A DNA stretch of 64,000 nucleotides, taken from NCBI GenBank assembly GCA_034521955.1, contig JAXHLT010000003.1, positions 153,778-217,777 of the forward strand, read 5' to 3'. Below, piece after piece: positions 1 through 64,000 of the stretch. The notes below the pieces were generated by a model. That model saw only the letters and a list, made by a program, of their open reading frames with translations. It made no database searches and was not told the DNA's origin. The translations under genes and the position numbers were made by a program. This stretch comes from Halanaerobiales bacterium. Lineage in GTDB: Bacteria > Bacillota > Halanaerobiia > Halanaerobiales > M55B127. How positions within the stretch are numbered: position 1 is the stretch's first letter; each line of letters begins with the position of its first letter.

Positions 1-152
1 GAGTCATTTATTTGATAGTCTAATTCATCTATTGCTTTTTTTACACGAATAGAAGTATCTTTACTTACCAATGAACTGTCATTTATAACACGGGAAACAG
101 TTGATAAGGAAACACCTGCTTTTTTTGCAACATCTTTCATTGTTATTGCCAT
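1..152 (-). CDS. LacI-family transcriptional regulator, N-terminal HTH part only (gene continues beyond the left edge)
   Basis: Reverse translation from the ATG (complement of 150-152) reads [50 protein letters not shown], a canonical LacI/GalR HTH. A GGAG Shine-Dalgarno lies at complement of 160-163. Confidence 0.85.
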
Positions 153-170
153 AATAATTCTCCTTTAAGA

Positions 171-197
171 TGAAAACGATTTCTGAAAACCATTTCA
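171..197. promoter_or_regulatory. Two tandem LacI/CcpA-type operator-like elements (TGAAAACGATTTC, TGAAAACCATTTCA)
   Basis: Read directly. 170-184 ATGAAAACGATTTCT fits the cre-type pattern WTGNAANCGNWNNCW. The second copy is a partial palindrome. Both lie just upstream of the LacI-family start codon. Confidence 0.3.
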
Positions 198-805
198 TTG
201 TATTTATTTTATTCAATATTAATCATTTATCCTGCTATAATTTTAATTTTACAATTTTATGACATTGTTCTATGAATCTTTAATTTTAGTATATTATTGA
301 GAATAATTTTAACTATAAAAACATATTATCCTTACACTGTGAAAGCATATGATGTAGTTTTGAAAACTTTAATTTATATTATTAATGCAAAATATCGAAT
401 TATTTTTATGACATATAGGAAAATCCATTAGATAATACTGTATTACATTCCAAAATATATAGTACTTATTTCTTTTATTCATTAGAATATCTGCTAAACA
501 AACACTATCATAATGCAATGAATAGCAGTATCTTATCGATTATTGCACTCTGATTTTAAAACTTTTGGAAACTCATTTAATCAATTACACTAACTGTTTA
601 AATAAGGTTTTCTATATTTTCTTTAAATTAGAAGTCACTTATAAATTAATAATAACAATTGTTTTTATAAAACCTTTCTAAAATCTCTCAATAATATTTC
701 AAATTTATTATTACATTGGGAATTTTGTTTATTTTAAGATAATTTTACACTAATTAAAGGTATAAAATATAAATAACAATATTTTATGATGAGTGGAGTG
801 ATATA

Positions 806-2484
806 ATGAAAAATCAGAGATGGTGGAAAGAGGCAGTTGTATATTAGATTATCCAGAAGTTTTATGATAGTAATAATGATGGAATAGGAGATATTAATGG
901 AATAATTAAAAAACTGGATTATATCAAAGATTTAGGTGTAGATGTAATCTGGTTATGCCCGATCTATAAGTCTCCAAATGCTGATAATGGTTATGATATA
1001 TCGGATTACAAAAAAGTAATGGATGAGTTTGGGAAAATAGAAGATGTGGAAAAGTTAATTAAAGAAGTTCATAATCAAGATATGAAGATAATACTTGATT
1101 TAGTTGTTAACCATACTTCTGATGAACATAGATGGTTTAAAAACTCAAAACAATCAACTGATAGTGCTTATAGAAATTATTATATCTGGAAAGATGGTAA
1201 TGGAGATTTGCCTCCTAATAATTGGGGCTCAATATTTGGTGGTTCTGCTTGGAAATATGATCAAAAAACAGATCAATACTATTTACATTTATTTGATGTA
1301 AAACAACCTGATTTAAATTGGGAAAAACCTAAAGTGCGGAATAAAATATATGAAAATATGAGATGGTGGTTAGATAAAGGAATTGATGGTTTTAGAATGG
1401 ATGTAATTAATATGCTTTCTAAAGACCAAAGCTTTCCAGATGGTAAGGTTATGGATAATGAAAGATATGGAGATGGAAGTCAATATTATCTAAATGGACC
1501 AAAATTATATGACTATTTATCTGAAATGGGAGAAGAGGTTCTATTTGATTATGATATAATGACTGTAGGTGAAACTCCAGGATTTGGTGTTGATAATGCA
1601 ATAAAGTTTTCAAAACATGAGGGAAAAGATTTATTAAATATGGTATTTCATTTTGAACACATGTCAGTAGATAGAGATGATAAAAACAAATGGGTAAATA
1701 AAGAAATTGATTTAAAATTATTAAAAGATATATATGAAAAATGGAATAAAAGTCTTTATGAAAAAGGATGGAATGCTATATATCTAGGTAATCATGATCA
1801 ACCTAGAATTGTATCAAGATTTGGTAGTGATAAACAATATAGGAAAGAATCCGCAAAAATGTTGGCAACATTGCTTCTAACAATGCCAGGTACTCCTTAT
1901 TTATATCAGGGAGATGAAATAGGAATGACGAATGTGAAATTCGATGACATAGGAAAGTATAGAGATGTTGAGACAATCAATCATTATAGAGCAGAAACTA
2001 AAAGTAGACCTAAAGACAAGGTTATGCAGGAAATTTATAGAACGAGCAGGGATAATGCTAGAACACCTATGCAGTGGAATAAAAATATAAATGCAGGGTT
2101 TACACAAAGTACTCCCTGGATTAATTTAAACCCAAATTATAAAGAAATTAATGTGGAAAGTTCCTTAAAAGAAAGTGATTCAATCTTAAAATATTATAAA
2201 AGGATAATTAAAACAAGAAAAAATAATAAAGGTTTAATATATGGGAAATATGATACTGTTTTGTATGAAAATGAGTCAGTTTTTGCTTATATTAGAACTT
2301 ATGAAAAGCAAAAATATTTAATATTATTAAATTTCTTTGAAAATACTTTGCAAATCAAATTACCTGATAATATAAAACTTGAATGAATATAATTTAATAA
2401 TTTCTAACTATAAAAATAATAAATATAGATAATAATATTATTACTTTAAAACCATATGAAAGTTTAGTTTTCAAGTTAAGCTAA
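806..2484 (+). pseudogene. Oligo-1,6-glucosidase / alpha-glucosidase (GH13), disrupted at both ends
   Basis: SD GGAG at 795-798 and ATG at 806 give MKNQRWWKEAVVY, then an in-frame TAG (845-847), then IIQKFYDSNNDGIGDING... The expected YQIYPRSF strand is one residue short and garbled. The body (ORF 1019-2386) carries GH13 motifs DLVVNHTSDEH, GFRMDVIN and NHDQPR. After the TGA at 2384-2386 the conserved C-terminus continues in two further +1 frames: NLNEYNLIISNYKNNKYR, then IDNNIITLKPYESLVFKLS with a stop at 2482-2484. Confidence 0.85.
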
Positions 2485-3276
2485 ACTTAATAATGATCTA
2501 TCATTATAAAAACCTTGTTTATTTTTTTTCTGGAATATTTCTAATAAATGATTTATTGTCATATTGTTTTTGGTTTTTCCATCAATATCAATAATTATTT
2601 TACCATGGTTCATCATTAACATGCGATTTCCAAATTTTAAAGCATCCTTCATATTGTGAGTGATCATTAAAGTAGTAATATTATTATTTGATACAATTTT
2701 TTGAGTAAGGTCATTAATTTTAATTGCAGTAGCAGGATCTAATGCAGCTGTATGTTCATCTAATAGCAATAGATCAGGTTCTATAATTGTTGCCATAAGT
2801 AATGTTAATGCTTGTCTTTGACCACCAGATAAAAGTTTTACTTTTGTATTAAGTCGTTTTTCTAAACCAAGATTAATTTCTTCAAGATGTTCTTTAATAA
2901 TAGTTCTTTTTTTCTTATTCATAGCCCATTTAAGAGATAGTTTTGAACTTTTATTTAAAGCCATTGATAAGTTTTCCTCTATAGTCATATCAGGGGAAGT
3001 TCCCATAAGTGGGTCTTGAAAAACTCTGCCGATAAAGTTTGCTCTTTTATACTCAGGCATTTCTGTAATATTTTTTTCTGATAATATAATTTGACCGGCT
3101 GATAATTTAAAAACACCAGCTATACTATTTAATAAGGTAGATTTACCTGCCCCATTTCCACCAATTATTGTTATAAAATCACTATTTTTAACTTCTAATG
3201 TAATATCTTTTAAAGCCTTAGCTTCATTACATGTGTTTTCATTAAATGTCTTTGTAACATTAGTTAGTTTTAGCAT
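2476..3276 (-). CDS. ABC transporter ATP-binding protein
   Basis: Walker A GGNGAGKST, signature LSGGQRQ and Walker B LLLLDE. Overlaps the upstream permease gene by 17 nt. Confidence 0.9.
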   Translation of the reverse strand: MLKLTNVTKTFNENTCNEAKALKDITLEVKNSDFITIIGGNGAGKSTLLNSIAGVFKLSAGQIILSEKNITEMPEYKRANFIGRVFQDPLMGTSPDMTIEENLSMALNKSSKLSLKWAMNKKKRTIIKEHLEEINLGLEKRLNTKVKLLSGGQRQALTLLMATIIEPDLLLLDEHTAALDPATAIKINDLTQKIVSNNNITTLMITHNMKDALKFGNRMLMMNHGKIIIDIDGKTKNNMTINHLLEIFQKKNKQGFYNDRSLLSLA

Positions 3277-4138
3277 TTAATTTACCTCCAATCTTCTTTT
3301 TAATATTAGGTGCTGATAAAAATACAATTACAATTAAAGCTGTTAAAAGCTTTAAATCTGAAGCTGCAAAACCACTCATAAGTGCAAAAGATATGCTGCC
3401 TCTATAAAGTATTGAACCTATTATGATACTCGGAATAGTGTAGTAGAGCTTATCATTGCTAAAGATGACTTCTCCAATAATAACTGATGCTAAACCAGCA
3501 ATTATAGTACCAATTCCCATACTAATATCAGCAAAACCTTGATACTGTCCTATCAAAGCACCTGCCAAGGCAACAAAGCTGTTGGCAATAATTAATCCCA
3601 TAAATTTCATGTTATCTGTATTGATAGCCATACTTCTAACCATAGCAGGATTATCCCCTGTTGCTCTTAATGCATATCCAAGTTTTGTTTTCATAAATAA
3701 TATTAAAGTAATTAATACTAAAATAACAACAATTAATATTAATAATAATTCATTATAATCAGTAAAGTTAAAAATATCAAAAATTGTCCTACTTGAAATT
3801 AAAGGGATGTTTGGTCTACCCATAATCCTTAAATTTATAGAATATAATGCTGTCATTGTAAGTATACCAGAAAGTAATGGAGCTATTTTAAGTCTGGTAT
3901 TTAAAAAACCTGTTATTGAACCAGATATTCCACCAGCAAAAGTAGCTACAAGCAATGTCAAAAATGGATTATATCCTATTATTATCATTTTAGATGAGAC
4001 AGCAGCACCTAAAGTGATGCTGCCATCTACAGTTAAATCTGCAAAATCTAAAATTCTAAATGTTATATAAACTCCAATGGCCATAATACCATAGATTAAT
4101 CCTTGTTCAATTGATGTTATAAGAAACCATAAGTCCAT
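3260..4138 (-). CDS. ABC transporter permease
   Basis: 292-aa polytopic hydrophobic ORF lying between the SBP and ATPase genes. Confidence 0.85.
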   Translation of the reverse strand: MDLWFLITSIEQGLIYGIMAIGVYITFRILDFADLTVDGSITLGAAVSSKMIIIGYNPFLTLLVATFAGGISGSITGFLNTRLKIAPLLSGILTMTALYSINLRIMGRPNIPLISSRTIFDIFNFTDYNELLLILIVVILVLITLILFMKTKLGYALRATGDNPAMVRSMAINTDNMKFMGLIIANSFVALAGALIGQYQGFADISMGIGTIIAGLASVIIGEVIFSNDKLYYTIPSIIIGSILYRGSISFALMSGFAASDLKLLTALIVIVFLSAPNIKKKIGGKLNAKTN

Positions 4139-4165
4139 ACAATAACCTCCAGTACCTAACTTAAA

Positions 4166-5155
4166 TTATTCAATTAATATATCGATTTTATCCACTAATG
4201 ATTCTGGTATTTCTAGATTGAAATTTTCAACAGCTTTTTTATTTACAATAAGTTGTAGATTTTGAGAACCAATTATTGGTATATCAGATGCTTTTTCTCC
4301 ATTTAATACTCGTGCTGCAATTTGACCAGTTTCTTTACCTAAAGTAAAATAATCAATTCCCTTAGTAGCAATTGCACCATTTTCAACTTGTCCTTTTTCT
4401 GCTGCAAAAACTGGAGTATTATTTTCCATAGCTATTTTTATTATAGAAGGAACTGCAGAAGCGATTGTATTGTCTGTAGGTAGGTATATAGCATCAACTT
4501 TATTTACAATAGTAGAAGTTGCTAAAGCTATTTCACTTGTGTTGGTTACAGTACCTTCAACAATTTCTAAATCCATTTCAGATGCAGCCTCTTTAGCTAT
4601 ATCTACTTGAACTACTGAATTAACTTCACCACTGTTATATAAAATACCAATAGTTTTAGCATCAGGTACAAACTGTTTAATTAAAGATAATTGATCTGCA
4701 ACCGGATTCATATCTGTAGTTCCAGTTACATTTTCTTCTTTATTTACTAAATCAGAAACTAAACCTGCTTCTACAGGATCAGTAACTGCAGTTATTAAAA
4801 GAGGAGTATCTGTTAATACACCAGCTGCTGCTTGAGCACTTTTAGTAGTTATTGCTAATACTAAATCCAGTTTTTGTCCTTTAAATTTTTGAGCGATTGA
4901 CTGTGAGGTTGCAAAATCACCTTGGGCATTTTCAAGATTAATTTCAAGGTTTTCACCTTCAATAAAACCTGCTTCATTTAATCCTTCAATAAACCCATCA
5001 CGAGCAGCATCCAATGCGGGATGTTCTACAAGTTGAGATATTCCTACTTTGAATAATTTTCCTTCTGTTTGAGCTGAAATTTGAAAAGTAAAGAATAATA
5101 CAAATGAAATGAGAATAGACATTACCAATAGAGATTTCTTACCATTAATTACCAT
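4166..5155 (-). CDS. ABC transporter substrate-binding protein (ABC_sub_bind / PF04392-like uncharacterised family)
   Basis: Has a signal peptide. Family-typical blocks are VGISQLVEHPALDAARDGF, DLVLAITT, AVTDPVEAGLV, NVTGTTD and YLPTDNTIASA. SD AAGGAGAG lies upstream of the ATG. Confidence 0.85.
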   Translation of the reverse strand: MVINGKKSLLVMSILISFVLFFTFQISAQTEGKLFKVGISQLVEHPALDAARDGFIEGLNEAGFIEGENLEINLENAQGDFATSQSIAQKFKGQKLDLVLAITTKSAQAAAGVLTDTPLLITAVTDPVEAGLVSDLVNKEENVTGTTDMNPVADQLSLIKQFVPDAKTIGILYNSGEVNSVVQVDIAKEAASEMDLEIVEGTVTNTSEIALATSTIVNKVDAIYLPTDNTIASAVPSIIKIAMENNTPVFAAEKGQVENGAIATKGIDYFTLGKETGQIAARVLNGEKASDIPIIGSQNLQLIVNKKAVENFNLEIPESLVDKIDILIE

Positions 5156-5203
5156 TTTACATCTCTCCTTATTTTAGTTTTTTGGTTTGGATTTTTTGGA
5201 AAG

Positions 5204-5236
5204 AGAAATAAAAAAACACTCCTGGGAAGGAGTGTT
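5204..5236 (-). terminator. Intrinsic terminator inside the ABC-operon leader, downstream of the HutP-family gene
   Basis: Minus-strand RNA reads AACACUCC-UUCCCA-GGAGUGUU followed by U7AUUU. It lies about 48 nt before the SBP start codon. Confidence 0.8.
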
Positions 5237-5241
5237 TAAAG

Positions 5242-5300
5242 ACATAGAAATACATAGAAATTTCCTAAGTATTTTCTCCTACCATATTACCATATTACCA
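5242..5300 (-). repeat. Two short tandem-repeat blocks in the leader RNA
   Basis: Minus strand: UGGUAAUA-UGGUAAUA-UGGUAG (complement of 5300-5279) and AUUUCUAUGU x2 exact (complement of 5261-5242). Confidence 0.6.
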
Positions 5301-5316
5301 ATTATTAATTTTTTTA

Positions 5317-5345
5317 ATTATACACAGTAAATAAACTAATGTCAA
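5317..5345 (-). promoter_or_regulatory. SigA-type promoter for the ABC operon leader
   Basis: Minus strand TTGACA (5345-5340), 17-nt spacer, TATAAT (5322-5317). It starts about 10 nt after the HutP-family stop codon. Confidence 0.7.
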
Positions 5346-5355
5346 GTATTTTATG

Positions 5356-5766
5356 TTAATTTATTGTACGATGACTTAAACCAACTGCTACTTCATTGAG
5401 ATTTAACATCCCAACACCAAAAAATATTGCGACTACTAAATGATCTTCTTTTCGAGCAATACCAATTTTACCACCAATGTTTAAACCTACTGCACTTCCC
5501 ATGATCTGTTTTAAAGCTTCATGAGTAGCACCTGCAACTGCACCTTGATTTGAGTGTGATTCATTAATCAAATTTTCTCGTCTTGCAGCTATTACTGCAT
5601 TTTCTATTATTTTTTTAACAGACTTGTTGTATTCACCACCAAAATCAACTGCTGCAGTCTTGATACCTTGAGAATCGCGATAATCTTTTTTTAATTGTTT
5701 TTCCTCGGAACGGTCTGAAATAGCTAATCTTAATGCTGCTTTTGCAATAATAAGGCTTTTTTCCAT
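5356..5766 (-). CDS. HutP-family (RNA-binding antiterminator-like) protein
   Basis: 136 aa. My recalled comparison with B. subtilis HutP shows similar size, ESH...A..EAL in the middle and a G.G....H.I-type C-terminus (GVGMLNLNEVAVGLSHRTIN). SD GGAGG lies upstream. Not verified by an HMM search. Confidence 0.6.
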   Translation of the reverse strand: MEKSLIIAKAALRLAISDRSEEKQLKKDYRDSQGIKTAAVDFGGEYNKSVKKIIENAVIAARRENLINESHSNQGAVAGATHEALKQIMGSAVGLNIGGKIGIARKEDHLVVAIFFGVGMLNLNEVAVGLSHRTIN

Positions 5767-5797
5767 TTATGTAAGCCTCCTAATTCTATTTTATTTA

Positions 5798-5826
5798 ATT
5801 ATAATTTATTTTAAAATATATGTCAA
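5798..5826 (-). promoter_or_regulatory. SigA-type promoter for the HutP-family gene
   Basis: Minus strand TTGACA (5826-5821), 17-nt spacer, TATAAT (5803-5798). Confidence 0.65.
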
Positions 5827-5846
5827 TTGTTACCATCTATAATTAC

Positions 5847-5875
5847 TTGAAAATAGCCGGTTATTCTGATATATT
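5847..5875 (+). promoter_or_regulatory. Divergent SigA-type promoter for the flavoprotein gene
   Basis: TTGAAA (5847-5852), 17-nt spacer, TATATT (5870-5875). Confidence 0.5.
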
Positions 5876-5911
5876 TTATCTAAGAAAAGAGATAAAATAG
5901 GAGGAAAATTA

Positions 5912-6477
5912 ATGATCACAGTAATTTCAGCCAGTCATAGAAAATCTGGCAATACAGATAAAATGTTAGATATATTTATTGATGAGATTTCAAAAACAAA
6001 TGATTTAGAGAAAATCAAATTAATCAATTATGATTTAAATATATGTGAGGCTTGTTTAGACTGTCATCAAGATGGTTTATGTATTTTAGAAGATGATATT
6101 AATGATCTATATAAAAGAGTTGAAAAAGCAGAAGGAATGATAATTTCTTCACCAATATATTTTGCTTCTATAACTTCTGTTTTAAAGATATTTATTGATA
6201 GGGCAGAACCTTATCGAGCTAAGAATATATTACAAAATGATGTAAATAAAATAAATAATTATAAAAAAGGATATTTTTTAGGTGTTGGTGCTTACAAAAC
6301 TGATTTGTTTTATAATAATGCTAAAGAAATAATAAAAAATTATTTTCATTCTTTAAATACAAAATATACTGGAGAATTATTTTTTAAAGGTGTTGAAAAA
6401 AAGGTGAAATAGAAAGTGTTGAATTCTATGAGGAAAAAATAAGTCAGGCTGCTCGTAATTATTTAAAACAATTATAA
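5912..6477 (+). pseudogene. Iron-sulfur flavoprotein (Isf / NADPH-dependent FMN reductase fold), frame broken near the 3' end
   Basis: Flavodoxin-like N-terminus SHRKSGNT and a compact Cys motif CEACLDCHQDGLC (C-x2-C-x2-C-x5-C). The ORF stops at 6410-6412, but the family-like C-terminus GEIESVEFYEEKISQAARNYLKQL continues in the -1 frame to the TAA at 6475-6477. The break sits in an A7 run (6396-6402); one extra A restores the frame. Confidence 0.75.
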
Positions 6478-6491
6478 GGAGGCGTTTTTTT

Positions 6492-6984
6492 ATGGCAAAC
6501 AAGGAACTTGAGGTTATTAAAGAAGCAATTTTAAATGAAAATGAAGGTTATCAAGTTTACATGATGGCAGCAGAGAAAATTGATAAAGAAGAAATAAGTG
6601 AATCCTTTAAAAAGCTGGCAAAAGAAGAACTTAAGCATATTGATTGGTTAAAAGAACTTTATCAAGATATGGAAGGAAAAGAAAAGATTAACATTTACAG
6701 TTGATGAAATAAAACCTCCTGAAAAACCCAGAATTTTCAAATGGGAGAAGATTGAAAAAGAAAACTTATCTTTTGCTTTATCAGTATTTGGTTTAGGTGT
6801 AAAAATGGAAAAAGATGCAATTGAATATTATAAAAATGCTGTAAGTAATACTGAATCTCAAGAAGCAATGAAATTATATAAAAAAATAATTGAATGGGAG
6901 TATCAGCATTTGAATTTCTTCCAAGAACAGTATGATATGTTAAAAGAAGACTGGTGGGCAGAGCAAAGCTTTGAACCGTTTTAA
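6492..6984 (+). pseudogene. Rubrerythrin/ferritin-like domain protein, frame broken once
   Basis: The N-terminal half is ORF 6492-6704. The second half (VDEIKPPEKPRIFKWEK...AIEYYKNAVSNTESQEAMKLYKKIIEWEYQHLNFF...) reads in the +1 frame to the TAA at 6982-6984. The shift lies within 6652-6704, probably in the GAAAAG region. Confidence 0.7.
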
Positions 6985-6988
6985 TAAC

Positions 6989-7013
6989 AAAACCCTGCAA
7001 AAAGCAGGGTTTT
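6989..7013. terminator. Bidirectional intrinsic terminator between convergent genes
   Basis: AAAACCCTGC-AAAAA-GCAGGGTTTT, a perfect 10-bp stem with A/T runs on both sides. Confidence 0.75.
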
Positions 7014-7016
7014 AAG

Positions 7017-7529
7017 CTATTTTGTACTTTCTTTATGTTCTGAAGCTAACTTAATATAGTGTTCAGCGTTTTCAGTGATAGAATTTATTTCATCATCAGA
7101 GAGCTTTCTCACTACTTTAGCTGGTGAACCCATGATTAAACTTTTGGGAGGAAATTCGGAGTTTTCTGTAACTAAACTTCCTGCAGCAACTATTGAGTTT
7201 GCTTTAATTAATGCATCATTTAATAGAATTGCTCCCATTCCAATAAGACAGTTATCTTCAACTTTACAACCATGAATAGTTGCATTATGACCGACTGTAA
7301 CATTTTTTCCAATTATTAAAGGCTGATCGGAATCAACATGTAAAGCTGAATTATCTTGAATATTTGTCCCTTCACCTAAGATTATTTTATTAAGATCTGC
7401 TCTTAATGAAGTATTATACCAAATGCTTGTTTTTCCTTTTAATTCAACATCTCCTACAACTTGTGCACCTGGTGCAATAAATGAGCTATCTGATATTTTT
7501 GGTTTTTTGTTTTTATACTTATGAATCAT
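7017..7529 (-). CDS. Gamma-carbonic-anhydrase-like hexapeptide-repeat protein (YrdA/PaaY family)
   Basis: Left-handed beta-helix repeats and the motif pattern IWYNTSLRAD...GEGTNIQDNSALH...GHNATIHGC. Confidence 0.85.
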   Translation of the reverse strand: MIHKYKNKKPKISDSSFIAPGAQVVGDVELKGKTSIWYNTSLRADLNKIILGEGTNIQDNSALHVDSDQPLIIGKNVTVGHNATIHGCKVEDNCLIGMGAILLNDALIKANSIVAAGSLVTENSEFPPKSLIMGSPAKVVRKLSDDEINSITENAEHYIKLASEHKESTK

Positions 7530-7659
7530 TATATTTACCCCCTTTATATTTTTATTTTATTCAACACAAAAGATTTTAATCCTTCTTATTAGATTTATTA
7601 TACTTGAATATAAGGGATTTATTTATTATAATTAAATAAGTATGATGGAAGGTGAGATA

Positions 7660-8253
7660 ATGAAATTTGCAATTATTGGTGGAACATTTAATCCTGTACA
7701 TATTGGTCATTTGATTATTGCTGAAAGAGCCTATCTGGAATTTAATCTAGATAAGGTTATTTTTATGCCTGCAGGAAATCCACCTCATAAAAACAATGAA
7801 AATGTAATTGATAAAACTCACAGGATAAATATGTTAAAAACCGTTATTGAAGATAATGAACATTTTGATTTATCTTTATGGGAAATAAATAGTAATGGAA
7901 AGTCTTATACAGTTAAAACAATTGATCATTTTAAAGATAAATATGATATCAATAAAGTTAATTTAATTATTGGTACTGATTCTTTAGCTCAGATATTTAA
8001 CTGGTATAAACCTCATTATGTATTATCCAATTCAAATCTATATATTGCTAAAAGAAGTGGATATTCTTATTCTGAAACAATGAAAGATCAGCGCCTTAGA
8101 GAGTATCAAGACAGCATTAATTTATTGGATAATTCTTTAATAGATATTTCTTCAACAATGATAAGAGAATATGTAAGAGATAAAAAATCGGTTCGTTATC
8201 TTACTCCTGATAAGATAATTGGATATATTAAAGAAAATAATTTATATGGGTGA
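7660..8253 (+). CDS. nadD: Nicotinate-nucleotide adenylyltransferase
   Basis: MKFAIIGGTFNPVHIGH motif. SD GGAAGGTGAG precedes the ATG at 7660. The track ORF begins at 7642, but that start has no SD. Confidence 0.9.
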   Translation: MKFAIIGGTFNPVHIGHLIIAERAYLEFNLDKVIFMPAGNPPHKNNENVIDKTHRINMLKTVIEDNEHFDLSLWEINSNGKSYTVKTIDHFKDKYDINKVNLIIGTDSLAQIFNWYKPHYVLSNSNLYIAKRSGYSYSETMKDQRLREYQDSINLLDNSLIDISSTMIREYVRDKKSVRYLTPDKIIGYIKENNLYG

Positions 8254-8825
8254 AATTAATGATTGATATCAAAAGTTTAAAAACTAAATTAAAAGAAATT
8301 GATGGTTTTAGATATGAACACAGCTGTTTTGTTAAAGATACTGCAGTTAAGTTAGCAAAAAAATATAAAGCAGATACTTATAAAGTTAAATTAGCTGCTT
8401 TATTACATGATTATGCCCGTAATTATTCAAATGAAAAATTAATTGATATAGTTAATAAAAATAATATTGAGGTAGATGAATGGGAACGTGAGATTCCTGA
8501 ATTATTACATTCACCAGTAGCAGCATTTATTGCTGATGATGAATTTGGTATTAAAGATAATGAAATAATAGATGCAATAAGATATCATACAATCGGCAGA
8601 CCAAAAATGAGTAAGATTGAAAAAATTATTTTTCTAGCAGATATTATTGAACCAAGCCGTGATTTTCCTGATATAAATTATATTAGAGAAGCTGCTGATA
8701 ATAATTTAGATAAAGCTGTACTTTTAGTTTGCGATTTTACTATAAAATATAATATTGAGCAAAACAAAATAATTCATCCTAATACATTGTTAGCTAGAAA
8801 TGAACTCTTGAAGGGAGAAAACTAG
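8250..8825 (+). CDS. yqeK: HD-domain bis(5'-nucleosyl)-tetraphosphatase YqeK
   Basis: HD motif LLHDYAR and conserved position after nadD. GTG start overlaps the nadD stop. Confidence 0.85.
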   Translation: MKLMIDIKSLKTKLKEIDGFRYEHSCFVKDTAVKLAKKYKADTYKVKLAALLHDYARNYSNEKLIDIVNKNNIEVDEWEREIPELLHSPVAAFIADDEFGIKDNEIIDAIRYHTIGRPKMSKIEKIIFLADIIEPSRDFPDINYIREAADNNLDKAVLLVCDFTIKYNIEQNKIIHPNTLLARNELLKGEN

Positions 8826-9989
8826 ATGTTTAAAAAGGTTAACTGGAAAATAACTGGACTTATAATAGTTTTATTAATAATTGTTTTATCTTTTTCTATA
8901 TATTTAAACGATGATTTTAGTTTATTAGATATAAATCCTTTTCGTGAATCAAAGCTAAATATATTAGTTGCTGGTTATGATTCAAATATAAACGGTCCAC
9001 CTAGGGCAGATACAATTATAGTAGCTAGTGTTGATTTGAGTTCTAATCAAATTGGACTATTATTTATTCCTAGAGATACAAGAGTAAAAATAAATGGCAG
9101 GGGATATGACAGGATTAATGCTTCCCATGCTTATGGTGGAATTGAATTACTAGATGAAACTGTGGAAAACTTTATTGATGTAAAAATAGATTATTATTTG
9201 GAAACAGATTTCAATGGATTTGCAGATATTATTGATCTTCTAGGTGGACTTGATATACATATAGATAAACCATTACATTATGTAGATAAGGCAGGGGGAT
9301 TATATATTGATCTTCCAGCTGGTGATGTTCATTTAAATGGTGAAAAGGCACTTCAATATGTGAGATATCGAGGTAAACTAGGAGATATAGGAAGAGTTTC
9401 AAGGCAGCAGAAGTTTGTTGAAGCCTTAATGGATAAAGCAATATCTTCTCAAACATTATTTAATTCACCATCAATATATAAAGAAGTAATGAATTCCGTA
9501 AATACAAATATACCACTAAAAGATGTAACACCATTTTTAAAGTTGGCAAACAAACTTGATTTAAGTAAGGTAAAAACAGAAATGGTACCGGGAAAACCAG
9601 AATATATAAATAATGCTAGTTACTGGATAGCAGATGAAGATGCATTAGATATAATGGTAGATAATTTAATCAGAAGTAAAGAATATATCCAAAATGATAA
9701 ATATTATATTACTATTTTAAATGGTAATGGTGTATCTGGAGTTGCTACTAAAACTGCAGATGAACTAAAAAAATATGGATTTAATATAAATGATATATCT
9801 AATGCCGATAGGTATGATTATGAAGATACCATTATTTATTATAAAGAAGATGAAAAAGTAGCAAATGGAATTCAGGAAATTCTAGGTGGAGTAGTAGAAA
9901 ATTCAGAAGAAATTGAAGCCGATTTTCAGATTATATTAGGAGAAAAGTTTTTAGATAATTCATTAGTGAAAAAGGAGGAACTTAATTAA
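8826..9989 (+). CDS. LytR-CpsA-Psr (LCP) family cell-envelope protein
   Basis: N-terminal TM segment, then LCP blocks RADTIIVASVD, LFIPRDT and NASHAYGG, with a LytR_C-like C-terminus. Confidence 0.85.
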   Translation: MFKKVNWKITGLIIVLLIIVLSFSIYLNDDFSLLDINPFRESKLNILVAGYDSNINGPPRADTIIVASVDLSSNQIGLLFIPRDTRVKINGRGYDRINASHAYGGIELLDETVENFIDVKIDYYLETDFNGFADIIDLLGGLDIHIDKPLHYVDKAGGLYIDLPAGDVHLNGEKALQYVRYRGKLGDIGRVSRQQKFVEALMDKAISSQTLFNSPSIYKEVMNSVNTNIPLKDVTPFLKLANKLDLSKVKTEMVPGKPEYINNASYWIADEDALDIMVDNLIRSKEYIQNDKYYITILNGNGVSGVATKTADELKKYGFNINDISNADRYDYEDTIIYYKEDEKVANGIQEILGGVVENSEEIEADFQIILGEKFLDNSLVKKEELN

Positions 9990-10351
9990 TGTCAAAAGAT
10001 AATTTCAAAAAAATTGCTGAACTTGCAGCTGAAGCTGCAGATGATAAAAAGGCATTTGATATAGAGATATTAAATGTTGAAGGATTAACTATAATAGCAG
10101 ATTACTTTGTTATTTGTTCAGGTAATACAGATAAACAAGTACAGGCTATTGCAAGAGCAGTCGAAGAAAAATTAGACGAGGAAGGTATTTATCCTAAACA
10201 GATTGCAGGAAAAGATGAAGGTAGATGGATACTGATGGACTATGCTGATGTAATTGTACATGTTTTTCATAAACATGAAAGACAATACTATGAACTTGAT
10301 AGATTATGGGCTGATGCTGAAAAGATATTGAAAAAAGAAGAAACTTCTTGA
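9989..10351 (+). CDS. rsfS: Ribosome silencing factor RsfS (iojap)
   Basis: ADYFVICSGNTDKQVQAIA and WILMDYADVIVHVF motifs. Confidence 0.9.
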   Translation: MSKDNFKKIAELAAEAADDKKAFDIEILNVEGLTIIADYFVICSGNTDKQVQAIARAVEEKLDEEGIYPKQIAGKDEGRWILMDYADVIVHVFHKHERQYYELDRLWADAEKILKKEETS

Positions 10352-10394
10352 CTTTAAGCCTATAAATTATTATAATTTTTTATATAGATAAATA

Positions 10395-10627
10395 TTGATA
10401 ATAAGGGCAATGAAAGAAAGTAGTAATAGTATTGTATTTTAAGAGAGCTGCTGGTTGGTGAAAAGCGGTAATATAATATTATGAACTCGTTCTGGAGCCT
10501 ATACTGTTGAAATTTAAGTAGATGGTATCGTAAAAATGCGTTAAGTTTTTTAAGTGGATAACTACTATCTATTAGGGTGGTACCACGGGTAATCAACTCG
10601 TCCCTTGCTTGGGGATGGGTTTTTTTA
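10395..10627 (+). promoter_or_regulatory. T-box riboswitch leader of leuS (candidate specifier CUC, Leu) with terminator
   Basis: AGAGAG / GGUUGGUGAAAAGC stem-I elements. Candidate specifier GAA-CUC-G at 10486-10488. T-box AUUAGGGUGGUACCACGG at 10571-10588. Terminator ACUCGUCCC-UUGCUUG-GGGAUGGGU plus U7 at 10595-10627. Confidence 0.85.
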
Positions 10628-10667
10628 TTTTATAATATATTATTAGTTAATCAAGGGGGAATTATAA

Positions 10668-13165
10668 GTGAAAGATTATTATAATTTTAAAGAAATTGAG
10701 AAAAAGTGGCAAAAAAAATGGGATGATGAAAGTCTTTACAAAACAAAAAATAAAGATAAAAAAGATAATTATTATGTATTAGAAATGTTTCCTTATCCTT
10801 CTGGCAAGTTACATATGGGCCATGTAAGAGTATATTCAATTGGTGATGTCATTGCTCGTTTTAAAAGAATGAAGGGACTAAATGTGCTTCATCCAATGGG
10901 TTGGGATGCATTTGGACTTCCTGCTGAAAATGCAGCAATTAAGCATGGTAATATCCATCCAAGAGAATGGACCTGGGATAATATTGCAAGTATGAAAGAA
11001 CAGATGAAATCTTTAGGACTAAGTTATGACTGGGATCGAGAAGTTGCAACTGCTGATCCTGATTATTATAAGTGGACACAATGGTTTTTTGTAAAAATGT
11101 TTGAAAATGATTTGGCATATAAAAAAGAACAGGCTGTGAACTGGTGTCCAAGTTGTGATACTGTATTGGCTAATGAACAGGTTGTAAATGATCGTTGTGA
11201 GCGTTGTGATACTTTAGTTGAACAAAAAGAATTAGAACAGTGGTTTTTAAAAATTACAGATTATGCTGATGAACTTCTAGAAGGTCATGATAAATTAGAC
11301 TGGCCGGAAAGAGTTAAAACAATGCAGAAAAACTGGATTGGTAAAAGTGAAGGAATGAGAATAAAGTTTCCAATTGAAGAGATAAAAAAAGAACTTGAAG
11401 TTTTTACCACAAGGCCAGATACAATTTATGGTGCAACATATATGGTATTAGCACCTGAACATCCATATGTTGATGAATTAATTGAAGGTAAAGATAATGA
11501 AAAAGAAATTAGAGAATTCATAAAAGACGTTAAAGCACAAAAAGAAATGGAAAGAACTTCAGCCTGAATCAGAAAAAGAAGGTATTTTTACTGGTAGTTA
11601 TGCTACAAATCCAATGACAGGTGAAAAGATACCTATTTTAATAGCAAATTATGTATTGATGGGTTATGGAACTGGAGCTATAATGGCTGTACCTGCTCAT
11701 GATCAAAGAGACTTTGATTTTGCAAAAAAATATGATCTTCCAATTACAGCAGTAATTCAACCTGATGAAAAGGAAGAAAAACTAGATGGATCTAAAATGG
11801 AAGAAGCATATAGTGAGGATGGCTATTTAATAAACTCTGAAAAATATAATGATCTAAGTGTTAAGGATGCTTTTGATGCTGTTGCTGATGATATGGAAGA
11901 AAAAAATATTGGTAATAGGGAAGAAAATTATAGATTAAGAGATTGGTTAATTTCAAGACAAAGGTACTGGGGAACTCCAATACCAATTGTTTATTGTGAT
12001 GAATGTGGAGCAGTACCAGTTCCTGAAGAAGAATTACCAGTTGTATTACCAGATGATGTAGAATTTTCACATACTGGAGTTTCTCCTCTAGCAAAGTCTG
12101 AAGAATTTGTTAATACCACTTGTCCTAAATGTGGTGGAGATGCTAAAAGAGAAATAGATACTATGGATACTTTTGTTGATTCATCCTGGTATTTTTTAAG
12201 ATATATTGATCCTAATAATAAAATGGCACCTGTTGGTAAAGAGAAAGCTAATGATTGGTTTCCAGTAGATCAATATATTGGTGGTATTGAACATGCCATA
12301 CTTCACTTATTATATGCTAGATTTTTTACAAAAGTAATAAGAGACCTAGATTTAATTGATGATGGTGAACCATTTACTAAATGGTTAGCACAGGGTATGG
12401 TCTTAAAAGATGGAGATAAAATGTCTAAGTCAAAGGGCAATGTTGTAGACCCTAGTAAAATACTTGATGAATACGGTGCTGATACAGCAAGATTATTTAT
12501 CCTTTTTGCTTCACCACCTGAAAAAGACTTAGAGTGGAGTGATAAAGGAGTTGAAGGAGCCAACAGGTTCTTAAATAGGGTTTGGAGATTTGTCTCTGAA
12601 CACATTGAGCTCATTAAAGATATTGATGTAGAAAAAATTAACATTGATCAAAATAATCTAACTGATCAGGAAAAAGAACTTCATAGAAAGTTACATGAAA
12701 CTATTCAAAAGGTTACTGAAGATATTGAAGAAAGACTGAACTTTAATACAGCTATAAGTGCTATAATGGAACTTGTAAATGAAATATATCATTATGTAGG
12801 TAATAATGATGAAATAAATGAAGAACTTATTAACACTTGTTTCTGAAAAATTAGTACTAATGCTTGCACCTTTTGCTCCTCATATGAGTGAAGAACTATG
12901 GAATAAAATGGGACATAATGATACAGTCAATCGAGCAAAATGGCCTGAATTTAGTAAAGAGGCTATCAAAAAAGATGAAGTAACAATAGTTATTCAAATT
13001 AATGGTAAGGTTAGAGACAAAGTTGATGTAGATGCTGATATATCAAAAGATAAACTTAAAGAAAAAGTTTTTAATCAAGATAAGGTAAAAAAATATACAG
13101 AAGGTAAAGAAATTATAAAAACTATTGTTATACCTAAAAAATTAGTAAATGTTGTTGTAAAGTAA
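10668..13165 (+). pseudogene. leuS: Leucine--tRNA ligase, reading frame interrupted twice as given (probably a sequence artefact, not a dead gene)
   Basis: Three collinear pieces: 10668-11567, then to 12846, then to 13165. HIGH motif [11 protein letters not shown] and KMSKS motif KMSKSKGN are present. Break 1 is at GCC-TGA (11562-11567), where the next frame is +1 and reads [23 protein letters not shown]. Break 2 is within 12818-12846, again +1, reading LVLMLAPFAPHMSEELW. GTG start with SD AAGGGGGA. Confidence 0.9.
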
Positions 13166-13185
13166 TATTTTAAAAATATAATTTA

Positions 13186-13216
13186 AAACCCCTGTTTTAA
13201 TAGCAGGGGTTTTTTG
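13186..13216 (+). terminator. Intrinsic terminator after leuS
   Basis: AAAACCCCTG-TTTTAATA-GCAGGGGTTTT followed by a T run. Confidence 0.8.
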
Positions 13217-13254
13217 ATATAATGTAAGTAAACTTAGTGTGAGGTGAAAAAATA

Positions 13255-13464
13255 TTGAAAAGAGAGTATAAGTGTGAAAAATGTGGAAATAAAGAATACG
13301 ATAAATCTGAGATTAGAACCACTGGAGGCAAATTATCTAAACTGTTTGATGTACAAAACAAGAAATTTGTTGCAGTAAGTTGTACTAACTGTGGATACAC
13401 AGAGTTTTATAAAATAAATGACAGTGGTACATTAAGTAATATATTTGATTTTTTAACTAATTAA
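13255..13464 (+). CDS. Small zinc-ribbon protein
   Basis: Two CxxC pairs (CEKCGN ... CTNCGY). TTG start. Confidence 0.6.
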   Translation: MKREYKCEKCGNKEYDKSEIRTTGGKLSKLFDVQNKKFVAVSCTNCGYTEFYKINDSGTLSNIFDFLTN

Positions 13465-13486
13465 TAGATATAGGGGTGTATTAAAA

Positions 13487-14324
13487 ATGTCTGGAATAGT
13501 ATTTATGAAAACAAAAATGTTAGATGAACTATCAACATTTTATACAGAAAAAATTGGGATGGATGTGTGGTTGGACCAAGGTCAAGTGTAAAATATTTGA
13601 AAAAGGAAATTTGCAAATTGGGTTCTGCCAGTCTGATGAGGTAGAAAATGATGGTGTTATTACATATTACTATAACTCTAAGGAAAAAGTAGATCAAATA
13701 CATAAACAATTAACCGGAAAAGTTAAAATTTTAAAGTCTCCTCAAGAAAATAAAAAGTTTGATATTTATCAATTTTTTGCTGAGGATCCAGAAGGAAGAA
13801 CTTTAGAATTTCAATCTTTTTTACATGATACAAAGCCATATTTAAGTGGTAAAGAACTGTTATTAAATCGACGCAGTTATAGAGAATATTCTGATCGAGA
13901 AGTTAGTGATGAAGTAATAAAAAAGGTGATTGATATTAGTAGATATGCACCTACCTCAATGAATTCACAATCTTATTATTTTAAGATTATAAGAGACAGA
14001 GAATTAATTTGTGACTTATCTACTATCAGAAAAACTGCTTCTGAACCAATAAAAAAAGCACCGATAGCAGTTGCAATTTGTTCTGATAATGAGCTTTCCA
14101 ATCGGTATAAACAAGATGGAGATATAGCTGCATATCACTTTATGTTAGCTGCTAGACTGTATAATTTAGGGACATGTTGGATTGCTGATATGGATCGTGA
14201 AAGCATTAAAAAGAAATTAAATATACCAATTGAACATTATATTGCGACAATTACACCGGTTGGTTATATTAAAGAGGAAACTAAAGCACCAAAAAGAAAA
14301 GAAATAGCAAAATATATTAGATAA
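13487..14324 (+). pseudogene. VOC (glyoxalase-fold) domain fused to a nitroreductase domain, frame broken once near the 5' end
   Basis: ATG at 13487 (SD AGGGGTG) gives MSGIVFMKTKMLDELSTFYTEKIGMDVWLDQGQV, then a stop at 13589-13591. The +1 frame continues CKIFEKGNLQIGFCQSDE...FFAEDPEGRTLEF (VOC fold) and then the nitroreductase block LLNRRSYREYSD...APTSMNSQ...GTCWI. Confidence 0.7.
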
Positions 14325-14340
14325 ATTTAGGAGTGTTTTT

Positions 14341-14799
14341 ATGAGAGAAAAAGCCTGTGTTGTAGATGTAAATGGGAATCAAGCCAAGGTTGTTGTAACT
14401 AGGTATTCTGCTTGTAGTAAGTGTGATAAAGATTGTATATTAGGAATGGAAGAGAGTCATGAACAAGATAGCATATATGTTGAGGTAAATAATGATAAGA
14501 ATGCTGAAGTCGGTGATACAGTTAGTATTGAACTAAAAGACAGTTCATTAGTAATGGGTTCTTTAATTATTTATCTTATTCCACTGTTATTTTTTGTAGG
14601 AGGATACTTTGTTGGGATAAGGTTAAATTTTTTAACAGGTTCTATTTCACAAGAACTAACGGGTATTATATCTTCATTTGTCTTTTTATATCTTTCATTT
14701 TTAATTACAAGAAAAATTGATAAAAAAATTTCAAAAACAAATAAATTTAAATCTGAAATGGTAGGAATTGTTTCGAAAAATAATCCGACAAGGAAGTGA
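14341..14799 (+). CDS. RseC/MucC-family membrane protein
   Basis: N-terminal Cys-containing beta domain (ACSKCDKDC) with VGDTVSIEL, followed by two TM helices; this is the family layout. Confidence 0.65.
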   Translation: MREKACVVDVNGNQAKVVVTRYSACSKCDKDCILGMEESHEQDSIYVEVNNDKNAEVGDTVSIELKDSSLVMGSLIIYLIPLLFFVGGYFVGIRLNFLTGSISQELTGIISSFVFLYLSFLITRKIDKKISKTNKFKSEMVGIVSKNNPTRK

Positions 14800-14803
14800 T
14801 AAT

Positions 14804-15076
14804 GTGAATTCTATTTCTGAGGAAGTAAAAGATGATTTAATAGTTAGGTTAAATAGAATAGAGGGACAGACTCGTGGAGTAAAAAAGATGATTGAAAATG
14901 AAAAGTACTGTGTTGATATTTTAACACAGATTGTAGCTGTAAGAGGTGCCTTAAAAAAGGTTGCTTTAAAGGTTTTACAGGAACACATAGATGGCTGTGT
15001 ACAAAGATCTTTAAAAAATGATGATGAGGAAATCATAGATGAATTATTAGATGTTGTAAATAGATTTATTGATTAA
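14804..15076 (+). CDS. CsoR/RcnR-family metal-sensing transcriptional repressor
   Basis: RLNRIEGQTRGVKKMIENEKYCVDILTQIVAVRGAL...HIDGCV, which carries the C-H-C ligand pattern. Likely GTG start at 14804 after SD AAGGAAG. The track ORF begins at 14768, inside the preceding gene. Confidence 0.8.
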   Translation: MNSISEEVKDDLIVRLNRIEGQTRGVKKMIENEKYCVDILTQIVAVRGALKKVALKVLQEHIDGCVQRSLKNDDEEIIDELLDVVNRFID

Positions 15077-15162
15077 TTTTTTGATTTGAATACAAAGAAA
15101 ATATTTTAAAATAAATTTTATTATTAATAAGAATTGATTTGTAAGTATTAAGCCTTGATTCC

Positions 15163-15189
15163 AAACAGGAGTTCACCTCCTGTTTTTTA
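15163..15189 (+). terminator. Intrinsic terminator after the csoR-like gene
   Basis: AAACAGGAG-TTCAC-CTCCTGTTT followed by TTTT. Confidence 0.8.
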
Positions 15190-15335
15190 AATTTAAAAAA
15201 GGGATAAATAACATCATGTTGAATTAAAAAGATACGCTTGAAAATTAAAAACATTTAATATCTAAATCAAATTGAAATATTAAAATGATTATGTTATTAT
15301 AAATGATGCTGCCTAAAGAGTCAGGAGTGATAATA

Positions 15336-15971
15336 ATGCAGCATTTAGATTATTTAAAAGTTCCAAAAGTTTTGATTAAAGATGATAGATTAAGTGATAA
15401 AGAAGTAGGTCAACTCACTAGACTTTTTTTAAAAAGTGAAATTACTAGTCTATCAAATAAGACTAAATGGTTGATTGATAAAGAGATCATAAGTGATTTC
15501 AAATTACTTGATTCACTATTTATTAAGGGATGGTTGGCTAAAGAAGATGGTAATGTTTTTCTAACAATACCAGCTAAACTGATTAGTCAAAACATAGAAA
15601 GCAAAGAAAAAGAATATAATGAGAAGGGTTCAAAAATTGCCCGTAATTGGGATAAATATTTTGGAACATTAAACTTGACTCCAACTTTTTTAGAAAAACT
15701 ATTATCATTTATAAATGATGGTATTAGTGAAGATGTAGTTGTTGAGGTAATCAAAATAAGTTCTAAGAAAGCAAAGGGTAATCCAACAAATTATATAATT
15801 TCATTACTAAGAGACTATCTAAATAGATCAATATATACTATACACGACTTCAAAGAAGAAAAACAAAGGATGGAAGAGTATGAAAAAAGACTTCAAGAAA
15901 TTAATCGAAAAAAAGAAAAGAGAGATGAAGACGAAACCCTCGAAGACTACTACAAAAAGGGATATAGATAA
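15336..15971 (+). CDS. DnaD-domain replication/primosome protein (DnaB_2-type C-terminal domain)
   Basis: NWDKYFG...TPTFLEKLLSFINDGISEDVVVEVIKISSKKAKGNPTNYIISLLRDY is DnaD/DnaB_2-like. ATG at 15336 follows SD GGAGTG. Confidence 0.7.
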   Translation: MQHLDYLKVPKVLIKDDRLSDKEVGQLTRLFLKSEITSLSNKTKWLIDKEIISDFKLLDSLFIKGWLAKEDGNVFLTIPAKLISQNIESKEKEYNEKGSKIARNWDKYFGTLNLTPTFLEKLLSFINDGISEDVVVEVIKISSKKAKGNPTNYIISLLRDYLNRSIYTIHDFKEEKQRMEEYEKRLQEINRKKEKRDEDETLEDYYKKGYR

Positions 15972-16725
15972 ACATATTCCAAAGGAAAAAGCAATTAAAA
16001 AAATATATGATATAATAATTGAAAACAGCCATATTCCACCCAAATTTGATAATGCTAGTTTTTCAACTTTCAATTTTAGTGCTTGTCCCCAAGAAAATGT
16101 TAAAAAAATAAAAACTATAAAAACCTATGCTAAAAATATATTAACTGCAATTAAAGGACCACAATCGGTTTATATTTACAGTAAATTTAATGGTTGTGGG
16201 AAAACACATGTTGCTATAGCCGCTTTAAAAACTGCTGCGAAAGTTTTTGCACAGGAAATATATAATAAAAAGCCTGAATATTATTCAAGAAGAGGAGTAT
16301 CATTTAGTGACTTTAATTGGCGTCCGGTGTTTTTTATGAGTGAAGTCAATTATCTATGGAAAAAACGACAGTTTAACTCTTCAAATCAAGATCTTAAACG
16401 AGAATTAGATACTATAGAAAATGCTGTAATGAACTCTAAATTACTTGTTATTGATGATTTTTTAAGAGAACGCAATACTGATTTTGTATTTGGAAATTTA
16501 ACCGCTTGGTTAAATCATAGATATGATTATAATAAACCAGTAATCTTTACTTCAAATAGTGATTTCTTTAAAATGGCACAAAATAATGAAAAAAATCCAT
16601 ATTACAATACAAATCATCATAAAGCTGCAACATACTTAGCGTCTCGTATAAGTGAGATGACAAAAGGATATCAATTTTTATTTTTAAGTTCTCCTAAAGA
16701 TGATTATAGGCAGAACAGTTATTAA
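15880..16725 (+). CDS. DnaC/DnaI-like AAA+ helicase loader
   Basis: Walker A GCGKTH and Walker B LLVIDDF, with a TSN sensor motif. The only possible starts (ATG 15880 or 15925) lie inside the preceding gene, so the exact start is uncertain. Confidence 0.75.
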   Translation: MKKDFKKLIEKKKREMKTKPSKTTTKRDIDKHIPKEKAIKKIYDIIIENSHIPPKFDNASFSTFNFSACPQENVKKIKTIKTYAKNILTAIKGPQSVYIYSKFNGCGKTHVAIAALKTAAKVFAQEIYNKKPEYYSRRGVSFSDFNWRPVFFMSEVNYLWKKRQFNSSNQDLKRELDTIENAVMNSKLLVIDDFLRERNTDFVFGNLTAWLNHRYDYNKPVIFTSNSDFFKMAQNNEKNPYYNTNHHKAATYLASRISEMTKGYQFLFLSSPKDDYRQNSY

Positions 16726-16743
16726 AGTGGAGGCGATTAGACA

Positions 16744-17088
16744 TTGTTATCAAGAACTGAAACATTATTAAAGTTAATTGAGTTAAGAAAAATGATCCAA
16801 GTAAAAGAAAATAATTCAAGGCAGGATATTACATACCACTCTGAAATTAAAAATCATATTGAACAGTTAATTCATGACATTGCAGGTTTACCTGAAGAGG
16901 CAAGATATGTTATCAATGAGATAATTAATAAAGTTATTAATCAGGACATCTCCACTAAAACTGCTGTTGTAGCTATCCATGAAATTTATAAGGAATTTAA
17001 TGATATACATCAGATAAAAAATAAGAAGAAAGAGAAAAAAGATAAATCATATAATGTAAGCAAGATGTATAAAAATGGATATAGGTAA
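16744..17088 (+). CDS. Hypothetical small protein with a C-terminal tail paralogous to the DnaD-like protein
   Basis: TTG start after SD GGAGG. Ends ...KKKEKKDKSYNVSKMYKNGYR, compared with ...KKEKRDEDETLEDYYKKGYR for ORF 15336-15971. Confidence 0.5.
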   Translation: MLSRTETLLKLIELRKMIQVKENNSRQDITYHSEIKNHIEQLIHDIAGLPEEARYVINEIINKVINQDISTKTAVVAIHEIYKEFNDIHQIKNKKKEKKDKSYNVSKMYKNGYR

Positions 17089-17135
17089 ATGTTTTAATAT
17101 AATATAACTAATAAAAGTTGAAAGGATGAAAATAG

Positions 17136-17741
17136 TTGTCACAATTATTAATTGGAATAGCAGGAGGAACGGCTTCTGGTAAAACTACATTGGCCAAAAT
17201 ATTAAAGGATTCTTTTAAAGATGATGTAACTATGTTAAAACATGATTTTTATTACTATGATAAGAGTCATTTTGATGTAGCTGAAAATAAAATTAATTTT
17301 GATCATCCTGATTCTTTTCAAACAGAACTTTTAGTTAAACATTTAAAAAGTTTAGTAGCTGGGTCACCTATTGAGCGTCCTGTTTATTCATATAAGACTA
17401 ATGAAAGATTATCAGAAATAAAAACAGTTAATCCTTCACCTATTATAATTGTTGAAGGAATCTTAATATTTCACTACCTAAAGTTAAGAGAACTTTTTGA
17501 CCTTAAAATATATATTGATACAGATGCAGATATTAGATTATTAAGAAGAATTAATCGCGATATAAAAAATAGGGGAAGAACTTTTGATTCGGTTAAAAAT
17601 CAATATCTTTCTACTGTAAAACCAATGCATGAAAAATATGTAGAGCCTACAAAATATAAATCTGATATAATTATACCAAATGGTGGCTTAAATGATATCG
17701 CAAATGATCTAATAATCAAAAAAATTAAATCACATCTTTAA
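17136..17741 (+). CDS. udk: Uridine kinase
   Basis: P-loop GIAGGTASGKTT and an IVEGIL / RRINRDIKNRGR pattern. TTG start. Confidence 0.9.
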   Translation: MSQLLIGIAGGTASGKTTLAKILKDSFKDDVTMLKHDFYYYDKSHFDVAENKINFDHPDSFQTELLVKHLKSLVAGSPIERPVYSYKTNERLSEIKTVNPSPIIIVEGILIFHYLKLRELFDLKIYIDTDADIRLLRRINRDIKNRGRTFDSVKNQYLSTVKPMHEKYVEPTKYKSDIIIPNGGLNDIANDLIIKKIKSHL

Positions 17742-17880
17742 ACTTATCCCTTAACCGGGATTTTTTTATTATCAATAAAGGAAAATAATGTTAATTATAG
17801 AAATAAATAGATATAGGAGGTGATCTAATATCAATTCTAAAGTTGTTAATTCTATATCTATTTTAGCAATTATCTTATTA

Positions 17881-18189
17881 TTGATGACTGTATTTAATTA
17901 TTATAATCAAAAAAATATTAGTGAAAATTATAAAAATATTTCTATAAGCAAATTTAAAGAAAATGAATTTAATACATATTATGATGCAAAAGATAATAAT
18001 ATGATAGAAGTATATATTGGTGGAGCTGTAAAAAACCCAGGTACTTATCAAGTAAAAAAGAGTTTATCTATAGATGAGATAATTCAAGATTATGTAATTT
18101 TAGAAAATGCAGCTGATCTGTCAAAAATAAATAAAAATAAAAAGATACAACATAAAGACAGAGTAATTATACCCCAAAAAAGGAACTGA
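17881..18189 (+). CDS. ComEA-like SLBB-domain protein (no HhH domain); true start probably upstream
   Basis: VYIGGAVKNPGTYQV...DRVIIP is the SLBB motif of ComEA N-terminal domains. The frame is open from 17824 and encodes a TM segment (SISILAIILLLMTVF). SD GGAGGTGA at 17816-17823 is followed only by ATC/ATA-type codons. Confidence 0.6.
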   Translation: MMTVFNYYNQKNISENYKNISISKFKENEFNTYYDAKDNNMIEVYIGGAVKNPGTYQVKKSLSIDEIIQDYVILENAADLSKINKNKKIQHKDRVIIPQKRN

Positions 18190-18195
18190 TAAAAT

Positions 18196-20491
18196 TTGAT
18201 ATTCAACAAAAAATTTATTATAAGTTCTCTAGTGTTATATATATTAGGTATTTCATGTGGTTATTATTTAAATAATATCAATACAACATTTTTAATAATA
18301 AATATTGTATTAATATTGATCACTTATATTATATTTCCCAAAAAGGTTATGATAGTTATATTAATCTGTATTTTTTTAATTGGATTTTTTTACATGTACT
18401 ATCTTGAATATAACTATAACAGTAATCAATCCATAAACTCATTTAATAATCAAGTTGTCGAAGTAGTTGGAAAATTAAAATTAAATTTAGATTCAGTAGA
18501 AGGAAATTCTATTCTTTTAGAACCTATATTTGTAAATAATAAAAAAATTAAGTATGGGAAAATACAGTTGTGGAAAGATGATCTAAAAAATAATGTAGGT
18601 AATGGAGATTTAGTGATTGCTAGAATTGCTTTAAAAAGACCAAAAGATGCAAGAAATCCTGGTGGGTTTTCATATTTAAATTATTTAAAACACAAAAAAA
18701 TATATAGTGTTGGAAGTATTTATGAGATATATAAGATACAAGATTATTTTAGTATCTATCATCCAATTATTAGTTTAAAGGTTAAATTACTTAATTTAAT
18801 TGACCAAAGTATTTCTCCACCTGTTAATACTTTTGTTAAAGCATTAATATTGGGGGAAAAAAATAATTTAGATGATAATTGGTCAAAATACTTTAGGAAA
18901 GCAGGAGCTAATCATTTACTTGCTATTTCTGGTTTACATGTAGGATTTTTATCGTTATTTATTATTTCACTTTTAAATTTATTTAATTTTAGTGATTTTA
19001 ATAAAAATAATATTTTGACTATAATATTATTAGTATATATAGTAATGACAGGTTTTCGTGCTTCTGTTTTAAGGGCTTCACTTTTGGTTATTATATATAG
19101 ATATTTAAAACAGTTTAAAATAAAGATGGATTTTTATAGTATATTATCGATTGTTTTATTTATTATTTTAATTATAAATCCTTATCAATTGTTTTCTATA
19201 GGACTGAAGTTGAGTTTTTTAGTTTTACTATCAATAGTTGTGTGGACAAAAGTATTTAGCCAATATATGCATTCTTCTATTGCAGTTAGTTTGGCAGCTC
19301 AGATAGGTTCAATTCCTTTAACTGCTTATTATTTTAATACTATTAATCCTTCTGGAATAATTACTAATCTCTGGGCAGTTCCCTTGGTTTCTATAATAGT
19401 ATTTTTGGTCTTAACACATTTTTTATTTGGTTTAATTGTACCTTTTTTAACTGAATTTACAGGTTCAGTTATTTATTTATTATCTTCAGTTCTAAAAAAA
19501 GGTGTAACATTGATGTCAACATTGCCTTCAGCTGAAATTTTTGTAATTAAGCCTTCTTTAATAAATGTATTTTTATATTATATCTTTGTCTTTTTATTAG
19601 CATATTATATACAAAAAAACAATTTTAAAAAGAAAAGTCTTTCTTTTATTAAAATAATACTTGTGTTAATTTTGACTACAAGCTTGCTTGTATATTTTAT
19701 TAATCCAACAGATAATGAACTGTTAGAAATATATTGTTTAGATGTTGGACAAGGTGATTCAATTTTTATAGAGCTTCCAAATGATAAAAACCTATTAGTT
19801 GATACAGGTAGTATTAATTCAGTACAAAATGTAATTGTACCCTTTTTATTATCTAAAAGGATTAGATATATAGATTATCTTATTATATCTCATTTTGATA
19901 GTGATCATAGTTCTGATATTGACTATTTAATAAAAAATAATTTTGTTAAAAATTTAATAGTTTCCAAAAAAGTTGATATCGATTATATGAATAAAAGAGA
20001 GATAATAAGAAAAACAAACAGTAAAGATATCAGATATTTATTGGGCAGATAATGAGGATAAATTGAATTTAGATAATACATATATAGACTTTATAGCACC
20101 AATAACTAATAAAAAACTGGGGAGTAGAAATAATAATTCTATTGTTTTTAGGTTAAAATATAAGGAATTTGAGATGCTTTTCACCGGAGATATTGAAAAG
20201 AAAACTGAAGATATTATTCTTAATAAGATAGATACGAATAGGTTAAAAGCAGATCTTTTAAAAGTATCGCATCACGGCAGTAATACTTCCAGTACATTAA
20301 GTTTTATAAAAAAGGTTAATCCTGTCCATGCTCTAATAAGTGTAGGAATTAATAAATACGGTCACCCAGATAAAAGTGTTTTAAATAGATTTAGAAAAAA
20401 CAAAGCAAATATTTGGAGAACAGATAAAAAAGGTGCGGTTATTATAAAAACCAATGGCTTAAATTACAGTATAAATTCGTATCTAAATTGA
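18196..20491 (+). pseudogene. comEC: DNA internalisation competence protein ComEC/Rec2, frame broken once
   Basis: Polytopic competence domain plus a C-terminal metallo-beta-lactamase fold (HFDSDHSSD, then VSHHGS in the second piece). ORF 18196-20052 continues in the +1 frame (open from 20009) to 20491. Confidence 0.85.
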
Positions 20492-20560
20492 TTAGTTATA
20501 CTTATGTGTGTTAAAATTAAATAGAAGATATAATTACAGGTAGTTTATAGGAGGATAATT

Positions 20561-21563
20561 TTGAATAAGAAAGTAGAGAAAGTTTTAAACTTAAAAATTA
20601 ATAAAATTGATAATCTATATATCATATATAGTACTGAAGAGTATCTATTGGATAAGTTTGAAAGAAATTTCAAAAATAAGTTTATAAACAAGGAAGATGA
20701 AGATTTTAATTTAACATATATTAGAAGAGAAGAAGAAGTTTTTAAAAATATTGTTAGTAAGGGTTCAACATTACCTTTAATGTCTGAAAAAAGGTTCATC
20801 ATAGTAAAAGCAGGCAATATTTTCAAAACAAAGATTACCAGACTTTGATTTATTTAAAAAGTTTATAAAAGACATACCAGATACTACAGTTTTGATAATA
20901 TTTATCAATGAAGATATATCTAAAAATAAAAGAATGGATAAGGTCAAAAAGCTGGCCGAAGTCATTAATATTAAAGCTCCTAAATATAAAGATTTGAATA
21001 AATGGATTATTGATCAATTTACAAAAAGAGGGAAAAAGATTGATTATCGAGGAATAAGATTATTAGAGAAGATGTTTAACAATAACTTGCAGCAACTTGA
21101 TTCAGAAATAAATAAAATTTGTACATTTATAAATGATAAAGAACGAGTTGATGTATCTGATATAAAAAATGTAATTACCAAGGATATAAGGTTAAAAGAA
21201 AATATTATATTTGATTTTTTAGATTCGATAAGTAAAAAAGAAAAAGATAAAAGTGTTTATTTTTTCCATCAAATGATTGCTAATGGTGAAATACCTCAAA
21301 TAATATTTACTATGATTGCAAGAAGAGTTAAGTTGATGTTAATTATTAAAGATTTAAAAAGACAGGGAATAAATCATGAAAAGATAGCTAGTAAAATTGG
21401 AGAACACCCATATCCGGTTAAAAAGATATATGGATATGTTGATTCTTTTGACTTTGGTGAGCTTGAAAATATGTTAGATGAATTCCTTAAAGCGGATATA
21501 GATTATAAATCGGGGAATAATACTGTTGAAAATGCTATACAAAATGCTATTATTAGTATATAA
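20561..21563 (+). pseudogene. holA: DNA polymerase III delta subunit, frame broken once
   Basis: Two collinear pieces, 20561-20848 and then +1 frame to 21563, with delta-subunit layout and conserved position after comEC. The break is at a T4 run (20820-20823). Removing one T gives ...KAGNISKQRLPDFDLFKKFIKDIPDTTVLIIF. Confidence 0.8.
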
Positions 21564-21573
21564 AAAAATAAAC

Positions 21574-21603
21574 GGCTTATTCCTAAAACAGAATAAGCCT
21601 TTT
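21574..21603. terminator. Hairpin terminator between convergent holA and rpsT
   Basis: GGCTTATTC-CTAAAACA-GAATAAGCC. An A7-containing run on the left gives a U tract for rpsT, and TTTT lies on the right. Confidence 0.7.
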
Positions 21604-21614
21604 AAAATACTATA

Positions 21615-21878
21615 TTATTTAATTTCATTAAGCATTTTTTTCATTTTTGATTTCTTTCTAGCAGCATTGTTTTTATGAATAATGTTATGAGATGCAGCTT
21701 TATCAATAATTTTATATGTTTCTGGTAATAATTCTTCAGCTTTTTCAACATTACCGTCTTCGATAGCTGCTTCAAAAGTCTTTATAGTATTTTTTAGCTT
21801 ATCCTTCCAGCGTCTGTTAACTTTTCTTTTCTTTTCAGCAGTTTTAACTCTTTTCTTCGCAGATTCAATAATAGGCAC
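21615..21878 (-). CDS. rpsT: 30S ribosomal protein S20
   Basis: GTG start (complement of 21876-21878) after SD AAGGAGGTG. The product reads PIIESAKKRVKTAEKKRKVNR... The track ORF extends further upstream without any SD. Confidence 0.9.
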   Translation of the reverse strand: MPIIESAKKRVKTAEKKRKVNRRWKDKLKNTIKTFEAAIEDGNVEKAEELLPETYKIIDKAASHNIIHKNNAARKKSKMKKMLNEIK

Positions 21879-22074
21879 AACTTTCACCTCCTTGTAAGTG
21901 AACGATATATTTATATGGTGTTTCCTAAATTTGCACAATATCAATTTTAACATTAGATATATAAAAATGCAAGTTTTTAACTCATATTATTGTTGAAAGT
22001 TTTGCAATCTTGATAAATGAAATATACAATGTTATAATTAGCAGCAGGTATTTATATATAGAAAGGGGAAAATT

Positions 22075-23862
22075 ATGGACTGTCAGCATATAAGAAATTT
22101 TTGTATTATAGCACATATAGATCATGGCAAATCAACACTTGCTGACCGTATTCTGGAATTCACAAATACAATAACTGGTCGAGATATGAAAGAACAGGTT
22201 CTTGATAATATGGATTTGGAAAGAGAACGCGGTATTACAATAAAGGCACAGGCGGTTAGAATTAATTATAAGGACTATGAGCTTAATTTAATCGACACTC
22301 CTGGACATGTTGATTTTTCTTATGAAGTATCAAAAAGTTTGGCAGCAGCAGAAGGTGCATTGTTAGTAATAGATGCAGCTCAGGGTGTTGAGGCTCAAAC
22401 TATGGCAAATATATATTTGGCATTAGAAAATGATCTTGAAATTATACCAATTATAAACAAGATAGATTTAGATACTGCTAATCCAAATATGGTGAAGGAA
22501 CAACTAATGGAAATTGGTATTGATCCAGATGAAGCCATTTTAACTAGTGCTAAAGAAGGCACAAATATTGAGGAAGTATTAAATGCTGTTATTGATAGAA
22601 TACCAGCACCACAGGATAATACAGCCAAACCATTAAGAGCATTAGTATTTGATTCTGTTTATGATTCTTACCAAGGTGTTATTGCATATGTTAGAATTAA
22701 AGATGGTAAAATAAGTGTTAATGACAATGTTAAGATGATGGCAAATAATAAAAAATATGAAGTTGATGAAGTTGGAATATTTAATCCTACAATGACTGCA
22801 GTAGATACTTTAACTGCAGGTGAAGTTGGATATGTCATAGCAGGTATTAAAGATGTTAGAAACTGTAGAGTTGGTGATACAATGACTTTATCAGACAATC
22901 CTGCAGAAAAACCCCTGCCCGGATATAAGAAGGTAAAACCAATGGTATACAGTGGTTTATATCCTTCTGATAATAATGACTTTAACTTATTAAAAGATGC
23001 TTTAGAAAAACTACAGTTAAATGATGCTTCATTAGTTTTTGAACCTGAAACCTCAGAAGCATTAGGTTTTGGTTTTAGATGTGGCTTTTTAGGATTACTA
23101 CACATGGAGATAATTCAGGAAAGATTAGAAAGAGAGTATGATATTGATCTGATTACTACTGCACCAAGTGTAATATATAAGATAGAGACAGAATCCGATG
23201 AACTACTTGAAATAGAAAACCCAGCTGATTTTCCTGAACAAAATGAAATAAAGGTTATTAAAGAACCATTTGTGAAAGCTACGGTTCATATGCCTGAAGA
23301 ATATATTGGGTCAATTATGGAATTGTGCCAGACCAACCGTGGTGAGTTTATAGATATGCAGTATGTAGATGAAAATCGTGTTGCTTTAAAATATAAAATG
23401 CCGTTAAGTGAGATAATCACAGACTTCTTCAATCAATTAAAATCAAAATCAAGAGGCTATGCAACACTTGATTATAAAATGATTGGATATGAAAAATCTG
23501 ATTTAGTAAAATTAGATATACTAGTAAACAAGGAACCGGTTGACGCATTATCAACTATCGTGTTTAAAGATAAGGCACAACAGCAGGGACAAAATCTAGT
23601 TAGAAAGCTAAAAAAATTAATACCTAAACAGATGTTTAAGGTCCCTATACAGGCTGCTATTGACAATAATATTTTGGCAAGAGTAAATATTCCTGCCCAA
23701 AGAAAAGATGTATTGCAGAAATGTTATGGTGGTGACATAAGCCGCAAACGTAAACTTCTTGAAAAACAAAAAGCAGGTAAAAAAAGAATGAAAATGGTTG
23801 GTAAAGTAGAAATTCCACAAGAAGCATTTATGGCTGTACTTGAAAGGGAAGAAGATGAATAA
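22075..23862 (+). CDS. lepA: Translation elongation factor 4 (LepA)
   Basis: [28 protein letters not shown] and NKIDL GTPase motifs, with full-length LepA architecture. Confidence 0.95.
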
Positions 23863-25009
23863 ATTCTTAAATTATGAAGATGAGTTTGGATTATATATTC
23901 ATATTCCTTTTTGTAGGAAAAAATGCAGTTACTGTGATTTTTATTCAATTAACTATAAAAATGATAACCTAAAGGAATACTTAAAATATTTAATTAAAGA
24001 AATACAGTTATATTCAAAAGTTTTAGATAATAAAGAGGTTAAGACAATATATATTGGGGGAGGCACTCCCAGTTTATTGTCTCCTAATGAAATTGACTAT
24101 CTTTTGAAACAGATAGATAAATATTTTGATATAGAAAATAATATTGAAATTACAATGGAATCTAATCCAGATAGTTTAAATGAAAAGAAGGTAATTGAAT
24201 ATAAACAGGCTGGTATAAATAGAATAAGTGTAGGGATACAGTCTTTTATAAATGAAGAATTAAATATTTTAGGTAGGGTTCATGATTCAAAAAAAGCAAT
24301 AAATATAATTGAAATATTACAAAAACATATAAGTAATTATAATATTGATTTAATATTTGCTTTACCAGGTCAAAAATTTGATGATTTTAAATTTAATGTA
24401 AACAAAGTATTGGAGTATAATCCACCTCACATATCATTATATAATTTACAGATAGAAGAAGGCACTTTGTTGTATAAACAATATCAATCAGGTAATATAA
24501 TACCAGTTTCAGAAGAACTAGACTATAAAATGTATAACAATGCCATAGAAGTATTAGAAAATGCAGGATACAATCATTATGAGATTTCTAACTTTGCAAA
24601 AGAGAATTATAAGTCAAAACACAATTTAGTTTACTGGAATTATAGACCATATTTAGGACTTGGACCAAGTGCTCACGGATTTAATGGTAAAAACAGATAC
24701 TATAATTCAAATAGTTTAAAAGATTATATAGAACAATTAAAGAAAGACAAGTTACCTATTGATAGCATTATTAATCTAACAGAGGATGAATTGATATCTG
24801 AAAGAATGATTATGGGTTTACGATTATTAGATGGAATTAATAAAAATGATTTTGAAAATAGATTTAACAGATCAATAAAAAGTATATATAAAAATGTTAT
24901 ATTTAATTTAAAAAGACAAAATTTATTAGCTGAAGATAAAGAAAAGATTTATTTAACTAAAAAGGGTTTAAACCTTGGTAATAAAGTGTTTTTAGAATTT
25001 CTGTTATAG
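23855..25009 (+). CDS. hemW: Radical SAM heme chaperone HemW (HemN-like)
   Basis: [14 protein letters not shown] radical-SAM motif. ATG at 23855 overlaps the lepA stop (ATGAATAA). Confidence 0.85.
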
Positions 25010-25030
25010 TTAAAATAATTATAAAAGTAT

Positions 25031-25059
25031 TTGACAAAATAATAGTGATATGTTATTTT
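25031..25059 (+). promoter_or_regulatory. SigA-type promoter of the hrcA-grpE-dnaK operon
   Basis: TTGACA (25031-25036), 17-nt spacer ending in TGT, TATTTT (25054-25059). Confidence 0.6.
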
Positions 25060-25070
25060 ATTAATAGTTA

Positions 25071-25097
25071 TTAGCACTCTTATTAGTTGAGTGCTAA
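25071..25097 (+). promoter_or_regulatory. CIRCE operator (HrcA binding site)
   Basis: TTAGCACTC-N9-GAGTGCTAA, a perfect match to the CIRCE consensus. Confidence 0.95.
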
Positions 25098-25111
25098 AAA
25101 AGAGGTGAGTA

Positions 25112-26161
25112 ATGATGGTTAAAAATTTAGACGAAAGAAAAAACAGTATACTACATGCCATCATTCAAGAACATATAATAACAGCTTCACCAATTGGATC
25201 TCGCACTATTGCTAAAAAATATGATCTTGGAGTTAGTTCTGCTACAATTAGAAATGAGATGGCAGATTTAGAAGAACTTGGTTATTTAGAGCAGCCTCAT
25301 ACATCTGCAGGTCGTATTCCTTCAGATAAGGGATATAGATATTATGTTGATATTTTAATGAAAAACAAGGGAATAAATTCAGATAAGTTAATTAAAACTT
25401 TAAGTGAAATTACAAAAAACAGACATGGAATAAATGGTATTGTATCTAGTATGACTACAATGCTGTCTGAATTCACAAAATATGCTACAATGATTACTGA
25501 ACCAGAGTTTAAAGATCTTAAAATTAGTGAACTTCAGCTTATGAAAGTAACTGAAGATAAATTATTGTTAGTTATGGTAACTGATAATGGCTTTGTAAGT
25601 GATAAACTAATTAATATTAAAGAAGATTTAGATAAAAGAAAAATTAGATACATTAATAATTTCTTGATAAATAAGATAAGAGATAAAGAAATTAATGAAC
25701 TAACAGATCAATATTTTAAAGAAATAGAAAATGAATTAGTAAAAAAAATAAATCTATCTCACCAGTTATTTACAATTATAAACAAAGAAATTGACGAATT
25801 AATAAAACCAGAAGATGTGAGAATATATATAGGAGGTACATCCTATATTTTAGATCAACCTGAGTTTAACGATATTGAATATCTTAAAAAAGTTTTAAAT
25901 ATTTTAGATCATGAAGATAACTTGAAAAAATTAATTAAAGCTAAAAACAATAAAGAACTAGAAGTTCGAATTGGGCATGAAAATGAAATCGAGGAAATGC
26001 AGCGTTGTAGTGTAGTAATTGCCAATTATTCTATTGGTGATAAAGCAGTAGGTAAAATTGGGGTTTTAGGACCTACTCGTATGGAATATCCCCGTGTAAT
26101 ATCAACTGTAAATATCGTATCCGATATTTTAAGTAAAATAATTTCAGAGGTGAACAAATAA
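25112..26161 (+). CDS. hrcA: Heat-inducible transcription repressor HrcA
   Basis: N-terminal winged helix PIGSRTIAKKY...SSATIRNEMADLEELGYL and operon context. Confidence 0.9.
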   Translation: MMVKNLDERKNSILHAIIQEHIITASPIGSRTIAKKYDLGVSSATIRNEMADLEELGYLEQPHTSAGRIPSDKGYRYYVDILMKNKGINSDKLIKTLSEITKNRHGINGIVSSMTTMLSEFTKYATMITEPEFKDLKISELQLMKVTEDKLLLVMVTDNGFVSDKLINIKEDLDKRKIRYINNFLINKIRDKEINELTDQYFKEIENELVKKINLSHQLFTIINKEIDELIKPEDVRIYIGGTSYILDQPEFNDIEYLKKVLNILDHEDNLKKLIKAKNNKELEVRIGHENEIEEMQRCSVVIANYSIGDKAVGKIGVLGPTRMEYPRVISTVNIVSDILSKIISEVNK

Positions 26162-26162
26162 A

Positions 26163-26738
26163 ATGGTGTCAGAAGAAAATAAAAACCAAGAATTTGAAAA
26201 TGAAGAAGGTTTAGAAGAAAATAAAAGCGATGATGTAAAAACAGATGAAACAGTCGACCTCAAAGAAAATATAACTGAAGAAAGATTAGATCAAATCAAA
26301 GAGGAATTATCTACAGTAACTGAAGAAAAAGATGAATATTTAAATAGATTAAAAAGAATGAAAGCAGACTTTGTAAACTATAGAAATAGAACAAAAAAAG
26401 AAAAAAGCCGTATAGAATCAAGTACCAAAATGGAATTTATCAATTCCATTTTACCGGTAATTGACAACTTTGAAAGAGCTTTAAAGTCTGTTGATGAAGA
26501 TTCAGAGTTTCTTTCAGGTGTTCAAATGATATATAAACAGCTTTTAGATGTATTAAAAAAAGAAGGATTAGAAATTATTGAAACTGAAGGTCAAGAGTTT
26601 GATCCTCAGTACCATGAAGCAATTATGCAGATAGAGTCTAATGATTATGAATCAGGTTATGTTGTTGAAGAAGTTCAACGAGGTTATATAATGGAAGATA
26701 AAGTTGTTAGACCAGCCATGGTTAAAGTGGCTATCTAG
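26163..26738 (+). CDS. grpE: Nucleotide exchange factor GrpE
   Basis: RLKRMKADFVNYRNRTKKE and the C-terminal beta domain GYIMEDKVVRPAMVKV. Confidence 0.9.
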   Translation: MVSEENKNQEFENEEGLEENKSDDVKTDETVDLKENITEERLDQIKEELSTVTEEKDEYLNRLKRMKADFVNYRNRTKKEKSRIESSTKMEFINSILPVIDNFERALKSVDEDSEFLSGVQMIYKQLLDVLKKEGLEIIETEGQEFDPQYHEAIMQIESNDYESGYVVEEVQRGYIMEDKVVRPAMVKVAI

Positions 26739-26779
26739 TAAAATATATAAATTATTGAATTTAAAGGGAGGAATCGTTA

Positions 26780-28648
26780 ATGAGTAAAATATTGGGAATT
26801 GACTTAGGAACAACAAATTCATGTATGGCTGTTATGGAAGGTGGAGAACCAACTGTAATACCAAATAAGGAAGGTAATAGGACTACTCCCTCAGTAGTTG
26901 CTTATTCAAAAAAAGGGGAGAGACTAGTTGGTGAATATGCTAAGCGCCAAGCTATAACAAATCCAGATAACACGATAGCTTCAATAAAAAGAGATATGGG
27001 TAGAGATATTAAAGAGAAGATGGGAGATAATGAATATACTCCACAAGAAATCTCTGCTATGATATTACAAAAAATGAAAAAAGATGCTGAAGAATACTTA
27101 GGAGAAGATGTAAAAGAAGCAGTAATTACAGTACCTGCATATTTCTCTGATGCACAGAGACAAGCTACAAAAGATGCTGGTAAAATTGCAGGTTTAACTG
27201 TAAAAAGAATAATAAATGAACCTACTGCTGCATCATTAGCTTATGGTTTAGATGACGATAAAGAACAAACTATTTTAGTTTTTGACTTAGGTGGAGGAAC
27301 ATTTGATGTTTCAATACTTGAATTAGGAGATGGAGTATTTGAAGTAATCTCTACAAATGGTAATAATAAACTTGGTGGAGATGATTTTGATCAAAGATTA
27401 ATAGATTATTTTGCTGATGAATTTAAAAGTGAAACAGGTATAGATCTTAGAGATGACAGAATGGCTTTACAACGACTAAAAGATGCTGCTGAAAAGGCAA
27501 AGATTGAACTTTCTAGTGTTAAACAAACTAATGTTAATCTACCATTTATAACACAAACAGATTCAGGTCCAAAGCACTTAGATGTAGATATTACAAGAGC
27601 AAAGTTTGAAGAACTAGTTGAAGATCTAATTAACAAGACAATGGGACCAATTGAAAAAGCATTAGATGATGCTGGATTTAGCTCATCAGATATAGATGAA
27701 GTTATTTTAGTTGGTGGGTCTACGAGAATGCCTGCAGTACAAGAAGCAGTAAAAAATAAAATTGGTAAAGAAGCTCACAAAGGTATTAACCCTGATGAAG
27801 TTGTAGCTGTTGGTGCTGCAATTCAAGGTGGAGTACTATCAGGTGAGGTTGATGATATAGTACTATTAGATGTAACACCATTATCATTAGGAATTGAAAC
27901 ACTTGGTGGAGTATTTACTAAATTAATAGATAGAAATACAACAATACCAACTTCAAAAAGCAAAGTATTCTCTACTGCTCAGGACAATCAAACTGCTGTA
28001 GATATTCATGTTCTACAGGGTGAAAGAGAAATGGCTAAACACAATAAAACATTAGGTAGATTTCAGTTAACTGATATACCACCAGCTCCACGTGGAGTAC
28101 CACAAATTGAAGTAGAATTTGATATAGATGAAAATGGTATTGTACATGTATCAGCTAAAGATAAAGGAACAGGAAACGAACAAAAAATTACAATCAAATC
28201 TTCCTCAGGATTATCTGAAGAAGAAATTGATGAAATGGTTAAAGAAGCAGAAGAACATGCAGAAGAAGATGAAATGAAAAGAAAAGAAGTAGAAACTAAA
28301 AATGAAGCAGATGCTTTAGTTCATACAACAGAAAAAACTCTTAAAAAAGCAGAAGATAAAGTTGATGAAAGCATTATTAATAAAGTTGAAGATGCAAAAG
28401 ACGAACTTAAAGATGCTATAAAAGAAGATGACGTTGATTTAATTGAAGAAAAAATGGAAGCTTTAAATGAAGAATTAACAGAACTAAGCTCACAACTTTA
28501 CTCACAAACTCAAGAAGGACCTCAAGGACAAGCAGGTCCACAGGGACAACCTGGAGCACAACAACAGTCCGCAGATTCGGCCGATGATGATTCAGTTGAT
28601 GTAGACTATGAAGAAGTAGATGATGACGAAGTAGATGATGAAAAATAA
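26780..28648 (+). CDS. dnaK: Chaperone DnaK (Hsp70)
   Basis: [17 protein letters not shown] and [11 protein letters not shown] motifs. Has a Gln/Pro-rich and then strongly acidic C-terminal tail. Confidence 0.97.
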
Positions 28649-28670
28649 TAATAATTATGTTATAATACAA

Positions 28671-28697
28671 AAAAAGGGGTTTGTTCCCCTTTTTTTG
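28671..28697 (+). terminator. Intrinsic terminator/attenuator between dnaK and dnaJ
   Basis: AAGGGG-TTTGTT-CCCCTT followed by T7. Confidence 0.8.
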
Positions 28698-28724
28698 ATT
28701 GTATTATATATGAGGTGATAGTTA

Positions 28725-29861
28725 ATGCCAGGTAAAAAAGACTATTATGATATCCTGGGTGTTAGTAAAGATGCATCCCAAAAAGAAATCAAAAAAGCAT
28801 ATAGAAAATTAGCTAAAAAGTATCATCCGGATATGAATGATGGTGATGATAAATCAAGTGAGAAATTTAAGAAAATATCTGAAGCTTATGAAATTTTAAG
28901 TGACCCAGATAAAAGAAAAAGATATGATCAATATGGACACTCTGGTATCAATGAAGAAGACTTCAATTTTGATGATTTTGCCAGAGGAGGATTTGGAGGA
29001 TTTGAAGATATATTTGATATGTTCTTTGGTGGTGGAATGGGCGGTATGAATCGCCGTCGTAATAGTCCACAACGAGGAAGAGATTTACAGTACAAGTTAA
29101 GTATATCTTTCGAAGATGCTGCATTTGGAACTAAAAAGAAAATTACAATTCCAAGAACAGAAGAATGTCCAAAATGTAATGGATCTGGTGCTGAGTCAGA
29201 TTCAGATGTTAAAACTTGTTCTAAATGTAATGGTAGAGGACAAATAAGAGTTACTCAACAAACACCGTTTGGACAGTTTGCACAAACAAGAACCTGTGAT
29301 AAATGTGGAGGTTCAGGAGAGATTGTTGAAAATCCTTGTTCAAATTGTCATGGGACAGGAAAAGTTAAACGTAGAAGAAAACTTACAATTAACATACCTG
29401 CCGGAGTTAATAATGGTAGTAAATTAAGAATGTCTAATGAAGGTGAAGCAGGAGAAAAAAATGCACCAAGCGGAGATTTATATATACTAATTAATGTACA
29501 AGAACACGAACTATTTGATAGAAAAGGTGATGATGTATACTGTGAAGTACCAATTAACTTTGTACAAGCTACTTTAGGAGATGAAATTCAAGTACCTACT
29601 CTAGATGGCAAAGTTAAGTTTAAGATACCACATGGTACACAACCTGGTACAACATTTAGGCTGAAAAATAAAGGTATAAACCATCTAAACAGAAGTGGTC
29701 GTGGTGATCAATATATAAAAACTAAAGTAGTTATCCCGGAAGACTTAAACGAAAAACAAAAAGAACTACTAATGGAGTTTGCTGATATGAGTGGTGAAGA
29801 AATAAATCCAGAGAAAAAAGGTTTTTTTAACAAAGTAAAAGATGCATTAGGTGTTTTGTAA
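28725..29861 (+). CDS. dnaJ: Co-chaperone DnaJ
   Basis: J domain with HPD, a G/F region, and four CxxCxGxG zinc-finger repeats. Confidence 0.95.
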
Positions 29862-29888
29862 AATTATTAAATAGGATGGTAGCATATT

Positions 29889-30662
29889 ATGCATAGATTT
29901 TTTGTAAAATCTAATTATGTTAATAATAATGTGGTTGAAATTAGAGGAAATGATTTCAACCACATTTCTAATTCTTTAAGATTAAAACCTGAAGATAAGA
30001 TAATCATAACTATTGGAGATGGATATGATTATATAGTAGAACTTAAAGAATTTACTGATAAAGCTGTATTTGGTAATATTATTGATAAAAGTATCAATAA
30101 GTCTGAACCAAAAATAAAAGTTGATTTAGCTCAGGCAATTCCAAAAAATAGAAATATTGAATTAGTTATCCAAAAGGGTACTGAGATGGGAGTAAATAAT
30201 ATTATTCCTCTTGATACAGAAAGAACTATAGTAAAATTAACTCCCAGTAAAGAAAAAAGAAGATTAAAAAGATGGCAAAAAATAGCCCAAGAAGCTGCTA
30301 AACAGTCTCAGCGTGGTAAGATTCCAGAAATTAAAGATTTATTTTCAGTTAATGATAATAACAAATTACAAACATTATTTTCTAAATATGATTTAATCTT
30401 GGTATTATATGCAGGTAAGGCAAATAAAAGTATGAAAAATATTTTAAAGAAATATAAAGATGAAAAGTTAAAGAAGATATTAATATTGATAGGCCCTGAA
30501 GGTGGCTTTTCTTCAGAAGAAATAGAATTGTTTAAAAATAATGACTTAAATAACAATGTTGAAATAGTTACCTTAGGTACGAGAATATTAAGAACCGAAA
30601 CAGCTGGTTTAACTGCCTTAACAAGTGTTATGTATGAATTTGATGAGCTAGGAGGAAAATAA
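29889..30662 (+). CDS. rsmE: 16S rRNA (uracil1498-N3)-methyltransferase RsmE
   Basis: MHRFFV start, IGPEGGFS motif and LGTRILRTETA C-terminus. Confidence 0.85.
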   Translation: MHRFFVKSNYVNNNVVEIRGNDFNHISNSLRLKPEDKIIITIGDGYDYIVELKEFTDKAVFGNIIDKSINKSEPKIKVDLAQAIPKNRNIELVIQKGTEMGVNNIIPLDTERTIVKLTPSKEKRRLKRWQKIAQEAAKQSQRGKIPEIKDLFSVNDNNKLQTLFSKYDLILVLYAGKANKSMKNILKKYKDEKLKKILILIGPEGGFSSEEIELFKNNDLNNNVEIVTLGTRILRTETAGLTALTSVMYEFDELGGK

Positions 30663-32002
30663 TGAAGAGTGTTGCTTTTTATACCCTTGGTTGTAAGGTT
30701 AATCATTATGAAACTGAGGCAATGATGGATAATTTTAAAAATGCAGATTATAAAGTAATTAATTTTGATCAGAAGGCAGATATATATATAATTAACAGCT
30801 GTACAGTTACTAATCAAGCTGCAAGTAAATCGAGAAAATATGCTCGTCGTGCTAAAAGAAGAAATAATGATGCAAAGGTTATTATGGTTGGATGTTATCC
30901 ACAAGTAGATAAAGATGAAGTAAAAGAAGTTACAGAAATAGATTATATATTAGGTACTTCTGGTAAAAGTAATATTGTGAATTTAGTTGAAGAAAAGTTA
31001 GGTATTCAAAATAATATAAAATTACTTAAAGATAATAAAGAGTATGCAACATTATCAGAGTTTGAAGAAATGAACATTGATGATTTAACTGAAACAACAA
31101 GGGCATATATAAAAATTCAAGAAGGCTGTAATCAGTTTTGTAGTTACTGTATAATACCTTATGCAAGAGGAAGCCTTAGAAGTAGGAAACCCAAAAATAT
31201 TATCAAAGAAATCAAAAATTTAGTTAATAATCATGGTGTAAAGGAAGTTGTATTAACTGGTATTCACCTTGGTGCATATGGAATAGAAGATAATAATCAG
31301 TATGCTCTAACTGAATTAATAGAAAAACTTACTTTAATAAAAAGATTAAACCGAATAAGATTAAGTTCTATTGAAGTTACTGAGGTAAATGATAGATTAC
31401 TTGATCTAATTAAAACAAACAAAAAGGTTTGTTCACATCTTCATATTCCTTTACAAAGTGGTTCTAATAAAATACTTAAAAAAATGAATAGACCGTATAC
31501 AGTTGAAGAGTTTAAAAACAGAGTTAAGGAGTTCAGAAAAAATATACCAGACCTTGCAATTACAACTGATGTAATAGTAGGTTTTCCAAAAGAAAGTATA
31601 AAAGAGTTTAGAGAAAGCTATAAATTTATAAAAGAAATCGGGTTTAGCAGGTTACATGTTTTTCCTTTTTCCAGAAGAAAAAACACTCCTGCCTATGACA
31701 TGAAGCCAAAGGTTAAGGGAAATATTAAAACCAAAAATGCTAAAAGATTACGTTTGTTGAATAAAAGACTTATGTATGAATATAATTCAAAATACATTGG
31801 CAAGACTAAAAAGATTATTGTTGAAAATAATAAAGATCAAAAGACTGGTCTGTATACAGGATATACTGACAATTATATAAAGGTCTTAGTAGATGCAAAA
31901 CCAGAAGATATTGAAAAAATTAAAAAAGTTAAAATAACAAGGTGTAATAGCTATGACACAGTTATAGGTAATATTTTGAAAAAAGAGGATTTTAATGGAT
32001 AG
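30662..32002 (+). CDS. mtaB: tRNA t6A37 methylthiotransferase MtaB (MiaB-like radical SAM)
   Basis: N-terminal UPF0004 Cys triad (LGCKVN..NSCTV..GC), radical SAM CNQFCSYC motif and a TRAM-like C-terminus. Confidence 0.85.
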   Translation: MKSVAFYTLGCKVNHYETEAMMDNFKNADYKVINFDQKADIYIINSCTVTNQAASKSRKYARRAKRRNNDAKVIMVGCYPQVDKDEVKEVTEIDYILGTSGKSNIVNLVEEKLGIQNNIKLLKDNKEYATLSEFEEMNIDDLTETTRAYIKIQEGCNQFCSYCIIPYARGSLRSRKPKNIIKEIKNLVNNHGVKEVVLTGIHLGAYGIEDNNQYALTELIEKLTLIKRLNRIRLSSIEVTEVNDRLLDLIKTNKKVCSHLHIPLQSGSNKILKKMNRPYTVEEFKNRVKEFRKNIPDLAITTDVIVGFPKESIKEFRESYKFIKEIGFSRLHVFPFSRRKNTPAYDMKPKVKGNIKTKNAKRLRLLNKRLMYEYNSKYIGKTKKIIVENNKDQKTGLYTGYTDNYIKVLVDAKPEDIEKIKKVKITRCNSYDTVIGNILKKEDFNG

Positions 32003-32040
32003 TAAAGAATAATATATAGTACGGAAGGAGGGATATAGTT

Positions 32041-32385
32041 GTGACTGATTGCTTATTTTGTAAAATAGCAAATAAAGAAATGGATACCGATTTAATCTAT
32101 GAAGATGAGAAAGTAGTAGTTTTTGAAGATATTAATCCACAGGCTCCAGTACATCTATTAATTGTTCCTAAAAGCCATACTGAAAATATTATTGAATTAG
32201 AAGACGGCGAATATGATATAATAGCTCATATTCATAAAGTGGCTGTTAAAATGGCAGAAAAATATAATCTGACTGATGAGGGTTTTAGAATTGTTAATAA
32301 CAATTTAGAAAAAGCCGGTCAGACAGTCTTTCATATTCACTACCATCTTCTTGGAGGTAGAGAAATGCAGTGGCCACCAGGATAA
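32041..32385 (+). CDS. HIT-family (histidine triad) nucleotide hydrolase
   Basis: CLFCKI N-terminus and the histidine triad HIHYHLL. GTG start after SD GGAAGGAGGG. Confidence 0.85.
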   Translation: MTDCLFCKIANKEMDTDLIYEDEKVVVFEDINPQAPVHLLIVPKSHTENIIELEDGEYDIIAHIHKVAVKMAEKYNLTDEGFRIVNNNLEKAGQTVFHIHYHLLGGREMQWPPG

Positions 32386-32408
32386 AATTGAAAAAAGAGG
32401 TGGAAAAG

Positions 32409-33701
32409 ATGTTAAAAAACAAAATATTATTAGTTTTAATTATATTACTATTATTTACATTTAACCTAAACGCACAAGACATTGTCTATCAAATACCTAT
32501 CGAGGGTGATATTGATCAGGCAATGTTTTCTTTTTTTCAAAGGGGTTTTAACCAAGCCGAAGAAAATAATGCTGATATTATAATTATAAAGATTGATACT
32601 TATGGAGGATATGTTGATCCAGCAATAAAGATAAAAGATATTATTTTAAATTCAGATACCAAAACAGTTACCTTTGTATCAAATAGAGCATGGTCTGCTG
32701 GTGCTCTTATTGCTATCTCAGGAGAACAAATGATTATGCAGCGGGGTAGCAGTATTGGAGCAGCTGAAACAAGACCAAATGAAGAAAAGTATATTTCAGC
32801 CTTAAGAAAAGAATTTAAATCAACTGCAGAAGCAAGAAATAAAAATCCTGAATTAGCTGCTGCTATGGTCGATGTTGATATAGAAATAGAAGGTATTATT
32901 GAAAAGGAAAAATTATTGACCTTAACTGCAGAAGAAGCAGTTGATAATAATATATCAGACTATATGGTTGATAATACAGAAGGATTATATCAATATTTAA
33001 ATATTAGTGGTAATCAGGTAAATGTACTTAAATTAACAACTTCTGAAAAATTTGCTAAAGTAGTAACAAATCCATATATAAGCACATTTTTGTTAATAAT
33101 TGGTTTTAGTGCTTTAATTTTTGAATTACTAGTACCAGGTTTTGGGTTCGGAGGTACTATTGGATTAATTTCATTAGGTATGTTTTTCAGTGGTTATGTA
33201 ATAAATGGCATAGCAAGCTGGGGAATAATATTACTATTTTTAGTAGGTTTATTATTAATCCTTCTTGAAGTTTTTGTAGTACCTGGTTTTGGAATAACAG
33301 GTATTGGAGGAATAGCTTCAATATTAATTAGTTTATATTTCTTATTCCCGACCCCACAAATTGCAATAAATATTATAGCAACAACTTTAATTGCTACGAT
33401 AGTTGCAACATATTTTATTGCAAAATATTTTGAAAGTTCAAAAATATGGTCCAAAATATCCTTAGGTACCAGTCAGACAATAGAAGTCGGGTATGTAGCA
33501 TCAATTGGGAATAAAAAAGTAATAGGCAAAAAAGGAATAACTGTAACTCCTCTTAGACCTGCCGGAATTGCTGAAATTGAGGGTAAAAGAGTTGATGTAG
33601 TTAGTGAAGGAGGTTTTATTGATAAAGAAGAAAAAATAAAGGTTATTGATGTAAGGGGAAGCAAAGTTTTAGTACAAGCATATAAAGAGGGGGAAAATTA
33701 A
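32409..33701 (+). CDS. NfeD-family membrane-bound ClpP-class serine protease
   Basis: Signal peptide, ClpP-like domain (TYGGYVD...NRAWSAGALIA), TM block and a C-terminal NfeD OB domain. ATG at 32409 follows SD AGAGGTGG. Confidence 0.8.
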   Translation: MLKNKILLVLIILLLFTFNLNAQDIVYQIPIEGDIDQAMFSFFQRGFNQAEENNADIIIIKIDTYGGYVDPAIKIKDIILNSDTKTVTFVSNRAWSAGALIAISGEQMIMQRGSSIGAAETRPNEEKYISALRKEFKSTAEARNKNPELAAAMVDVDIEIEGIIEKEKLLTLTAEEAVDNNISDYMVDNTEGLYQYLNISGNQVNVLKLTTSEKFAKVVTNPYISTFLLIIGFSALIFELLVPGFGFGGTIGLISLGMFFSGYVINGIASWGIILLFLVGLLLILLEVFVVPGFGITGIGGIASILISLYFLFPTPQIAINIIATTLIATIVATYFIAKYFESSKIWSKISLGTSQTIEVGYVASIGNKKVIGKKGITVTPLRPAGIAEIEGKRVDVVSEGGFIDKEEKIKVIDVRGSKVLVQAYKEGEN

Positions 33702-34688
33702 ATGACATTAGTATCAATATTAACAATTTTTGCTGTAATTGCATTTATTATATTATTTTTTTATTTCATCCCATTAGGGTTATGGATTTCTGCAATTGCA
33801 GCTGGTGTAAAAATAGGGTTTTTTAATTTAATTGGAATGAGATTGAGAAGGGTTGTACCTTCATCAATTGTTGGTCCTTTAATTAAATCACATAAAGCTG
33901 GTTTAGATTTAACTAGTGATAAGCTTGAGGCCCACTATTTAGCGGGTGGAGATGTAAATAAAGTAGTAGATGCTTTAATAGCTGCTCAAAGAGCAGAGAT
34001 ACCATTACCATTTGAAAGAGCAGCTGCAATTGATCTTGCTGGTAGAGATGTATTAGAAGCAGTAAAAATGAGTGTCAATCCTAAGGTGATTAAAACACCT
34101 TTAGTTACAGCAGTAGCAAGAGATGGAATTCAGGTTATGGCAACTGCTAGAGTTACTGTTAGAGCTAATATAGAGAGACTTGTTGGTGGTGCAGGTGAAG
34201 AAACAGTCCTTGCACGTGTCGGAGAAGGAATTGTTACAACAGTTGGTTCTGCAAATACACATAAAAAAGTACTTGAAAATCCTGACTCTATTTCCAAAAC
34301 AGTTTTAAATAAAGGATTGGATTCAGGAACAGCTTTTGAAATACTTTCGATCGATATTGCTGATGTTGATGTTGGTAAAAATATTGGTGCACAGTTACAA
34401 ATCGATCAAGCTGAAGCAGATAAAGAAATAGCTCAAGCTAAAGCTGAAGAAAGAAGAGCAATGGCAGTAGCGAAAGAACAAGAAATGAGAGCTGAGGTAC
34501 AAGAAATGCAGGCAAAGGTTGTTAAAGCTGAGGCTGAAGTTCCACTAGCTATTGCAGAAGCATTTAGAAGTGGTAACTTAGGAGTAATGGATTATATGAA
34601 GTATAAAAATATTAAAGCTGATACTTCGATGAGAGAAGGAATCTCTCAATTTAGTGGAGATGAATCTGAAGGAGATAAAGAGGAATAA
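33702..34688 (+). CDS. floA: Flotillin-like protein FloA (UPF0365/YqfA)
   Basis: N-terminal TM hairpin, an SPFH-like core, an Ala/Glu-rich coiled coil, and pairing with nfeD. Confidence 0.85.
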
Positions 34689-34703
34689 AAAGAAGGTGTA
34701 AAA

Positions 34704-35075
34704 ATGGATGAAATATTCAGCTATTGGCCATTATTAATTTTCGGTTTAGCAATTTTATCTAGAATTATGAGAACTGTAAATAATAGGCAGAATAAGGTTA
34801 TAAAAAAATCAGAACTTGATACTAAATCACAAAAGAATAAACAAAACCAAAGTGAAAATTTTAGTTTTGATAAAGAAGATAATATGAGTTATCAAAAAGA
34901 AGAACCTAAAACTTCTGTTCAAAAGCGAAATTTAACAAGTAAAAATAAAATTAAAAAAATAAAAATTAAAAAAGTAAAAAAACAAAAAAATAGTCATATA
35001 ATAAGAAATAAAGATGATCTAATTAGAGGAATTATCGTAAAAGAAGTGTTAGATAAGCCAAAATTTATGGAATAA
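34704..35075 (+). CDS. Hypothetical N-terminally anchored Lys-rich protein
   Basis: One N-terminal TM helix, then a long K/N/Q-rich low-complexity region. SD AAGAAGGTG lies upstream. No family recognised. Confidence 0.5.
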   Translation: MDEIFSYWPLLIFGLAILSRIMRTVNNRQNKVIKKSELDTKSQKNKQNQSENFSFDKEDNMSYQKEEPKTSVQKRNLTSKNKIKKIKIKKVKKQKNSHIIRNKDDLIRGIIVKEVLDKPKFME

Positions 35076-35112
35076 AGTAACTAATAAAGTTAATAATACT
35101 TAATAATATAAC

Positions 35113-35143
35113 AAACACACCTCATTATGGGGTGTGTTTTTTT
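35113..35143 (+). terminator. Intrinsic terminator after the nfeD-floA cluster
   Basis: AAACACACC-TCATTATGG-GGTGTGTTT followed by a T run. Confidence 0.8.
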
Positions 35144-35223
35144 AATTTTAGTCGATAATAAGTTGTTATATTAGTAATTTACATCTATTTAATAACATAT
35201 TAAAGATAAATATAATAGAAGTG

Positions 35224-35252
35224 TTGAATTAATAGTCAAATTATGTTATATT
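35224..35252 (+). promoter_or_regulatory. SigA-type promoter of ccpN-glpX
   Basis: TTGAAT (35224-35229), 17-nt spacer ending in TGT, TATATT (35247-35252). Confidence 0.55.
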
Positions 35253-35287
35253 ATTTTGTGAATACTAAATTAATTAGGAGGTGTCGT

Positions 35288-35896
35288 ATGGAATTATCTA
35301 AAAGACAAAAAGAAATTATCGAAATAGTGAAAAAACAGGGACCTGTTTCTTCTAAAAAAATTGCTGATAATCTTGGTTTGTCCAGAGCAACAATTAGATC
35401 AGACTTATCCATTTTATCTATGTTAAATATATTAGATGCAAAACCTAATGTAGGTTATTATCTGATACAGGAAGATTATCAATTAAGAGATATTGAAAGA
35501 CTATACAAAAAAAATGTAAGTGAAATTATGAGTGATCCTATTCAGGTTGAGGAAAAAACTAGTATATATGATACTATAGTTAAAATGTTTTTAGAAGATG
35601 TTGGCTCTATAGTTGTTATAAATGATAAAGGAAAGTTAAGTGGAGTAATATCCAGGAAAGATCTTTTAAAGATGAGTATAGGTCAAAGTAATTTAAAAAA
35701 TACACCTGTTAGTTTAGCAATGACAAGAAAACCGAAAATAATTTCTGTAACCCCCGAAAGTACATTTATAGATGCTGCTAGAAAAATAAGATACCATAAA
35801 ATTGATTTTCTTCCAGTAATCAAAAATGATGATGAAGTTGTAGGTAGGATTAGTAAAACAACTATTATAAAAGAATTTATAGACTATATAGACTAA
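35288..35896 (+). CDS. ccpN: CcpN-type repressor (HTH plus two CBS domains)
   Basis: MELSKRQKEIIEIVKKQGPVSSKKIADNLGLSRATIRSDL HTH followed by a CBS pair, the same architecture as B. subtilis CcpN (YqzB). ATG at 35288 follows SD AGGAGGTG. Confidence 0.75.
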   Translation: MELSKRQKEIIEIVKKQGPVSSKKIADNLGLSRATIRSDLSILSMLNILDAKPNVGYYLIQEDYQLRDIERLYKKNVSEIMSDPIQVEEKTSIYDTIVKMFLEDVGSIVVINDKGKLSGVISRKDLLKMSIGQSNLKNTPVSLAMTRKPKIISVTPESTFIDAARKIRYHKIDFLPVIKNDDEVVGRISKTTIIKEFIDYID

Positions 35897-35919
35897 TTTT
35901 TAAGGAGTTGAAATATAAG

Positions 35920-36924
35920 ATGAAAAGACAACTAGGATTTGAATTTGTAAGAGTTAGTGAATCAGCTGCTTTAGCTGCTGCTCCATGGATGGGGAAGGGC
36001 TGCAAAAAATGTGTTGATGGTGCAGCTGTTGATACAATGAGAAAAGTTTTTGATACTATGGAGATTAATGGTACCGTAGTAATTGGTGAAGGAGAAAAAG
36101 ATGAAGCTCCTCACCTTTATATAGGAGAAGAAATTGGAGATGGAAGAGCAGAACCACAATTAGATATTGCAGTAGACCCTGTTGAAGGTACTACATTAGT
36201 TTCAAAGGGTTTACCAAATGCATTGGCAGTTGTTGTAGTTGCAGAAAGACATAGTCTTTTACAAGCTCCTGATACATATATGGATAAAATAGCTGTTGGT
36301 CCTAAAGCTAAAGGTAAAATTAATCTAGATGCTTCTGTGGAAGATAATTTAAGAGCAGTAGCAGGTGCAGTAAATAAAAGTATAAAAGATCTAACTATTG
36401 TTGTCTTAGATCGACCAAGACATAAAAAATTAATTAATGATATACGATCAATTGGTGCTAGAATTAAGTTAATTAGTGATGGAGATGTAGCTGGAGGTAT
36501 TGCTACTGGACTATCAGATTCTGGAGTAGATATGATGATGGGAATTGGGGGAGCAACTGAAGGTGTTTTAACAGCGGCAGCACTCAGATGTTTGGGTGGA
36601 GAAATACAGGCTAGGCTAAAACCAAGAAATGAAAAAGACCATCAAAAAGCAAAAGATTTAGGTATAGAGGATGTTGATAAACTTTACTTTACCGAAGACC
36701 TTGCACAAGGAAAAGACATTATCTTTTCTGCTACTGCAATAACTGATGGTGATTTATTACAGGGTTTAAGATATAGTCAAAATAGTGCTACATCTCATAC
36801 AATGCTTTTAAGAAGTAAAACAGGTACTGTCAGATTTATTAAAACTAATCATACAATCACAAGAAAACCAGAATACTTTCCTAAAGATATATTCAACCCA
36901 GATTTTAGTAATTTAATAGAGTAA
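35920..36924 (+). CDS. glpX: Fructose-1,6-bisphosphatase class II (GlpX)
   Basis: AALAAAPWMGKG, IAVDPVEGT, VLDRPRH and GIGGATEGVL blocks are typical of GlpX. Confidence 0.9.
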   Translation: MKRQLGFEFVRVSESAALAAAPWMGKGCKKCVDGAAVDTMRKVFDTMEINGTVVIGEGEKDEAPHLYIGEEIGDGRAEPQLDIAVDPVEGTTLVSKGLPNALAVVVVAERHSLLQAPDTYMDKIAVGPKAKGKINLDASVEDNLRAVAGAVNKSIKDLTIVVLDRPRHKKLINDIRSIGARIKLISDGDVAGGIATGLSDSGVDMMMGIGGATEGVLTAAALRCLGGEIQARLKPRNEKDHQKAKDLGIEDVDKLYFTEDLAQGKDIIFSATAITDGDLLQGLRYSQNSATSHTMLLRSKTGTVRFIKTNHTITRKPEYFPKDIFNPDFSNLIE

Positions 36925-36952
36925 TATTTTTTAATATAATATATTTGAAATT

Positions 36953-36994
36953 ACCAGCCACTGCTTATAAGATAAGCTTTAGGCTGGTTTTATT
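36953..36994 (+). terminator. Hairpin terminator after glpX
   Basis: Outer stem ACCAGCC/GGCTGGT, inner stem GCTTAT/ATAAGC, then TTTTATTT. Confidence 0.6.
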
Positions 36995-37147
36995 TGTCTT
37001 ATATACTTGTTTCATAACTTATATGTGTTATAATATTCATAGTGTACTTTATTCATAAAACTATTTGTAAATAATGGAGGAATATTTTAATTCCTATTGA
37101 ATAAATTAAAAGTAGGTTAAAAAAATGTAGTTATGAGGAGGGATCCG

Positions 37148-38110
37148 GTGGTACCGGTTAAAGATAGTTTTGATATAAGTGATTATCATGTTTCAAGAAA
37201 TGTTTTTGGTAATAAAGATAAAAATATTAAAATAATAGAAGAAATGCTTAATGTTAAAATAATAGCAAGAGGAAGTAATGTGAAAATTGAAGGCAAAAAA
37301 AATGATGTTAAGTTAACTAAGAGAGTTATTGAAGAAATGGTTAAGTTAGCAGATACAGGAAAAAATATTGATAAAAGTCAGGTCAAGTATGCTGTTGAAT
37401 TATTAAGTAAGAATAATAGTATGGATTTAGGAAACCTTTATGATGAGGTATTACAAGTGAATTTTAAAGGTAGAAAAATAAAGGTTAAAACTTTAGGGCA
37501 AAAATATTATGTAGAAGCAATAAAAAATAATGATATTGTTTTTTCTATTGGTCCGGCAGGTACGGGGAAAACATATTTGGCTATGGTAATGGCTGTAAAA
37601 AGTTTGCTTAATAAAGACGCCAATAGAATTGTATTAACCAGACCTGCAATTGAGGCTGGAGAAAAACTAGGATTTTTACCTGGAGACATGCAGGATAAAG
37701 TAGATCCTTATTTAAGACCATTATATGATGCATTATATGATATACTAGGACCAGAAAAAGTGAGTCAGTATTTAGAAAAAGATATTATTGAAGTGGCACC
37801 TCTAGCATATATGAGAGGGAGAACTTTAGATGATTCTTTTGTTATTTTGGATGAAGCTCAAAATACGACTCCAGAACAGATGAAAATGTTTTTAACAAGA
37901 ATAGGTTTTAACTCACATGCGGTAATTACTGGAGATATAACACAAATTGATTTACCTCGCAGTTCAAATTCTGGTTTAAATCAAGTAAGGAAAATATTAA
38001 AAAATATAAAAGGTATTGAATTTGTATACCTTACTAACCAGGATGTAGTTAGACATGACCTTGTAAAAGATATTATTAAGGCATATGAGAGGCATGAAAG
38101 TGGGAAATAA
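37148..38110 (+). CDS. phoH: PhoH-family ATPase
   Basis: Walker A GPAGTGKT and the ILDEAQN motif. In-frame GTG at 37148 sits 5 nt after SD GAGGAGGG; the ATG at 37133 has no SD. Confidence 0.9.
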   Translation: MVPVKDSFDISDYHVSRNVFGNKDKNIKIIEEMLNVKIIARGSNVKIEGKKNDVKLTKRVIEEMVKLADTGKNIDKSQVKYAVELLSKNNSMDLGNLYDEVLQVNFKGRKIKVKTLGQKYYVEAIKNNDIVFSIGPAGTGKTYLAMVMAVKSLLNKDANRIVLTRPAIEAGEKLGFLPGDMQDKVDPYLRPLYDALYDILGPEKVSQYLEKDIIEVAPLAYMRGRTLDDSFVILDEAQNTTPEQMKMFLTRIGFNSHAVITGDITQIDLPRSSNSGLNQVRKILKNIKGIEFVYLTNQDVVRHDLVKDIIKAYERHESGK

Positions 38111-38112
38111 TT

Positions 38113-40272
38113 ATGCAAATTATTGAGCATATTAAAAAGAAGGTCAATAAATGGTTTGATTTTGATATAAAATTAGATAGTGTTTATAAAAGAAGAATTA
38201 GTTTGATTGTCTTTTTTATAGTCTTAACAATTATATTAACTTTTAACTTTTTTCCTAATCAAATAGACCTAGAGGTCGGTCAAGTTAGTAGAAGTGATAT
38301 AATAGCTCCACGAACTGTTACATTTGTTGACCAACAAAAAACAGAACAGTTAAGAGAAGTTGCTGTAGAGTCAGCATCAAAAGTATATGAAGAAGATACC
38401 TCAGTAAATAGAAGTATCTTAAATGGCATTGATAATCTCTTTAGTATTGTAATAGAAACAAAAAATAATATAGAAAGTACTGAAGGTTTTCAAATAAACA
38501 ATACATTTTTAACTGAAATTAAGTCTAATAATCAATTAGAAATCAGTATAAATGATTTGAATTTGTTATTAAAGTCTGAAATTGATAAAATTAATTCATT
38601 ACACAACAGTTCAAAAGATATTATGGAAGAGGTTTTACAGGAAAGAATATTTCCCGAGAATCTTATAGAAACAAGAAACAGAATAAATCAACTGGCTTTA
38701 GAAACCAGTTTTGAAAGAGAATATAGACTTCTCTTGGCAAACATACTTACAAATTATGTAGAACCCAATATGATATTAGATTTAAAAGCAACAGAACAAA
38801 GACAACAGGAGGCCTTAAGTGAAATAGAGCCTGTTGAACGAACAGTATTAAAAGGTGAAAACATAATACGTAAAGGTGATATTGTATCACAAGATGATAT
38901 GCGAGTTTTAGAGGCATTGGGTTTAAGAAAACCTAATATTAACTTTGTAAACTTGCTTGGAGTGTTAATTACCTTAACTGTTTTAGTTTTACTTTTAGGA
39001 TATTATATTAAAAACTATGAAAATAATATTTGGAAAAATTTAAATAAATTAATTTTGATAGAATCATTAATTATTTTAGTCTTACTTTTGGCAAAAATAA
39101 TAAGTTTATTTCAATCTAATTTTGTGGTATATTTAGTTCCAGCAGCTATTGCATCAATATTGATAACTGTATTAATTAATACCAATATTGCTTTAGTTGT
39201 AACTACATTTATAAGTTTTTTAGTTGCTATGATTTTTGGTAATTTATATATTGCTGCAGCTATAGTATTTGTTGGTGGACTTGTAGGGATAATAAGTGTT
39301 AGTGATGTAAGTCAAAGAAGTGATCTTATAAAAGCCGGATTTAATGTTAGTGTTGCATTAGTTATTTTTATTACTGGTTTAACATTAATGGATTTTACAA
39401 ATAATTGGATTGAGTTATTATGGGTAGTTTCTATGGGTATATTAAATGGTATATTTGTTGCAATTCTAGCAAATGGTTTGTTACCATATTTAGAAAATAT
39501 ATTTGATCTAACTTCATCTGTAAAATTATTAGAGTTATCCAATCCCAGCCATCCGTTATTAAAAAGGCTATTAGTTGAAGCTCCTGGAACTTACCATCAC
39601 AGCATAATTGTTGGAAATTTAGCTGAAAATGCTGCTGATAAAATTGGGGCAGATTCTTTACTTACAAGAGTAGGAGCATATTTTCATGATATAGGTAAAT
39701 TAAAAAGACCATACTTTTTTTCAGATAATCAATTTGGTGGAGATAATCCTCATGACAGGACATCACCCAACTTAAGTTCTTTAATTATAAAATCACATGT
39801 AAAAGATGGAATGGAGTTAGCAAATAAATATAACCTGCCAAGAGCGATAAAAGATATTATAGTACAACATCAGGGTACAGGACTTATCTCATTTTTCTAT
39901 AAACAAGCAATCGAGAAAAGTAAACATGGTAGTATAAAGGAAAGTGATTTTAGATACGATGGTCCCAAACCTCAGACTAAAGAAGCAGCTTTAATAATGT
40001 TATCTGATACAGTGGAGGCTGCCGTTAGATCAAAAAACTTTAACAGGAATAATCACAACCGTATAGAAGTATTTGTTAAGGAGTTAATTAGAGAAAAATT
40101 AAATGATGGACAGTTAGATGAGTCATCATTAACATTAAATGAATTAGATCAAATTGCAGATAGTTTTGTACAAATACTAACTGGAATTTATCATAAAAGA
40201 ATTGAATATCCTGATAATTTAGCAAAAGAGTTTAAAAAGGATGATAAAAATGATCAAAATGGAAATAAATAA
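38113..40272 (+). CDS. pgpH: 7TM-receptor/HD-domain phosphodiesterase (PgpH/YqfF family)
   Basis: Extracellular N-terminal domain, 7 TM helices and an HD domain (HHSIIVGNLAE...FHDIGK). Confidence 0.85.
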   Translation: MQIIEHIKKKVNKWFDFDIKLDSVYKRRISLIVFFIVLTIILTFNFFPNQIDLEVGQVSRSDIIAPRTVTFVDQQKTEQLREVAVESASKVYEEDTSVNRSILNGIDNLFSIVIETKNNIESTEGFQINNTFLTEIKSNNQLEISINDLNLLLKSEIDKINSLHNSSKDIMEEVLQERIFPENLIETRNRINQLALETSFEREYRLLLANILTNYVEPNMILDLKATEQRQQEALSEIEPVERTVLKGENIIRKGDIVSQDDMRVLEALGLRKPNINFVNLLGVLITLTVLVLLLGYYIKNYENNIWKNLNKLILIESLIILVLLLAKIISLFQSNFVVYLVPAAIASILITVLINTNIALVVTTFISFLVAMIFGNLYIAAAIVFVGGLVGIISVSDVSQRSDLIKAGFNVSVALVIFITGLTLMDFTNNWIELLWVVSMGILNGIFVAILANGLLPYLENIFDLTSSVKLLELSNPSHPLLKRLLVEAPGTYHHSIIVGNLAENAADKIGADSLLTRVGAYFHDIGKLKRPYFFSDNQFGGDNPHDRTSPNLSSLIIKSHVKDGMELANKYNLPRAIKDIIVQHQGTGLISFFYKQAIEKSKHGSIKESDFRYDGPKPQTKEAALIMLSDTVEAAVRSKNFNRNNHNRIEVFVKELIREKLNDGQLDESSLTLNELDQIADSFVQILTGIYHKRIEYPDNLAKEFKKDDKNDQNGNK

Positions 40273-40678
40273 TCAGCAAGAAAAGATTGATATTGATAAA
40301 AACCTTTATAAAGACTTTAAAAATATTATTACTAAAGCTACTGAAATGGAAGGTTATGATGGTGGTGAAATAAGTGTTGCTTTAGTTGATAACGCAAAGA
40401 TAAGAGAATTAAATAAAAAGTTTCGTAAAAAAGATGAAGTAACTGATGTACTGTCATTTCCTATGGATGAAGAAATATTAGGTGATATAATTATTTCTGC
40501 TGAAAGAGCATTAAGTCAGTCAAAAGACTATGGACATTCTTTTAAACGAGAGATATGTTATTTGGTTACACATGGTATATTACATTTATTAGGTTATGAC
40601 CATAAAAATGAAGGCGAAAAAAAAGAGATGAGAAAAAAAGAAGAAAGAATTTTAAAGGAATTAGAAATTAAAAGATAA
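40241..40678 (+). CDS. ybeY: rRNA maturation endoribonuclease YbeY
   Basis: Zinc motif HGILHLLGYDH. Alternative in-frame ATG starts at 40250 and 40259. Overlaps the end of pgpH. Confidence 0.9.
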   Translation: MIKMIKMEINNQQEKIDIDKNLYKDFKNIITKATEMEGYDGGEISVALVDNAKIRELNKKFRKKDEVTDVLSFPMDEEILGDIIISAERALSQSKDYGHSFKREICYLVTHGILHLLGYDHKNEGEKKEMRKKEERILKELEIKR

Positions 40679-40727
40679 TAATAATTAAAGTACTGTAATT
40701 GGATCTTGAACTGGAGGGCATTTAAGA

Positions 40728-41978
40728 ATGGTTATTAATCTGATTGGCTTTATCTCACTGTTGATTCTATCCGGATTTTTTTCGGGCTCTGAAACTGCAT
40801 TTATGTCAGCAAACAGAGTAAGAATCAGAGAATTAGTCAATGAAGGTGACAAAAAGGCAGAAAGAGTTGACAAGCTTTTAGAAGACCAAACAAAACTATT
40901 AACCACTATATTAATTGGAAACAATTTAGTTAATATTGCTGCATCTGCAATTGCAACTTCAATTGCTATTAATATGTTTGGTAGTAAAGGAGTTGGAATT
41001 GCCACTGGTGTTGTAACTTTTGTTATTTTGGTATTTGGTGAAATAACACCTAAATCAATTGGTAATAATAATCCGATTAAATATGCAAAACTGGCTTCAG
41101 TAATATTACTTTGGATGGAAAAAATACTATACCCAATCATTTTATTTTTCACTATTTTAATTAAAAAATTAATTGGTGAAGATAAGATGATATCTTCTGC
41201 TTTCATTAGTGAGGAAGAAGTAAGAAGATTTGTAAATGTTAGTGAAGAAGAAGGTGCAATCAAAGAAAGCGAAAAAGAGATGATTCAAAGTGTTTTTGAA
41301 TTTGATGATATAGTTGTTAAAGAGATTATGGTGCCAAGAATTGATATGGTCTGTGTTAGTAAAGAGTCAAGTATCGAAGAAATAGTTGATCTTGCTGTAG
41401 AACAAGGACATTCAAGAATTCCAATTTTTGAAGAAAGCATAGATGATATTATTGGATTAATTTATGTTAAAGATCTATTACAGTTATTACAAAAAGGTAA
41501 AGAAAATCTTACTTTGGGAGATTTGATAAAGCCAATTTATTTTATCCCTGAAAGCAAACAGATTAATAAACTTTTAAAAGAGATGCAAAATAGAAGAGAA
41601 CATATGGCTGTAATTTTAGATGAATATGGTGGAACCTCTGGTCTTATAACAATCGAAGACCTATTAGAAGAAATTGTCGGTGACATACAGGATGAGTTTG
41701 ATCTAGAAAATAAACAGATAAATTTAATTAATAATAAAGAAATATTAGTAGATGCTAGAGTTGATTTAGATGATTTAAATGAAATACTTCCCGTTCCATT
41801 ATTAGATGAAGAAAGTTATGAAACAATTTCTGGTTTTGTTCTTCATAAATTAGGCTATTTGCCTGAAGAAAAAGAAATAATAGAACTAGAAGGAATAACA
41901 ATTGAAATTGAAAAAATTGATGAACATAGAATTCAAAAACTAAGAATTTATACAACTGAACCGATTAAGAACATATAA
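40728..41978 (+). CDS. DUF21-CBS-CorC_HlyC family membrane protein (CNNM/TlyC-like)
   Basis: N-terminal DUF21 TM domain (SGSETA), a CBS pair and a CorC_HlyC C-terminal domain. Confidence 0.85.
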
Positions 41979-42014
41979 ACATAATATTATATTGAGAATT
42001 GCAGAGGTGTGAAA

Positions 42015-43172
42015 ATGAAGAAGGGTTTATTGTACGGTCTTATTATATTATTAATTATAGTAGGAGCAGCAGCTGTTTTTTTAAGAGGCAGTTTTCAACA
42101 AGATCCAGTTATTGAAGAAAGTACGACTGAAAAAGAAACAGAAGTAGATAAAATAACTGATACAGATGAAAGTATGGATACTTCTGAATCTGAGTTAAAA
42201 CAAAAAGACGATAAAAAGACAAGTGATTTAACAAAAGATACTGCCTATGAAAGTCATGAACAAAAAACTAGTCAAGAAGATACTAAAGTTTCAAAGTTTA
42301 GTTATCTTCCTATTGAAGACAATATCCTCCATAGAGCAGTAATGGTTAGTGTAGAAAATACACCTCCAGCTCGTCCTCAAGCCGGACTTAATGAAGCACC
42401 TATAGTTTATGAATTTCTTGTCGAAGGTGGAATCACAAGATTTTTAGTACTATATTGGGCGGATATTCCCGAAAAAATAGGTCCGATTAGAAGTTTAAGG
42501 CCTTATATGATCGACATAGCTAAAGAGTATAAAGCACTACTTTTACATGCAGGAGCTAGTCCAGAGGGCTTTGCAATGTTGCAAAGCAAAAATCCACCTA
42601 GTTTAGATCAGATATTTAACGGCAAATATTACTGGAGAAGTGATCAAAAACGTTCTCCACATAATTTGTATACAGGTGAATATAGGATTAGTGATTATTT
42701 AAATGAAATGTTAGGTGTTGAGTATGAAAACCGCTTTAATTTTGAAGAGATTATGATAATTTCCAATGTAAAACAAAAAGCGGAAGTTATTGATATAGAT
42801 TACTGGGGTAATTACAAGGTCATTTATGAATATAATAGTGAAGACAATACATATTTAAGATTTTTAAACAATGATAAGACACCTCATTATGTTGAAAACG
42901 GAGATCAAATAAGAGTAAAAAATATTATTGTTCAGTTTGTTAAAACTCAAGTTAAAGATGATGTAGGAAGATTAGGGATGGAAATTACTGGAGAAAATAA
43001 AGCCCTGTATTTTAGAAATGGTTTGGTATCTGAAGGAACTTGGAAAAAAACTGACAATGGTTTAACTAAATTTTATAATAATGAGAATAAACTTATTAAA
43101 GTTAATCCGGGAAATACATGGATTCAAGTTGTTCCTACAAATACAAAAATTACATATAAGGAAAGTGAATAA
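42015..43172 (+). CDS. DUF3048-domain exported protein (YerB-like)
   Basis: Signal/anchor helix and an acidic linker, then RAVMVSVENTPPARPQAGLNEAPIVYEFLVEGGITRF, which I recall as typical of DUF3048. Confidence 0.7.
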   Translation: MKKGLLYGLIILLIIVGAAAVFLRGSFQQDPVIEESTTEKETEVDKITDTDESMDTSESELKQKDDKKTSDLTKDTAYESHEQKTSQEDTKVSKFSYLPIEDNILHRAVMVSVENTPPARPQAGLNEAPIVYEFLVEGGITRFLVLYWADIPEKIGPIRSLRPYMIDIAKEYKALLLHAGASPEGFAMLQSKNPPSLDQIFNGKYYWRSDQKRSPHNLYTGEYRISDYLNEMLGVEYENRFNFEEIMIISNVKQKAEVIDIDYWGNYKVIYEYNSEDNTYLRFLNNDKTPHYVENGDQIRVKNIIVQFVKTQVKDDVGRLGMEITGENKALYFRNGLVSEGTWKKTDNGLTKFYNNENKLIKVNPGNTWIQVVPTNTKITYKESE

Positions 43173-43175
43173 AAG

Positions 43176-43580
43176 ATGATTGATAAAGTAAAAAAGGAAA
43201 AACTTTATAATGCAGCAAAAGATGTTATTGATAATGCTTATGTACCTTATTCTAATTTTCCATTAGCAGCTGCTTTATTGACAAAAGAAGGCAAAATATT
43301 TACTGGTGTAAATATAGAAAATGCTGCATATGGGGCTACAATGTGTGCTGAAAGAACAGCTATTTTTAAAGCTGTTTCTGAAGGATATAAGGATTTTGAA
43401 GCTATTTTGGTATTAACTAATACAAATAATCCAGTCTCTCCATGTGGAACCTGTAGACAGGTTATAAATGAGTTTAACGAGGATTTAGAAGTAATAATGA
43501 TGACAAAAGACAAAAATGAAATAACAAAAACTAATAATGAACTTTTACCAGGTTCTTTTAGTAAGGATGATATGAAATAA
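43176..43580 (+). CDS. cdd: Cytidine deaminase
   Basis: CAERTA and PCGTCRQ zinc-ligand motifs. Confidence 0.9.
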   Translation: MIDKVKKEKLYNAAKDVIDNAYVPYSNFPLAAALLTKEGKIFTGVNIENAAYGATMCAERTAIFKAVSEGYKDFEAILVLTNTNNPVSPCGTCRQVINEFNEDLEVIMMTKDKNEITKTNNELLPGSFSKDDMK

Positions 43581-44464
43581 TGAGTTTTAAATCAGGTTTT
43601 GCAACAATTATAGGAAGACCTAATGTAGGTAAATCTACTTTAGTGAATTATTTGATTGGTGAAAAGATTTCAATTACTTCACCTAGACCACAAACTACCA
43701 GAAATAGTATCAAGGCAATTTTTACTAATGAAGAAGGGCAAATAATTTTTGTAGATACACCAGGAATTTATAAGACCAAAAATGATTTAGATAAATATAT
43801 GGTAAATGAGGCATATAAAAGTCTTGATGGAATTGATTTAATAATTTTTATGGTCGATGCAACAGAAAGGATTGGCAAAGAAGACAAAATGATCTATAGT
43901 CAGATCAAAAACTCTTCAAATCCTCATGTGATTGTATTAAATAAGATTGATCGAATTAAGAAAAAAAAGATTCTACAGGTTATTAAAGAATACGAAAAAG
44001 AGTTTAATGAAGATATTATTCCTATTTCATCTAAAATGGGAAGTAATATTGATAGTCTACTTGATAATATTTTCAAATTATTACCTGAAGGACCACAATA
44101 TTATCCAGCAGATATGATAACTGATCAAATTGAACAGTTTATAGTTGCTGAAATGATTAGAGAAAAAACATTTTATTTATTAAGAGAAGAGGTACCCTTT
44201 GGTATTGCTGTTGTCATTGAAGAAATGAAAGAAAGAGAAGATGAAGTAATGTATATAAGAGCAAATATATATGTTGAGAAAAAATCTCATAAAGGAATTA
44301 TTATAGGAAAAAATGGAAGTATGTTAAAAAAGATAGGAACAAGAGCAAGAAAAGATATTGAAAAACTTTTACAGCAAAAAGTTTATTTAGATTTATGGAT
44401 AAAAATAGAAAAAGATTGGCGTGATAATGAGGCATTATTAAGAAGGATGGGGTATAAAAGTTAG
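43580..44464 (+). CDS. era: GTPase Era
   Basis: G1 GRPNVGKST, G3 DTPG, G4 NKID and a KH domain C-terminus. Confidence 0.95.
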   Translation: MSFKSGFATIIGRPNVGKSTLVNYLIGEKISITSPRPQTTRNSIKAIFTNEEGQIIFVDTPGIYKTKNDLDKYMVNEAYKSLDGIDLIIFMVDATERIGKEDKMIYSQIKNSSNPHVIVLNKIDRIKKKKILQVIKEYEKEFNEDIIPISSKMGSNIDSLLDNIFKLLPEGPQYYPADMITDQIEQFIVAEMIREKTFYLLREEVPFGIAVVIEEMKEREDEVMYIRANIYVEKKSHKGIIIGKNGSMLKKIGTRARKDIEKLLQQKVYLDLWIKIEKDWRDNEALLRRMGYKS

Positions 44465-44593
44465 TAATAGTGTAATTTAATAATTAATACTATAAAAAAA
44501 TTACAGCTAAAACTAAATTTTTTAAATATAATGTCAAAAAATTAGAGTTTCAAATTATTGATTATTTATAAATTCTTAAAGGAGTGGTTAATA

Positions 44594-45277
44594 GTGGCGA
44601 TTAAACCTAGAGACATGGCAAAGATGATCGATCATACAAACTTAAATGCAACTGCAACAGTTGATGATATTAAAAAATTATGTGAGGAAGCACTTGAACA
44701 TCAATTTGCTTCTGTTTGTATTCATCCGATTTATGTACCTTTAGCAACAAAGTTATTAGAGGAATCTTCTGTAAAGGTATGTACAGTTATCGGATTTCCA
44801 TTAGGGGCAAACACAGCAGAAACGAAAGCATTTGAAACCAAAAATGCTATAAAAAATGGTGCTCAAGAAGTAGATATGGTTATGAACATTGGGGCATTTA
44901 AATCAGGTGCCTATGATCTGGTAAGATCAGATATTAAAGCAGTAAAAGATGCAACAAAAGCAGCTGGTGTTAGTTCTGATGTTATAGTCAAAGTAATATT
45001 AGAGACCTGTTATCTTAGTGATGATGAAATCGTAAAGGCTTGTGAGATAGTAAAAGATGGTGGAGGAGATTTTGTTAAAACTTCAACTGGTTTCGGTACT
45101 GAAGGTGCAGTAGAAGAAAAAATTAGTATAATGAGAAAAACTGTAGGAAGAGATATTGGAGTTAAAGCTTCAGGTGGAATTAAAAACTTTGAGCAAGCGT
45201 TATCTATGCTTGATGCCGGAGCTAACAGAATTGGTGCAAGTTCAGGAGTGAATATAGTAACTGATCCAGATGAATAA
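44594..45277 (+). CDS. deoC: Deoxyribose-phosphate aldolase
   Basis: [25 protein letters not shown] (Schiff-base Lys) and GVKASGGI motifs. GTG at 44594 follows SD AAAGGAG. Confidence 0.9.
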
Positions 45278-45295
45278 TAAAGGAAGGTTAATTAA

Positions 45296-46069
45296 ATGTC
45301 CTTGATAGAAACTGAAGCAATTGTTTTAAAACAGTTTGATTTAGGAGAAACTGATAAAATAATAACATTTTATACTAAAGAATATGGAAAAGTTAGAGCT
45401 GTAGCTAAAAAAGCTAGAAATTCAAAAAACAATAAAACTTCTGCTATAGTATTACCTTATTGTTATAACTTTATTAAGGTATATAAAAGCAAATCACTTG
45501 ACCGGATTAATTATGTAGATAACATACACAGATTTGAAGAACTAAGAAACAACTTGAATAAAATGGCTTATGCAGCTTATTTTTCTGAAATGGTTGAAAA
45601 AGTTGGTATGGAATACCATTCAAATCCTAAATTGTTTAATCTGTTATTAGAAACTTTTAATAACATGGTAACTATTGAAGAAAGTGATCTAGAAAAGATT
45701 AATATAATATTTAAACTATTATTTCTTAACATTGTGGGTATTCAACCAACAATAAATTATTGTTATGAATGTGGAAAAAAAATAATAACTTCTAGTAGAC
45801 AGTTGTTTAATGTTAATGAAGGTGGACTTATTTGTTCTGAATGTGCGAGAAACAAAAATGATAGTTTGTATAATTTAAAGCAAAATGAAATTGATTTAAT
45901 TAAAAGAATATATCGAAACAAAATTAACGCTTTAGATGATATTTCTGTGGATAAAAACATATTAAATAAGTTAGATAAATTAATTGATGAATTTATAATA
46001 TACCATCTTGATATAAAATTGAAATCCTATGATTTTTTACAAATCATAAAAGGGTTTGATAAAAATTAA
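45296..46069 (+). CDS. recO: DNA repair protein RecO
   Basis: N-terminal OB fold (EAIVLKQFDLGETDKIITFYT), zinc module CYECGK...CSEC, and conserved position after era. Confidence 0.85.
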   Translation: MSLIETEAIVLKQFDLGETDKIITFYTKEYGKVRAVAKKARNSKNNKTSAIVLPYCYNFIKVYKSKSLDRINYVDNIHRFEELRNNLNKMAYAAYFSEMVEKVGMEYHSNPKLFNLLLETFNNMVTIEESDLEKINIIFKLLFLNIVGIQPTINYCYECGKKIITSSRQLFNVNEGGLICSECARNKNDSLYNLKQNEIDLIKRIYRNKINALDDISVDKNILNKLDKLIDEFIIYHLDIKLKSYDFLQIIKGFDKN

Positions 46070-46089
46070 ATTAAAGGTAGAATCATCTA

Positions 46090-46120
46090 CCTCGTCTCTG
46101 ATTGGGATGAGGTATTTGTA
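46090..46120 (+). terminator. Possible terminator after recO
   Basis: CCTCGTCTC-TGATT-GGGATGAGG (two G-U pairs) followed by TATTTGTATT, a weak U tract. Confidence 0.45.
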
Positions 46121-46163
46121 TTATAGAAAAATGATATAATTTTATTTGGAAGGAATGATTTTG

Positions 46164-47048
46164 ATGAATTTTCAGGACATGATACAAAATTTACACAATT
46201 TTTGGAGTAATCATAATTGTATAATTGAACAGCCTTATGATATAGAAGTTGGAGCAGGAACAATGAGTCCATCTACATTTTTAAGATCTCTGGGTCCTGA
46301 ACCATGGAGAACCGGATATGTACAACCTTGTAGAAGGCCTGCAGATGGTAGATATGGGGAAAATCCTTTTAGATTACAAAGATATTTACAGTATCAAGTT
46401 ATAATTAAACCATCTCCTGATAATATACAAGAGATGTATTTAGATAGTTTAAAAGCTTTAGGAATAAATCCAAAACAACACGATATAAGGTTTGTTGAAG
46501 ATAACTGGGAAGCACCAACTTTAGGAGCCTGGGGATTAGGTTGGGAAGTATGGCTTGATGGTATGGAAATTACTCAGTTTACTTATTTTCAGCAAGTCGG
46601 TGGAATAGATTGTAATCCTGTTACTGCTGAAATAACATACGGTTTAGAACGAATAGCGATGTATTTACAAGATGTAGATAGTATTTTTGATATTGAATGG
46701 GTTGATGGTATAAATTATGGTGATGTAAACATGCAGATTGAAAAAGAAAATTCTATTTATAATTTTGAAGAATCAAATATAGATAATCTATATAACTTAT
46801 TTAAAATCTATGAAGATGAGGCAAACCATTTGATAGAAAAGGATTTAATATATCCTGCATATGATTATACATTAAAGTGTTCACATGTTTTTAATTTATT
46901 GGATGCAAGAGGTGCAATCAGTGTTTCAGAAAGAACTGGATATATTTCAAGAGTTCGAGATCTTGCCAGAAAATGTGCCAGGGGTTATGTAAATAAAAGA
47001 GAAGATCTAGGTTTTCCTTTGTTGAAGGGAAGTGATAGTAATGAATAA
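46164..47048 (+). CDS. glyQ: Glycine--tRNA ligase alpha subunit
   Basis: [33 protein letters not shown] is highly conserved GlyQ sequence. Confidence 0.95.
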
Positions 47049-49113
47049 AAGTATTTTAGAAATTGGTACAGAAGAAATACCAGCTAAACTTGTTGATGAA
47101 ATATATTCAAATTTTGAACAAAAAACAAAAGAACTATTAGATGAATATAGAATCAGTTTTGATGATATAGATGTTTTTGGATCTCCAAGAAGAATTGCTG
47201 TTAAAATAACGGGTTTATCTGAATTGCAAAACAAAACAGTAAATGAAATAAAAGGACCTCCGAAAAATATTGCTTTTGATGATAATAATGAGCCAACCAA
47301 AGCAGCCACAGGATTTGCTAAGGGACAGGGTATTGAAGTTTCAGACTTAATAGAAAGAGAAACAGACCGTGGTATTTATCTTTATGCAGTGATAGAAAAG
47401 GATAGAGAGAATACTAAAGAAGTATTATCTACTGTTTATAAAAGGCTAATAAAAGAAGTTAATTTACCTATTACTATGAGGTGGAGTAACCACAATTTAA
47501 AATTTATTAGACCAATTCACTGGATTTTAGCATTATTTAATGATGAAAAAATAGAATTTTCTTTGGAGCATTTAAAAGCAAGCAATATAACTTATGGACA
47601 TAGATTTCTTGCAAATAGAAAATTTGTAATTAAAACTGTTGATGATTATAAGAGAGTATTAAAAAAAGCAGATGTTGTTGTAGATCCAGAGCAAAGAAAA
47701 GAAATAATTTTACAAGAAATAAATACTATTATTTTAGAAAAAAATCTTAAATTTAAAAAAGATGAAAATCTCTTAAAAGAAGTAATACATCTAGTTGAAA
47801 ACCCGAGTCCATTTATTGCAAGTTTTGATGAAAAATATCTAAAATTACCGGAACCTGTTATTGTAACTCCTTTAAAAGAACATCAAAAGTATTTTCCTTT
47901 ATGGAATAAAGATGGTTCTTTAAGTAATAAGTTTGTTGTTGTTAAAGAGGGTGGAAAAGAATATATTAATAATGTTCGCGAAGGTAATGAAAAAGTATTA
48001 AGAGCAAGGCTTGAAGATGCTGACTTTTATTATAAAAGAGATTTAAACAGCAGCCTTGATTCTTTCTTTGAAGATTTAAAAGGATTAGTTTTAAGAGAAG
48101 AGTTAGGCAGCATGTATGATAAAAGTAAAAGAAATATGGAGTTAAGCAAAAAAATAGCTAAACAGCTAGATTTTAGTGAAGAAGAAATAGAAATGGCTGA
48201 AAAAGCATCGAAGTATTCAAAAGTTGATTTGGTTTCTCTGATGGTTAGAGAGTTTCCAGAATTGCAGGGAGTAATGGGAAGTATTTATGCTAAAAAAGAA
48301 GGATACAATCAAAAAATATGTGATGCAATAAAAGAACACTATTTACCTGATTCAGCTGATAGTAAGTTACCAAGCTCGAAATTAAGTAAAGTTGTTAGCT
48401 TAAGTGATAAAATTGATACATTGACCGGTTTTTTTGGTATAAACTTAATACCTACAGGTTCTCAAGATCCATATGGATTAAGAAGAGCTGCTATAGGTAT
48501 ATATCGACTAATTGAAGATTTAAATTTTGAATTAGAAGTAGAAAAATTATTTCAATTAAGTTTAGAAGTTTATAGAGATGCTAATCAAGATTTAAAAATC
48601 GATGATAAAGTTATTAGTAATATACGAGAGTTTATGCTTGATAGGATTCAATATATTTTCAAAGATAAAGGTTATGATGTTGATATTATTAGAACTGTTG
48701 TATATGGATTACCTTTATCAATCCCATTAATTAAGAAAGCCTTAAAATTATTAGATGATGTTAAGGACAATGAATCATTTAATGAATTTTTAACAGCATA
48801 TAATCGTGTGGACAGTATTATTAAAGATGTTAAAGCAGCTGATGTTGATGAAAATTTATTTGAAAAAGAAGAAGAAAAAATATTATATAATCAATACAAA
48901 AAAATATATAATGAGGTAAATTCTCATATAGATAATAATAATCTAGAAAATGCCTATGATAGTTTGATTAAAATAATAGAACCAGTTCATGACTTTTTTG
49001 AAGAAGTTAGGGTAATGGCTGAAGATCCAAAAATAAAAAATAATAGACTATCATTACTGAAAAACATTCAGGTATTAATGAAAAGTCTAGGAGACTTTTC
49101 ATTTAAACAATAA
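47041..49113 (+). CDS. glyS: Glycine--tRNA ligase beta subunit
   Basis: [13 protein letters not shown]-terminus. The start overlaps the glyQ stop. Full-length GlyS. Confidence 0.9.
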
Positions 49114-49386
49114 AATTCAATTTATAAGCAGGTATTTTAACATAAGTATTGAATATTTATAAATGCGTGTAAAATTAATTGTAATAAATCACTAAAATAT
49201 AACCTATTAAGGCTATATATTCTGTTCAGGAGGTGATTTTAAACAAATTTTACTTAAATGTATATCTATCTTTAAATAAATTATGTTAAAAATAAACTAC
49301 GGCTAAATAATTAATTTATTTGGAGAGTTATATTTATATTTGTGCAATGTAAATACTTTATACTAAACTGAGGAGGAATAAAATTT

Positions 49387-52047
49387 ATGGCTGAAAACAA
49401 GTATGTATATTTTTTCGGTGGTGGAGAAGCAGATGGTAGAACAGGATTAAAAAATTTATTAGGTGGTAAAGGTGCTAATATAGCTGAAATGACAAATCTA
49501 GGAATTAATGTACCACCTGGATTTACTATTACTACAGAGGTTTGTACATTGTATTATGATAATGATGAAAATTATCCTGAAGGGTTAGATGAACAGGTCG
49601 AAGAAGCTCTTTTAAGATTAGAAGATCTAATGGACCAAGAGTTTGGAGATATTGAAGATCCATTACTAGTATCAGTTAGGTCAGGTGCCAGAAAGTCAAT
49701 GCCTGGTATGATGGATACTGTATTAAATCTAGGTTTAAATGATGAAACAGTTAAAGGATTGGCAAAAAAAGCTGGTAATGAAAGATTTGCATATGATTCT
49801 TATCGTAGATTTGTCCAAATGTACGGTAATGTAGTGTTAGGATTAGATGGTGGAGACTTTGAAAAAGTAATTGAAAGAAAAAAAGAAGAATATGATGCAG
49901 AGATTGATACCGACTTAGGTGTAGAAGCATTAAAAGAGTTAGTTACTGAATTTAAAGAACATATTAAAAAGGAAACTGGTTTAGATTTCCCTGAAGATCC
50001 AAAAGAACAACTTTGGAAAGCTATAACTGCTGTCTTTGGTTCTTGGAATAATGAAAGAGCTATCAGTTATAGAAACTTAAATGATATTCCACACCATTGG
50101 GGAACAGCAGTAAATGTTCAAACAATGGTTTACGGTAATCAGGGAGAAAACTGTGGTACAGGTGTAGCCTTTACTAGAAACCCTTCCACAGGGGAGAAAA
50201 AGTATTATGGTGAATACTTGAAAAACGCTCAAGGTGAAGATGTAGTATCTGGTGTTCGTACACCTAAAGATATTTCGGAATTAGAAAATGATATGCCTCA
50301 AGCCTATAAACAGTTGATTGAAATATTTGAAAAACTAGAGCAGCACTATAAAGATGTACAAGATGTTGAGTTTACTATACAGCAGGGCGAATTATACATG
50401 CTTCAAACTAGAACTGGTAAAAGAACAGCAAAAGCTGCCATTAAGATAGCTGTTGATATGGTAGATGAAGGATTAATTGATAAAGAAACTGCAGTAATGA
50501 GAATTGAACCTAAGAAATTAGATCAGCTACTTCATAAAAGAATTGACCCTGATGCAGAGATAGATTTATTAGCTACTGGTTTGGATGCATCTCCAGGAGC
50601 TGCATCTGGTGAAGTAGTTTTTGATTCCGATGAAGCAGCAGAAAGAGGAGATGCCGGTGAAAAAGTAATTCTAGTAAGAACTGAAACATCTCCTGAAGAT
50701 ATACACGGTATGGCTGCAGCACAAGGTATTTTAACATCTCGCGGTGGTATGACTAGTCATGCAGCAGTTGTTGCTCGTGGTATGGGTAAACCTGCAGTTG
50801 CCGGTTGTGAAGCTATAAATGTTAATTATGAAAAAGAAGAGTTTACAGTTGATGGTAGAACAATTAAAAAAGGTGAACTTATAACTATTGATGGTGGTAA
50901 TGGAGAAGTTTCTTATGGTGTGGCACCAACAATTGATCCCGAAATGGATGAAAACTTCGAAAGGCTTATGGAATGGGCCGATGACTTTAGAAAGATAAAT
51001 GTTAGAACTAATGCTGATACCCCTGAAGATGCTAAAAAAGCATTAGAATATGGTGCTGAAGGTATTGGTTTAACAAGAACTGAGCATATGTTCTTTGGTG
51101 ATGAACGTCTACCAATCGTACAAGATATGATTTTAGCTCAAGATTCTGATGTTAGAAAAGAGGCATTAGATAAGTTATTACCAATGCAAAAAGAAGACTT
51201 CAAAGGAATTTTTGAAGCAATGGGAGAAAGGCCAGTTACTATAAGATTATTAGATCCACCACTACATGAATTTTTACCAGACCATGATGAACTGCTAGTG
51301 GAAGTTACAGAGTTAAGAGTAAGAGGTAATGATGATAAAAAATTAAAAGAAAAAGAGAATATGTTAAAAGCAATGGCTCGTTTGGAAGAAATGAATCCTA
51401 TGCTTGGTCATAGAGGTTGTAGATTGGGAATCAGTTATCCTGAAATATATAATATGCAGGTAAGAGCAATCTTTGAAGCAGCTGGTGAACTTGTTAAAGA
51501 AGGAAAGAAAGTAACACCTGAGGTTATGATTCCTTTAGTTTCTGATATAAGTGAACTTAAATTAACAAAAGATGCTGCTAAGAAAACTGCTGAAACAGTA
51601 TTAGATGAGTTAGGAATTGAACTTGATTATACAATTGGTACAATGATTGAACTACCAAGAGCTTGTATAACTGCAGATGAAATTGCTAAAGAAGCTGAGT
51701 TCTTCTCATTTGGTACAAATGACTTAACTCAGACTACTTATGGATTTAGTCGTGATGATGCAGAAGGTAAATTCTTAGCAAAATATATTGAAGATAATAT
51801 CTTTGAAAACAATCCATTCCAGGTATTAGATCAAGAAGGTGTAGGCGAGTTAATGAAAATGGGTGTAGATAAGGGTCGTTCAACACGAAAAGATCTAAAA
51901 GTAGGAATTTGTGGTGAACATGGTGGAGAACCTAGTTCAGTTAAATTCTGTCATAGAGCAGGACTAAACTATGTATCATGTTCTCCATTTAGAGTACCTA
52001 TTGCTCGTCTATCTGCGGCTCAAGCTCAGATAGAAGATCAACAGTAA
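49387..52047 (+). CDS. ppdK: Pyruvate, phosphate dikinase
   Basis: GGKGANIAEM ATP-grasp motif, phospho-His region TSRGGMTSHAAVVARGMG and the PEP-utiliser C-terminus GICGEHGG. Confidence 0.95.
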   Translation: MAENKYVYFFGGGEADGRTGLKNLLGGKGANIAEMTNLGINVPPGFTITTEVCTLYYDNDENYPEGLDEQVEEALLRLEDLMDQEFGDIEDPLLVSVRSGARKSMPGMMDTVLNLGLNDETVKGLAKKAGNERFAYDSYRRFVQMYGNVVLGLDGGDFEKVIERKKEEYDAEIDTDLGVEALKELVTEFKEHIKKETGLDFPEDPKEQLWKAITAVFGSWNNERAISYRNLNDIPHHWGTAVNVQTMVYGNQGENCGTGVAFTRNPSTGEKKYYGEYLKNAQGEDVVSGVRTPKDISELENDMPQAYKQLIEIFEKLEQHYKDVQDVEFTIQQGELYMLQTRTGKRTAKAAIKIAVDMVDEGLIDKETAVMRIEPKKLDQLLHKRIDPDAEIDLLATGLDASPGAASGEVVFDSDEAAERGDAGEKVILVRTETSPEDIHGMAAAQGILTSRGGMTSHAAVVARGMGKPAVAGCEAINVNYEKEEFTVDGRTIKKGELITIDGGNGEVSYGVAPTIDPEMDENFERLMEWADDFRKINVRTNADTPEDAKKALEYGAEGIGLTRTEHMFFGDERLPIVQDMILAQDSDVRKEALDKLLPMQKEDFKGIFEAMGERPVTIRLLDPPLHEFLPDHDELLVEVTELRVRGNDDKKLKEKENMLKAMARLEEMNPMLGHRGCRLGISYPEIYNMQVRAIFEAAGELVKEGKKVTPEVMIPLVSDISELKLTKDAAKKTAETVLDELGIELDYTIGTMIELPRACITADEIAKEAEFFSFGTNDLTQTTYGFSRDDAEGKFLAKYIEDNIFENNPFQVLDQEGVGELMKMGVDKGRSTRKDLKVGICGEHGGEPSSVKFCHRAGLNYVSCSPFRVPIARLSAAQAQIEDQQ

Positions 52048-52140
52048 TAATAAGTATTTTGAAAATAAGATACTTTAATGGGAAGAGTCCATGCTTTATA
52101 GTATGGGCTTTTCTTACTTTATTAAAAAGGGGAAAAAATA

Positions 52141-62704: not shown

Positions 62705-63337
62705 ATGATGAATCAATCAAAAAGCAAAGCCCTTTACCGTAATATCGTTCAGGTATTATTTTTATTGTTATTTGTATTTTTAGCATTTAAAGGTAGAATT
62801 CAATTATGGATACTAGTTTTTGGTGTTGGATTATTAATTTCTTTAATCTGGGGAAGATTTTACTGTGGTTGGATATGTCCAATTAATACAGTTGTAAGAA
62901 TAAAAAACTGGATTTATAAGAAATTAAATATAAATGTATTTAATACACCAAATTATTTAAAGAAACAATGGATCAGATGGGTTATACTACTTTTATTTGT
63001 TGGTACAATGGTTGTTACTAGAAGGATAAATGTACAGATTAATATGATATTATATGTTTTAATTTTTGCCTTTGTAATTTCACTAATATTTGATGAAGAA
63101 ATGTGGCATAAATATCTATGTCCATATGGTGTTTTACTAGATTTAACTGATAAAGCTAATAATAAAAAACTTGTTATTGATGAAAAATTATGTAAATCAT
63201 GTGGAATCTGTGTAGAAAATTGTCCTAACAATATTATTTTTGAAGCTGATAATATTTACAATATTCATAGCAAAGAATGTTTGAAATGTTTTAAGTGTCA
63301 AGATGTATGTAAGTTTAATGCAATAAATTATAAATAA
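62705..63337 (+). CDS. Membrane-bound 4Fe-4S polyferredoxin-like protein (NapH/COG0348-like)
   Basis: TM helices with CGWICP and LCPYG motifs, plus a C-terminal 2x[4Fe-4S] pattern CKSCGICVENCP ... CLKCFKCQDVC. Confidence 0.75.
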   Translation: MMNQSKSKALYRNIVQVLFLLLFVFLAFKGRIQLWILVFGVGLLISLIWGRFYCGWICPINTVVRIKNWIYKKLNINVFNTPNYLKKQWIRWVILLLFVGTMVVTRRINVQINMILYVLIFAFVISLIFDEEMWHKYLCPYGVLLDLTDKANNKKLVIDEKLCKSCGICVENCPNNIIFEADNIYNIHSKECLKCFKCQDVCKFNAINYK

Positions 63338-63368
63338 GGCAGACATAATTTTATCTCTTTAAAGGTTC

Positions 63369-63397
63369 TTGACTATACTAAAAATGCTTGCTATACT
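63369..63397 (+). promoter_or_regulatory. SigA-type promoter of rnpB
   Basis: TTGACT (63369-63374), 17-nt spacer, TATACT (63392-63397). Confidence 0.55.
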
Positions 63398-63416
63398 GTT
63401 AATGCAAAACTAAAAA

Positions 63417-63750
63417 AGAGCAGCACAGATAATCGCGGTAGATCAACATCTACTGAGGAAAGTCCGGGCTTTATAGGGCAGGATGCTGGGTAATACCCAG
63501 TGGAGGTGACTCCCAGGAAAGTGCCACAGAAAATACACCGCCAATTTGGTAAGGGTGAAAAGGTGAGGTAAGAGCTCACCAATATTCAGGTGACTGAATA
63601 GTTTGGTAAACCCCATCCGAAGTAAGTCCAAATAGGGAGATTATAGAGTGGCCCGCTTTTTCTCCGGGTTGGACGCATGAGGTAGCAAGTAATTGTTATC
63701 CTAGATAGATGACTATCTGATACAGAACCCGGCTTATAGTGCTGCTCTTT
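63417..63750 (+). ncRNA. rnpB: RNase P RNA, bacterial type A
   Basis: P1 pairing AGAGCAGCAC / GTGCTGCTCT. Universal blocks GAGGAAAGTCCGGGC, AGTGCCACAGAAAA, GGTAAGGGTGAAAAGGTGAGGTAAGAGCTCACC and ACAGAACCCGGCTTA. Collinear with my recollection of the E. coli (type A) M1 RNA, not the Bacillus type B. Confidence 0.92.
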
Positions 63751-63851
63751 TTTAATGCAAACATATGTTTATATTTTTAACTTAACAAATTGAAAATGAA
63801 GTCAAATTATGTTAAAATAGAGAGCAGAACGAAGATTTAGGAGGTAAATTA

Positions 63852-64000
63852 ATGGCTGGACATTCTAAGTGGGCAAATATTAAACACAGAAAACAAAAAC
63901 AGGATAAAAAACGTGGTAAGTTATTTTCAAAATTATCTAGAAAAATAGCAGTTGCTGCCAGAGAAGGTGGCGGTGATCCAGAGATGAATGCAGATTTAGC
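63852..64000 (+). CDS. yebC: YebC/PmpR-family transcriptional regulator, N-terminal part (runs off the right edge)
   Basis: [57 protein letters not shown] lies upstream. Confidence 0.9.

Follow-up and report, generated by a model that had tools for sequence, protein, structure and literature searches.

TRAP is an amino-acid-loaded protein ring that binds phased leader repeats overlapping an antiterminator, its binding favouring termination, with further sites located on the ribosome-binding sites and start codons of biosynthetic and transport genes. PyrR is an RNA-binding protein encoded within or beside the operon under its control, and promotes termination when loaded with the end product. 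HutP of Bacillus subtilis (PDB 1WMQ, 1WPV and 3BOY), an activator of the hut operon, recognizes NAG triplets separated by 4-nt spacers (7-nt period) at two RNA sites, of which site II lies within the hut terminator. HutP has so far been viewed as an antiterminator of Bacillaceae that serves histidine utilisation and nothing else, and a 2025 review mentions HutP orthologues from Bacillus only. A literature search on non-hut relatives of HutP and on a chorismate or tyrosine link, which included some loosely constrained queries, returned nothing relevant. Among substrate-binding proteins (SBPs) of ABC importers, CD0873 of Clostridioides difficile (6HNI) is a tyrosine binder, with Glu263 and Tyr279 conferring tyrosine specificity, and no HutP-like regulation of CD0873 was described in the literature searched.

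The locus analysed here is located on the minus strand of a 64,000-nucleotide stretch of Halanaerobiales DNA (positions refer to this stretch, designated here as the window). Every element that the first-pass annotation had placed on this strand was present at its coordinates, and the locus comprises the following features, listed in the direction of transcription.

5798-5826, minus strand: promoter P1, TTGACA-17-TATAAT, upstream of the HutP-like gene (12/12 consensus)
5356-5766, minus strand: HutP-like gene of a non-canonical subfamily, 136 aa (Pfam PF09021, AlphaFold model and Foldseek)
5317-5345, minus strand: promoter P2, TTGACA-17-TATAAT, from which the leader and ABC operon would be transcribed (12/12 consensus)
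5278-5301, minus strand: three phased units UUGGUAAU AUGGUAAU AUGGUAGG, followed by AG; proposed protein-binding site
5276-5283, minus strand: GGUAGGAG, spanning the third unit's core and GGAG; candidate for the 5' antiterminator strand
5242-5261, minus strand: two copies of AUUUCUAUGU, part of a variable spacer hairpin (from the sequence)
5204-5237, minus strand: intrinsic terminator AAACACUCC-UUCC-CAGGAGUGUUU plus U run (terminator scan)
5182-5208, minus strand: post-terminator segment UUUCUCUUUCC..UCC..ACCAA, with complementarity to both the repeat block and the ribosome-binding site
5140-5168, minus strand: ribosome-binding site GGAGAG and start codon (from the sequence)
5155-5148 and 5145-5138, minus strand: two extra AUGGUAA units at the start codon (from the sequence)
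4166-5155, minus strand: SBP, PF04392, predicted to be tyrosine-specific (Pfam E 2.9e-83)
3260-4138, minus strand: ABC permease, BPD_transp_2 (Pfam PF02653, E 2.4e-31; syntenic in all related loci)
2476-3276, minus strand: ABC ATPase (Pfam PF00005, E 3.4e-26; syntenic in related loci)

The 136-aa ORF, previously described as HutP-like from its size and motifs, is a HutP-family protein with the HutP alpha/beta fold. PF09021 (HutP) was the sole Pfam family matched, with residues 7-133 aligning to model positions 1-128 (E 3.5e-45, full-length), and the score of 153.8 bits exceeded that of B. subtilis HutP (111 bits). The AlphaFold model of the monomer exhibited a pLDDT of 91.2, and a Foldseek comparison of this model against the PDB returned HutP for all of the top 11 matches (TM 0.67-0.78), the best of these structures (TM 0.72-0.78) being 17-22% identical to the 136-aa protein. 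Sequence and profile searches of the PDB with the same protein recovered no HutP, and the link was made by the fold search alone. The protein thus shares its Pfam family, its fold and its small size (~140 aa) with B. subtilis HutP, from which it differs in sequence (no more than 22% identity). Membership of the TRAP family (MtrB, PF02081) was considered and rejected, as the only Pfam match is to HutP and the fold matches HutP.

The genes adjoining the 136-aa ORF encode an FMN reductase and the ABC importer. No hut genes were found near this ORF, and in 80 related loci the neighbours are an ABC importer or aroH, DAHP synthase and tyrA genes. On balance, the protein appears to represent a large, uncharacterised HutP-fold branch whose ties are to the supply of aromatic amino acids and not to histidine use; clustered at 90% identity, this branch encompasses at least 2,656 groups of proteins, compared with 768 for canonical HutP.

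The ligand site was compared by profile alignment, which carries low confidence (hhalign probability 16%) and in which H73 and H77 of canonical HutP are replaced by glycines that are invariant among the HutP-like proteins (G75 and G79). The placement of Gly75 and Gly79 agrees with a predicted helix at residues 71-86 of the model. By this low-confidence alignment, the 136-aa protein lacks two of the three histidines that form the Mg/His site; His132, in a C-terminal GL(S/E)H motif outside the hhalign output, may be the counterpart of HutP His138. Given this loss of the canonical His/Mg site, histidine is not regarded as the effector.

The SBP of the importer is of the PF04392 type, as had been annotated, while the accompanying view that this family lacks an assigned substrate class had to be abandoned, as all three solved relatives hold an aromatic amino acid: CD0873 (6HNI, Tyr; E 3.6e-85), VC_1101 (3LKV, Phe; E 1.5e-66) and SP1069/TrpX (3LFT, Trp; E 1.2e-53). 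CD0873, the nearest of these, is a close homologue from the same SBP-permease-ATPase operon type, and its Glu263 and Tyr279 align with the Glu of a VFAAEKG motif and the Tyr of a GIDY motif in the window SBP, respectively. Equivalents of both residues were found in all HutP-linked SBPs that cover the two positions (14/14). The SBP scored 304.5 bits against the NCBIfam TrpX equivalog NF041285, below its cutoff of 390. Based on these specificity residues, tyrosine is the predicted ligand of the SBP and the probable substrate of the importer. The effector and the substrate, both left unassigned in the first-pass annotation, can be narrowed by inference, the effector most likely being an aromatic amino acid, with L-tyrosine as the likeliest candidate; Phe, Trp or a pathway intermediate could alternatively fulfil this role.

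The leader is preceded by P2, which starts 10 nt past the stop codon of the HutP-like gene and has comparable counterparts upstream of the units in related loci; lower-scoring promoter-like matches in the AT-rich window amounted to 34, compared with 28 expected. Three UGGUA units follow with an 8-nt period. The pattern GGTA-N4-GGTA-N4-GGTA (at most one mismatch) has a single occurrence in the 64 kb, where 0.09 would be expected, and in a phased-unit scan of the window the repeat block, at 28 bits, is alone in reaching 12 bits or more. The consensus of the units is A-U/C-G-G-U-A-G/A-N. As with B. subtilis HutP, the target would be single-stranded RNA in which three short units recur at a constant interval; the motif itself was correctly noted to differ from the Bacillus UAG motif with its 7-nt period, being GGUA(G/A) at an 8-nt period, with a UA(G/A) core retained in each unit. 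No units were detected between P1 and the HutP-like ORF, either in the sequence or by the phased-unit scan, nor within the terminator, as judged from its sequence and folds. The terminator stem (5237-5214) comprises 10 bp (-11 to -12 kcal/mol), and its U run ends ~48 nt upstream of the SBP start codon at 5155. The start-codon units of the window number just two, lie 10 nt apart and fall under the 12-bit scan threshold. Rfam 15 covariance models, applied to positions 1-12000 at E values up to 1, gave no match in the leader, and no T-box, riboswitch or other Rfam family was found in orthologous loci L201-L204. The sole Rfam match in positions 1-12000 was an unrelated T-box at 10401-10608.

The units, the GGAG, the terminator and the second promoter were shown to be retained in 15 related Halanaerobiales loci, and these leader elements are therefore not attributable to chance. 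Every Halanaerobiales relative examined carries the units, GGAG and terminator, as do Fervidicola, Tepidanaerobacter and Thermovorax, and this conservation holds at 55-67% protein identity and across orders; within the terminator, AACACUCC..GGAGUGUU is conserved across Halanaerobiales. Four SBP orthologues from outside Halanaerobiales were also used as the starting point: in three of the four loci, this leader recurs together with a gene of the PF09021 family, and the fourth carries the units and an anti-ribosome-binding-site segment without a terminator. The order of regulator gene, terminator and ABC operon, as originally described, is likewise conserved in related loci and corresponds to that of B. 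subtilis HutP, whose gene lies 5' of the terminator preceding the regulated genes. The AUUUCUAUGU duplication is present as described earlier and is confined to the closest relatives: the AUUUCUAUGU region is partially conserved in close relatives and is replaced by other hairpins in Halanaerobium. The possibility that the two AUUUCUAUGU copies form a second protein site was consequently dropped. The GGUA repeat block is a conserved cis element to which a protein almost certainly binds, and from co-location and analogy with HutP we infer that the HutP-like protein binds it.

Both the neighbourhood of the hutP-like gene and the distribution of the units point to a regulon of aromatic amino-acid supply. 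In half of the loci (40/80), a gene for AroH chorismate mutase lies directly 3' of the hutP-like gene, followed by DAHP synthase, TyrA and TrpE/G; in ~40 other Clostridia, it is a ~60%-identical protein whose gene immediately precedes those for chorismate mutase, DAHP synthase and TyrA. When the 80 loci were scanned with a phased-unit matrix, 40 sites were obtained, 38 of which were located in sense-strand leaders of hutP-like, PF04392 SBP, aroH or DAHP synthase genes, including sites outside the set from which the matrix was built. The associated genes thus differ from the hutH/U/I/G targets of HutP. In loci L010, L022, L046, L049, L051 and L070, units overlap both ribosome-binding site and start codon, and a unit encloses the start codon of the SBP gene in four distinct lineages (the window locus, L009, L010 and L022). 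Some relatives, such as L010, resemble the hut system in having two three-unit sites with a linker between them, an arrangement compatible with two RNA-binding faces. A metagenome scan with GGTAGNATGGTAGNATGGTA was uninformative as a test, since 116 of its 120 matches lacked similarity to any of ten family-linked proteins tested, most being perfect tandem arrays; the four relevant matches were all correctly placed.

Folding analyses identified competing pairings within the leader. The proposed pairing of GGUAGGAG (5283-5276) with CUCCUUCC (5232-5225) does involve seven of the eight positions, was recovered in minimum-free-energy folds of a transcript ending before the 3' arm of the terminator, and extends to 8/8 positions in L202. 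This candidate antiterminator is a helix of 7-8 bp with a stability of ~-5 kcal/mol, compared with -11 kcal/mol for the terminator. Its support from dinucleotide shuffles was weak (mean z -0.59, p ~0.02, from non-independent samples), and the antiterminator is for this reason not claimed as shown. The duplex between the repeat block and the post-terminator segment reached -17.5 kcal/mol (z -3.0, p 0.003), and this complementarity, formed by sequences specific to each lineage, was observed at z ~-3 in 9 of the 15 leaders; in other lineages, different sequences maintain the post-terminator complementarity. The duplex that this segment can form with the ribosome-binding site (-9.8 kcal/mol) was no better than shuffles in the window or in relatives, and is retained as a feature consistent with the model. 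Blocking of the units in silico reduced accessibility of the ribosome-binding site in 10 of 14 leaders and increased it in none (0/14). The fold of the whole leader was marginally stabler than shuffles (z -1.65).

The location of units on ribosome-binding sites and start codons, together with the unit-terminator and repeat-segment pairings, favours TRAP-like repression, and we incline, by a modest degree, to the reading that the ligand-loaded HutP-like protein represses the importer. The sign of regulation would then probably be negative, opposite to that proposed earlier and to the activation exerted by HutP. In the free RNA, the third unit and GGAG would pair with the 5' arm and loop of the terminator to form the antiterminator, and in the read-through transcript the repeat block would pair with the segment past the terminator, leaving the ribosome-binding site open. 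The HutP-like protein, probably a hexamer like HutP and carrying an aromatic amino acid as its ligand (L-tyrosine being the likeliest), would bind the three phased units at the 5' end of the P2 leader and undo both pairings, upon which the terminator would form, and the freed post-terminator segment and the start-codon units would mask the ribosome-binding site. With the terminator formed and the ribosome-binding site masked, the tyrosine importer would be off when tyrosine is plentiful. Alternatively, the ligand could relieve rather than trigger RNA binding.

The proposed logic and the regulon of aromatic amino-acid supply are shared with B. subtilis TRAP (MtrB), which has an unrelated fold and family, responds to tryptophan as opposed to the likely effector tyrosine, and recognizes 9-11 (G/U)AG repeats with 2-3 nt spacers, compared with three (or 3+3) GGUA units at an 8-nt period; the antiterminator of the HutP-like leader is also much weaker. 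The pyr operon offers a further parallel, as the hutP-like gene of aro-type relatives sits behind its own leader, as does pyrR. However, PyrR has a different fold and targets a structured hairpin (the anti-antiterminator) and not phased single-stranded units.

HutP-type antitermination, as advanced in the first-pass annotation, would have the ligand-loaded protein on the GGUA units block the terminator, with the importer being induced by its substrate, for example for catabolism. The family and fold of the regulator agree with this, as does the three-unit site, which fits three-fold RNA binding by a face of the HutP hexamer. Moreover, the regulator possesses its own consensus promoter without a leader and could therefore be constitutive, like HutP. 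The hut operon, in which HutP activates, has the same order of regulator gene, terminator and structural genes, and this counts against repression. Nevertheless, the terminator contains no units, whereas site II of HutP lies inside its terminator, and the third unit forms part of the only candidate antiterminator strand, the sole RNA element that might counteract the terminator; protein binding would therefore favour termination. In relatives, moreover, sites coincide with the ribosome-binding site and start codon, positions at which a bound protein could act solely by repression, and the in silico blocking of units acts in the same direction. The other targets (aroH, DAHP synthase and tyrA) are biosynthetic, for which induction by the end product would make no sense. 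Ligand-activated antitermination is accordingly considered the less likely explanation.

A switch based on RNA alone, a leader peptide or another factor, with the HutP-like protein not being the binder, is regarded as very improbable. Many alternative pairings form without protein, phased GGTAG-N-AT arrays occur in many unrelated metagenome contexts, and a Tyr/Phe-rich ORF (MYFYVFKHSF...) that begins in the AUUUCUAUGU repeat, just 5' of the terminator, is a candidate for ribosome-mediated attenuation. This ORF was rejected as a leader peptide: L004, L005 and L007 have lost its frame, and Halanaerobium and Fervidicola lack it altogether, whereas the units are invariant, and, unlike in classical attenuation, it extends through the terminator. 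The tiny MVIW ORFs inside the units were also rejected as leader peptides, given that UGG is changed to CGG in Halanaerobium. With regard to an RNA-only mechanism, the leader matches no Rfam family, T-box or riboswitch, and the phasing and GGUA cores are conserved rather than their pairing partners. Units are furthermore present in leaders that lack a terminator and have different partners, and the sites follow hutP-like genes or the regulon on the sense strand.

That there is no switch, with functionless repeats and a hairpin that merely ends hutP-like transcripts or attenuates constitutively, would accord with the scarcely stabilised whole-leader fold, but is scarcely credible given the consensus promoter between the HutP-like gene and the terminator, the retention of units, GGAG and terminator across orders, and the low chance expectation for the unit pattern within the window.

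A broader proposal, made tentatively and with slightly less than even confidence, is that this HutP-fold branch is the tyrosine/aromatic counterpart of TRAP in Clostridia, Halanaerobiales and their relatives, in which a protein ring on AUGGUAG units would repress chorismate mutase, DAHP synthase, tyrA and tyrosine importers through attenuation and masking of the ribosome-binding site. If true, the logic of TRAP would have been reinvented convergently on a scaffold known solely as an activator. The evidence indicates that most of PF09021 represents a different regulator from HutP, with its own RNA motif, a predicted different ligand pocket, a regulon of aromatic supply and, probably, the opposite sign. 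If confirmed, these findings would account for the control of tyrosine uptake and of the common aromatic pathway in many anaerobic Firmicutes, give thousands of genes now labelled 'HutP family protein' a function and provide a substrate prediction for the linked PF04392 importers. They would also furnish a compact RNA-binding part responsive to amino acids and, independently of TRAP itself, a second protein scaffold on which attenuation of this type is built, thereby informing the evolution of such switches.

All sequence features described in the first-pass annotation (promoter, ORF, units, duplicated AUUUCUAUGU, terminator and operon) were present in the window, where the region is arranged as follows, as read from the sequence:

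5826-5798, minus strand: perfect TTGACA-17-TATAAT promoter before the hutP-like ORF
5766-5356, minus strand: hutP-like ORF, 136 aa
5345-5317, minus strand: second perfect promoter, 10 nt past the hutP-like stop codon
5301-5278, minus strand: three units, UUGGUAAU AUGGUAAU AUGGUAGG, then AG
5261-5242, minus strand: AUUUCUAUGU, duplicated
5237-5204, minus strand: G+C-rich hairpin of 10 bp with a U run
5155-2476, minus strand: SBP-permease-ATPase operon, preceded by a ribosome-binding site, start codon at 5155

The pattern GGTA-N4-GGTA-N4-GGTA (≤1 mismatch) occurs once in the 64 kb, against 0.09 expected, and GGUAGGAG and CUCCUUCC of the leader pair at 7/8 positions. A Tyr/Phe-rich leader ORF (5252-5166, minus strand), encoding MYFYVFKHSFPGVFFYFSFQKIQTKKLK, begins at the first AUG of the AUUUCUAUGU repeat and extends through the terminator; it is probably a by-product of U-rich sequence, since it is kept in the closest relatives only. 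Furthermore, GAGAGAU immediately ahead of the SBP start codon is able to pair with AUCUCU of SBP codons 8-10 (5166-5161 with 5147-5132, minus strand), which would enclose two GGUA units and the start codon in a loop; this pairing is maintained across loci L001-L008.

Elsewhere in the window, a ferritin-like/rubrerythrin-type gene (6492-6984, plus strand) is broken by a frameshift near 6695-6705, which leaves one ORF of 70 aa and one of 59 aa, its L001 homologue being intact (163 aa). The leuS gene, preceded by a T-box leader (140 bits; within 10401-12846, plus strand), is broken into an ORF at 10668-11567 and another at 11614-12846 (plus strand), and this second broken gene suggests assembly errors or gene decay. 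The GH13 alpha-glucosidase ORF (1019-2386, plus strand; 455 aa) lacks ~105 N-terminal residues found in the L001 homologue, and no ORF of ≥40 aa was present upstream at 518-1019. Class A RNase P RNA (312 bits) and a tRNA gene are located at 63417-63752 and 56284-56357 (plus strand), respectively.

Assignment of the 136-aa ORF to the HutP family was borne out by a full-length Pfam HutP match (E 3.5e-45, 153.8 bits), which exceeds the score of B. subtilis HutP itself (111 bits). All of the best 11 PDB structure matches of a confident AlphaFold model built from 28 homologues (pLDDT 91.2) were HutP (TM 0.67-0.78, identity 16-22%), while sequence searches of the PDB by phmmer and by family profile did not retrieve HutP. 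Profile-profile comparison with 18 canonical HutPs was weak (probability 16%, E 0.0016); in this same low-confidence alignment the canonical invariant His73 and His77, which Kumarevel in 2005 is said to have identified as Mg2+/L-His ligands, align to Gly75 and Gly79, invariant in the subfamily. His132, in a C-terminal GL(S/E)H motif outside the hhalign output, may be the counterpart of His138. The subfamily comprises at least 2,656 clusters at 90% identity (213 at 50%), and canonical HutP 768, nearly all from Bacillaceae. Halanaerobiales MAGs supplied the best protein matches and one 100%-identical SBP.

The SBP belongs to PF04392 (Pfam, E 2.9e-83), and its best NCBIfam match, under cutoff, is the tryptophan SBP TrpX. 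Such an importer had been taken to have no firm substrate class; however, its solved relatives, which were matched in the order 6HNI (E 3.6e-85), 3LKV and 3LFT, are the tyrosine-binding C. difficile CD0873, phenylalanine-binding VC_1101 and tryptophan-binding SP1069 (PMC6816091). The tyrosine preference of CD0873 is set by Glu263 and Tyr279 (PMC6816091), and the window SBP carries Glu (VFAAEKG) and Tyr (GIDY) at these positions, as do 14/14 HutP-linked SBPs covering them, down to 44% identity. These ligands and specificity residues place the importer, by homology, in the aromatic amino acid class, with tyrosine as the predicted substrate.

Loci carrying genes for relatives at 56-99% identity were fetched (n = 80), and hut genes were seen in none of them. 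SBP, permease and ATPase genes lie immediately 3' of the hutP-like gene in 15, all from Halanaerobiales or unclassified Bacillota MAGs; they are divergently oriented in L022, and in L010 a PF04392 SBP gene is 5 kb away. In 40 of the 80 the next gene encodes an AroH-type chorismate mutase (Desulfosporosinus, Desulfitobacterium, Formimonas, Syntrophomonas, Neomoorella, Ruminiclostridium, heliobacteria, among others), and a gene for DAHP synthase, prephenate dehydrogenase, TrpE/G, HisC or AroA frequently comes after it. When the search was started from the SBP, a PF09021 gene was found directly 5' of it in three of four non-Halanaerobiales orthologues (Fervidicola, Tepidanaerobacter and Thermovorax). 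Outside Halanaerobiales (L012-L080), gene order is strongly conserved: HI0933-like flavoprotein, a ~170-aa protein without a Pfam match, hutP-like, aroH, followed by cmk, plsC and ispH-rpsA or by the aro genes.

The proposed repeats proved to be conserved: each of the 15 ABC-type leaders has three GGUA units with a period of 8 nt, alongside a consensus promoter, GGAG (replaced by GGGG in two), a hairpin that varies, and a terminator, which reads AACACUCC..GGAGUGUU in 14/15; the units of a Halanaerobium example read CUGGUAGC AUGGUAAU ACGGUAGG AG. The same leader type was found at the four SBP-derived loci, of which Caldicoprobacter has neither a terminator nor an adjacent hutP-like gene. In loci of the aro type, it is the hutP-like gene itself that is preceded by similar phased units and then a terminator, an arrangement which implies autoregulation. 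A position matrix built on 43 units (consensus A-U/C-G-G-U-A-G/A-N), scored as three phased units over both strands of 850 kb (≥16 bits), returned 40 sites, 38 of them sense-strand and just 5' of hutP-like, PF04392 SBP, aroH or DAHP synthase genes. Many fall outside the training set (two in L010, others in L022, L028, L060, L043, L034, L049, L051 and L046), and within the window nothing but the leader site, at 28 bits, scores ≥12 bits. No Rfam family matches the leader in the window or related loci.

In metagenomes, most matches to a strict unit pattern were perfect tandem arrays without a match to the ten family-linked proteins tested; four lie beside hutP-like, DAHP synthase or SBP genes, all sense, 137-187 nt 5' and followed by a terminator. 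The element CTTTATTTTGGTAG(C/T)ATGGTAG(C/T)ATGGTA recurs in six GC-rich contigs (L084, L125, L134, L149, L159 and L178), in which tblastn found no match to any of these ten proteins.

Regarding the sign of regulation, antitermination had been proposed; four observations point to repression instead. A second three-unit site in L010 (AAGGAGAG AUGGUAGG AUGGUAGG) spans the SBP ribosome-binding site and start codon and has no terminator, with a similar arrangement in L022, and units span the aroH ribosome-binding site and start codon in L070, L051, L049 and L046. The SBP ORF begins AUGGUA in four SBP lineages including the window, the start codon thus lying inside a unit. In folds of transcripts cut ahead of the terminator 3' arm, a unit pairs with the terminator 5' arm and loop (in the window, the third unit plus GGAG); the loops UUCC, UUACC, UACC and ACC tend to complement GGUA, and in L202 GGUAGGAG pairs with CUCUUACC at 8/8 positions. 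This antiterminator helix is short, with a weak gain over shuffled controls (mean z -0.59). The repeat block is also complementary to a segment directly past the terminator, the sequence of which is lineage-specific:

Window: UUUCUCUUUCC..UCC..ACCAA
L004: UUUUCUCCCCAUAU
L009: ACCUACC
Halanaerobium: CUACCAGUUA
Fervidicola: UUCUCCCCCAU..CUUACCGU

This complementarity reached z ~-3 in 9/15 leaders (L202 duplex, -25.3 kcal/mol), and complementarity to the local ribosome-binding site is found in the same segment or in the stretch right next to it. With the units forced unpaired, predicted ribosome-binding-site accessibility decreased in 10/14 leaders (0.36 to 0.11 in the window) and increased in none of the 14.

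HutP-type antitermination fits family precedent and gene order, and gains from the weak antiterminator support for repression and the marginal start-codon units of the window; nevertheless, no unit lies inside the terminator, in contrast to B. subtilis HutP, site II of which does, and we regard this reading as doubtful. A mechanism based on RNA alone or on a leader peptide is unlikely, because it is the units, and not the candidate peptides, that are conserved. The fourth observation is that the regulon consists of genes for supply, either by biosynthesis or by uptake, and such genes are normally repressed by their end product. Such a regulon, the units on ribosome-binding sites and start codons, the unit-terminator pairing, the post-terminator complementarity and the unit-free terminator together favour TRAP-like repression, in which effector-loaded protein would bind the units and exclude the candidate antiterminator, upon which the terminator would form and the ribosome-binding site would be masked. 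The effector would be an aromatic amino acid, most likely tyrosine, given that the SBPs are of the Tyr type and that AroH and TyrA are among the targets.

In a literature search, no paper turned up that deals with HutP relatives beyond hut operons or tied to aromatic metabolism, which does not prove absence. Judged by sequence and predicted structure, the window system is a HutP-fold, putatively RNA-binding regulator with a ligand site, RNA motif and regulon unlike those of HutP, and probably with the opposite sign of regulation.
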